This document shows positions 1-64,000 of a DNA stretch of 64,000 nucleotides, piece after piece (the stretch's first letter is position 1; every line of letters begins with the position of its first letter). The stretch spans positions 393,452,001-393,516,000 of the forward strand of contig OZ024740.1 of the NCBI GenBank assembly GCA_964016885.1. Direction: 5' to 3'. The notes beneath the pieces are model-generated. The model made no database searches and was not told the DNA's origin. It saw only the letters and a list, made by a program, of their open reading frames with translations. The position numbers were made by a program, and so were the translations under genes. The DNA comes from Eledone cirrhosa. Taxonomy: Eukaryota.

Positions 1-1260
1 AGCATAGCTGGTGATGTTGCCAACCTTTTCATGGTATGGTGGGAAAGGAGACTTAAAGATCTCCTTAATGAAAGTTCCATAGACCTCATCATGTACTCTC
101 GTTATGTAGATGATATCAATATAGTTATAAGAACACCCCCACTAGAGAGCACTAACAAGTTCGATTTAGAACGTAGCACGATGGAAAGCATCCAGCAGAT
201 AGCTAATTCCATACACCAGAGTATAACTGTAACTATAGACTTCCCTTCCAAACACCCTAACAATAGACTACCTGTATTAGACACAGAACTCTGGATTAAC
301 ACTATAGACGAGAGAGCCCAAATTCTCCACTCACACTATGCTAAACCCATGGCCTCCAAATACCTGATACTCAAAAACTCAGCAATGTCCAGTAGTGCTA
401 AGTTTAATATTCTGATCGCAGATTTGGTACGAGTGATGAAGAATGTGTCCAGCATGTGCGACCCAACAGAAATGGAAGGACACATCCAACACTTCATCAA
501 CCGCATGCAGTTCTCTGGCTACAACCAAAGAGACAGAGTCAGAGTATACGAAGGAGCCATGGAAAAGTATAAGACCCTCATAGAACTGGACATGAAAGGA
601 ATCTGCCCACTATACAGGAGCAAATCATGGAATAGCTTAGATAGGGCTAGACATAAGATAGGGAAGGCCACATCATGGTACGACAACCAGAGATATCAGA
701 GTGTCATGTTTGTGGACGCCACCCCTGGAGGGAAATTAGCTAACCAGTGTAGAAAGGCCCTGAGAAAGACCCACTTAAAAATAAAGGTGGTAGAAAAGCC
801 AGGAACCACCATAAAATCCCTGATCAGCAAAACCTACCCTTTTAAGAAAACCCACTGTACCAATAGGAAGTGTATCATATGTAAGGTGAACCCCCGGATA
901 AACTGTAAAACTAGAAACGTAGTCTATAGCATAAGATGTACAGAGTGTACTTGCAGAAACATGACAACAACATACATAGGTGAGACAGCTCGTAGCATAG
1001 GTGAAAGGATAGACCAACACTGGGGGGAACTAAAAGGACGAAAAAACGGGTCAGTACTATACGAACATGCTAGACAACAACATGACGGTAACATAGACAA
1101 CATAGAAATTAGAATAATATCTAAACATAGGAATGACCCAGCAGATAGGCAAATCAGAGAGGCCAGTGAAATAGAAATTAGAAGACCAAAGCTAAACAGA
1201 AAGAATGAGTGGAACAACAACAACACCCAAACAAACAACACTGACCTAAGAGAAGTATAA
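1..1260 (+). CDS. Penelope-like element ORF, 3' part: RT C-terminal half, Cys-rich linker and GIY-YIG endonuclease (open from window start)
   Basis: YSRYVDD catalytic motif, LPVLDT, linker CTNRKCIIC...NCKT, VVYSIRCTEC...YIGETARSIGERIDQH (GIY-YIG), R..REA..I...PKLN C-terminus; no stops until TAA at 1258-1260. Confidence 0.93.
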   Translation, partial: SIAGDVANLFMVWWERRLKDLLNESSIDLIMYSRYVDDINIVIRTPPLESTNKFDLERSTMESIQQIANSIHQSITVTIDFPSKHPNNRLPVLDTELWINTIDERAQILHSHYAKPMASKYLILKNSAMSSSAKFNILIADLVRVMKNVSSMCDPTEMEGHIQHFINRMQFSGYNQRDRVRVYEGAMEKYKTLIELDMKGICPLYRSKSWNSLDRARHKIGKATSWYDNQRYQSVMFVDATPGGKLANQCRKALRKTHLKIKVVEKPGTTIKSLISKTYPFKKTHCTNRKCIICKVNPRINCKTRNVVYSIRCTECTCRNMTTTYIGETARSIGERIDQHWGELKGRKNGSVLYEHARQQHDGNIDNIEIRIISKHRNDPADRQIREASEIEIRRPKLNRKNEWNNNNTQTNNTDLREV

Positions 1261-1548
1261 ATAAGTAAATAAAATAAAATAAAATAAGATAAATAAATAC
1301 ATACACAAGCACAATAACAACAAGCACATAAACACACACTAGTCACCCAGCAGACACAACACTATACACACTAGTCACACATCACACATAACACTATACA
1401 CACACGCAAACGCATGCGCAAAGAAGACAAAAAAAAAAAAAAAATAAGATAAACAAACAAGCAAATAAATAAATAAATATATAGACAGACTGAATAAAAA
1501 ATGGCGTAGGCATACAACACAACAGGAGGAACAATGAATATAACACCA

Positions 1549-1576
1549 CTGACGATGTTGCAGATGTGCAACGAAA
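1549..1576 (+). ncRNA. Putative minimal hammerhead ribozyme core in Penelope 3' repeat
   Basis: CTGACGA-T-GTTGCA-gatg-TGCAAC-GAAA = CUGANGA core, 6-bp stem II, GAAA; stems I and III not convincingly resolved. Confidence 0.55.
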
Positions 1577-1845
1577 GATTTATGTAAATTATGTAAACTA
1601 TATATATATATATGTGTTTGTGTCTATATTGTATCTGTATTATTTTTGACCACCGGTCAGTCAATGGCAACATTGAGGACCGAGTAAGTTAGATCGCAGA
1701 TATAATAAAAGACAGCGAGAAGCGAAAACCAACCAAACAGTGAGTGTGTTCTGTTATTAATTCTGGCAATATTACGCAAATATGACCCTCCCCAAGTATA
1801 ACAATATCTGTTTCGACACACGATTTCATATAAAAAACCTCGCAA

Positions 1846-1848
<3 letters not shown>

Positions 1849-1923
<75 letters not shown>

Positions 1924-1925
1924 TA
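1849..1925. repeat. (TA)n(GA)n microsatellite
   Basis: Direct reading. Confidence 0.95.
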
Positions 1926-4900
1926 GCATGTCTTTAGCAGAGATGATAGGAAGTGATTGTTCTTTAAGACATCAGCTTAGAAAGAACAACTATTTTTCTT
2001 GAGTTGTGTTAAAACAACTAAGCAAAACCAACAAAATATGTTAAAGGGAAATAAAAATACCAAATGAAATATATATATATAAATAAATGATGCTTAAAGA
2101 CACACATACACACAAATCAAACATATACACACACAACACAGTTTTCTCACCTCTCTCTCTTTCTCACACACATTTCCTCTTTCCTTCTCTTTCACACATA
2201 CATACAACATACACATACCAAGCAATCATGGATAGACAGACAAATGGACAGACAGGCCTACACACACATCTATAAATACATGTATGGACCCTTTTATATA
2301 CTCATCTATTAATATATTCAGGCACACATACATAGATAACCCATAAACATACACCTACAAATGCATACATGCAAATTCAGATGTATCTACATGTACATAC
2401 AAGCATACCAATACACACTATTAAACATTTTCATACACACACACATCAATGAATACATATGAGCAAACACACACATGCTCGTGTAGATATGTATGTGCAC
2501 ATATATATAAATACACACATGCACACAGACATCTACAAATGTAGTTATATACATACACAACCACATAAACATTTACATGCACAAATACCCCAAAAAATCT
2601 ATAGATACTTACAATCAAAATGCACATACATACACACTCAACTACAAATACCTGTATGCAAATACATACGCTTAACACACACATATACAAGCATACATTT
2701 AAGCACACATATACATTAGACAAGAAAACAAAAGATTATCAGAAAGTGATTAAGCTAATGTGTTGTTCACAGATGAGACTAAAATTAAGATGAACTCTGG
2801 GAATAAGAGGCAAAGATTTCAAAGATGCTCTTTGGAAAAAAAATCTATTGAAGATAACACAACAATCTATCAAGTGAGATCTTTCTCTTATCACATTCTT
2901 CTTCTTATTAATAATAATGATTATTTTTATTATTATTATCATAACATTATTATTATTATGCCTTGGTATAAATAAAAGAAACAAATAAACCCCCTTACAA
3001 GAAAAAGAAAAAGAATTAGGGTGATAAATGGCTTTCTAGATAGTTGCAAATATGTAAACATACTAGAATATTCAATAAATTTTGCAATATTAAGATGTAG
3101 TGTAAATGAACGAAAAATATAACCTCTTTTTCTTTTTCAGTTTTCTTCTCTCTCCAATCCAAACTAGACACACACTAACACGATAAAGGCTGCATATCAT
3201 ATATCAATATTTATTAAAAAAAAAGAAAATTGGCAAGCCACAAAAAAATATAAAAGTGGATAAAATGACCAATCTCTCATCAATTTTCTTCATCAGGTGA
3301 ACTTGGACTGATGAACAAAATTGATGAGAGAATAAATGAATGAATAAACAAATTCAGGAGCGTGTTGTAGCTAGTTGGGTTGGCAGGGTGATGCATGAGG
3401 CTGATGATGGAGAAAATGTAGTTTGGATTTGTATTCTGTTAATGGCATTGCATAGCTTCCATGGAAAAGACATTTTAGCTTACACTCTGGCAATTGACCT
3501 AGCTGTAAACAGCATGCAGAAGCTGAGTTCTTCCACTACATGAAGTGGGAGCACTGTGTATATAATGAATGTTTTGTTTGCTTGAAAGTGAGCAAGAGCC
3601 ACATTGGAATACTTAATCAAGTAACTCCCACCCACACTGAAATACTGCTCATATGTAGTGGATGATGTTAATGCACACACAGACATTGCACATTGCAACC
3701 AAAATAAATGCATGATTGATTAGCAATGATATATTCACCAGCATATAAAAGCTATTAGCTTGCAGAAGCATGATTTCTTCTCTATATCTCTTCTAACATG
3801 CCTATAAAAGCCACTCACTACTCTTCAGAAATAGCTAACTGCATACTTCTCTCCAATCTGGTTCACATGACCCATCTCTCTGCCCTCCTCTCATTCTGCT
3901 CACTCTATCTCACATCACAACCCAAAATCATATATTACACCAAGTTTTTCCTCCCTAAAAGTTTCTCCCTACATGTGTTTTTCCTTTAAACATTTATACC
4001 CATTAATATTTGTTTATGTGATTTAGTATCTTGACAACAATCATGAGAAAGTTAACTTTCAAAGACATTGGGGATTTAATCCATTGAGGAAATTTTGAGA
4101 AAAAATGTCCTGTTTCTAATTTATGCAAATTGTCATTGACATAACTGTTTCTTTGATATAGATGTGAAAGCTGACAATATAACAAAGGTGTTGAGAGAAG
4201 GCTATTTAGTCTTCAAATGGAATGTCTTGAAAACCTATTAACCAATATGATAGCAAAATTAACAACAATGAAATGCTAGAAAAAGCCACGGCAATGTTCA
4301 ACACTAAAATTATCAAAAGGGAAATGTGATGATATTTTAGATACGTATTGAAGATAAATGAATCATGAATATAACATTTCAGATATAGCATTGGATATAG
4401 ACATGTGAGACAAAGTTAATGACATTAGAGAGCCCTTGAAAAAGATGTGGGTAACAGACCTAATGGTATTGAATAGCATCTGGACATTGATGATCTGGGT
4501 GATACAGCTAATGGTAGAGGATACCATCTGGATATTGAAAATGTGACAGACCTAAAGGCGCCCACAACAGAACAATTGCTGTGAAAATGTATCATCTTAA
4601 TAGAATGATCTTAAAAGAAAAACAACAAAAACAATGGACCTTGCTCTATGGCTCCACCTACATTGTACTTATGTACATTGAGAGAGAGAGAGAGAGAGAG
4701 AGAAGGGAAATGTGCAAGAGAGATAGAGAGATAGAGATGGAGAGATAGAGAGATAGAGATTTTGTGAAGAATATGTTTTTATAATCATTGTATCAAAGTG
4801 ATGAATAGTATAGATATTCTTTGCATCAAATTAAAAGTTGTATTGGTGTTCAAATCTGGCTAAAGTCAACCTTGACCGCCATCTTTTGATAGTCTATGAA

Positions 4901-4952
4901 AAAGATTTGCATGATGACTGCCTGCTGGTTGATTTCATTAACTATTTCCAGA

Positions 4953-4997
4953 CCCATGCTAGCATGGAAAATGGACGTTAAATGATGATGATGATGA
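4953..4997 (+). mobile_element. Isolated 3' tail of RTE-family LINE/SINE
   Basis: CCATGCTAGCATGGAAAATGGACGTTAAA(TGA)n matches the tails at 29075-29125 and 38143-38187. Confidence 0.7.
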
Positions 4998-5360
4998 TTT
5001 CCCTCTTCAATATGAAATGCATGTGTCAAAAGAATTCAAAATTTAACATATTTGTAGAGAGTATTGCAGTGAGACTACATTGTTTTAATCCCCACTTGGA
5101 ACAATTTCACTTCACTTACACCACTAATACATTTAGGAAAGACACAAGTTCACATTCAATTCCATTAAAAATAGGGAGTTTGTAACCAGTGAAAAAAAAT
5201 AAACAACAAAATTCATATCAATTCTTGATAAGGTCAATTAATCATGCAATCAATAACTTTTAATCCCAAGCTAGAGTGACAAATAGCATGTTCATAATTA
5301 GAAATATGCACCAATGAGTGTTTAGCACTATTATCTTCAGGTGAAGGAGCTGTGATGCTC

Positions 5361-5520
5361 TCGGACACCATGCTTTGAAACATAGAGTTACGTCCTTTTA
5401 TGATCTGAGTTCAAATCCCGCCAAGGTTAACTTTGCCTTTCATCCTTACGGGATCGATAAAATAAAGTACCAGTAATGTACTGGGTAATTGCTGGCCTTG
5501 TGCCTAAAATAGAAACAATT
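5361..5520 (+). mobile_element. 5'-truncated tRNA-derived SINE (Nin-like central domain)
   Basis: B-box GAGTTCAAATCC, then GCCTTTCATCCTTACGGGATCGATAAAATAAAGTACCAG; flanked by a long direct repeat. Confidence 0.85.
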
Positions 5521-6903
5521 ATCTTCAGGTGAAGGAGTCAGTCAGAGTTGTGATGCTCATACATTTTCCTCAGGCATTAACCCTACTGACTTTATATGAA
5601 GGGAAAATGAATAGTTCAAGCCTTTCAAAAATGTGTTAACGTTATAAGCAAAGTGAAACTATAGAAACCAAGAAATTAAACTGGATTGCTGACTTATGTG
5701 AAGGTTTTTGTGTCTTACTGTACATTACTACTTGATGAGGTACATGTGTTGTAAAGTTAATGTTTTTGGGCAGTGGCATTATTTTACTTCAACTGATGGT
5801 AGTTGACAAGCTTCTGGAAGTTGTTTTCACAACCTTTATTATTATTTCATATTTTACTAATGTGTTTATTTTATTACTAATGTTTTTGTCTTAAATTGGC
5901 AGATGTACAACCCAACAAAACAATGTGATCAAGATTCAATGAAACAGCCTGAGACTTTACATGTTTGCACAACTTGCTTACAATAAATAGAGAAAATAAA
6001 TGAAGAATCCACCAGAAAATAACCAACAAAAATCTATTAACCTTAATACCAGAAGGTAATACAGTATAATTTATATTGCATTATAAACACAATGGTTGGT
6101 TAAAGTGTTGAATTACTGACCATATTTTTATTTATTGAAATCTGACTGCAGCCATTATGCTGTGCTCCTGAGTAAGGCACATAACCCTACTTGCTCAAGC
6201 ATTATATGGATATATACGCAGCAAACACACACACACCATATAACATCATTCAAGTTGTTTTGCATTAAAATAAGAAATAAGCATATACTCTTTGTAAGTT
6301 TCATGGGGAGATTTGAGATATGTACGTTTCTATTTAAGTCAGTTTTGGGAAGAAATGGTAATGTCTCAGACTAAATGATTAAAGTAAAATCATGTTTATT
6401 AGATAACTACAGGTCATTTCTGTTTGATCAACAACCAATCAACCAATATGAATGTAGCAAACTTTGCTGGTGACTCCCATGTTGTTATCGTTGTTCACAT
6501 ATGCTAATATAGCAAAGATAGGTATTAATAATCTTAGGATATTTTATCCAAGTCAAATTTGGAAGGAATCAAGTCCTTTAAAATAATTTCAAAGCTGATC
6601 ATTTCACAACCCCTAAAACTAAGCAAGTTCTGCAGCATTAAATGGATGAGATAGCAATCTCTCATAGGAAAAGGATAGGTTGATTGCTTACAACAGATAA
6701 CTTTGCCAGAAATGGCTTACTAAACTTCAGCTGAAATAAACTGAGGTAAGCAGAATTCAATATGCTATCTTAAGTTACAGTTAAATATATTAAATAAGAT
6801 ATAACTTCAGGTCCCACAAACCTAGTGTTCAATACTTCTTACATTAAGCCATTTTTGCTTCAAATCTATCAAGTAACTTCTTAATATTAATTGGATATAA
6901 TGA

Positions 6904-7325
6904 AATAATAATAATAATAATGAAAATATTGTGTACAGTGCTCAGGTGCACTACAACTCATCAAAAGTGTATGTATAGTACATAGGGTAATGTACAAACG
7001 TCAGGAAAATGAACAGTGCATGATATACACATGTGTGCATGTGTATGGAAGGGGTACATCAGTGTAGTTTTGGCGAATTTCGGGAAGCATGAGGGTTTTA
7101 AAGGATGCAGTGTCTCAGCAGCTAACAACTGACGCAGGCAGTTTGTTCCATGCTTCAGCAACTCTAAGCATGAAAAAATGTTTCCGAAAGTCATGGGAGC
7201 TGCGCTGTTTTCTGATTTTGTAGGCATGTCCACATGCGTTAGACACATGGAGATCAAAAAGGTGCTCAGGATTGTTGTTGGCGAGATGGTTAATAACTTT
7301 GTGGGTGTTTGTTTACCAAGTCCAT
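6904..7325 (-). mobile_element. CR1/L2-type LINE 3' fragment
   Basis: Minus strand translates CGHAYKIRKQRSSHDFRKHFFMLRVAEAWNKLPASVV (conserved CR1-group C-terminus), followed by a 3'UTR and (TTA)n tail. Confidence 0.75.
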
Positions 7326-7384
7326 TGCCAGACTCTCATTCTACTATGGAGGTACAACTACATCTTTAAATCTCTAGATATTGT

Positions 7385-7860
7385 TGTTTACCTCAGAGGC
7401 CAACCCTGATCAAGTAGGCCTGTATTTTTAGTGTAAGTAGAACTACACTGTCAAATATGTTGTTTATTTATTCAAGACAGGAGATTTTGATTTGGCTACA
7501 TTCATGGCATATCAAATAGCCACACAGTGGTGGATTTAGTAAACATTTATATGTTAAATTAACTGCTGCATTTCTAACCCAGATATTTCCAACTCTGATC
7601 AAAAGTGAGAAATGTTTGGCAAACTTGTAGTTTTATAATTTAAGACTGTAGGTACTGATGTTACTGTTTAGCACAAAGTCAGTCCTAATCCAGCAGACCT
7701 ATGATCAAAGAAACTCAAGCTACAACAATATTGTTTTTTTTTTGTTTTTTTTTTAAGATAGTCTGCATCCAGAAACATTATCCAATGTGCTCTCTCCCTT
7801 TTAAGACAGTACTTTTGTGACTTGATAGATATTTAACAGCAATTTCTAAAAGGTTGAGTA
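7385..7860 (+). repeat. Old abundant unclassified interspersed repeat (two copies here)
   Basis: Motif CAGACCTATGATCAAAG...GATTTGGCTGCTATTTCTAGCAGG recurs degenerately at about 9400-9620(-), 12670-12800, 13870-14020, 14520-14710, 16715-16890(-), 25370-25540, 43180-43340, 49700-49880, 55170-55330 and 62640-62715(-). Confidence 0.6.
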
Positions 7861-8664
7861 AGTTTGAGAAAGAAAGAAAGATTTTGTTGCTAGGTGATCA
7901 AGTCAGGTTATAACTTAGCATGAAATTAATGGAGGTAACTCCAGCAATATATACAAATTATTTCGATTCATATGTTGCTGTAACTGTTGTTGAAGATGGT
8001 GGCAGTAGTGGTCCTGATGACTAAAATCATCCATCCATATCACTAATGTAATTCAGTTGTTTAGCAGTAGCAGGTTCAATGCTGCTGGAATTTTCTAATT
8101 GTTAAACAATAGTTGATAGGAATTTTCAACATGTCCACCCCCACCCCATGCCCCATTAAGTGTAAGATAGCAAGTTCCCAAGATAACAATGTATATATGT
8201 GGTTGTGTGTATGCATTCGTCTATGAATGTATGACAGGAGAGTGTTACAAATGTAGAAATTTTACACATGATCGACTATTCTCGTAGATTACTCAACACA
8301 TAACTTTCACCATCGCCATCACTCTGCCTAAAAAAATAAAGCATGGAGATTAAGCAATCAAACAAAATGTTAGCGAATGGAAGAAATTTCTCAATAAATG
8401 AACCATACAATCCATTGTGCAATAGATAATCTCATAACCATATCTCAACACCCAAGATATAACTTAACAAAACAAGAAAAAATTGAATAAGTTAATTAAA
8501 CAAAAAAAGAAAACAAACATATTTGTTGATATACACATAAACATTATATATGTACATAAACATTATATATACATATATATATATACATATACACACATAT
8601 ATATATTATATATGTGTGTGTATGTATGTATGTATGTATGTATGTATGTATGTATGTATGTATG

Positions 8665-8705
<41 letters not shown>

Positions 8706-9769
8706 TCATTTTACATCTGCTTTTCCATGCTATGTATTTGTGTGTGCCTGTATATTCCAATGCCAAAAATCTATGTAAAAATAACTATCGATATACAAAC
8801 AATAATAAGCCAAGTGGAAGCAATGAAGAGAATGGTAAATTTCCAAGATATTCATACATTCATACAGTGATATAGCAAAATGAATAGCATTAACCCCCAT
8901 CCCATCCCTTCCATACCTCACTGCTACCAAATGCCTGCTTACTCAATACAAACTGTACTGATGCCAATAACATGGACTGGGTTGAAGCTGAAAACCGATA
9001 ACTTGTCGGCAACATCGAATTGCAGATGTCAGTAACAGCAAGATTTATGGCTATTAACAATTCCATCCATGAATTCAAGAATGTGCAGTGTGTAGACATT
9101 GTCTCTGTGGCAGTGTCTTTGATTGCTTCTGCTGAGAACAGAATAGTGTTCTTGGATGAGATGACAGGAATGCAATGGTTGTTGTGATGGTGGAGGAAGT
9201 GAGAGAGAAGTGCATGAGTAAAAGCAAAAATAAAATTAAAAAATAAATAAATTAGAAAAACACTTTTCAGTAGACAAAGAGAACGTAGAGAAAGAGAGAA
9301 GGAAAAGGGAAGGAGAAAGAGAGAGTGTATGGTCCAACACAACAGCAGCCATTACAAATACAATCTAAATGAACAATAACAACATAAACAGTAACAATAG
9401 AATGGAGCCAACTAGGAAGACTCTACATGGTTACTCGACCTACTAGAAAAGGCTCACAAACTTCTCTTAAATTACATATTACCATCTGAAAAGAAAAGAC
9501 GCATTTAATAATGTAGCCCTAAATATAGAATGGTTAAAAAAAAATAAAGATGAGATGGTCAGAGCTGGAATGCTGATAATAACAAGTCTGCTCAATTGGT
9601 CCTGACCTGGGGCTCAGCAGCAATATCTAATATATCATGAAAACATATAGTAAATATATTTTGCTGCTGCTGCTACTACTATTAGATGATGACCAGTATG
9701 AAAAAAATGTGATTCGATAATGATGTCATCATCCAAATTATATAAATTTCTAACACTACAGAAGACCAC

Positions 9770-11110
9770 ATTTTTTGGTAAATGGAACAGTCAATTAACG
9801 AAAACTCCAATACATTACTGGTATTTTCTTTAATGAACTTCGAGAGCTGAAATGTAATTTCAGCTCTGGTAAGATTAGAACTCACCTCAGAATATAAAAG
9901 GCTATAACTAAATACCATGTAGCACGGTGTCCAGTGCTCTACCCATTCTGCCATAAATTAAATAAAAACAATGACAATAAATTGAAAGTATGGAGGAGAA
10001 AATTAAAGGTTTATGAGGAGGGTTGCAAAGAAGAGAGCAAATGGAGAAGCTTGTCATGCAGTACACAAGGCTAACTCCTGCTTTATCAGGGAAAATGGCA
10101 TCAACACACTTTTGTTGCTGCATTACTGGTACTTCCCTGAAAATACAGTAACTAGTGCTTTACCAATTCTGCTACAAAATCATAAAAATAATGACAAAGC
10201 ACGGGGACAGGATTGTCAATCCAATGAATCTCAGTCATTCATTGATACATATTTCATCAATGCTGGAGAAACCATTGAACCACTTAGAATTCGAACTCAG
10301 AATGTATGAGGATGTACCTAAATAGCACAAAACCTTTCTTCAGACCCCCTACCAATTCTAGCATCCACTGCAATAATAATTGTTTCTACTTTTGGCACAA
10401 GGCCAGCAATTACCCAATACAGTACTGGTACTTTATTTTATCGACCCCGCAAGGATGAAACTCAAAGTTAACCTCGGCGGGATTTGAACTCAGACCATAA
10501 AGGGCCGTAACTCTTTGCTGCAAAGCATGGCGTCAGACCCTCTACCGATACTACCAATCCACTACAATAATAATAATAATGGTTTCTGATTTAGGCACAA
10601 GGGCAGCAATTTTGAAGGTAGGGGAAAGCCAATTAAATCAACCCCAGTGTGTGACTGGTACTTTATAATAATTGTTTCTACTTTTGGCACAAAGCCAGCA
10701 ATTACCCAGTACATTACTGGTACTTTATTTTATCGACCCCATAAGGATGAAAGGCAAAATTAACCTCGGCGGGATTTGAACTCATATTGTGAAGGGACGT
10801 AACTATGCTGGAGAGCATCTCTGACCCTCTACCGATACTGCCAATTAACCGCCCTTACTGGTACTTTATAATAATGATTTCTAATCTAGGTACATGGCCA
10901 GAAATTTTTAAGGGGTAGGGATGTGAATTAAATTAATCACAGGACTTCACTGGTAAAAGCTGGAACAGTTGATTAAACCAATCACATTACTTGGCTGTTA
11001 TTTTATTTTATTGACCCAGGAAGGATCAAGAGTAAAGTTGGTCTTGGCAGGATTTGAACTCAATATAAATACAAAGCTATAACTAGATTTTCGCCCACCC
11101 ACCAGCTATA
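9770..11110 (-). mobile_element. Cluster of at least six co-oriented Nin-like SINE copies/fragments
   Basis: Repeated CTGGTACTTTATTTTATCGACCCC..AAGGATGAAAGGCAAAGTTAACCTCGGCGGGATTTGAACTC; best copies at 10376-10560 and 10673-10856. Confidence 0.85.
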
Positions 11111-12271
11111 ATGATTTCTCACAAAGATACAATATCTCAATTTTGTAGTCATTTATACTTGAGTAATATTTCATTTTCTTATCTGAAAAGCAAAATTGTC
11201 CTCTGTAGGATCTAAATTCAGGACAGAAGAATCCATAATTAAATATTGCAAGGCATTTTATCCAAAACTTTTAACATTTCTATCAACATAAGCCTCTTGA
11301 TGAAAATAATCCATTAATAACATTTTCGACAGATCATAGCATTCATGTGTGATAGACAGACAAATAAATACTGTACAGTTATTATAATACAGATTGAATT
11401 GTTGGTATGAGACTTGTGTGGTGCATGAAAAATTTGGCACCTAGAATGTAAAAATGATAGCTACCCTATGGCTGGAGTAACAATATAAGATCTCCTAAGA
11501 TATTTATCTTAATTCTGCATCATCTCCTTTGTGGAGCAAAAGTGGTTAATATCTAATCTTACTTTCCCAACCTTGCTTCATTGATCTATACTTCCATCTA
11601 ATAGCACTGCTTTTTCGTTCAGCACGTGTTATCAATTCATATATTACCAATTGAAGTATCCTTGTTTTTATCCCTTTTAAAGCTGGCAAAATACTGCTAT
11701 GAAAAAAGAAAAAAGTATGGCTCAATAAATATAGCTCTAAGAAGTCAGCTAATTAACTAAACTCTTTCATCTATGAATAAATAAGAATTAACAACGAATC
11801 AACAAATTAATAATGTCTTGAGAGAATGTTTCGAAAACTCATAGAAATACAGTGGAAAACAAAACTAAAAATTTAATCCAGCCTTTATAACAAAAAGCAT
11901 ATTCTTTTCCTATGATGCTTTTCTAAATGATTTCAGCAAATGAAAATGACTCTAGGGGAGGAAATATTCAGATCTTATTGACTTCATAACACACACACAC
12001 ACACGTATGTAAACATACATAAGAAAAATGTAATTAAATGAATAATGTTTATTATTGAAAATGCAAACACAGTACGGTAAAAATATTGCTACCCGAAAAA
12101 TGATAAGAGAGAAAATGATAAGAGAATTCATAGCAAAGAGTAGCATAACACAAGCAATTTTTATTTACATGTATAGTCATGCTTCCAATCAGATGCTTAA
12201 TATTAAGTTAGTGCCTGGAAGAAGCACTAGAGTATTGTGTAGTTTGTTCATTATTTGTTAATAACCTTTAA

Positions 12272-12462
12272 CCCATTTGTTATTATAATCAAGATTTTGA
12301 AGAGATTTTGTAATATAACTTTCTCATTATGAAGCTGGTGTTTATAACAAAGGTCCTTACATAAAATTATGATAGAAAGTGTTTAGGTATGTATAAACTC
12401 TTTAAAACTAAGAGTTCTGTATTATATAATCTGGCACAGCTTAAGGCAACTTGGTACAAGGG
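12272..12462. mobile_element. piggyBac-like MITE (degenerate)
   Basis: TTAA|CCC...GGG|TTAA ends; related fragments near 23927 and 50400-50585. Confidence 0.45.
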
Positions 12463-13073
12463 TTAATATTAGACAAGGAATTAGTGGGTAAGTTGCTAAA
12501 CTTTCAGTTAAAGAATTCTAAGATTCAGGACCATTAAATGGTACTGCTACAGGATTTATGTTGCATTTTGAAGACGGTACAGAACACATACTCTAAAGAG
12601 AAAAGGGGAAAAGGGGGTGGGGGAGGAGAATCAGATACTTTAATTGGTTCTAAACTTGCTACTGTTCTTGTTGTTTATTCCTAGATCAACGCTCATTGAA
12701 CAGACCTATGATTAAAGGCCTTTCAGACATTGTCATAATCTTTTTGTATATCTATGACTATATTGTGTGAAGTCTAGGGTTTAATTTGAGAAAGATTTCT
12801 ACTACTATTTCAAATATATTGGGCAACTATATATATGCTTTGTTATCATCCTCATCATCCTTAATAAGATGATGATGATGACAATGGGGTTAGTAATTGT
12901 GACAGTTGAGAATAACGTTACTCCTACAGTTTCTTCTGTTGATGAAATAACTTCCTGTAACTTAACACTTGCTATACATAATAGATACTTTTTTTTTCTA
13001 AGGAAAGCTTTCTTTACCAAAAATCCAATAAGATCCCAGGAAGAGAAATTATGAGTGAATAAACAGGTGAGAG

Positions 13074-13180
<107 letters not shown>

Positions 13181-16100
13181 ACAGAGAGAAAAAAAGAAAG
13201 AGAATGTGTGAGTGCATGCAATACAGTTTTCTGCCAAGTTCTGTAGCATTTAAGCAGACAATATCCCATATGCATATACATACTGATCTTGGCATAGCAG
13301 CAATTTCCTGGATTCACTCAGTTGTGGAAGATAATGATAGTATTAGCTACTGCATAGAATAACAGAACCTTCTAAGAAAATATCAAGTTGTGTGTTGTCA
13401 TGTCTATTTGCTGTGATGGATAGAGGAACAGAATTTTTGCTCATATAGGAATAAAAATAGAAAATTCAGTCAGCTTAGTTGCTTTGCATTGGTGTGTTTC
13501 TTATGTATCAGTTATGGAATATATGCATTTGTATATGTATGCATATGAGTTATTCTCCTGCCATAACGAAAGTGAAGCTGATACATTTTAATGTACATAT
13601 TGCATATCCATTTATTCATCAAACTATCATCCTTCTTGCTTGCTTCCTTTCTTCTTTCTTAAAGTCATTTATAAATTGGCAATGAAAAGACAGCTTAAGC
13701 AGCTAACTTGAAGCCAACATTTGCAAAGGAGGGGAAAGTCATTTGTGTTAGTAGTAGTAGGATACTGGTAATTATATTATTGATGCTGGAAGGATGAATG
13801 ACAAAGTTGACATTAGTAGGATTTGAACACAAAATGTGGGCAGATAAAACTGAAATCTGTACAGAGTTGCTTTATGGTCAAAGAGATTTCAGATGCAATT
13901 ATCCCACCATTTTGTTTTCCAGCTCGTTCATATTTTAAAAATATGGCAGGGTGTCTGATGAACAGAAGATTTGGTTACTGTTCCTAGCAGGTGAGGCAAC
14001 CATGAAGAGACACTCTCATTGCTCTACTGTTTATGTGATCTAGATGTCCACCAATAAAATATTTATGTAGATGATTGGTTAAAACAAAAAAATGAAAACA
14101 AAAACCCAACATCAACAAATAAGAAATGTATATTAAAACATGATGCCATGAGTAGTTATGCATACTTCTTTAGCACTTAGAGCAACAGAAAATATGATTT
14201 ATAAGGTATAAAAAGGAGTTAGTTGGTTAGATGGATATGGAGGTTTTAAAGACCATACATTGTGAGGATACAACTTGTGACTTTCTCAATATAATTTAAA
14301 TTCATTAGCAACTGGCTCTAAGATTTCAGAAATCATTGAAACATCCTTGGCAAAGAGAAAACTTTGATTAGTACAACAAGTATATCTACGACTACATTTT
14401 CCAATCTATCATTTAACAGCAGGCTATGATCCAAGGGAAACTAGGCAACCATCTTTAGCAGGTTGAGCAGCCACCTAGAAGCTCCTTTGTTAGTTCACAT
14501 CCTTCCAGGTTGTTGTTTTGTCATTAGCCAAATCTGATATAGAAGACATGGTGAAAGGTATTTCAGCCTTGGCCATCCTGTCTTTTATTTAGAGAGTGTA
14601 TCTAGGACTAAGAACCTTATTTTACAATACAATAGAGAATGATTTGAATGAGATTTGTCTGTTTTTTATAGCAGGTTCAATGACAATGTAGAGGCTCCTT
14701 TGTTTAATTGTATCCTTCTAGTTTGTTGTCAGCACCGATTAAGACAACACTTATGGTCAAAGGCACTCCAGCTATGATCATGACGTCATTTTGTAGATTT
14801 GTAACAACATTACTAAGTGTATCTTTCTAGGATTTTTAATATGGCATTTTGTCTCTAAAGCTGAAGTTCCACAGGTTTCACCTAAACTTTCTTGGTTAAC
14901 TTGTAAAATTCTAATACTGATCCCTAACACTTCCAATCAGATATCATGTCTAACCAAACCAGATCATCAGATAGCCAGGTTTTAACTCCGCTGTTATGGC
15001 TTGAAGCACAATAATAAACAGGTAATGATTGAGAACTGAGCCATGATTGACCCCTATCTGCATGTTAGATTTGTCACTTAACTCATGCCAACTGTTACAT
15101 TGTTGACTGCATCTCTATAAATAGATTGTAGAGCACTTGTACGTTTTTCATCTACAGCTAGATTTTTACCATGTGTGTGGAACTCTATGAGAGTCTTTTT
15201 CCAGGTCAAAGATTGCCTAATATAAGGTCTTACTCTGAGACTTCTGCAGTTGCCTCACTAAGCACCTTCTCTGAACTGCATCGTGTCAAGGCTAATTCTG
15301 TTCCTAATCAGTTGCGCTATTACTCTTTCTATAACTTTCACAACTTGAACCTGCAATTTTATTCTACTGTAATTGCTTTTGTCTAATGCTTCTTGTTTGC
15401 CTTTCTGATGTGTCTGTGTGTGCGTTCACTCAGTACACCATGTAAAGTAGCAGTGTCATTGCCACAGAATGTACCCTATACACTCTTTAAGGTAGTAAGT
15501 ATTAGGATGAATATCCAGCCATAAACATTATGCCAAAACTGGAACATATGTGCAAGACATGATCCTCATGATCTGTTCAGTCTCAGAACATGATAATCTG
15601 TCCAACTCAAGCCAAGATCAAAAGTGAATACAAAATGATGATGACACACATACACATATACCTATCTATCATAGATAGATCACTTTATTTAAAGTAGCAC
15701 TGTTTTAAATTAGGATAGATAGAAGCTACATCCTTCATCTCTTCATCAACATATTAAACAACAAGGTCTTTATCATTATTACCAGTGTCAATGTAATGAG
15801 GATACTGCTGCCAGAACGCTACAGCTGCTGCTGATGTTGATGATGTTAATGAAGGTTCAGATGCTGATGTTACAATTGCTTTCATGTGACTTACAGCTGC
15901 TAACATACAATAATTCTGTTGCTGTTGCTGGCAATGATATTGATAATGATGATGTACCAGAAATGTTGACGTTGAGAACATTCGACCCACCATATACAAG
16001 TGTGACATTTGGAACACAAACATTAACAAACAATAAATAGTATAAATACTATTAAAAGCCCTCTGGGCATCACCAAAGGAGCAAGCTAGAGAACAAACTG

Positions 16101-17129
16101 GCATTCCTGACCAGGTGCTGGTGGGGAAGTGTCATAGTGGTAGGTGGCAGTGGAGACTGAGATCCACTCCCATCTTCCTTCTCCAGTAGCAACGGCTGAC
16201 ACACTGGAAGCAGGAGAGATGAAGGAGGGACAATGTTGATGACAATGACTGCAAGAACTATGACAATGATGTAAATGATGATGGTGATGATGATATATTT
16301 TAAATAGATTGTTATATCATCTTACGAATAAGAAATCCCGTGGGGTTGCCATTTAAAACACACCAAAGTGTAAACAAACATGAACATGCATGATGGCTAG
16401 GAATCAGCATAAGTAGTAAAAACAATTTTATTCCTACAATAAACTCTGGCAAGGGACCTACATATTCTATGCTGCTTACTACTACTACTACTACTACTAC
16501 TACTACACAATCACATGAAGGATACACACAAACATATCAAAGAACACAAGCACATACACACACTTATACGCACAAGGACACACATAAGAGGTAACATAAA
16601 CACAATCATACACACAAATATTGTAGCTAGAAATTATTACAGATTTGAAATGTTGCTGAGCCATTACAATGCTTGGGTATGCACCACATTAGAATTCAAA
16701 ATTACTATATGGGTCAACAAGGAACCTCTACATGGTGGCTCAACCTGCTAGAAATAGTAGCCAAATCTCCCTCAGACCACACCCTATCATCTTAAAAATG
16801 GACGTTGGATAACATGTTCTCGTGTTCCTTGCTCACAGGAAATAATAAGATGGAATATCCTTTGCCCAATCAGGGTTGATCTGTGGCTAAACAAAACAAT
16901 AACAGCAGGCATAACCATACCTAGAATGGTGTAGATGCCTTATCTACACAGTCTGGATTACATTAAGAAACCGTAATTATACAATCTACATAACTGATGT
17001 TTGTTCTATCACTACTATAATAGTCTATTATCCTCTGAAATTTCAAACTATTTGCCTCCTCTAACCACCACCAACTCAATGCAATATATTCAGTCCCATA
17101 TGAGTTTCCCATACATTTATCCTCTAGAC

Positions 17130-17668
17130 TAGAGGTTCTCAAACTTTTGGGGCCATGCCCCACCCCCACGGCCGCATAATACCCTCAACGCCCCCCCCCC
17201 CACAACTCTATTTCCAGACAGACCTGCCTACGAGCAAATTGTAAATAACTTATAATAAATAAAATCGTTAATTTATATAGAATAAATAATATAATATATA
17301 CTATGTATTAATATTATATTGGATTGGCAGTATCGGTAGAGGGTCGGACGCCATGCTTTGACGCATAGAGTTACGGCCCTTGCCATTCTGAGTTCAAATC
17401 CTGCCGAGGTTAACTTTGCCTTTACTCCTTACGGGGTCGATAAAATAAAGTAGCAGTAATACACTGGGTAATTGCTGGCCTTGTGCCTAACGTAGAAACA
17501 ATATTATATATTTTTTTATTTTACTATATTCATATATATTATGTATCATTTGATATTTAATATACTATTATATCATATCTACTGTCGCCTTAGGCCCCAG
17601 TGCCCCCCCCCCACCTTCTCAACCCCCCCCCCCCTAGGGGGCAGTAGCACCCACTTTGAGAACTTCTG
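17130..17668. mobile_element. hAT (Charlie-like) MITE carrying a nested SINE
   Basis: TIRs TAGAGGTTCTCAAA / TTTGAGAACTTCTG; 8-bp TSD CTCTAGAC / CCCTAGAT (NTCTAGAN type). Confidence 0.8.
17321..17505 (+). mobile_element. Nin-like tRNA-derived SINE nested in the hAT MITE
   Basis: A-box-like TGGCAGTATCGG, B-box GAGTTCAAATCC, family body and AT-rich tail. Confidence 0.88.
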
Positions 17669-18082
17669 CCCTAGATCATGCTGTTTGCCTATGTTTATGT
17701 GAAATCCATTTAGCCATCATCTCATTAAACACAAGTAACTAATTCTTGGCCATGACATTGTAGTTAACAGAATATGAGTGGCTGCTCTCTTAGCTGATCA
17801 ATGTATTACTTCTTTTTCTTCACCCACTCATTTCTGAAAGGGCCATTGGGGCGGAGTCCCCAGACACACCTTCCAGTGGGTCCTGTCGGAAGCAACTGTC
17901 TCCAACTGATCTGACTGGATACCCGACCCAGACCAGCTGAGCTCATGGATGCTATCCAACGATATTGCTCAGTGTCTTGCACTGGTTTTATGAGTCTTTC
18001 AATCCCACTACACTCAGAAATTAAGTGATTCACTCAAAGTGGAAGTATATATTATGACAGATTATTTGACAGCAAGTGTTTG

Positions 18083-18113
<31 letters not shown>

Positions 18114-18164
18114 CACAAACTAAAAGATACATATATGCATCCATAAAAATACACATATGCACAT

Positions 18165-18213
<49 letters not shown>

Positions 18214-18726
18214 CAGAGAGAGAGAGAGATTTGTATATATATATATATATATGTGTGTGATTTTATATGATGCTTTAACTTATCCTGTCTTAAGTTAGAT
18301 TGCATTCTTTATCAAACTCTTGACCATTCAATTCATTTCATTACACTTATCCAGTGACAGCTTGACATTTCTTTACTTCAATGTTGGCCGCTTTCTTTTA
18401 TTTTTTATTACAAACTAATCAACCAATTTTTGCAGTAATGTACTCTCTAGATTGCTTCACCTCTGTTTTCAGCTTTCATTCTTGCCATATCTCCAAATAA
18501 CTCCTCTTCTTACTCAACAACTGAAGAATCTTTTTTTCCACTATTTTAGTTCTATATTTATATCTAAAATAGTAAAAATAATAATAACAATAATTGTTTC
18601 TACTTTAGGCACAAGGCCAGCAATTTGAAGGGAAGGGGAAAATTGATTAAATATACCCCAGTGTTTACTGGTACTTATTTTATTGTCACCCGTAAGGACG
18701 ACAGGCAAATAATAATAATAATAATA

Positions 18727-18942
18727 GTTTCTTATACAGGCACAAGGCCAGCAATTTTGGGGGAGGGGAAAGTCGATTAAATCAACCCCAGTGCGTGACT
18801 GGTACTTTATTTTATCGACCCTGTAAGGATGAAAGGCAAAGTTAACCTCGACGGGATTTGAACTCAGACCATAAAGGGCCGTAACTCTATGCTGCAAAGT
18901 ATGGTGTCCGACTCTCTACCGATACTGTCAATCTACCACCCT
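18727..18942 (-). mobile_element. Nin-like SINE, long-tail subfamily (left arm of inverted pair)
   Basis: Full-length reverse-complement match to the family. Confidence 0.88.
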
Positions 18943-19077
18943 TAATAATAATAATAATAATAATTATTATTATTAATATTATATAATTATTATTATTAAT
19001 ATTATATAATTATTATTATTAATATTATATAATTATTATTATTAATAATAATAATAATAATAATTATTATTATTATT

Positions 19078-19279
19078 AAGAGTGGTAGATTGACAGTATC
19101 GGTAGAGAGTCGGACACCATACTTTGCAGCACAGAGTTACGGCCCTTTATGGTCTGAGTTCAAATCCCGCCGAGGTTAACTTTGCCTTTCATCCTTACGG
19201 GGTCGATAAAATAAAATACCAGTAATGCACTAGGGTAATTGCTGGCTTTGTGCTAAAAGTAGAAACAATTATTATTATT
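19078..19279 (+). mobile_element. Nin-like SINE, short-tail subfamily (right arm of inverted pair)
   Basis: Full-length match to the family; (ATT)n tail. Confidence 0.88.
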
Positions 19280-21133
19280 TTCGTTTTTTTATTGACACAT
19301 GTTGCAGACCATGCTAGTAATTTTGAATTTATTCCATTGTCATCCAACATATTTTGTTGAACATATAATATTGTTTTACAGTTAAACTAACCAGTGTCTT
19401 TCTGAGATGGTTAGTTTTTCTCTATCTGTAGCCATTAGGGGATAAACCTGTGCTTGTTTTCCAAATATGCCTCTCAATTGTTTTTCAAAATAAGATGGCG
19501 GATGACAAAATTTCATCTGCTGGTTTTAACAGCCGGCTGTTTGCAAGGCAGAACAGCCAGCTGTCCACCAGCACCACCTCCACCACTACAGATACCATCA
19601 ACAACAACAAAAACAACAATCAAAACCATGTGCAGCAGGTGGTATGCATGATTTTGATTTCCCACCACTGCCAAGGCTTGCCATTGTGAATGCTGCCATA
19701 ACCACTGCCAACAATAAACACAGCCAAGGTCAACATCACCTCCAGCACCATCACAACAGAAAACAATGATACAAATAATAGCAACATTATAAATAACACC
19801 AGCAACAATGACAGCTATGACAAAAGCAACAGCAACAACAACAAAACCACCCCAAAAATTAATAACACCAACAGCAAACACGTTTTTGGACATTGCAAAT
19901 ACAAATAAAAAAAGAAATGTTTCAATTAATACAGGAAAACAAAAATTCTGAATTGGCTTAAGTAAAAAAAATCAATTCAATTATCATGACAGAAGGGGCA
20001 GTTTTCTACCGAACTGTGTTCCAATGAACCCAGCGAGTTGAACCTGCCACAGTTAGACAAGTAGAAAATGTATTAGATGTAATGGCAGATGTGGTTCACA
20101 TACAAAGAGCAAGACAGTTTGCCAGTTGCCTATAAAAATGAAGACCTTGTACAAAAACATTTGGTGGTCCACTGTTGGAGTAAGGTGTTCATCTTTTATC
20201 CTATGTACTTCTCAAGGAAAATTGTCAGGCTGAGGATACTGGGTATTCTGTCAGGCATAAATATCTGGTGGATCTTGACCTGTGTTGTCTTTGGAGATCC
20301 AGTCACACTCCTCGAAGTTAAATACAACGAAAGATAAAAATTGGTCCAGGATAAACCAGGAGATTCTGCTTCAGGTGAAGCCAGACCAAAGAGTAAAAAA
20401 TCTTGAACACAATACAGCTGCCCAACGGAGTTAGACCTCAAATGAATAATATCTGTTGAAGTACCTGCAATTTCTGTGTAATATGTATTTAAATTGCATT
20501 TTGTTTGTCTTATACATTAATTTTATTTGTAATATAACCTGTAGCTCCGCTGGCAAATGACAAGTTCAATAGAATCAGGATTTGTATTTAAAATGGAAAT
20601 AAATTGCAATTAAGGATAAGAAAGAATACACTTCCTGACCTCTGTAATAATATATGAGACATAAAAGAAGACAGTCAAGCAATCAATCAATCAAAAACAG
20701 TGCAACATAATGTATTTTTGGTTCAATATATTTGTCTGAACAGAATGATGGTAGTGATAGACAACTGATTCATTCAGATTTGATTGTATTACCAAACAAA
20801 AGGAAGGAAAAATAAGACTGACAGAGACTTCACTGATTTAGTTCATTTCTTTCAAACTTTAACTTACAATCAAACATAAATAAATAAATAAAATATAAAA
20901 ACTAAAAACAAAATGAAATTCCTATCCAATATCAGGAGAAAAGTATTTGTTTAAGTTTTTTAAAATTTATTTTGATTAATGGCCAATAGAAATCAGCTGT
21001 ATTGCTGTTATAAAATAGTGCTTCAAAACTCTTTTAAGTCATAAATCTTAAACCTAATATCCCTACCTACATCATTGTTTTAATATATAGTAATAACTGA
21101 AAAGCCACTTCACATACAAATGAAGAGAAAAAA

Positions 21134-21498
21134 ATCATATTCTAGTCCCTCAGCGCCACCTGCAAACTATTTACTTACATATAAATATACATACTAAAAT
21201 GATATTCTTATACATGCACACACATGCTTATATAGACACGAACAAACACACATTTTTTAGTAATAATGGTCATGACCATTTGAGTACACAAGAAAAAAAA
21301 TGTACATACATATATATATATATATATCTTTTTCTTATGTATTCACAAGGTCATGGCCATTATTACTAAAAATTATATGTTTGTGTCTATTACATAAGCA
21401 TGTGTGTGCATGTATAAAAATGTCATTTTGTTATGTATGTATATATATTTATGTGTGAGTAAATAGTTTTCAGGTGGCACTGAGAGACTAGAATATGA

Positions 21499-21499
<1 letters not shown>
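21134..21499. repeat. ~365 bp imperfect palindrome centred on (TA)n
   Basis: ATCATATTCTAGTCCCTCAGCGCCACCTGCAAACTATTT... mirrors ...AAATAGTTTTCAGGTGGCACTGAGAGACTAGAATATGAT; complementarity continues to the TA core at about 21309-21327. Confidence 0.88.

Positions 21500-21567
<68 letters not shown>
21500..21567. repeat. (CA)n microsatellite
   Basis: Direct reading. Confidence 0.97.
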
Positions 21568-21572
<5 letters not shown>

Positions 21573-22184
21573 ACATACATACATGAAAAATGTGTTTGTG
21601 GAGAAGATAATTCCTATAACACTGAGGCTTCAGGTGGCAGATAGAGGAATGATCTTCAAGTATGAAGGTTATCTGCAAATATAATGAACAAGCAGTCCAA
21701 GTTTGCTCTTTGGCAAGACAGTACCTGGCAGGTACCAGTCCAGGGTTATGCAAAGTTCTATTTTGGAAGCAGGTAAGGTGATTGTGTTAAAAAGTGAACT
21801 CCGATAAATAGTTGTCTCAGTTTTCAATGCTTGTTTGTTTAGCGGAGGAACCAATCATCAGGTCAATGGTAGGGGAACTCTGCCTCCATCAGAGGAGCAC
21901 TCTACCTGAGAGAGTCCTGGCAAGTCATCCCAGTACTTCTAATAAAAAACATGACTGATACAAACACCAGCTCCATGGTTAGAGCCCACAATTTCCTGTT
22001 CCTGCATGGTCCTGAAAGAGGCTCAACTTCCTATGAGGATGATGTTCGAAATCCTACAGGATGAGCATTCTCCGATGTCAACCAGGAGGTGACTATCTTG
22101 ACCAAAGAGACCATACACTTTTGGCACTCTAAACTGCCACTCACTCACATCCTATTTTTTCCACAAGGAGCTCAACAAGTATAT

Positions 22185-22670
22185 CACTTTACAGTGTGGA
22201 CTGGGCGCTTTTTATCGTGTCACCAACACGACCACTTTACAGTGTGTGCTGGGCACTTTTTGTCATGGAAACAAAACGACCACATTATAATGTGGACTAT
22301 TGGCTGAGGTGAGGGAGGTGCATGGAAATTGGAGAGGTAGGACATGGGAGGACATTGGGGATTAGGACAAGTGTTGGAAGAGTGGAAGGTAGAGGAAAGT
22401 GGTGCATACCAGATGTATGCTTCAACCCGTGCGGATGGGAAGGCGGGTCTTTTGTATTACTGTAAAACATCAGAGATCTCGATCCTGTAACATTGCCTTT
22501 GGGAGGTGCAATTGTGCAAGGTCAGCTTTTATCACGTGATCCCAAGTCTTCCTATACCATAGCTTCCATCAACTTTAAGTGCCCTGCACCTTTTTATACA
22601 GCTGTCGTTCTTCATACACATAACATGTGCATACCAATGCAATCTCCTCTCCTGCACACTTTCAGATAGT
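22185..22670 (-). mobile_element. Degenerate 3' fragment of the RTE-PHD family
   Basis: 3'UTR units CACTTTACAGTGTGG at 22185-22285; 22540-22660 matches the RRL.WY.HV..M...SCIK.CRA region. Confidence 0.65.
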
Positions 22671-24399
22671 TTCATTGTAACAATACTTTAGTTTAACAAC
22701 AACAAGGCACAAACAAACACACAAAAGAAAAAAAAATTGAAAAGTTTGAATAATATAATAAGACTCAAGAAATATTTCAAATGAATGAAAAGAAATAGAA
22801 TTATGCATATAATGAAATTCTAACACAAGTAACTAAGCTAATACATTCATCAAGCCATTTTAATTTTAAGTGAATTCAAACTCACTTCAAATCTTAATAA
22901 ATTAGTTAAGAGAAACACACATTAAGTCATGCACATAGTAATAAACAGAGTACATGCATAAATACATATACTGGAGTTGATATGATTGACTAAATTTTCT
23001 TCAAGGCTGTGCTCCAGCATGATCGCAATCTAATGACTGAAAAGATACATGCTCTCTCTCTCTCACACACACACACTCCATGTTGTTTCTTGTTCAATCG
23101 AGTCAATAGATACATACCAAAGTACTGGGGTCAAAATAAACTAGCAAAACCTTTGAAGGTGATATTCCAGCATGTCCAGAATTCAATAGTTGAAACCAGT
23201 AAACCAGTGAAAGAATATCTACTATATTTAGAAAGATACATATATACTCTTACATGGTTAGATATGCCATGCCTCCAGTCTGAACACAGCTGATTTCTTA
23301 GAAAGAGAAACTAAGATTGAAATATGGAGGAAGAATTTACGCCAATACTGGACTGTTACTTTATCGATCTTGAAAGAATGAAAAGTAAATTTGACAGAAG
23401 TAGGATTTGATGTTAGAGTCTAGAGAACCAGAATGAACACTGCACAACATTCTGTTTGACATTCTACCTACTTTGCCAATTTGTTGCCTATACACTGTTA
23501 GAAAGACACACACACAATACATATAGATAGAATATGTTTAAACATATATTCATACTCACATATTCAATAAAATATCCACAGACACATCTATAATTTATAA
23601 TGATTCATTCACATAATATTCTATACTTATGTAAATTAGAGCTGAAATCTATCAATTTTCTGCAGCAATTATAGAGAATTCCTTCACTCAGATTTTTAAA
23701 ACCATTTCCTTAATGATGAGTGACAGAGAATGTATTCATTGAATTAAGTATACTAGATTAGATTATGTAAATCATGTAGGTGTTCATTTACTGAATAAGG
23801 CATACAAAAGATTCTTAGCAAATTGAAATTCCCCTCTTAATTGAAGAAAATAAACAAAAACTTTGCAGTAATTGATAGATACTCACACAGATAAGGGGAG
23901 ATAATTTCACAAAATTAGGAATTAATTTAACCCTTTCATTACTGTATTTCTTTTAATAAACACTGCCAATGTGTTTCAAATCATTCTGAAAATAATCAAG
24001 AGTTTGGAGGGAACTGGTAATTTAACTAAATTCCCCATCACTAATTTTGTGTTTGGAGCAGAACTCTTTTAGCACCTCCACACATGCATACACCATTCTT
24101 TATATTAACTTTATCCACTCAGGACTTTGTAAAAGTCCGAGAATCAGCTTCATATACACAATGTTTGTTGACATTTAAAAGCTGTAATTCAGCTAATTTA
24201 AGACAGTAAGAATTGTCACAGTTCCTTGGCTTTTTAGCAGGGTGGTAGAATGAGTGGTCGCCACTTTAACAGGGTAGATGATTGAAGGTCATTAGTTGCC
24301 AGTGTGGTAAGTGATAGTATCCTCGTTGGATTATCTTGTCGACATAGACGTGAGGGAAGGTCCCTCGATCTATTTACCATCTTTGTATTTACAACATTC

Positions 24400-24817
24400 C
24401 TTTCGTCAGGTCGCCAATTCCAGCAGCATGGATTAAAGATGTTATTGAGACACGAGTAACATAAAAATGATTTCAACAGCAGAAATTAGAGATGAAATGT
24501 ATGTTTATTTTTGATGTAGCACAAACAATGTTTGTTAACTTATATGGTTGAAGTTACAGATAAGAAGAGGTTACAAAAGGGAATGTGCCATTGCGCCAAA
24601 AAGCCAGCGAGGCTAGGGTGCAAAATCTCACCGTTACATTATGCGTGTTGCTGGCTCGAAGTTTCTGGTACAAGAGAGAGATTCCTCAAATCTTCGCGGG
24701 GAATTTCTTCCTCAGGGCGCGTAGGGATACATCCTCTTCTACTGGCGCTGATTGGCTGAACTGAGCCAAATCACGCACAGAGAATGTATGTGAGCCCGCG
24801 GAATGTAGGTCACTACA
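24400..24817 (-). mobile_element. Possible LTR remnant
   Basis: Minus strand starts TGTAGTG, contains AGCCAATCAG and AATAAA, reaches ...ATAACA at 24440, then PBS-like TGGCGACC; locally CpG-rich; no TSD found. Confidence 0.35.
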
Positions 24818-26200
24818 GTAACTAATTGTTTTAAGCACCTAGCTAGTATCTGGGAGATATGGTGTTCTATTCCTCATAGTGGCCAATAACAACTTCTTTT
24901 TCTGTCTTTAAGGGTCTTCACCCTATTTGATAAGCTATTTTATAGCATCTTTGCACATGAGCACACTATTCTTTATGTGCACGCTACATGTGAATGAAGT
25001 TCCACTAAAGCAGGGAGAGAAGTTCAAGTATCTCGGGGCAATGTTCACAATTGATGTAAAGAGTTAGAACAAAAACTACAAGGTACTTTAATCACCTAGC
25101 TAATGATTATGAGTCTTTTAGATGAACTATCTGCATGCTAAACTGATGTATAAGTGATTGAGTATTCCAGTGACATGTGTACTTCTAACATAATTCTCAG
25201 ACAAAAATCAGCATGTCCCAATATATGAAAAACCTTGGACCTCTGGACCTTTGAATTACAGGTAAAATTACTGTGAGTAAATACACAAACACACATGAAA
25301 AATACATATATTCATGGTCATAATTTTCACTTAAGAAGAAAAGTAAGTGGCAATAATTATTATTGTTGTTTAGAACCAAGTCTGCTCTGATGAAAGAGAC
25401 CAATGATTGTTGTTCTAGCAATGACTATCCCTGATAATTGCAATGATCATGTCATTTTTTAAAAGATGTTAGGACATAATTTGAAGGAAATTTGACTCCA
25501 ACTTTTAGCATGTGTGATTCAATAGAGGCTCCATTATTGGCTTGAGGAGATGGAAGTGGTTTTGCTTGGACATGTCTCTAAAATAGCCAACCCTGTGACA
25601 AGGCAGCAAAGATAATGTTGCTCTTTTGTAGAGCTTATGATTGGGACATATAACAAAGCAATACAACAAACAACATGTGGATCAATTGTTGTTATTTTTG
25701 TCATAATGGTTTCATTACTTTTGTGCTTGTAATCAGATTGAGTGAGAACTAAAATAAAGTAGCCAAACATTCTGAATGGTCAAGTATATTGATTCAGTTT
25801 GGCAGCAGAGAAATGAGTGATATTGTAAGGTGTCAAGATTAGAGTTGATCTCTCTCACTGACAGCTGACAATAGGAATGGCTGTCATGCAGCATAGGCTC
25901 TAAGTAGAAAATTGGTAATTCTTTTATTCTTTTACTGATTTCTGTCAGTGACATGAGACCAGGCTTTTGAGTGGATAATAGAATATATTGACCCTGCACT
26001 ACTTGACTGGTATTTACTCTATAAACCTTGGAAGGATGAAAGAAAAAGTCAACATGGATGGGATTTGAACACAGGACTTACAAGTGATGTAACTAAATAC
26101 CAAAATGTACTTTACTTACACATGCACACACATCATCATCATCATTTCATGTCTGCTTTCCAAAGTTTGGATGTGTTGCCACAGACTGGTCAATATTTAC

Positions 26201-26232
<32 letters not shown>

Positions 26233-26307
26233 TATATATTTGGTTGTAACAAAAGTTCATAGCATTTTTCTATTGGTTGTGTTTAATCCCGTGATTTAGT
26301 TACTCAT

Positions 26308-26309
<2 letters not shown>

Positions 26310-26370
<61 letters not shown>
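26310..26370. repeat. (CA)n microsatellite
   Basis: Direct reading. Confidence 0.97.
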
Positions 26371-26375
<5 letters not shown>

Positions 26376-26574
26376 GCATATGACATATATATATATTTAT
26401 ATATATTTTTTTCCTGAAAGAGAAGATCTTAACACAATTTTCCATCTGAATAGTGTGCGGATTATTTACTTCTGTTTAACGATAAAATTGAAAATGGAGG
26501 GAAAAGAGATGCCTTTTACTCATTTGATGCTATTTTATTTCTGGAAAGGAAACATGATGCCCAAATAGTGAAAA

Positions 26575-26825
26575 ACTCCCACTCTCTCCACTGCTAGTGT
26601 GAGTGGAAAATATTCCATCAGCATTGCCCAAATGATGTTGGAATCATCTTCAAAATACACCTAAGGTTCGGGCCCTGTGCTATCCGCTCACAATATAAAT
26701 CAAACTTGCATCTCATAACAACATTATGGCACAATTATCCCACCTCAACTGGTCCTGCGCTCTTTAACATTATACCAAAACATAAAATCAAAAACCGATT
26801 CCATAAAATTCAAAAATTCGTTACT
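26575..26825 (+). mobile_element. Degenerate fragment of the CR1-type LINE family seen at 38.8-40.9 kb
   Basis: TGCCCAAATGATGTTGG..CTTCAAAATACACC..TGCTATCCG..CTCATAACAACA matches about 40525-40740. Confidence 0.8.
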
Positions 26826-26910
26826 CAAGAGTCTCATGTAGGTACAGAAGAAAATTATATGTATGGAGTTAAGAATATTTTCACACACATATTTTTCAAA
26901 ATATATGTAA

Positions 26911-29125
26911 CGTGAGGTGTTCAGGATTGCTAGGCAATGTGTCAAAGAAAACCGTGATATTGTCGGGGGGAAGTGTGTCCTTAATGATGATGGTGTACTT
27001 GCCATCACTGACGCTGATAAGAAGGTAGCTTGGAAGTGTCACTACGAAAGGCTACTAAATGAGGAGAATAAATGGGAGAAAGACAGTCTCCCCCATATCG
27101 ATCCAATAGAGGGACCAGCAGTGCTAGTTGAAGGTAGTATAATAAGTAAGGCAATCAAAGATATGAAAACAGGTAAGGCGGCTGAGCCTTCGGAAATAGT
27201 TGCTGAAATGTTGAAAGCATCTGGAACGGTGGGACACACTATGGTCACCCGGATAGTAAACCAAGTCATACAGAATGGGGCCGTTCCGAAGGACTGGCGT
27301 ATCAGCATCATCATTAACTGCTACAAGGGTAAAGGAGATGCCCTAGATAGGGGTAACTATAGAGGCATTAAATTAATCGACCAGGTCATGAAGGTCACAG
27401 AAAAAGTAATAGCGCAGCTAATCAGAGAACGAATTGATCTAGATGAAATGCAGTTCGGGTTTGTGTCAGGTAAAAGTACCACAGACGCTCTTTTCATTGT
27501 ACTACAGGAGAAGTACCTAGCTAAAAGTAAACCCCTATACTTAGCTTTTGTCGACTTGGAGAAAGCCTTCGACAGAGTCCCCCGTTCCATTATCTGGTGG
27601 GCTCTTAGAAAACTAGGTGTTGACGAATGGCTTGTGAGAGCTATACAAGCCATGTATAAAGAAACAGTCAGCAAGTTAACAACGAATATAGTGAAGAGTT
27701 TAGCGTAAAAGTTGGTGTTCATCAGGGCTCCGTTCTTAGCCCCCTACTATTTATTATTGCCCTTCAGGCTATAACAGAGGAGTTCAAGACCGGCTGCCCA
27801 TGGGAACTCCTATACGCAAATGATCTAACGCTCATAGCTGAATCAATGGCTGAACTAGAGAAGAAATTCCAAACATGGAAGCATGGCCTAGAATCAAAAG
27901 GCCTTAAAGTTAACTTGTCTAAGTTTGTAGGAAGGAAAATAGGGCACCAGTCCCATCTGGGAAATGGCCATGCTCAGTGTGTAGGAAAGGAGTAGGCAGA
28001 AACTCCATTTTATGTCCCAAATGCAAAGTATGGGTGCATAAAAGATGTAGTGGGATCACAGGTAAGCTAACAAAGAACATAGATTTTATATGTGGCCGGT
28101 GCTCTGGTGCAATAAGTAGCAGCAAGTGCCCACGGAATACTAGCTCATTCCATTGCACAGATGGTTCTATAGAAATAGTGGACACCTTCCATTACCTGGG
28201 TGACAAAATCAGCAGTGGGGGAGGGTGCTCTGAAAGTACAGTAGCTAGAGTCAGAACGGGATGGGAAAAGTTCAGAGAGCTTATATCACTATTGGCTGCT
28301 CAAGGGTTCTCTCTAAAAATGAAAGGCAGGCTGTATGATGCCTGCATACGAACAGCAATGTTACATGGCAGTGAGACCTGGGAATTGTGTGCAGAGGATA
28401 TACGCAGACTGGAGAGGAACGAATCTTGCATGCTCCGCTGGATGTGTAATATACGTGAACGGCAAAGCATAAATGAACTAAGGGAGAAATTAGGAATAAG
28501 AGGGATCAGATGTTGTTTACTCGAGAGAAGACTACGTTGGTACGGTTATGTGATGTGCATGAAAGATGACAGCTGTATAAAAAAGTGCAGGGCGATAAAA
28601 ATAGACGGTAGCCACGGAGTAAGCAGACACAGAAAAACCTGGGACGACTTGATAAATTCCGACCTCACACACTTACACCTCTCCAAGACAATGTTACTGG
28701 ACCAAGATCTTTGGCGCTACACAGTAATACAGAAGACCTGCCTTGCCTAAGTACAAAGCGAAACCTACAGTCAGTAGGCACCTCTAACAAAAATACACCC
28801 TTTCCCACTACCCCCACCCTATCCCCACCACCCCCTTCAATGTAAAGTTATGTTGGTACCACAACATCCAGTCCGAAACAAATGAGGTTGTGTAGGTGTC
28901 ACAACAAAAAAACACACAGTCCACGCTGTAATGTGGCCGTGTAGGTAACACAGTAAAAACCTCCCAGTCCACACTGTAAACGTGGTTGGTGTTAGGAAGG
29001 GCATCCAGCCGTAGAAAGTCCTATATGAGCAGGACAACCAATCTTGCCTCAAGTGGGAAAACTCCCGTCCAAAACCATGCAAGCGTGGAAGATGGACGTT
29101 AAATGATGATGATGATGATGATGAT
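26911..29125 (+). mobile_element. 5'-truncated RTE-clade LINE with a PHD finger inside the RT (inactive copy)
   Basis: RT motifs YKGKGD, NYRGIKL, QFGF, FVDLEKAFD, GVHQGSVLSP, catalytic YADD mutated to YAND (27813), FHYLGD, HGSETW; two frameshifts; 3'UTR and (GAT)n tail. Confidence 0.92.
26917..28750 (+). pseudogene. Frameshifted RT-PHD ORF of the RTE element
   Basis: ORFs 26917-27708 and 27977-28750 are joined by frameshifts at about 27680 and 27920. Confidence 0.88.
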
Positions 29126-29137
29126 ATATATATATAT

Positions 29138-29395
29138 ATCATCATCATCATCATCTTCGTTTAACGTCCATCTTCCACGCTAGCATGGGTTAGATGGGAG
29201 TTGTCCCACTTGAGGCAAGGTTGGTTGTGTGACCGTGTCTTGCTCGTATAGGACTATCTGGCATTTTTTCTACGGCTGGATGCCCTTCCTAACACAAACC
29301 TCATTTACAGTGTGGAACTGGGAGGTTTTTACCGTGTTACCTACATGGCCTCATTACAGCGTGGACTGTGTGTTTTTTTTGTTGTGACACCTACA

Positions 29396-29397
<2 letters not shown>
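29138..29397 (-). mobile_element. RTE-PHD family 3'UTR, tail-to-tail with the preceding copy
   Basis: (CAT)n followed by the reverse complement of 28880-29100. Confidence 0.88.
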
Positions 29398-29430
<33 letters not shown>

Positions 29431-29479
29431 GTGTATATGAATAATATATATAATGTATATACATGTACACCAGTTATGT

Positions 29480-30075
29480 TAATCTGTAGAATAGGTGTCA
29501 ATTACTACAGCAAACAATATGTGCGTGTCCATGAAACATATACACCAGGTCCAAATACAAAGGAACCAAACTCCCACTCTCCCCATCTCTCACTATTATG
29601 AGCAAATGGGGGCACATGCACTGGCCACCCATGGCCCTGGTCGTAACAATACAGAAGGTGTTTCCCCAGAAGATGGTGAGGGAGATATGCTAGAAGAGCC
29701 ATTCCAGCTTGTGAGGCTCACACCTATGAGTAGCCAACTCTGTACCAATGGTGGTGAGTAGGGAAGTGGCCCTAGAGCCAAGGACACCAGAAGTCTTCAC
29801 TGCTACGGGCTCGACCATTAATCTGTCAGAGAGCGACTGATATTTGGAGAGATTACCCTCCCTGGCCCGAAGTGCAGCAGAGCCTGGATTAGTTGCAGAC
29901 TGCATCAGGTTGCCGCTGGAGAATGTGTCACTGCATGTGGCATCCCAGATGAGGGGTTTACCACTATGGAATGGGAAGATGATCATGTCATCTGGCCTTT
30001 CGCTGTCACCTCGCTCCAGCCTTGCCAGCTCAAGCTGGGAGGGGAAGCCTGCAGCATCTAAGTAATGACCTCATG
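29480..30075 (-). mobile_element. CRE-clade non-LTR retrotransposon 3' fragment (restriction-like endonuclease domain)
   Basis: L.RGDSERPDD..IFPF.SGKPLIWDATCSDT...AA..A...KY..L....PVAVKTSG..G....L..IG......E..K..WLF..IS.....GN matches the PD-(D/E)xK RLE C-terminus of CRE-like elements. Confidence 0.75.
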
Positions 30076-30090
30076 AGAACAGCATATATA

Positions 30091-30159
30091 CAAGGTGTTT
30101 CACAAAAATATATACACACTTTGGTAGGATGTGTGTATACATTTTATTGGGACACCCTG
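30091..30159. mobile_element. 69-bp Tc1/mariner-type mini-MITE
   Basis: TA|CAAGGTGTTTCACAAAAATATATACACAC ... GTGTGTATACATTTTATTGGGACACCCTG|TA. Confidence 0.75.
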
Positions 30160-30171
30160 TACATGTGTGTG

Positions 30172-30207
<36 letters not shown>

Positions 30208-30210
<3 letters not shown>

Positions 30211-30337
30211 ATTGTTGCTACTATTGGCACAAGGCCAGCAATTATCCCAGTGCATTACTGGTACTTTATTTTATCGACCCCGTAAGGATAAAAGGCAAAG
30301 TTAACCTCGGCGGGATTTGAACTCAGATCATAAAGGG
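30208..30337 (-). mobile_element. 5'-truncated Nin-like SINE
   Basis: Family body match. Confidence 0.85.
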
Positions 30338-30889
30338 TTGATATATAATTTATATAATGATATATAATTTATATACATAACACACACACATATAATTATA
30401 TATCCAAATTTGAATATTTTCAGAATGCATCATGGATTGATTTGTGGACTCATCTTTCTATCCATCCAAGAATATAAATATAAATGGGTAATAAAAAAGA
30501 TGACATTAGGGATTGAAACAATATTCGTAGGCTTGCATTGTGACAGGAGGCTTAGTTTCAGTGTAATATTAAGATACACTCACACACACGTGTAGTTATG
30601 CACTGATAAACAAAACAATTCACTATTTAGAGGATACCAGAAGCAAATTATATATGTTAATAACATCCTACCCAATGGCCTGCCTGAACTATATAATATG
30701 TGCATACACATACAAATAAATAAATAAATATATATATATACACAGATATATATGTATGTACACCCAAACATTCATAAACACACACAAATTATGCATATGT
30801 AATTTCATGTGTATTATATGTTACACATATAACAGACATATGTATAAGCATGTATGTGTATAACTCCACAGGCACACAAGTGTATAAAT

Positions 30890-30928
<39 letters not shown>

Positions 30929-31599
30929 TCACACATGTGGGCTCATAATCAGAAAACACACACATACACACATATGTCACGATGTAGATTTATATCCCAA
31001 ATCATACATTATATTTAGAAGTTTCAACATACATATAAGCATACAAACACATATACACACGAATAGGCACACATATATATATACTTATGTTCCAATTTTA
31101 GTATTGTTTCTACAGCTTGATGCTCTTCCTATTGCCAACCACTTCACAGCGTGTACTGGGGTTATTTTATCATGGCACCAGCATTAGAGAGGCTGCCTTG
31201 TCCCTGGCAAGACTACAGAATCTTCCCTACCCAATATTATTATCCAAATACTGTTTTGCTAAAATTGTTCTTCTATCCACTATCAAAATTGTTATTTTAT
31301 ATCTAAAGTAGCTAGGGATATTTTTTTAATATAATCTATGAAGTGGGATACAATTTATATCTGATATCTCTAAAGTATCAATCTTTTCTGTAAACTAATT
31401 TGATTTTTTGTTCTATATGTTGTGGCATTATTGTGCTTCTATAGCTACTTTCATTGCTATTGGATGTTTTCAGTTGTGATCATTTTCAGAAAGTCAATTT
31501 ATCCTGGTGTCTGTAAAGTGACATCACCTCATTTCTTTTATTGAGCAAATGGCTTGTTTTTTTTTTGTTTTTTTTTTGCATGATTATGCCATATTTTCC

Positions 31600-32015
31600 T
31601 GCAGTGGCCAGAACAATAATAGACAATGCCACCCTTTACACAAATGGTTCTGAGATATGCGCTCATATGAAATAATTTTAAAAAACTGGTCCAAACTGCA
31701 AACAGATTAAACACCCAATGGGACAATGTGAACACCAATGGAAAAAAATACATTAATTTATGGAAAAAGCAAAATTGCGAGCTTTGTGCCACTGAAATAT
31801 TGGAAATGATGACCGGTAAGGAATTGTTAAACACAAGGTAGGACAGGAGTTTAACTACCAGCATAGAACCATCAGAACTTATGCAAAATACCATCCACAA
31901 TAACCTAGGATATGATCCTACATCTCTGTCTATTTTCACTATAGTTCCAGCATACGTATGCTATTTCTCTTCTAACTCCCTTATTTTTATTTACTATTTT
32001 ATCCCAGCAATGGAT
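31600..32015 (+). mobile_element. Degenerate 3' end of a second Penelope-like family
   Basis: Translates QWDNVNTNGKKYINLWKKQNCELCATEILEMMTGKELLNTR, resembling the W..Y..C.LC..E...LLN.R C-terminal motif of some PLE GIY-YIG domains; ends in (TA)n. Confidence 0.45.
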
Positions 32016-32018
32016 ACC

Positions 32019-32073
<55 letters not shown>

Positions 32074-32814
32074 CACATACATATAATAGTAATAGTACCC
32101 AACATTGCTCAGGAATGGGGTGACTCAGTTGAAGGACTATAATGATAGTCTCATGCCACCTCTCTGGTCTCCACTCCTCTCATCACCCATATTGTGCACA
32201 ACTCTGCAAGTACTGCACTAATCACTACGGGATGTTATCCTTCTGGAATTTTTTCCCTATACATGAGTTTCTCAAAAGAGAAATCACCAGCGTCAATTTC
32301 GTTGGTCCCAAAGGCCCTACAAAGACTAGGGGTACAGCCCCTTTCTTTCGGACCTAGCAACCCTCCATCCACCCAAAGCACCCCTAATATCAGGAATTGA
32401 AAATATAAATTATACTTCAAAAGTATATTGCTTAATGTATGTGTGTGTTTACACACACACACATATATATATATGTACATACACACACACACAAGGGAAT
32501 GGATGAGGGTTTCAAAAACATTATCTTTGGCCGTTCCCTTGCCACTTTAGTTTGGATTGCCTTGAGAATGTAACTTTATTGCATAATGAAGGTGTCTGAT
32601 GGGATAATGACACTGGTTGTGTGAATTCCCGTGGCTAGTGTCGTCATTGAAATATGTATCACAGCCTTATCAATAAAGGACTCTTTAACATCTACAACAA
32701 CTTTTCACTTTCTTATTCTAAGTATACTCAGATTCCTATTTGAAAGAAGTAATATGATTTTGAGTGCTTGAATTGAATTGCATCAATGTTTACCATAACT
32801 ATATATATATATAT

Positions 32815-33505
32815 TAGTTTTGCGAGGTTTTTGATATGAAATCGTGTGTCGAAACAAATATTGTTATACTTGGGGGGGGGGGGTCATATTTGTGTAATAA
32901 TATTGCCAGAATTAATAACAGTGCACACTCACTGTTTAGTTGGTTTTCGCTTCTGTGTCTTTTATATCGGTTAATTTAATTTATTCGGTCCTTAATGTTA
33001 CCATTGACTGACCAACGGTAAAAAATACAGATACAATATAGACACAAACACATATATATAGTTTAACAAAGTTCTTTCGTTGCACATCTGCAACATCGTC
33101 AGTGGTGCTATTATGTTTCCCCCCATTGCATTGTATGCCTACGCCATCTTTATTTAGTCTGTTTATTTATTTATTTATCTGTTTATTTTTTGTCTTCTCT
33201 GCGCATGCGTTTGCGTGTGTGTATAGTGTTTTGTTTGATGTGTGTTCGTGTTTGGGTGACTGTGTATTGGTTATTGTATTCTATCTTAGTTTACTAGTGT
33301 GTGTTTATATGTGTTTGTTGTTATTGTACTTATGTATGTATTTATTTATTTATTTATACTTCTCTTAGGTCAGTGTTGTTGTTATGCCATTCATTTTTTC
33401 TGTTTAGCCTTGGCCTTCTAAGTTCTATTTTGCTGCCTCTCTGATTTGCCTATCTGCTGGGTCATTTCTATGTTGTCTATGTTACCGTTGTGTTGTTGTC
33501 TGGCA
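32815..33505 (-). mobile_element. Penelope-like element 3' end, inverted arm
   Basis: Reverse complement of about 1068-1849 with small deletions; hammerhead-like core at 33075-33102. Confidence 0.92.
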
Positions 33506-34310
33506 GAAACATGACAACAACATACATAGGCGAGACAGCTCGTAGCATAGGCGAAAGGATAGACCAACAATGGGGGGAACTAAAAGGACGAAAAACGGTT
33601 GAGTACTATATGAACATGCCAGACAACAACACAACGGTAACATAGACAACATAGAAATTAAAATAATATCTAAACATAGAAATTAGAATAATATCTAAAC
33701 ATAGAAATGTCCCAGCAGATAGGCAAATCAGAGAGGCCAGCGAAATAGAACTTAGAAGGCCAAGGCTAAACAGAAAAAATGAATGGAATAACAACACCCA
33801 AACAAACAACACTGACCTAAGAGAAGTATAAATAAATAAATACATACACAAGCACAATAACAACAAACACATATAAACACACACTAGTAAACTAAGATAG
33901 AATACAATAACTGATACAGTCACCCAAACACGAACACACATCAAACAAAACACTATACACACACGCAAACGCATGCGCAGAGAAGACAAAAAAATAAACA
34001 AATAAATAAATAAATAAACAGACTAAATAAAGATGGCGTAGGCATACAATGCAATGGGAGGAAACATTAGAGCACCACTGACGATGTTGCAGATGTGCAA
34101 CGAAAGAACTTTGTTAGACTATATATATGTGTTTGTGTCTATATTCTATCTGTATTTTTGACTGTTGGTCAGTCAATGGTAACATTGAGGACCGAATAAA
34201 TTAAATTAACTGATATAAAAGACACAGAAGCAAAAACCAATCAAACAGTGAGTGTGTTCTGTTATTAATTCTGGCAATATTATTACACAAATATGACCCT
34301 CCCCAAGTAT

Positions 34311-34316
<6 letters not shown>
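33503..34316 (+). mobile_element. Penelope-like element 3' end, direct arm
   Basis: Matches about 953-1806 (YIGETARSIGERIDQ...); hammerhead-like core at 34078-34105; ends in (TA)n. Confidence 0.92.
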
Positions 34317-34375
<59 letters not shown>

Positions 34376-35289
34376 TATATAATACACATGTGTGTGTATA
34401 AGTGAGAATGTTTGATATTACATGTGTATCCTCTCTGCAGAAACATACTTATTTCCCTACCCATGTACATATACATAGCTTTGTTTTATAAAATGAAATA
34501 ACTTTGATGTGAGATAAAATTGTTTAAATGGCAACTACAGAGTAAAAAAATGTTCCAAAGATGGTGACAAACTTAAGAGCAGCAGGAATATTAGACAGAG
34601 AGGGAAAAGAAAAAAAAGTGTTGAAAGTTATAGAAAGAGAAGGCATTCAACTGCAGTGTCTATGAGGATAGGATGAGGATTTGCTTGTAAAGTTGTAAGA
34701 GTGAGAAAGTGGGATATAAAATATATATATATAAAAGAGAGAGGGGGGGGGGAGAGAGAGAGAGAGCAAGTGATAAATGAAAGGAATGGGAAGAGAAGTC
34801 AAACACACAGAGTTTGAAGTGAGGCAGCAAGTGGAGGAACAAATGATTGTTACATAAACATGAGAGAAGGAAGGGAGAAATGGACATACACACACATACA
34901 TATACAAACATTTAGAAATGTATATTAAATACATACATATAAATCATATTCATTTGAGCGCACACATGTGTATATATATATATATATATATATATGCCTA
35001 TGTTACCTCCGTACTGTTTCTGTTGACATTCTATTACATTTGACATATGTATAGCTTACTGTGACACATTCATCTAGATCAGGACACCTATTTTACTATG
35101 ATCCAGCAATGCTGTGCTACCAAACAACACCAACATTAGTAACATTACAAACCAGTACAGTCTATTCTAAAACCCTTAATCCCTATCAAATGTCACAAAG
35201 TGGTGAGAAGAGAATGGTAGTTGAAATTGTAAGCAAAAGTTAAAAGCATCAACAGAGACACATACATGAATGCATACATAGGTTTGTGT

Positions 35290-35477
35290 GTGTGAGCATA
35301 TATGCACACATATATATATACATATATACACATATATATATGCATATATACACATATATATATGCATATATACACACATATATATGCATATATACACACA
35401 CATATATGCATATATACACACACATATATATATGCATATGTACACACATATATATAAATATATACACATATACATAT
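35290..35477. repeat. TA/CA/TGCA compound satellite
   Basis: Direct reading. Confidence 0.9.
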
Positions 35478-36087
35478 ATGGTGGCTGCCAACTCGTTTTC
35501 GAGTATGGCCACTACTTTATATCCATGTAGGAGAACCCCTACCGATGCGCTGAACGAGTGTGACTTTTTAGTCCAGCCAGCAACTTGAAAACTCTGGTAC
35601 AAACACTACACTTGTGACAATTATTGACACATAGTGCTGGGCCCATGGTACCATGTGACGACAAGTGCAGAGAGATCTCCAGATATAAATGCCTGTGCCG
35701 TGAAGCTTTTATAGTGAGCACAGGCACTGCACAAAGCCAGTCCCACTCTCTTAACCAAGATGATATTTACCAAAAAGAAGAACAAGTCAACATCATTGGA
35801 TACCATCAGGGTTGCAGGTGTTATATCAGAGTTTTTCTTCTCCTAGAATTCTGCCTTGACAAAAGCTAAGGGGTCATCTCTCCCGGTGATTTTGGATGGC
35901 CATTGACTTTTAAGAGCTCCTTTGCCCTTTGACAGGTTTTGTTTTTTGTCCTGCAGGATGTCCAAAGTCACCCTCCTCACCAAGAAACCTTGGTGGGGTT
36001 GCCAGTTTAGTCGCCAACAACCCGACCATGGGACAGGTTGTTCTAGAATACATGTTACCAGTAGCACCAACTGGTGACCTGACCTAA
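35478..36087 (-). mobile_element. Bipartite non-autonomous RTE/BovB derivative (5'UTR fused to C-terminal zinc finger and 3' end)
   Basis: Minus strand TTCTAGGAGAAGAAAAACTCTGA..CCAATGATGTTGA..AGAGAGTGGGA..GCACAGGCA matches 58340-58545; then CSVCTRVFKLLAGLKSHTRSAH and TGGCCATACTCGAAAACGAG match 61870-62055. Confidence 0.8.
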
Positions 36088-36212
36088 CATATGCATATAT
36101 ACACATATATATACATATATATATATGCATATATACACATATATGTGTGTATATATACGCATATATACACATATGTGTGTATATATACACATATATATGT
36201 GTATATATACAC

Positions 36213-36248
<36 letters not shown>

Positions 36249-36250
36249 GC

Positions 36251-36281
<31 letters not shown>

Positions 36282-36644
36282 CATATATATGCATACATAT
36301 ACATATATATATATGCATACATATACATACATATACATACATCTATAAGCATATATATACATACATCTATATGCATATATATACATACATATATATGCAT
36401 ATATATACATACATATATATGCATATATATACATACATATATATGTATATATATACATATATATACATGTATATATATACATATATATACATGTATATAT
36501 ATACATATATATACATGTATATATATACATATATATACATACATATATATACATATATATGCATATATATACATACATATATATGTATATATATACATAT
36601 ATATACATGTATATATATACATATATATACATGTATATATATAC

Positions 36645-36680
<36 letters not shown>

Positions 36681-36721
36681 GTATATATATATACATATAT
36701 ATAAATACATATATATACATA
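36088..36721. repeat. TATACA-type compound satellite
   Basis: Direct reading; explains the Y/I/H/C/M-rich ORFs. Confidence 0.95.
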
Positions 36722-38187
36722 TGAACTCCTATACGCAGATGACCTAACGCTCATAGCTGAATCAATGGCCGAGCTAGAGAAGAAATTCCAAACATGGAAG
36801 CATGGACTAGAATCAAAAGGCCTTAAAATTAACATGGCTAAGACTAAAGTTCTAGTTTGTAGGAAAGAAAATAAGGCGCCGGTCCCTTCCGGGAAATGGC
36901 CATGCTCAGTGTGTAGGAAAGGCGTAGGTAGAAACTCCATTTTATGTCCCAAATGCAAAGTATGGGTGCATAAAAGATGTAGTGGGATCACAGGTAAGCT
37001 AACTAAGAACACGGATTTTACATGTGGCCGGTGCTCTGGTGCAATAAGTAGCAGCAAGTGCCCACAAAATACTAGCTCTTTCAACTGCGCAGAGGGTTCT
37101 ATAGAAATAGTGGACAGCTTCCGTTACCTGGGTGACAAAATCAGCAGTGGGGGAGGGTGCTCCGAAAGTACAGTAGCTAGAGTCAGAACTGGATGGAAAA
37201 AGTTCAGAGAGCTTATACCACTATTAGCCGTTAAAGGGTTCTCCCTAAAAGTGAAAGGCAGGTTGTATGATGCCTGCATACGAACAGCAATGTTGCATGG
37301 CAGTGAGACCTGGGCATTGGGTGCAGAGGATATACGCAGACTAGAGAGGAACGAAGCTTGCATGCTCCGCTGGATGTGTAATAGTAATATACGCGAACGG
37401 CAAAGCATAAACGAACTAAGGAAAAAATTAGAAATAAGAGGGATCAGATGTTGTTTACTCGAGAGAAGGCTACGTTGGTATGGTCACGTGATGCGCATGA
37501 AAGACGACAGCTGTATAAACAAAGTGCAGGGCAATAAAGATAGATGGTAGCCACGGAGTAGGCAGACCCAGAAAAACCTGGGACGAGCTGATAAATTCCG
37601 ACCTCACACACTTACACCTCTCCAAGACAATGTCACTGGACCGAGACCTTTGGCGGTACTCAGTAACAGAGAAGACCCGCGTTTCCTAAATACAAAGTAA
37701 AACCTACTACAGTCAGTAGGCATCTCTAACAAAATACACTCCCGTCCCACCACCCCCACCCCATCCACACCGCCCCTTTCAATGTAAAGTTATGTTGGTG
37801 CCACAAAATCCAGGCCGAAACAAATGAGATCGTGTAGGTGTCACGAAAAAAAAAACACATAGTCCACGCTGTAATGTGACCGTGTAGGCAACACGGTAAA
37901 AACGTCCCAGTCCCACACTGTAAATGTGGTTGGTGTTAGGAAGGGCATCCAGCTGTAGAAAACCTGCCAGACAGTCCACGCTGTAATGTGGCCGTGTAGG
38001 CAACACGGTAAAAACCTCCCAGCCCCACACTGTAAATGTGGTTGGTGTTAGGAAGGGCATCCAACTGTAGAAAACCCGCCAGACAGTCCTATGCGAGCAA
38101 GACAACCACTCTTGCCTCAAGTGGGAAAACTCCCGTCCAAACCCATGCAAGCATGGAACACGGACGTTAAACGATGATGATGATGAT
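36722..38187 (+). mobile_element. 5'-truncated RTE-PHD LINE
   Basis: Starts at ELLYADD, then [13 protein letters not shown] finger, FRYLGD, HGSETW; one frameshift near 37520; 3'UTR with ~112-bp internal duplication; (GAT)n tail. Confidence 0.93.
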
Positions 38188-38783
38188 ATACATACATATA
38201 TATGTATATATATATACATATATATATATATAAATACATATATATACATATATATGTATATATATACATATATATGTATATATATACATATATATTATAG
38301 AAGTGGATGGATACCTCAACAGGTACAATGTACTTGTAGAAATATTCAAGTTGTTTATAATACATGTGGTTCAATGGCACTAATTCGAGATACCAGAACA
38401 AGAAAATTGTTTAATAACCGTTTGTTTCGCTACTTTTATATACATATATATGTATATATATACATATATATGTATATATATACATATATATGTATATATA
38501 TACATATATATGTATATATATACATATATATAAATACATATATATAAATACATATATATACATATATATAAATACATATATATACATATATATGTATATA
38601 TATACATATATATGTATATATATACATATATATAAATACATATATATATATATATATATAAATACATATATATATATATATATATAAATACATATATATA
38701 CATATATATGTATATATATACATATATATGTATATATATACATATATATAAATACATATATATAAATACATATATATACATAT
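38188..38783. repeat. TATACA/TATGTA satellite with a ~140-bp unique insert (38296-38437)
   Basis: 20-bp higher-order unit TACATATATATGTATATATA. Confidence 0.92.
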
Positions 38784-40846
38784 GTGCTAAACACACCCCA
38801 TTAAGAACTATAAACAAATCTAAGAGCAGAATCCCTAGAAATAGAAAAACACTCATCAGAAAAATTAAGAGAACGAACAAAAAAATCAACAAGCTGAAAT
38901 ACTGTCAGCAGCAACACATCAACTTGACTGCCATTTCATCACTAGAGATTAAAAAACATAACCTCCAAAACAACATAATGTCCCTCATCAACAATCAGAG
39001 AAGAGCTGAAGAGGCCTGGGCCATTGAGAAGATCAAACTCAATCCCAAAGTGTTCTTTTCATTTGCAAAAAAACACAAAATCACTGGCTCTACTGTTGGC
39101 CCTCTAATTGATGAAAATGGCACTCTTCAAGACAATGCTAAAACCATGGGTGAGATACTGCAGAAACAATACTGCTCTGTTTTCAGCAATCCTGATATGG
39201 CCGATCTGGGCTGTATCGGCGATGTTACTCCCCATTACACCTTATCGGACATAACGTTTGGCGCCCCTGATGTCTTGGCGGCAATAAAGGAAATCAAACA
39301 TAATTCAGCAGTAGGTCCCGATAGGTTCCCTGCTTGTGTCTTGAAGGCGTGTCAACACCAACTTGCTTCTCCTCTTGCCAATCTGTGGCGGAACTCACTG
39401 GATGCTGGATATGTGCCAGAAAACCTTCTATCCCAGTCTGTTGTCCCAGTTTTCAAAAAGGGAAACAAATCCCTTGCCGTGAATTACCGTCCAATCTCAC
39501 TCACCTCTCATATCATTAAGGTATTTGAGCGAGTGGTGAGATCGCGAATGACCCACTTCCTTGAGAGTAACAATATGCTGAACTCCAACCAGCATGGATT
39601 CCGTAATGGAAGGGATTGCCTGACGCAACTACTGCATCACTTTGATGACATTTTGAGAGCCTTGGGAGAGGGTTCCAACACTGATGTTATCTACCTTGAT
39701 TTCAGCAAGGCCTTTGACAGGGTTGATCATAACATTCTACTGAGAAAGCTGTCCAATATTGGTGTCACTGGAAAGCTGCTGCAGTGGATCAAGAGCTTCC
39801 TGTCAAACAGAACCCAACATGTTGTAGTTGAGGGAGTCAAATCAAGCCCAGCCAAAGTCAGTAGTGGAGTCCCACAAGGCACTGTGTTGGGCCCACTTCT
39901 CTTCATCATCTATATTAATGACATCACTGACATCATCAAACACAGCAACATTAAAATTTTCGCTGATGATTCCAAGCTCCAAAAGGTCATCAATGGCGTG
40001 GATGACCGGATAAGCCTTCAGTCAGACCTACTGGCTGTTACCCAATGGGCAGAAAAGAACAACATGTTACTGAACGAAGACAAATTCGAACTGATCCACT
40101 TTGGAAAAGAGGATGCTCTGAAACTCCCGTACTCCCTTCCCTCCGGGGAAACTCTCGTGGCATCTAACAACATCAGAGACTTGGGAGTAACCGTGGACAG
40201 CAACATAAGCTGGACCACGCATATAAGCAGCAAAGTTGACATGGCCCGCAGAATGTGTTCCTGGATCCTCAGAACCTTCCAGTCGAGAGATTCCCGCACC
40301 ATTATCCTTCTCTTCTCTACTTTCGCCCGACCACACCTTGAATACTGTTGTCCACTGTGGTCTCCCCACACGAAACAAAGTATCATGAAACTTGAAGCTC
40401 CTCAAAGGGCAATCACGAAAAAGATAGATGGCATGTCAGACCTTGACTACTGGGGTCGATTGGAAAACCTGAAACTTTACTCACTCCAACGTCGCCGTGA
40501 GCGTTATATTATCTGCATGATGTGGAAAATGTTCCATCATCACTGCCCAAATGATGTTGGCATCGCCTTCAAGATACACCCAAGGCTTGGGCCCCGTGCT
40601 ATCCGTCCCATTCAAAAATCTAAATCGCAACTCATAACAACAATACGGCACAATTATTTCACCTCAATCGGCCCTGCTCTCTTCAACATCACACCAGGAC
40701 ACGTCAAAACAGAAACTGACCACACAAGATTCAAGAAGTCTTTGGACAAATTCCTCCAAGTAATCCCGGACAAACCACCCACACCCGGATATGTCTCCGC
40801 AAACAGTAATTCTCTTCTCGAATGGGCCATGGTGCCCAAATCCTGA
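38784..40846 (+). CDS. CR1-group LINE ORF2, 5'-truncated (RT and C-terminal domain), uninterrupted
   Basis: [68 protein letters not shown]; the annotated N-terminal 25 aa are satellite read-through. Confidence 0.93.
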
Positions 40847-40933
40847 ATTGAAAGACTTCGCCAGGTGGTGCTATTAAGTTAGACATGGCCTGGGCCAATA
40901 CTGGCCAAAACATTTCAAAGTTATTCAAAGTTA
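38784..40933 (+). mobile_element. Young CR1-group LINE inserted in TA satellite
   Basis: ORF plus short 3'UTR with GGCCAATACTGGCC hairpin and a (TTCAAAGTTA)x2 tail. Confidence 0.9.
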
Positions 40934-41201
40934 CATATATATAAATACATATATATGTATATACATTACATATATATGTACATATATGTATAAATATATA
41001 TAAATACATATATATACATACATATATATGTATATATATATATACATATATATACATACATATATAGACATACATATATATACATACATATATATGTATA
41101 TATATATATGTATACATATATATAAATACATATATATCCATACATATATACATACACATATATACATACATATACATACATATATATGTATATATATACA
41201 A

Positions 41202-41235
<34 letters not shown>

Positions 41236-41299
41236 GTATATATATACAAATATATACATACATATATATGTATATATATATATACATATATATACATAC

Positions 41300-41331
<32 letters not shown>

Positions 41332-41605
41332 GTATATATATACAAATATATACATACATATATATGTATATATATACATATATATACATACATATATATG
41401 TATTTATATACATATATATACATATATATGTATATATATATATACATATATATATATACATATATATGTATATATATACATATATATGTATATATATACA
41501 TATATATACATATATATGTATATATATATATACATACATATATATGCATATATATACATACATATATATGCATATATATATACATACATATATATGTATG
41601 TATGT
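40934..41605. repeat. TATACA-type compound satellite
   Basis: Direct reading. Confidence 0.95.
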
Positions 41606-42285
41606 ATCATCATCATCATCAACGTTTAACGTCCATGTTCCATGCTTGCATGGGTTTGGACGGGGGTTTTCCCACTTGAGGCAAGAGTGATTGTCTTGCT
41701 CGCATAGGACTGTCTGGCAGGCTTTCTACAGTTGGATGCCCTTCCTAACACCAACCACATTTACAGTGTGGGTCTGGGAGGTTTTTACCGTGTTGCCTAC
41801 ACGGCCACATTACAGCGTGGACTGTGTGTTTTTTTGTCGTGACACCTACACGATCTCATTTGTTTCGGCCTGGATGGTGTGGCACCAACACAACTTTACA
41901 TAGAAGGGGCGGTGTGGATGGGGTGGGGGGTGGTGGGACGGGTGTGTATTTTGTTAGAGATGCCTACTGACTGTAGTAGGTTTTACTTTGTATTTAGGTA
42001 AGGCGGGTCTTCTCTATTACTGAGTACCGCCAAAGGTCTCGGTCCAGTGACATTGTCTTGGTGAGGTGTAAGTGTGTGAGGTCGGAGTTTATCAGCTCGT
42101 CCCAGGTTTTTCTGGGTCTGCCTATTCCGTGGCTACTGTCTATCTTTATTGCCCTGCACTTTGTTATACAGCTATCATCCTTCATGCGCATCACGTGACC
42201 ATACCAACGTAGCCTTCTCTCGAGTAAACAACATCTGATCCCTCTTATTTCTAATTTTTTCCTTAGTTCGTTTATGCTTTGTCGT
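41606..42285 (-). mobile_element. RTE-PHD family 3' fragment
   Basis: (CAT)n followed by the reverse complement of about 37400-38187. Confidence 0.93.
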
Positions 42286-42511
42286 TATATATACATATAT
42301 ATACATACATATATATACATATATATATACATACATATATATGTATATATATACATATATATACATACATATATATGTATATATATATACATACATACAT
42401 ATATATGCATATATATATACATATATATGCATATATATACATATATATGCATATATATACATATATATGCATATATATACATATATATGCATATATATAC
42501 ATACATATATA

Positions 42512-42557
<46 letters not shown>

Positions 42558-42613
42558 TATTGCATATATATATATATATACATATATACATATATATATA
42601 TATACATATATAT
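42286..42613. repeat. TATACA/TATGCA satellite
   Basis: Direct reading. Confidence 0.95.
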
Positions 42614-42614
42614 T

Positions 42615-42970
42615 CAGCAGTCTCTCATAGTATGTCTACCACGCTTCCTCCTTTTCAGTGTCAGACAGGGCAAGTGTTCCACTATCATTTCGGACATACT
42701 TTTCTCCAACCACATCATGATTTTCTTTGGAATACTGTCTCGTAATCCTGAACACTTCACGATGCAGAACATGTGCCAACTTCTTTTCTGCCCCTCCCTT
42801 CACTAGATATACTTGGCACCTGACTTCCCTTCCAGCTTTCTGGTAATGCTTTCTGTCTCCTCTGTTCCTCCATTTTCCCCAGGCTTGTCTTTTTGTTTTA
42901 ATGGCTCTTTCTACCTTGTCATTCACCACCATTCCACCGTCTGTCTTGGAGGGAACTTGCTCCAGCCATA
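42615..42970 (-). mobile_element. Older RTE-PHD family internal fragment
   Basis: [41 protein letters not shown] aligns to REVFRIARQCVKENRDIVGGKCVLNDDGVLAITDADKKVAW at 26911. Confidence 0.85.
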
Positions 42971-43449
42971 GATATATGGCAACAACATGGACAACATTTC
43001 TTGAGAAAACACAATCATATAGTTTAATGTGAGGTCAAAATTCAAATGTTCTTCCTTTTTGGTTTTACAAAGCCTATATATAATGATGAAATACATGACC
43101 AACCCAGAGATTTATTTATTTATTGTTATGAACAGGCTTATAAAATTAATGAGCAAATGGCTAAGCAATCCTTTTATCCTCAGGTCATAGCTGACTAGGC
43201 AAGCATATAATCAGACGCATTTTAACTGAAAGCATTACGTTTTCTTTCATTTTCTTTTTCAGATAGACTTTATTTAGGATTACATTAGCCATTTCTAGCA
43301 AGCTGAGCAACCATACAAAGATTCTGCTCATTAGCTCGATGAGGTATGAGTTAAATAGTTAGTATGGAAATTAAATGAAGGAAATGTAAACAACAAACCT
43401 ATCCTCAAGCATACTATTCATGCTAGGAGAAATACTGTGTTCAGTGGGA

Positions 43450-45200
43450 TATACTGATGATGATAATGATGATCAGTGTTGTCATCATAACCATCACCAC
43501 TACCACCATTAATCGTCATCCTTAGAATGCTCATTTACATTATCTTCACCAACACCATCATCATCATCATTCTCATTTATCACAAATTTTGCAATCACAA
43601 TCACTATTATCATCATTATCCACCTCCCCTCACTATCTTCACCACCACCACCACAGCCACTACTACTATCACAGTTATAATTGCACCGTCATCCCTGTCA
43701 CCACCACAACCCTGTCAATCATAATTACTGCCAGCTACAAACAGGAACCTTTCATTTCCATTGCCCTCTAGCACCTTTCAATGCCATCAGACATGTTTGT
43801 TCTCTACAACCTAATCTGCCAACATCATCAGTACCATAGTAATCACTACCACAACACCAATCTCTGCCTCCACCAGTTACATACACAACATTCATTATCC
43901 TTTTCGTTTTTGCATTTCTGTCATCATCTAATATGCACCAGGATCCCATTGCTACATGACATCATTCTAAACTCCCATTTTACCACATCCAATCTCAATG
44001 CCCAATCAAAACTCACTCATTAAATATTCCATCATAGTTTACAAAAGTATCAATCTCTTACCATTAAAATTGTCATCACCAGCCAATCAGGGAACCATTA
44101 CATAGCCACTTCACTAGCTAAACAGAGCAACAAAATCTCCCTCAAACTATAGTGTGCTAAAAAAACCATTGGATAATATAATTCAATGTACACTATGCTA
44201 GAACAAAAAAAGTGCATGGACATGGCTAGAATGCCTTTTATCATAAGTCTACTTGATGAAGGTTTCCCTGTGTTCAACAATATCAACCACCACCTACTAC
44301 ATCACCTCTTCCCCTACCTTGTATTTCTAAAACTAACTATACCCCTGCAATGAAACCAACCTACTTCTATCATCATTGTCACTATTTCAACCACATCTGA
44401 GACACTTCCAATTTGAACTTCAAATGTCTGTTCTACCTAAACCCCCTTCATCATCATCTGCATTGTTATATTTTGAATGAATACTGCCACTTTTCTGTTT
44501 TAACCAGTTAACATACCACCACCTCTTCTTCATTACTGCCATTAGTACCATCAACAATGCAATTATTTATCATTCTATGACCAATTCTATCAGATACAGC
44601 ATATCATATCATCATAAATTTCAGCACAGTCACCTCCACTACTTCCATCATCATTATCATCATATCTATCAGCATCAATACCACCACAGAATTCATTACA
44701 GCATCTCTAAATCCAAATTTGCCAGTGCCATCATCAACATTTTTACCATTATCTTGTACAACAACAACAACAACAATGCTATCAACTACTCCATCACAAT
44801 GAGCTTCTCAAGTCCGAGCAAAAGAATTTCTATTATTTTGTCCACCGCAATTACCTCCCACGAACACAAACCACCACCACCACCACCACAAATATACCAT
44901 CTCCACTCCACTCACTATCACCATTACCACAAACATTACACTCTTCTACAATAAATATGTTAGCAGCAACATTCCCCTTCTTTTCCACCCTCCCCACCTT
45001 GCATAAGCCATCTATTTTCTTCATGCAATACACATTATTTCAATAAAAGTAAACCCTAATATTTGATAAGCCTAAACCTAAACAAATATGTAAATAACAC
45101 CAACAATATTAACAAACAAAAACAAAAGCATAACAACAAAAATAATCAGAATAACAATTAAATAACATCCACAACAATAGCAATGACAACAAGATCAGGA
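43450..45200. repeat. Degenerate (CAT)/(CAC)/(CAA) low-complexity region
   Basis: Strongly C+A-rich and G-poor on the + strand. Confidence 0.7.
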
Positions 45201-45458
45201 TAAAAAAAATATATTAAAACATTGTTCTATAGGCAAACAGTTTTTGCACATCAATGTGTATTGGGGATGGTACTACGTAGAGCGTGTGTGAAGATAAGTG
45301 CTGTTGTGCTGTGTTGTAATGTAGCACCATCAGCACAGTGGTTTGTGGTTTACATAGGAAAAAAAAAAGAAACATGGAAGGGAACCAATGCAGTTCACAC
45401 ACACACAGAAAGTTTGTAGACACGTATATATGTGTGCATATAAATATATATACGTATA

Positions 45459-46045
45459 CATCATCATCATTGTTTAATGTCCACTTTCCATGCTAGCATG
45501 GGTTAAACAGGTTGTCCCATTTGAGGCAAGTTTAATCAGATAACCGTGTCTTCTCATACAGAACTGTTTCCGGCTTGGTTTCAACAGCTGGATGCCCTTC
45601 CTAATGCCAACCATATTTACTGTGTGTGCTGGGTGCGTTTTGTCATGACTCCTACACGACCACTTTACAGTGTGGACTGGGTGCATTTTGTTTTAACACC
45701 TACACGACACTTTACAGTATAGGGTTGGTGCTTTTTGTCATGACTCCTACACAACCACTTTACAGTGCGGGGCTGGTGCTTTTTGTCGCGAGACCTACAT
45801 GACCACTTTACAGTGTGGGCTGAATGCTTTTTGTCGCGACACCTACACGACCACCTTACAGTGTGGGGCCGGTGCTTTTTGTCGCAACACCTACACGACC
45901 ACTTTACAGTGTGGGCTGGTTCTGGGTACTTTAATCGTGACACCTACACAACTTTAGGATGCAGGGGTGGTGTGGACTGCAGTGGGAGGGTAGGTGTAGG
46001 GGCATGGGATGTATGGAAAGGACTATAGTGGTTAAGAGGTGCCTA
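45459..46045 (-). mobile_element. RTE-PHD 3'UTR with expanded ~45-60 bp tandem units
   Basis: (CAT)n tail, then about six copies of CACTTTACAGTGTGG..GCTTTTTGTCG..ACCTACACGAC. Confidence 0.85.
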
Positions 46046-46632
46046 CAAAATGTGTGTCTGAGTCTGTGTATATGGGAAGGTGTATCTTCTGCATATATAT
46101 GTATATATATATATTTATTTATATGTATATATATATATATACACACACACATATGTATATACATACATGCATATACAAATTGTGAGAGTACTTCTGCAAT
46201 GGTTTGCTATGGATGTTTGTAGTAGAAGTAGAGTTAAAATTTGTATATTACTAACCTTTATTGATTATCTTAGAATGATTGTGTTTAACTCACTGGCTTA
46301 AAGGGCGAGACCTAACAGGTCAGAGTAAATCTATTGACAATGACATCATTCTGATGTCTTTTGTGAACTCAAGATAACTGCTTTGGACAGCTGACGGCAG
46401 ACTATTTAAGAGGATGCTATGATCTTATGAAAATCAGCTGATGGCCTCTAGAAAACCATTCCTCCAAACAACTTGGCAATATGACTCCCAAACAAATGAA
46501 GTAAATATCTATGAGGCCAAAAAGCCAGTGTGTGTGTGTGTGGTCGAAATGGTCTATTAGCTAACTAGGAAATAATAGTTTGAATCACTCTGCTAAGATT
46601 TCGCACGCACGCACGCACACACACACACACAT

Positions 46633-46969
46633 GGAGGCACATGGCTTAGTGGTTAGAGCATTGGGCTTGCAATCGAAAGGTTGTGAGTTCAATTCTCAGA
46701 CCGGGTGATGTGTTGTTTCCTTGAGCAAGACACTTTATTTCACATTGCTCCAGTTTACTCAGCTGTAGTAATGAGATGATAAGGACTGGGGTCCCTATCA
46801 TTCCACTGCAAAGTGGTCGTGGAGGTGCCACAGCAAAAAAGCACCCAGTACTCACTGTAAATGAGGTTGGTGTTAGGAAGGGCATCCAGCTGTAGAAATC
46901 AAGCCAGAATCAGTTCCCGTCCCACCCTTGCAAGCAGGGAAAAGCGGACGTAAAATGATGATGATGATG

Positions 46970-46971
<2 letters not shown>
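46633..46971 (+). mobile_element. tRNA-headed CORE-like SINE with RTE-derived tail
   Basis: A-box TGGCTTAGTGG, B-box GTTCAATTC, CCTTGAGCAAGACACTT core, tail GTTAGGAAGGGCATCCAGCTGTAGAA...(GAT)n. Confidence 0.85.
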
Positions 46972-47003
<32 letters not shown>

Positions 47004-47805
47004 AAGAGAAAAAGAGAGAGAGAGAGAGGTGAGACGATAGTTACAAAGGTCTACAATCAATACGACTAAGGATTTTAGCTTTAAGGTGGCTTGAATCCCC
47101 ATTGCATCTAGCTGTACACCATCTTTCAGATAGAACATGTTTTCTAATCAAGTTATATGTTATGGTAGGATAAGTAGCTAGATGAATGTTTTTATGGAGG
47201 TAGTAAATAAACTTTTAAAATATATAGAAGGATAGGGATACAAAGAAAATTTTCTGATACGTTTTCGTAGGTACTTTGGCACTAAAAGGGAGATTCTGTG
47301 AAAATTTGGGGTTATTTCTAGTTTGCAGATAAGAGGCATAGGATTTTGAAATTAACTTATTTACATTAAGGTAATAGAAGCTTAGCATATTTAAGAAAGA
47401 TTCCCAAAAATTCTGTGGGGGTTAGTTTCAGTTTGCTTTGGAAAGCGTATGACTTGAAATTAAATTTAATTTTTATTTATTTGCTTTGAGATCCAAGTAA
47501 ATATTGGTATATTTGCATTGAAGTAGTAATTTTTTTTGTAAAAGGTAAAGGGTGTGTAATTTCACAATGAAACTAGAAATTTAACATGGCACTGAATGTC
47601 TGATATGACCTACTTAGGTAAACTTTAGCTTTTTTAGGGGTAATCAAATTCTGAAAACCTTTGTTAGTCTTTTAGTTTGACCAATACTTGACCAAAGGGC
47701 ATCAGCTAGTGGTGCCTAGTACTTACTTTCACACTTTCTTTGTATTCGCCTTGAAGAATGGTTGCATTTTTAGGAACAATCCAGATAGGTAAGTCATGAT
47801 TTTGA

Positions 47806-47978
47806 CGGTAGCATAGCTAGAGGGGGTAAGGGTGGGGTGGGGTGAGTGGCTTGCCCCAGGCGACACTTTTATGGGAGCAGCACTTTTGAGTCTGCTGTAG
47901 GCTATAAGTGTTCTTTTAATGCTGCAGCATAATATTATAATTGTACACAGACTAGTTGATATATATAAACTTTAAGAG

Positions 47979-48037
<59 letters not shown>

Positions 48038-48119
48038 GAGCAATATGTATTTTTTGTGGAGATCCAGGGGAGGCAAATTGAAGGGCTGTCCTGATCAATA
48101 CACACTAGCTACATCACTG
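47806..48119. mobile_element. hAT-type MITE containing a (TA)n tract
   Basis: TIRs CGGTAGCATAGCTAG / CTAGCTACATCACTG; degenerate 8-bp TSD GATTTTGA / GATTTCAT. Confidence 0.7.
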
Positions 48120-48526
48120 GATTTCATTAATTTATTTTGCAAATTTCTGATTACATGGTTGTATTTTTAAATTTCTTTTTATACATGTAGGTTTGTGTAT
48201 ATATTATGCATTTGTGTGTATATATATCATATTTATTTTATGTAAATAATGACAATGAGGTTTATACCTTTTTGTATCATTTCTTAAATAGATTGGGTAT
48301 TTTCTTTATTATTATGTTGGCTTTTAGGTTGTGTTATAGGAAGTAGATTTCTTGTATTGTTCATCTTGTATTCGATTTGGTTGTTATTTTATGTTGTGAG
48401 AACTAGACTTCCCAATGCATGGTATCATGTTATCTTAGTGGATAGTCTGAGGGTCTCAAGTCAAGGGTATACGGGAGAAGTTGGAGAATGGCCTATTATG
48501 TAATGGGGTCATAGTCGCTGCTGATA

Positions 48527-48656
48527 ACACCCAGCACTCACTGTAAATGAGGTTGGTGTTAGGAAGGGCATCAAGCTGTAGAAATCAAGCAGAATCAGTT
48601 CCCGTCCCACTCTTGCAAGCAGGGAAAAGCAGACATATGATGATGATGATGATGAT
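48527..48656 (+). mobile_element. 3' tail of the SINE family at 46633
   Basis: Near-identical to 46842-46971. Confidence 0.85.
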
Positions 48657-48679
48657 ATATAATAATAATAATAATAATA

Positions 48680-49113
48680 ATATAGTAATGGCTTCTACAG
48701 GACTAGAACTGTTTCATTCGAAGGAAATCACAAGGAAAGCTGACTGTCAATGTGATATGGTGGTATTTATACATTTTCTGGTGGTAGAGGAAGGTGACAA
48801 TTGGGATGGGTGGCAGTCATGAAACAATTCTAGTCATGTAGAAGCCATTTCTATATTAAATATTTATACTCTGCTATGTATTGAGTACTTTACTTACTGT
48901 GGTTACCCCAGATTGAACCTGAGATACACACACATATATATATATAGTACGTTATTCCGGGTTGAATCGGAGGTAACCACAGTAAGTAAGGTACTCAATA
49001 CATTGCAGAGTATAAAAGTTTTAATATAGATGAGATTCTGTATTGAGTACCTTACTTACTGTCTAAAGAATGAAACAGTTCTAGTCCTGTAGAATCTCAT
49101 CTATATTAAAACT
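48680..49113. repeat. Patchwork of one repeat module in alternating orientations
   Basis: GAATGAAACAGTTCTAGTCCTGTAGAA and ATTGAGTACCTTACTTACTGT modules recur in both orientations around (TA)n. Confidence 0.75.
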
Positions 49114-51201
49114 TATATATATATATATATTTATGTGTTCAGTCAGAGTTATAATATATCTCCTGTGTTGTATCAAGAGTGGTGACAAAATCTGTTTTGT
49201 ATTATGACAAGTTTTTCAGAGTCAAAAGACATCAAGTAACAACATTGTGAAGCTTGCTTGTAACTAGAAAAAATGTAAGGGTATGTGTGAACGTGTGTTT
49301 ATATGAGTGTGTGTGTTTGTAAGTGCATGCTTGTACTTGTAGTGTGTGTGTGTATGTATATGTGTGGCAGGATTAAACTTTGCACAGGGATGGAAGGGGA
49401 GATGTAGAATCTCATTTGTAGGTAACACAAGTCACCCATGAAAACAGCAGCAGTAGCAACAAGAACAACAACATTTCTTCCACTTTCTCTATTTCTCGTT
49501 TTTTTTCCCTTCTTGCTTTCTTTTCTTTCTTTCTCATTCATTCCAGGGTGGGTCTTCCCTGGTGAGAATTAACAGCATGAGCTTAGTATACTTATATCTT
49601 TGGCATCTGCTTAGAAAAAGGGGAAAAAACAACAAAGACAGGAACAAAACCCATACTATATTATGAGGGTGGCATAGGTGGAAAGAGTGGTTATTGTTGA
49701 TGCTGTTTAGCCCCAGGTCAGTTCTGATCATGTAGAACTATGATCAAGGGGTTTCTAGCTGTGTCCATCATTATCCAAGCTGCAGGCAACCCAGGACCAT
49801 ACTATCCAACATGTTCTGTATTTTAAAGACGGTAGCGTGATTTGAAGGAAATTTGGCTATTATTTCTATCAGGTTAAACAACCACATAAAGAAACCATCA
49901 TAGGATTGGGGAAAATGTGGTGAGGGAGACAGGTGTCATTCAAATGTAAAATATGAGAAATAAATAGATGAGAAGAAAAGGAAATAATAATTATAATAAT
50001 GGTTTCTAATTTAGGCACAAGGCCAGCAATTTTAGGGGAAAGTCACTTTGCTTTTTGAGGTGATAGGTATGACTAATTGTTGGATGACCATAAACAGGTT
50101 CCTACATTGACTTGCATTGACATATTGTATAAGGGAGATGACAGATTGGTAGTGTGCATGTGTCTGAGTGTATGTATGTGAAGTACATAGACATTTCCTA
50201 AGATGACCATCTTTTACTAAGACAACTGATAGAATTTTATTCAAACATATTTATCCTGATTGGACACATTTTGAGAAGACTAAATATATAACTGGTTACA
50301 TTAAAAAAAACAACAAAAAAACAAATCAAGTACAGAACCTTATCAGATTGAACAGGCTCTACAGAAGACATATTTCTCAAGTCAAGCCATTCTTTATTAT
50401 ATTTCCAATAAAATACACACTCCATGATTTTCAATAAATTTTGAAAATAAAAATTTGGAGACAGTAATAAAACTAACTTCTCATTATTATAAAGGAAGGT
50501 TTTTAGATAAATATAAACACTAAAAATGGTTTTGTACTAAGGAACCAGGGTCAATTTCAGGCAGTTTGATATTAAATGAGTTAATGAGGATCCAGCAAGA
50601 TACAATGCTGAGTTTAGTGATGTAATTGACATTGACACAGACAGGGGCAAATGGCAGAAGGGAACTGGCTAGAATTGTGTAAACAACATATGTTGTCTTG
50701 TCCTGCACATTATGGAAATGGAGGAGGATGTCAAAGAATACAAGAAGATACTTCGAGAGCATTGAGCCTATGTAAGTCTGCTTATTATATTGCTATAGGA
50801 AGATCAAGAGAATTGAAATGCATGTTGGCATTTCAAAGAAATGCTTTGATAACAGCCCAATGTTCTTTGAATTTCAACTGCTAAATTCAAAATAAAAAGA
50901 TCTTCAAAACTAAATTTATCATAATTGATATCAGAGAAAACTGGAAAACATTAAATTATCAAATACAGCAGATATTTTTAGTAGAGCTTGAATACTTATT
51001 TTTCAGTTTAATAATGACATGAAGGCAGATTACAAGATTTGGGAAACATGCAGCCTTAACAAAAAAATACCATAGATGAAACATTAATAAGATGGAAGCG
51101 TGAAAGATAAAGTCATTAGGAAGTTACACTAAAAGCCCATGAATATGGTAGAGTCAACATTATGAACTAGCTAGACTAAGAAATACTTTAAGCTATGGTA
51201 G

Positions 51202-51239
<38 letters not shown>

Positions 51240-51241
<2 letters not shown>

Positions 51242-51525
51242 TGGAGGCACGTGGCCTAGTGGTAAGAGTGTTGGACTTACGATCATAATGTCGTGGGCTC
51301 GATTCCTGGGTTGTGTGTTGTGTTCTTGAGCAAAACACTTCATTTCACGTTGCTCCAGTATACTCAGCTGAAAATGAGTACCAGCAATAGCTGGAGGTTT
51401 AACCTTGCGATGGACTGGCGTCCTGTCCAGGGGGGAGTTTTGTACTCTCAGTCGCTTCACGCCATGAAACCAGGATAAGCACCGGCCAAATGAACCTTCT
51501 GGCTTAAGACAGACTTTTAACTTTT
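51240..51525 (+). mobile_element. tRNA-headed CORE-like SINE, second tail type
   Basis: Same head and core as 46633; tail GCGATGGACTGGCGTCCTGTCCAGGG... Confidence 0.85.
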
Positions 51526-51554
51526 AGATACACACACTCACACACATACCCCCC

Positions 51555-51614
<60 letters not shown>

Positions 51615-51784
51615 GTATATATACAAAGATCGGAATTAAGAGTATTCAGCAGTTCACTGTAATAATAATAATAGTATTAGCTCAAAGAAGAATAGAGAAT
51701 TTCCTTCTGAGCTCAAATGCAAATATATTACACAAAGAGAAGTGTGTTACACAGTGAGATGTGTGTAATATATATACACACACA

Positions 51785-52030
51785 CAAACTAGGTATAAGA
51801 GGAATCAGATGCAGTGTGCAGGGGACAAGATTGAGTTGGTATGGACATGTGGTGTGTATGAAAGATGACAGTGGTATAAAAAGCTGCAGTGCTGAAACTT
51901 GACGGAAGCCATGGAGTGGGAAGGCTCAGAAAGACTTGGGATGAAGAGATAAAAACTGACCTTGTTCAATTGCATCTCTTAAAGGTAAGATCTCTGGCAG
52001 TAAATCAGAAGACCCACCTTCCCATGAGGA
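51785..52030 (+). mobile_element. Degenerate RTE-PHD family 3' ORF fragment
   Basis: KLGIRGIRCSVQGTRLSWYGHVVCMKDDSGIK. Confidence 0.8.
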
Positions 52031-52219
52031 CAGGCTGAAGCTTATATATAGTGTACACCATCTTCACCTCCACCCTACCCCACTCTTAAGAAATCTCAAA
52101 TGCAGAAAATATCTGTCACTACAGTCAATTGCTATAAATAATAGCTTAGAAAATCAGGTAAAATACCTCTATAGACAGAAAAGGTGGCTGCTGGCCACTA
52201 CAGAATATTGAACATTGTA

Positions 52220-52779
52220 CAGTGCAGGGCGATCAAAATTGATGGAAGTTACAGAGTAAGTAGACCCAGAAAAAACCTGAGACGATTTGATAAATTCCGA
52301 CCTGACACACTTACACTTCTCTAAGACAATGTCACTGGACCGTGATCTTTGGTGCTACGCAGTAATACAGAAGACCCTCCTTGCCTTTGTACAAAGCGAA
52401 ACCTACAGTCAGTAGGCACACCTTAACCAAATATACACCCCCATCCCACTACCCCCACGCCACCCTCCACTCCCACCAACACCAGCCTTTCTCTGTAAAG
52501 TTATGTTGGTACCACAACATCCAGTCCTAAATAAATGAGGTCGTATAGGTGTCACGCTGTAATGTGGTCGTGTAGGTAACACGGTAAAAACCTCCCAGTC
52601 CACACTATAAACGTGGTTGGTGTTAGGAAGGGCATTCAGCCATAGAAAACCTGCCAGACAGTCCTATGCGAGCGAGACACGGTCACCCGAGCAATCTTAC
52701 CTCAAGTGGGACAATTCCCGTCTAAACCCATGCTAGCATGGAAGATAGACATTAAACGATGATGATGATGATGATGATG
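52220..52779 (+). mobile_element. RTE-PHD family 3' fragment with (GAT)n tail
   Basis: Matches 28585-29125. Confidence 0.9.
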
Positions 52780-53824
52780 TACCTTTCGATTCTCTATAAT
52801 CTGACGGCAACTTTTTCCAGCTATAGATGTATTTTACACAATTTTCTAAGCTATTATTTATAGCAATCAACTGTAGTTTACAGTTATTTTCTGTGTTTGG
52901 GATTTTTCTACATTTCCTAAGAATTTCAACTCACTCAAGGCTCTGATGGTTTGTTTAGAAATGTTGATATATATATATATATACTTACATTGTTGGTGTT
53001 ATAATAAAATGCATCCAGTGCACTCTGTAAAGAGGATGGCATTAGAAAGAAATTATGCCAAAAATGGAATGTATGTTATCTGCAAGATGTGGTTCTTACA
53101 ACCTCTTCTTGTCTCAGATAGTGACAACTTCTCCAGCCCATGCCAGCATGAAAAATGGACATAAAACGACGATGATGTAAACATAGACACACACAGACAT
53201 ATATATCTTAGTAGTCCTGATATACATGACAGTAATCTAGAATACATGCTTTTGAGAGTCAAATTTGTAGTTCAAATAATGTTAGTGATGTCAATCTCTT
53301 TTGCCTTTTCTTTCTTCTCAAAGCTGTATAAATAACCACCCATAGTCCACTAGGGTTAAGTCATTCAGCTGTTCTCTTTTATATGGCATTCCCCTCATGC
53401 CCAAGAAAGAAATCATTATATAGGTCTATAGATAAACAGATTTTTGTATTCTAAGAGATTCAGTATCATTGAATAACAACGACCCTGGGTGGTTGCACAG
53501 GAAACACAGATGTAAGGGGAAAGGTTTTCAAGTAGAATCTTCTATCATGATTCTAGTATTTCATGGTAAAAGAAATGAGAAGTTGCTGTTAAGTTTTCAA
53601 CAAGATCTTGAAGATAAAGGTGTTTTCTTTAATTCATTCCAATCAACACTTGGGGAATAACGAGGGAATAAAAAGTGCAAAGGAAACATGAAGGATGAAA
53701 TATAAATAAAACAAAATAACAATATAGTTATTTTGACTAGACACACAATGGCCTATTTATATAGAATTATTGTTGGACCCCCCCCCCCCAAAAAAAAGAA
53801 AAAAAAATCAGTGTGTGTATGTAC

Positions 53825-53865
<41 letters not shown>

Positions 53866-56126
53866 TGCCAGTTTGTTACTATTACTGCAACTATATATAT
53901 ACATATACACATACATGTACACACAAAATTAGTTTATTACTACTGCACTTTATTTAGACACAGTAAAGAATAAATGTTAATGTTGATTCAATTTCGGTTG
54001 GAATTCAGAACAGTGTAAATTCCATACAGCTAAAAGACACTGTAAAGTACATATATATCCTTGACCAATGAAAACTGACACATAGCTCTGGGTTTATGGC
54101 ATGAAGAGGGTGTAAGATAAATCCTACCAACCTGGATATGATACCAGTTTTCCAGGATAACATTCCTAGATGAACTGCTAATAAACAGGTGAGTTGACAC
54201 CAACTCAGCTGAAAGCTGTTTATTTTAATGTGCTTATATTTATCTAAAAATCTTATAGAAGAAACTGTTTGGCTATGATTCAAACATTAACTAAATAATG
54301 AGAAAGTTAATTATTACTAAATTCCTCAGAATTCCTGGTAATTTAAAAATATTGTTCATTAGGGTTCAAGTGGACAGACCATAAGCAATATGAAATGCCT
54401 GCAGTGTGTATGAAATACTTGCACATGGACTTAAAGTTGATAGTTCCCTACTTTATCTACAAGAGCATTTAATCAAATACATGCTCATGCATTGGCTCAG
54501 AATATGTCCTTTTAGGTAAACATATTTTGATTAAAAGGTAATGGTGTCAATAGAGTGGTGGTTCATTTTATGGCCATAGCATCTGTATATGTGTGTGTTT
54601 GTGCATGTATACATCACCATCAATATCATAATCATCATGTTCATCATTATCATTTAACATGTTTTGGAAATGTTTGCAAACTGGAGATGTTATGGACTAC
54701 AAACTATTCAAGGGACTTGGATAATCATAATATTGGCTCCCATTCTGTTTCTTATTATGTCATTGGACTTCTGTTTTTTGGGGATTTTTCAACTCCCATA
54801 TTTACTATTATCATAGAGCACCAGCATCGTATCTTGAAGAAGTGTAGTTTATATACAAGTGAATTGAACAGTTAAACTTAACAACATTAGCTTGTCATTT
54901 GTCATATATGATTTCAACACATCATCATGTACAGTTGTCAATATAAGAGGCAACGTAGTCACGTAACCTGTTAAACATAGTAGCCACATAACCCTCAAAT
55001 TACACTTTACTCTTAAAAACATGAAGGACATTGGAAAACTGGTCATTGATACATTGTGTCTGAATAAAAGAATAGATGGTTATAGCCAGAATGATTTTGA
55101 CCAAATGTCTGCTCAATTAGAGCAACAACAACATCGTGAATATTATACTGCTATGTTTTTAAAAATTTCTGCTCAGCCCTAATTGTTCAAACTTGTGTTC
55201 AAAGGCATTTCAGTCGCAACAATCACATCTGTTTTTCAAGCCTAATTTATCTCACACTACAATCAGAGTAAGTTTTAAGGAGGATTAAACAGCCATTTCT
55301 AGCAAGTTAAGCAATAAGTATAGTCTCCTTCACTAGTTCATTCTATATCTGTTTAGGTAAATGTATTTTGATTAAAGTTTTATAGTGTTAATGTGGTGGC
55401 AGTTCAATATATAGCCACAGTACTTGTATGAGTGCGTGTGTGTGTAAGTGCATGCCAGTTTACATACATATTTGCACACACACACACACAGACATATATA
55501 TATTTATACATACATATGTACACACACTCACACCCAGCTGTCTGGATCACTAACTTTATACACTATGAACTAAAATGTAATTTTATTAGCTTGGTTGACT
55601 AATTTTACATATTAGCATGACAAACTCACTTTACATCTGTTTCTACTAGCCTAAGTTATTACTTTACATAACATGTACCAAAGACTATTCCTATCAGCTG
55701 AGGCCATTAGCTGTATTATATACACATATATATATACATACATATATACACACATGCACACACACACATATATATACATACACATACATGTATATGAACA
55801 TATTCACACACACACATATATATATAGACATGTATATGCACATATTCACACACATATATATATATATATATATACAGAAATATATATATATATATATATA
55901 TATACATACATACATACATACATACATACATACATACACTCACATATATTCACACATATATGCATACATATACACACATATATATATATACACACACACA
56001 CATGCATACATTTACATATACACAAACACACATATATATGTTAAGTATAAACAATGAAGTTTCATTTACATATTTTTATGGATTATCGCTCTGTTACATA
56101 CATTTCACACTATGTGTGTGTGTGAG

Positions 56127-56183
<57 letters not shown>

Positions 56184-57022
56184 GGTTGGTGTTAAGAAGG
56201 GTGTCCAGCCATAGAAACAAGGCCAAAATAAAGGAATGAGCAGGACATAGGCACTGGGTATGCTTATTGGGCAGATCACCAATACTAGGGAGGTTGTAAT
56301 GTCCTTGACATGACTGAAGTGTCCTCCCAACTCTTTGTTTGGCAAGCTTTCTACAGCTAGATGCCATTCATATCACCATCCACTTTACAGTAGCAGAATA
56401 CCTGACATTAACCAGGTTGAAAAGTGGGCAATAAATGTACTACAATTCTTCTTAAGGAAGACATTTTCAGTTTAATATAGCACTATTGAATTTCTTTTGA
56501 AAAGTTATCTTTCATGTAAGAAATTAATTTTTCACAAACATTTATAGTATTTCGGTGTCTAATGCACTGTGCTAGAGATACACAATATGAATACTATTCT
56601 TTATAATTCAATAGTGTAAATACCATATAGCTAATTCATGTGTGTTAAATAAGAACACTGGATTATATGAAAGTGAAAACAATTTTAATTTGAAACTATT
56701 ATTGAACATAATACTTTATATATATTTTTTTTAAAATGCCACAGTGTGAGGATGGAAACTACAATTCAAAATAAAATAGTTCTTATAATATAAAGTGCTA
56801 AGAGACAGAATTACAGATACACTCCACTCAACAGGCTTTCAAACAGGAACATGCCATCAGCAATAATTGAAACAATAAAGAGAGCCATCTAAAGTTACAG
56901 AGAAATTGAAGAAAAGTAACTTTAAATGAAAATGTAAATTGGAAAGTAAAAGAGAAAAAGTCACAAATATGAGCACTGAGACATTTGCAAGTCACGCTCT
57001 TGTGCCAATACAATAAAATAAT

Positions 57023-57345
57023 AGGGTAAAGACCCCCTTCAGGCATGATTGACCATGGAATTAACACCTAGAAAGTTCTTCTCTGAAGCACAAGTCCAGG
57101 CCAGTTATCACCCATGCATACCAGTCTCCCTTCTCCATGCCACCAATGTTATCCAAGGGAAAGGAAAAGGCCAATACAGCTTAGCACCAGTGACACTGCA
57201 ACTGATTTCTACAGCTGAGTAAACTGGAGCAACGTGAAGTAAAGTGTATTGCTCAAGAACACAATGCAAAGTCCGGTCATAGAATCGAACTCACAACTTC
57301 ATGATAGCAAGCCCAATGCTCTAACCACTAAGCCATGTGCCTTCA
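57023..57345 (-). mobile_element. tRNA-headed CORE-like SINE, third tail type
   Basis: Reverse complement of head GAAGGCACATGGCTTAGTGGTTAGAGC and core TTCTTGAGCAATACACTT; different 3' half. Confidence 0.82.
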
Positions 57346-57501
57346 CTATTTTAAGCTAAAGCGAAAGAAATCACAAAGATTAACAGATAGGGAGAAACTG
57401 AAAGAATGATAGAGTAGGAGAGACAGAATGTGAGAGAGCAAGGAAAAACAAAGAAAAAAAGTTAAAGGAAGAGACAGATGACTGGAGGCATGAAGTTGTA
57501 A

Positions 57502-57541
<40 letters not shown>

Positions 57542-58112
57542 GAGAGAGTAGTAAAACAAATTGATTCATCACTGTGGTAGTAGCAGAGAAGAAAGCGATA
57601 GCTAAATACAAAAGAAAGATGAGGAGATGAAAGTGCGATGAAGAGTAAAAAGAGGTGCTGAAAGCTTTTAATTATTTTGACTTAATAAATTAATAGGCGA
57701 CCAGTGCTTTGAGAAAACAACACCAAACTTCAGCACTGAGCATATCAAAAAATCGAAATAACAGAAGTAAGCTTTATTCCATCATTATGTTTTTCTGTTT
57801 TTTTTCTGTTCAAATTCTAGCTGCCTCATGAGGTCATAGCTGTTGCATAACAGTTATCACCAAAATATATATAACAACGAATATAATTAAATGAAGTTCA
57901 TTTTAACCTGTTGACTTATATTTATTGTTTTTACATATGTCTGTGTGTGTGTGTATGCATATATAGATATGTATGTATATATATTTGTATGTATATATGC
58001 ATGTATGCAATTATAATAATACTGGACTGTAGTACGATCGGCTTCAACTATACAAACTCTTGAAAGTCAACAGTTGACATAATCTTGTAATCTTGTAGCA
58101 GTAATGACGGTA

Positions 58113-58151
<39 letters not shown>

Positions 58152-58273
58152 AGTAGAGTAGCGTGTGTGTGTTTGTTTGTATGTATGAGTGTTGCTGTGT
58201 GAGCGCATATGTATGCGCGTGTGTGTATGTCGTATGTATAAGTGTCAATAAGTGATTTTTTTTTTTTTTTTTT

Positions 58274-61200
58274 GCGCGGGGACATAGAAATAATCAGGCT
58301 GGATGCCCGATCGCGCAGTTAAACCACTGGGAGTGAAGAACCCCTAGCCCTTGTCAGAGCATTCTTCTAGGAGAAGGCATCTCAGGAAACTGGGTTAACT
58401 CTGACATAAAACCTGCGGCTCAGTATTACCAATGATGTTGATCTTTTCTTCTTTTCGGGTTATAGCTACTGTCGCTCAGAGAGTGGGATTGGCTCAGTGC
58501 ACAGTCTTTCTTCACTTTAAAAATATTCGTCATGCACAGGCATTGCACGAGTGCATTAATAATTATTAATAGTGTATTATTAATAGTGTATTATTATTAT
58601 TATTATTATTACTATTATTATTACTTTTTTTTTTTTTTTTTTTTTTTCCCCCCAATTCAATGATGTTCCGGAACAATATAAAAGAGATAATTGGCAATTT
58701 AGGTTCTGGAACAAAAAAAATCATTGGTAATAAGGGCAGGGGCCCCAGGTTATCACAGCCTGGGCCCGCTCGTCATCGTGCCATTGTAATAGAGCCAAAC
58801 AAGGCATTTAATCTTGGCTGCTGGAACGTACGGACGCTGCTTGACAGGGATTCCTTGGAGCGTCCTGAACGAAGGACCGCTCTTGTTGCAAAGGAGCTTC
58901 GACATTACGATCTTGACATCGTGGCTTTATCTGAGACGAGGTTAGCTGGAGATGGTCATCTTACGGAATTTTGTGGAGAATATACATTCTTCTGGAAAGG
59001 AAGAGATGAAGGAACCAGAAGAGAGGCTGGGGTAGGATTTGCTGTTAAGACTGTACTTGTGAACAAATTAGAAGAATTCCCAGTAGGGATTAGTGAGCGT
59101 CTTATGTCCATGAGAGTTCCGCTGGACAAGGGAAGATATGCTACCTTGGTGAGTGTGTATGCTCCAACTATGAGTTCTGTCGATGAGGAAAAGGTGTCCT
59201 TTTACCATGCCTTGAAAGGTGTTTTAAGAAATATCCCTCAGGCAGACAAATTCATCGTGCTTGGTGACTTTAATGCTAGAGTGGGTAGGGATTTTAACAC
59301 ATGGAATGTAATCGGAAGACATGGGGTGACAAAGTGTAACAGCAATGGTATGCTCCTGCTGCAGTGGTGTGAGGAGCTGGATCTGTGTGTTACCAACACC
59401 ATGTTCCAACAAAAGAACAAATTCAAGACCACATGGATGCATCTAAGGAATGGCATCTTTTGGACTACGTCCTAATCAGGATGCGTGACAGACAGGATGT
59501 GCAGTGTGTTCGTGTTCTTCGTGGAGCTGAGTGCTGGACGGACCACCGCCTGGTACGCACAAAAGTGAAACTAATCACTAAACGTAAAATCCGGGCTCCT
59601 GGTGTTGCCCTGCCCAAAAGATTGAATGCTGCTCGTCTTAAGGATAAAAATGTGAAGAGGACATTGGAAGAAGAGATGCAGGCTGCAGATCTTGGTGAGG
59701 ATTGGCCGACCCTTAAAAAGTCGGTTTATGATGTAGGCAGGCGTGTTCTGGGATTGGCGCAGAGGAAACATCAGGACTGGTTTAATGAGAATGATGTACA
59801 TATAGAAGACTTGTTGGCTGATAAGAGGCGTGCTCTGTCACGCTACTTGACGGCAAAGCCAAAGGAGAGGAATATGTTGCATGAGGAACCCAGGGATGTA
59901 AAATCACGTGTTAGGCGGAGTCTTTCTCAGATGAAGGATCAGTGGTGGAGTGAGAAGGCTGGTGAGATACAAACTGCGTCTGATTCCAATAACACAAAGC
60001 TGTTGTACAGTCTCTTGCGTGAGGTTTATGGACCGTCTTCTTCTCTGGTGACACCGCTTCGCAGCAAGGATGGCAAAGAACTTCTTCGTGACTCACAAGG
60101 AATTCTACGAAGGTGGCAAGAGCACTTTGATGATCTTTTGAATCAGCCGTCTGTCGTCAGTGAAGATTTCCTCAATCTCATTCCAGAAAGTCCTGTGAAA
60201 GTAGCTCTCGCAGAACCTCCGACGCTTGTGGAGGTTGTAGTGGCTATTTCGAAGCTGAACAGTGGAAGATCTCCAGGTATGGATGGCATACATGCTGGGC
60301 TCCTACAATATGGTGGTGAGAGACTCCTGCAACATCTTCACTCTTTGTTTGGCAGGATATGGGCTAATGAATCCGTACCTGAGGACTGGAGAGATGCAGT
60401 AATGGTGGTCTTGTACAAGGGAAAGGGTAACAGGAACGATTGTGAGAACTACAGAGGTATATCATTGCTTTCTGTCGTAGGGAAAGTTTTATGTAGGGTG
60501 CTTCTGGACCGTCTGCTGACACACATTGCAGATTGTGTTCTTCCTGAAAGTCAATCTGGTTTTCGTGCTGGACGCGGCACTACTGATATGATCTTCTCAG
60601 CTAGACAGCTCCAGGAGAAGTGCATGGAACAAGGCTTGGATCTGTATCAGGTTTTTGTCGATCTGACAAAAGCTTTCGATACTGTTAACAGAGATGCATT
60701 ATGGAAGGTTCTCCAGAAACTTGGTTGTCCTGATAAGTTCCTTGCTTTAGTTAGGTCTTTCCATGACGACATGAAGGCTTGGGTTAATGTCGGGGGTAAC
60801 ATATCGGAGCCTATCTCAGTAAAAAATGGAGTGAAACAGGGGGATATTCCAGCACCGACCCTGTTTGCCATATACTTTGCAATGGTTATGGTGTTTACAT
60901 CCGATATCGAACCTCAGGCAGCATATTTAACATCAGGTGCTTTGCTGCGAAGACAAAAGTATTTACATCAATCATAAGAGACCTCTTGTATGCAGATGAT
61001 TGCGATCTTGTAGTGCACACAGAGAGTGATATGCAGCACATTTTGAATGCATTTTCTGATGCTTGCACTGCCCTAGGTCTGACTGTCAGTCTCAAGAAAA
61101 CCGTTGTCATGTACCAGCCTGCCCCTGGTAAGCAGTACACTGAACCAAACATCTATGTGTATGGCAAACGACTTGGAGTGGTTGATCAGTTTGTCTACCT

Positions 61201-61947
61201 GGGAAGCACTGTCAATCGATACAGCAACCTTGACAGTGAAATCTCACTTAGGATTAGGAAAGCAAGTGATGCTTTCGGAAAGCTAGAAAGGCGACTCTGG
61301 GGTCGGCGAGACATATGCAGGAGGACAAAGGTAAAGGTATACAGGGCATGTGTGCTCTCTTGTCTTCTTTATGCCTGCGAGACCTGGGTCACATATCGAC
61401 ACCACCTTAAGCAATTGGAGCGTTTCCATCAGATGTGTCTCAGACGGATCCATGGCGTTCACTGGAGCGACCACATCAGTGATGTCGAGATTTTGGAAAG
61501 CTCTATGTGTGACAGTATAGAAGCTCTTGTGCTTAAGCAACGACTCCGTTCGAGTGGTCACCTTGCCAGGATGAAGGATTCTAGAATACCAAAACAACTC
61601 TTTTATGGAGAGTTGGTTAAAGGAAAACGGCCGCCACATAAACCAAAAAAGAGGTATAAGGATTCCTTGAAAGCCTCTCTGAAAGACACTAACATCTCTG
61701 CTGATACATGGGAGAATATTGCTGCTGATCGTAATAAATGGAGAAAGACTGTATATGAGGGAAAAGTTGCCTTTGAGGCATCTCGAATCGCATACGAGAA
61801 AGTAAAGCGGGATGTGAGGAAGGGCATTGCTGTTGCACTTCCAGACGGCGAGGGTCTTCCTATGGTGCTGACATGCAGTGTATGTACGAGACTCTGCCTA
61901 AGCAAAGCTGGACTCGAAAGTCATCTTCGCAGTCATTATTTTCTTTT

Positions 61948-61986
<39 letters not shown>

Positions 61987-62057
61987 TTTCTTTTTTCTTT
62001 TTTTTTTCTTTCTCCTCGTGCAATGGCCATACTCGATAACGAGGGGGCAGCCATCAT
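58274..62057 (+). mobile_element. Near full-length RTE/BovB-type LINE
   Basis: 5'UTR with TTCTAGGAGAAGG..AACTCTGA motif; APE endonuclease; RT; C-terminal CxxC..HxxxH finger; terminal hairpin CTCG-ATAA-CGAG. Confidence 0.93.
58660..61937 (+). pseudogene. APE endonuclease-RT-zinc finger ORF broken by two frameshifting deletions
   Basis: WNVRTL, ALSETR, YAPT, GDFNARVG, HLLDY, TDH (APE); NYRGISLL, QSGFR, FVDLTKAFD, GVKQG, YADD, YLGS (RT); frameshifts at about 59443 and 60890; no internal stops. Confidence 0.92.
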
Positions 62058-62074
62058 GTATATATGTATACTTA

Positions 62075-62360
62075 GTCAAACTTATGTGCTAGTGAGTAGG
62101 AAAGAAGATAAGACCCAGATTCCCTCAGGGAAGTGGCCATGCTCAATATGTAGAAAAAACGTAGACATAAACTCCATATAATGTACACAATGTAAATCTA
62201 GGGTACACAAAACATGTAGTGGGATAACGAATAGACTAACAGGAGGAGAGAACCTTGCCAGTAGAAGATGCACAGAAGAAATGGAGAGGAAGAGTGCCAA
62301 TGATATAAACCTTTTCCAGTCACAAGTAGGATCCATAGACGTGGTTGTTAGCTTCTCTTA
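62075..62360 (+). mobile_element. Degenerate RTE-PHD fragment (PHD region)
   Basis: [46 protein letters not shown]. Confidence 0.85.
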
Positions 62361-62402
62361 AATTATACCTTGCCATCATAACATTGGATAATGAAGTACT
62401 AA

Positions 62403-62624
62403 CCTTTTAGCATTTAAACCGGCTATATCTGGCCAGAATTTTTTTCACCTCATTCTGTTCAAACCGGCTGTAACCAGCCACTCATACTTATGTTAAGGTA
62501 TTGTTCTCCAAATAAATAATATCAAAATCTCATAGATTCGATATTACGTGAGATAATTATGCGAGGTAAAGCCTTTACCATGAAAATATAATAGTAAATA
62601 TAGAGTAATGTAAATGCTAAAGGG
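62403..62624. mobile_element. piggyBac-like MITE
   Basis: CTAA|CCTTTTAGCATTTA ... TAAATGCTAAAGGG|TTAA. Confidence 0.7.
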
Positions 62625-62947
62625 TTAAATAATATACATGATAAAAAGATAGGTTGGTAATATTCGGAACACTTTTGATCTTAGGTTTGCTCAATCAGGG
62701 CCAAGCTGGGGCTAAATGAGAAAAAAAAAAAATGATCAAATTTACGTATTTATCTTGAAATATATTTCCACCAGAATCATGAAGTAGATTTAAATTGTTT
62801 TGTTTGGTTCTGTGTGGGAAAGGTTTATATATTTACATCTACTAAAGTGTATATTTTGTGTGTAATGTGAAGTGAAATGAGATAAATTAGTTGATATGTA
62901 CAGAAGAGGCAGCAATGTATACCACAGGCTGTGTGGGAAAAGCGTTG

Positions 62948-63041
62948 TGAGTTACTGCCTAATGGCTGAACTCTTACTGCTTCGACAAGTTATCTACTAG
63001 CAGTCAACATGGCAAGAGCTCAGCCATTGGGCAGGAACTCA
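62948..63041. repeat. ~95-nt imperfect hairpin
   Basis: TGAGTTACTGCCTAATGGCTGAACTCTT pairs with AAGAGCTCAGCCATTGGGCAGGAACTCA. Confidence 0.75.
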
Positions 63042-63816
63042 TTACATTATATATTTATATATATATATATATTTAATTTTACCTTGCTCTTACTACCATG
63101 TTTCATTAAGTCAGATTTCCAAAACATGAATATATATATAAAAGTCTCTCTTTTAGACTCTTTCACATGAAATATGTTTTGTCCTCTATTCTAATAATTA
63201 CTGTCTGGTCCAAAATAGAACTTAGCCTACTACTAGGTTCTGTGTTCTGAATTACATTCATACATACACACACTAAGTAAAACAATACAGAAGAAATCTT
63301 AACTTAAATCAATAACGTATGACACTTGTTTTATGAGGTTATCAGGCAACCTGGCTGTCACTTCTTGTATTACAGAACAATGAGAGAAAGAGAGAGAGAG
63401 AGAGGGTGAATATGAGAGAGAGAGGGTGAATATGAGAGAGGGAGTGGGAAAGAGAGCTGCTACTGCAGGAAATTGGACACTAACTGGTCAGCCATCCGTT
63501 CTATGCTAGTTAAGTACTTTTCACACAGATGGTTATTTTTCTCTTTCTCTTACATCATCGCTGCTGTATTCATGGATGTTAGAAATTGTCCTTGTTCATT
63601 GACTTGTACTAAAGCCTATAATGCTGTAATGGTTATCACCATGCTAAGTAGATTTAGCCATTTTACCTGCCTGCAGTTTCTTATAGGCACCACCCAGAGG
63701 GTAGCTGTAGTTATTTACAGCTGAACACATCCCCTACCTATGGTGCACAAAACATAATAGTTTTGGGGAATTTTTTTCCCCCATTACTATTATGTTTTGT
63801 ATGAGAATAACACACA

Positions 63817-63859
<43 letters not shown>

Positions 63860-64000
63860 CACACACACACACAAGCATACATATATACACCCATGCACAC
63901 ACATTTCTCTCTCACTCTCTCTATATATATATAATCATCATCATTTAACATCTGTTAGATGGGTTCTTACAGACCTAGTCATGACTTAATCAGGGTTCCT

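Follow-up and report, generated by a model that had tools for sequence, protein, structure and literature searches.

A predicted long-range helix between the 5' leader and the 3' terminal hairpin is widespread in animal RTE retrotransposons

Introduction

A LINE copy and a shorter relative in the window (the whole stretch of 64,000 nucleotides that was analysed) raise the question of why elements derived from RTE retrotransposons keep both a piece of the 5'UTR and the 3' end. The original prediction was that RTE RNA is closed by a helix between the 5'UTR and the 3'UTR, next to the hairpin bound by the reverse transcriptase (RT). In the sections available to us, Kojima 2018 (PMC5786205) states that bipartite RTE derivatives arise 'for unknown reasons' and points to causes related to transcription. 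The RTE LINEs and the bipartite derivatives Bov-A, WALLSI and ManaSINE presented there resemble the elements described here in their single ORF for APE endonuclease and RT, and in derivatives composed of a 5'UTR piece and a 3' end, with a 5'UTR domain that ends at the same anchor; they differ in that those sections propose no pairing between the two parts. A covarying clasp would be a concrete and cheaply testable answer to why RTE-derived SINEs and other derivatives keep these two pieces.

Results

The LINE in the window (Table 1) belongs to a family with 4286 first-look candidates in the host genome (3.0 Gb in 1796 contigs), whose repeat content suggests that the host is a cephalopod. From about 58000-58050 to 61936 it is ~95% identical to the intact copies L121 and L128. 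Intact sister copies have one ORF of 1181 aa, comprising endonuclease, RT and C-terminal zinc fingers; the Pfam domains PF03372/PF14529 and PF00078 were found in this ORF in L128 and in the pieces of the window copy, and a search for a separate ORF1 found no further ORF of 150 aa upstream within the window LINE. The short terminal hairpin and tandem-repeat tail, with no poly(A), are traits of the RTE clade. The 5'UTR domain is homologous to metagenome RTE leaders (nhmmer) and is, by eye, common to RTE-3_AMi, RTE-3_PM, RTE-14_Lch and AviRTE in the published sequences available to us. The copy had been taken as autonomous; it is in fact defective, because its ORF is split over three frames and, compared with two intact copies, some 450-600 bp from the 3' part of the family sequence is missing before the 3' arm. 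Fragments of other LINE families lie at 26911-28750, 36705-37550 and 38636-40846 of the window, and include a 736-codon open frame with RT-like motifs.

Table 1. Positions in the window of the LINE, the short element and their parts
Feature	Position	Strand	Remarks
Defective copy of a high-copy RTE-type LINE family	58000..62056	+	~95% identity to intact L121 and L128; 5' boundary approximate
5'UTR domain, predicted pseudoknot	58478..58540	+	homologous in 13 metagenome loci; 16-row alignment
Pseudoknot stem 1	58482-58488 with 58510-58516	+	predicted
Pseudoknot stem 2	about 58497-58500 with 58534-58537	+	predicted
Clasp 5' arm	58541..58551	+	exact in 28/30 family loci
AT/ATT/T tract inside the 5' arm, family-specific	58552..58655	+	
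Single ORF, APE endonuclease and RT, broken over three frames	58660..61935	+	zinc-finger tail partly deleted
T-rich tract, remnant of a microsatellite-rich 3'UTR	61936..62014	+	
Clasp 3' arm	62015..62025	+	reverse complement of the 5' arm
Terminal hairpin and start of repeat tail	62026..62056	+	20-row alignment
Terminal hairpin, upper stem	62032-62043	+	short lower stem below a bulge
Short element, copy of a non-autonomous bipartite RTE family	35478..36085	-	leader, zinc-finger tail of a sister ORF and 3' end
Short element, 5' arm	35676..35691	-	window copy without 4 nt found in most copies
Short element, 3' arm	35510..35534	-	directly before its terminal hairpin

As originally predicted, CATTGCACGAG at 58541-58551 is the exact reverse complement of 62015-62025, ~3.5 kb apart, and this holds family-wide; likewise, in the minus-strand short element, 35682-35689 and 35516-35523 are exact reverse complements over 8 nt at the same anchors. 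In the 3.8-kb window copy there are three further non-local inverted matches of at least 11 bp (~1.7 expected), and an 11-bp inverted match within one element alone is within chance. The match between the arms goes beyond chance because of its fixed position and its recurrence across elements. A 13-bp inverted match at 58424/58720 is private to the window copy and was rejected as a feature.

Within the window LINE's family, the full-length copies counted were chosen for long ORFs, and 22 of the 34 such loci examined have both arms. In four of the 22 the helix has 11 Watson-Crick pairs; in the other 18 it is weaker, with 8 Watson-Crick pairs, a G.U and an A-U. This shortened clasp occurs in a subfamily whose ORFs are intact (L126-L129, L132, L133, L288-L301) and whose UTRs are microsatellite-filled and variable in length. 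The short family, with 2021 first-look candidates and 40 scored at 97-100%, has an internal peptide that resembles the last zinc finger of the LINE ORF. Its helix has 15 bp with 3-4 G.U pairs in 25 of 30 copies; in the window copy 4 nt have been lost from the arm. The short relative's arms had been described as unrelated to those of the LINE, which is true of the inner part of the helix, where sequence differs and pairing is kept, but the outer 6 of the 15 bp are common to both, two of them as G.U. Protein searches for a parent LINE of this family, in which matches were saturated by the main family, found none. An Rfam scan of the short element's head (35930-36085, minus strand) found no self-cleaving ribozyme, and nothing meaningful emerged from an Rfam scan of the leader and short elements.

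The mini family, a third, multi-copy family (712 first-look candidates, 40 scored), fuses the leader of the LINE to its 3' end, leaving an AT-rich loop of ~30 nt between the arms; this junction is present in 29 of 30 loci. The mini family matches the window LINE family, its candidate autonomous parent. Its predicted helix is a perfect 12 bp in which pair 11 is U-A, against G-C in the LINE, and its fold has z = -3.2. Leader, both arms and 3' hairpin are seen at L229:1440-1636 and in L228-L257; comparison of the mini element with contigs of four runs gave no usable two-sided change. Both families show the bipartite derivative trait of leader plus 3' end, no functional ORF and many near-identical copies, and both retain the two arms through sequence change. 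Where variants recur inside the helices of the host genome, most of them replace a pair by G.U on the sense strand. At the equivalent sites, two more distant RTE families of this genome have 8-bp matches, with the arms of one match taken from different copies. Among the second and third RTE families of the genome, L300 has lost the 5' arm of its leader by deletion, while L308 (1480-1950), L317 and L322 are internal-deletion copies with both arms kept.

Relatives were collected by protein alignment, giving 80 metagenome loci and 7 from prokaryote assemblies, and of these 87 loci the counts took in those with both ends. To place the 5' anchor we used an iterated profile (HMM) of the leader domain whose seed excluded the arm, and the 3' window was placed by the terminal hairpin, whose positions in L142 and L161 were set by hand. 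L195, L199 and L211, in which a regular expression did not match the terminal hairpin, and L158, a duplicate of L157, were left out; L150, L164, L188 and L197 have no 3' end and were used for the 5' domain only. In these unrelated RTEs too, the arms at the anchors pair with their own partners. In the 10 HMM-anchored elements, duplexes with the own partner average -23.4 kcal/mol, against -10.1 kcal/mol with foreign partners, and the own partner ranks first in 9, the tenth being beaten only by a close sister (permutation p about 5e-6, as low as the test can reach). In all 18 elements, 8 of them anchored by motif or by eye, the corresponding means are -21.6 and -10.6 kcal/mol, with the own partner first in 15. 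In 17 of the 18, at most 16 of 500 dinucleotide shuffles reached the energy of the own duplex; L151 fails this test, with 143 of 500. The leader of L151 (L151:1-250) is divergent, the start of the contig resembles an inverted piece of leader, and this is the sole tested element without a clear clasp.

The signal is mostly lost when the windows are moved by 30-60 nt, and the positions of the arms are fixed, the 5' arm directly after the 5' domain and the 3' arm 0-5 nt upstream of the hairpin base. Between elements, identity of the arms over their first 12 nt is 26%; the RTs of the tested elements are 46-56% identical to that of the window family and spread over about ten lineages in a tree confined to unnamed elements. 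When 20 elements are placed in the best ungapped register, which was selected by score and makes the pair counts descriptive, helix positions 3-8 are paired in 16-19 elements, each position showing four to six types of pair. A scan of 750 nt without anchors gave a weaker result than the anchored test (overall p about 1e-4): the best loose partner of the window LINE lay elsewhere and ranked 14 of 18, and the cognate region beat all segments of the own ORF in only 10 of 17 elements. The tracts just inside the arms had been described as unstructured, which fits the 3' T-rich tract (predicted unpaired, 0.0 kcal) but not the 5' tract, which has a weak AT hairpin (-12.0 kcal). T-rich tracts are absent from the metagenome relatives inspected and were rejected as a general feature.

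Published sequences were read by eye, without a script and with the observer bias that this brings, in the part of the supplement to Kojima 2018 (PMC5786205) available to us. Each of the six full-length LINEs in which both ends can be seen has a pair of complementary arms, one closing the 5' segment shared with SINEs and the other opening the 3' segment. By eye, the arms have 10 bp in BovB and 9 bp each in RTE-3_AMi and RTE-1_PSi; in RTE1_LA about 15 of 16 positions are paired, with wobbles, and the arms of RTE-4_PPo and RTE-11_AMi are shorter or interrupted. Two-sided changes were read in the same way between BOVA2 and BovB and between RTE-1_PSi and RTE-3_AMi, and the junctions of CoeSINE4/5, HaSE1/2, WALLSI1/2, MonoRep87A/B and SINE2_Gav read as hairpins of the two arms. 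The bird SINEs ManaSINE1 and GymnSINE, as far as supplement 5 of PMC4844689 was available to us, keep little beyond the two arms at the junction.

The elements flanking the clasp also have conserved predicted structures. The leader domain fits two interleaved stems, that is, a pseudoknot, with an A-rich linker and ending exactly at the clasp (window 58478-58540; L141, L142, L144, L149, L166 and others). In its 16-row alignment, 86% of cells are paired, 6 of 12 pairs have two-sided changes and 0 of 500 shuffles reached the covariation score, although the pseudoknot was derived from the same 16 rows on which it was scored and kinship inflates such scores. For the terminal hairpin, 83.8% of cells in the 20-row alignment are paired, with two-sided changes in 6 of 8 pairs, and again 0 of 500 shuffles reached the score. 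Two structured modules are joined by the clasp with almost no spacer, which suggests that clasp and modules may stack as one protein-binding surface. In the minimum free energy fold of a whole intact copy, a prediction that is weak at 4.3 kb, the clasp is not formed and the 5' arm pairs elsewhere in the 3'UTR. A second long-range helix, from the 5' domain to the extreme 3' end, was hinted at by one fold and was not supported (p=0.22).

Discussion

The complementarity of the arms is very probably a selected feature, and our comparative data strongly support a conserved helix between the 5'UTR and the 3' end, next to the terminal hairpin, which has been kept through sequence turnover and retained by derivatives. 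As a prediction from sequence, the clasp is widespread in animal RTEs. The helix originally proposed beside the RT-binding hairpin stands in its comparative core, in 18 elements by script and in published families by eye, but it does not join the termini: it encloses the ORF-containing body and leaves 300-500 nt of leader outside, which makes it a clasp and not a link between the extreme ends. Our preferred reading, to which we give a probability of about 0.6, is that the two arms pair on the element RNA as a long-range clasp, linking the conserved domain of the 5' leader with the hairpin at the 3' terminus, and that the resulting composite site would be bound by the element's RT to start target-primed reverse transcription. 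The helix would form in cells, stack on the 3' hairpin and be read by the protein, and would favour RNAs with both ends intact. It may also bring the inner boundaries together, such that template jumps would yield deletion derivatives keeping both ends. The clasp is a likely explanation of the retention of both ends in RTE derivatives.

The helix may instead serve the mRNA, either as a closed loop that promotes translation initiation on, or stabilises, a transcript with neither cap nor poly(A), or as a switch between translation and reverse transcription. In the metagenome relatives inspected, the 5' arm sits immediately upstream of the region in which the ORF starts, and the 3' arm and the stop codon frequently overlap, where a ribosome would open the helix, and self-cleaving ribozymes are reported in RTE leaders (Ruminski 2011, cited in the sections of Kojima 2018, PMC5786205, available to us). 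However, the helix is kept with pair-preserving changes in non-coding derivatives, including tRNA-headed SINEs, which argues for a role in the template over one in translation and makes the mRNA role unlikely. Less probable again is that the pairing acts on cDNA, or at the completion of insertion, where it would hold the end of the first strand near the target site, rather than on template RNA at initiation. Strand tests on the arms are neutral and give no preference for sense, with the sense duplex better than the antisense in 4 of 18 elements (non-cognate baseline 32%) and 11 G.U against 17 A.C pairs (baseline 38%). Action on cDNA is at odds with the short family, whose duplex is far better as sense (-25.9) than as antisense (-16.1), with the G.U bias of the recurring own-genome variants and with the flanking structure, in that the predicted 5' stem of the leader domain has G.U in 9 cells and C.A in one, an excess that favours the sense strand for that domain; these three observations are the only ones that favour sense RNA. 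Very improbable is that the arms are a functionless by-product, of recurrent inverted copying between the ends or of chance and selective reading, kept in derivatives only because deletions fall nearby: an 11-bp inverted match is within chance in one element, and 8 of the 18 anchors, like every case from the literature, were placed by motif or by eye, but the HMM-anchored subset alone gives p of about 5e-6, shifted windows mostly lose the signal, and the helices differ from fresh copies in having bulges and single swapped pairs.

Recognition of the template by RT through a clasp would have parallels in other systems. R2 RNA has protein-binding 5' and 3' regions and, in flaviviruses, which are unrelated RNA viruses, there are cyclisation sequences and both RNA ends contribute to replication. 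Both resemble the clasp model in this contribution of the two ends, from which R2 differs in that its ends act through separate protein contacts and are not known to pair with each other. By analogy, the closest functional precedent is CYC5/CYC3 of Ty1, short complementary sequences near the RNA ends that, in the sections of PMC7969010 available to us, are required for cyclisation and retromobility. The RTE arms share this trait of cyclisation elements, being complementary near both ends and conserved by covariation. Ty1 is, in contrast, an LTR element that is tRNA-primed inside particles (same sections), whereas RTE is a non-LTR element in which the helix abuts the 3' hairpin; with its APE-type single ORF and repeat tail, the RTE described here would work like the Ty1 system and is not a member of it. 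The stringent LINEs UnaL2, ZfL2 and SART1 and the plant RTE hairpin (PMC5135761, PMC6007223) similarly have a covarying terminal hairpin before a repeat tail, and the models in the sections available to us use the 3' end alone, whereas here a leader 3.5-4 kb away would complete the site. We found no report of 5'-3' pairing in RTE in the literature, parts of which were available to us and in which a prior mention is possible, and it is not mentioned in the available parts of PMC7245038, PMC4844689, PMC5135761, PMC3531059, PMC13708176 and bioRxiv 10.1101/2022.11.04.512097; the RTE clasp is apparently undescribed.

The clasp would extend RNA cyclisation from LTR elements to non-LTR retrotransposons. 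We give even odds to the broader proposal that the whole animal RTE clade, BovB included, has its template recognised through a 5' pseudoknot, a kilobase-spanning clasp and the 3' hairpin, a site formed only with both ends present and acting as a cyclisation-dependent licence for reverse transcription. If true, such a licence would explain the bipartite rule of SINEs and give a design rule for RTE gene-writing templates. RTE-1_MD serves in RNA-only gene insertion, where each template contains both cognate UTRs, tuned empirically (PMC13708176, in the sections available to us); as such, matched arms would be a design rule there, and that assay a ready test bed.

The range of the clasp may have limits. 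In the sections of PMC6007223 available to us, the 3' region is reported as the only part that plant Au-like SINEs have in common with RTE, and the clasp rule may therefore not extend to plants. L195, L199 and L211 are distant elements with APE and RT (31-33% identity) and no matching terminal hairpin, and may mark a limit of the feature. A search of viral contigs found no relatives. Seven RTE-like RT genes (L221-L227) lie in prokaryote assemblies, mostly MAGs and one isolate scaffold, and are probably contamination by animal DNA.
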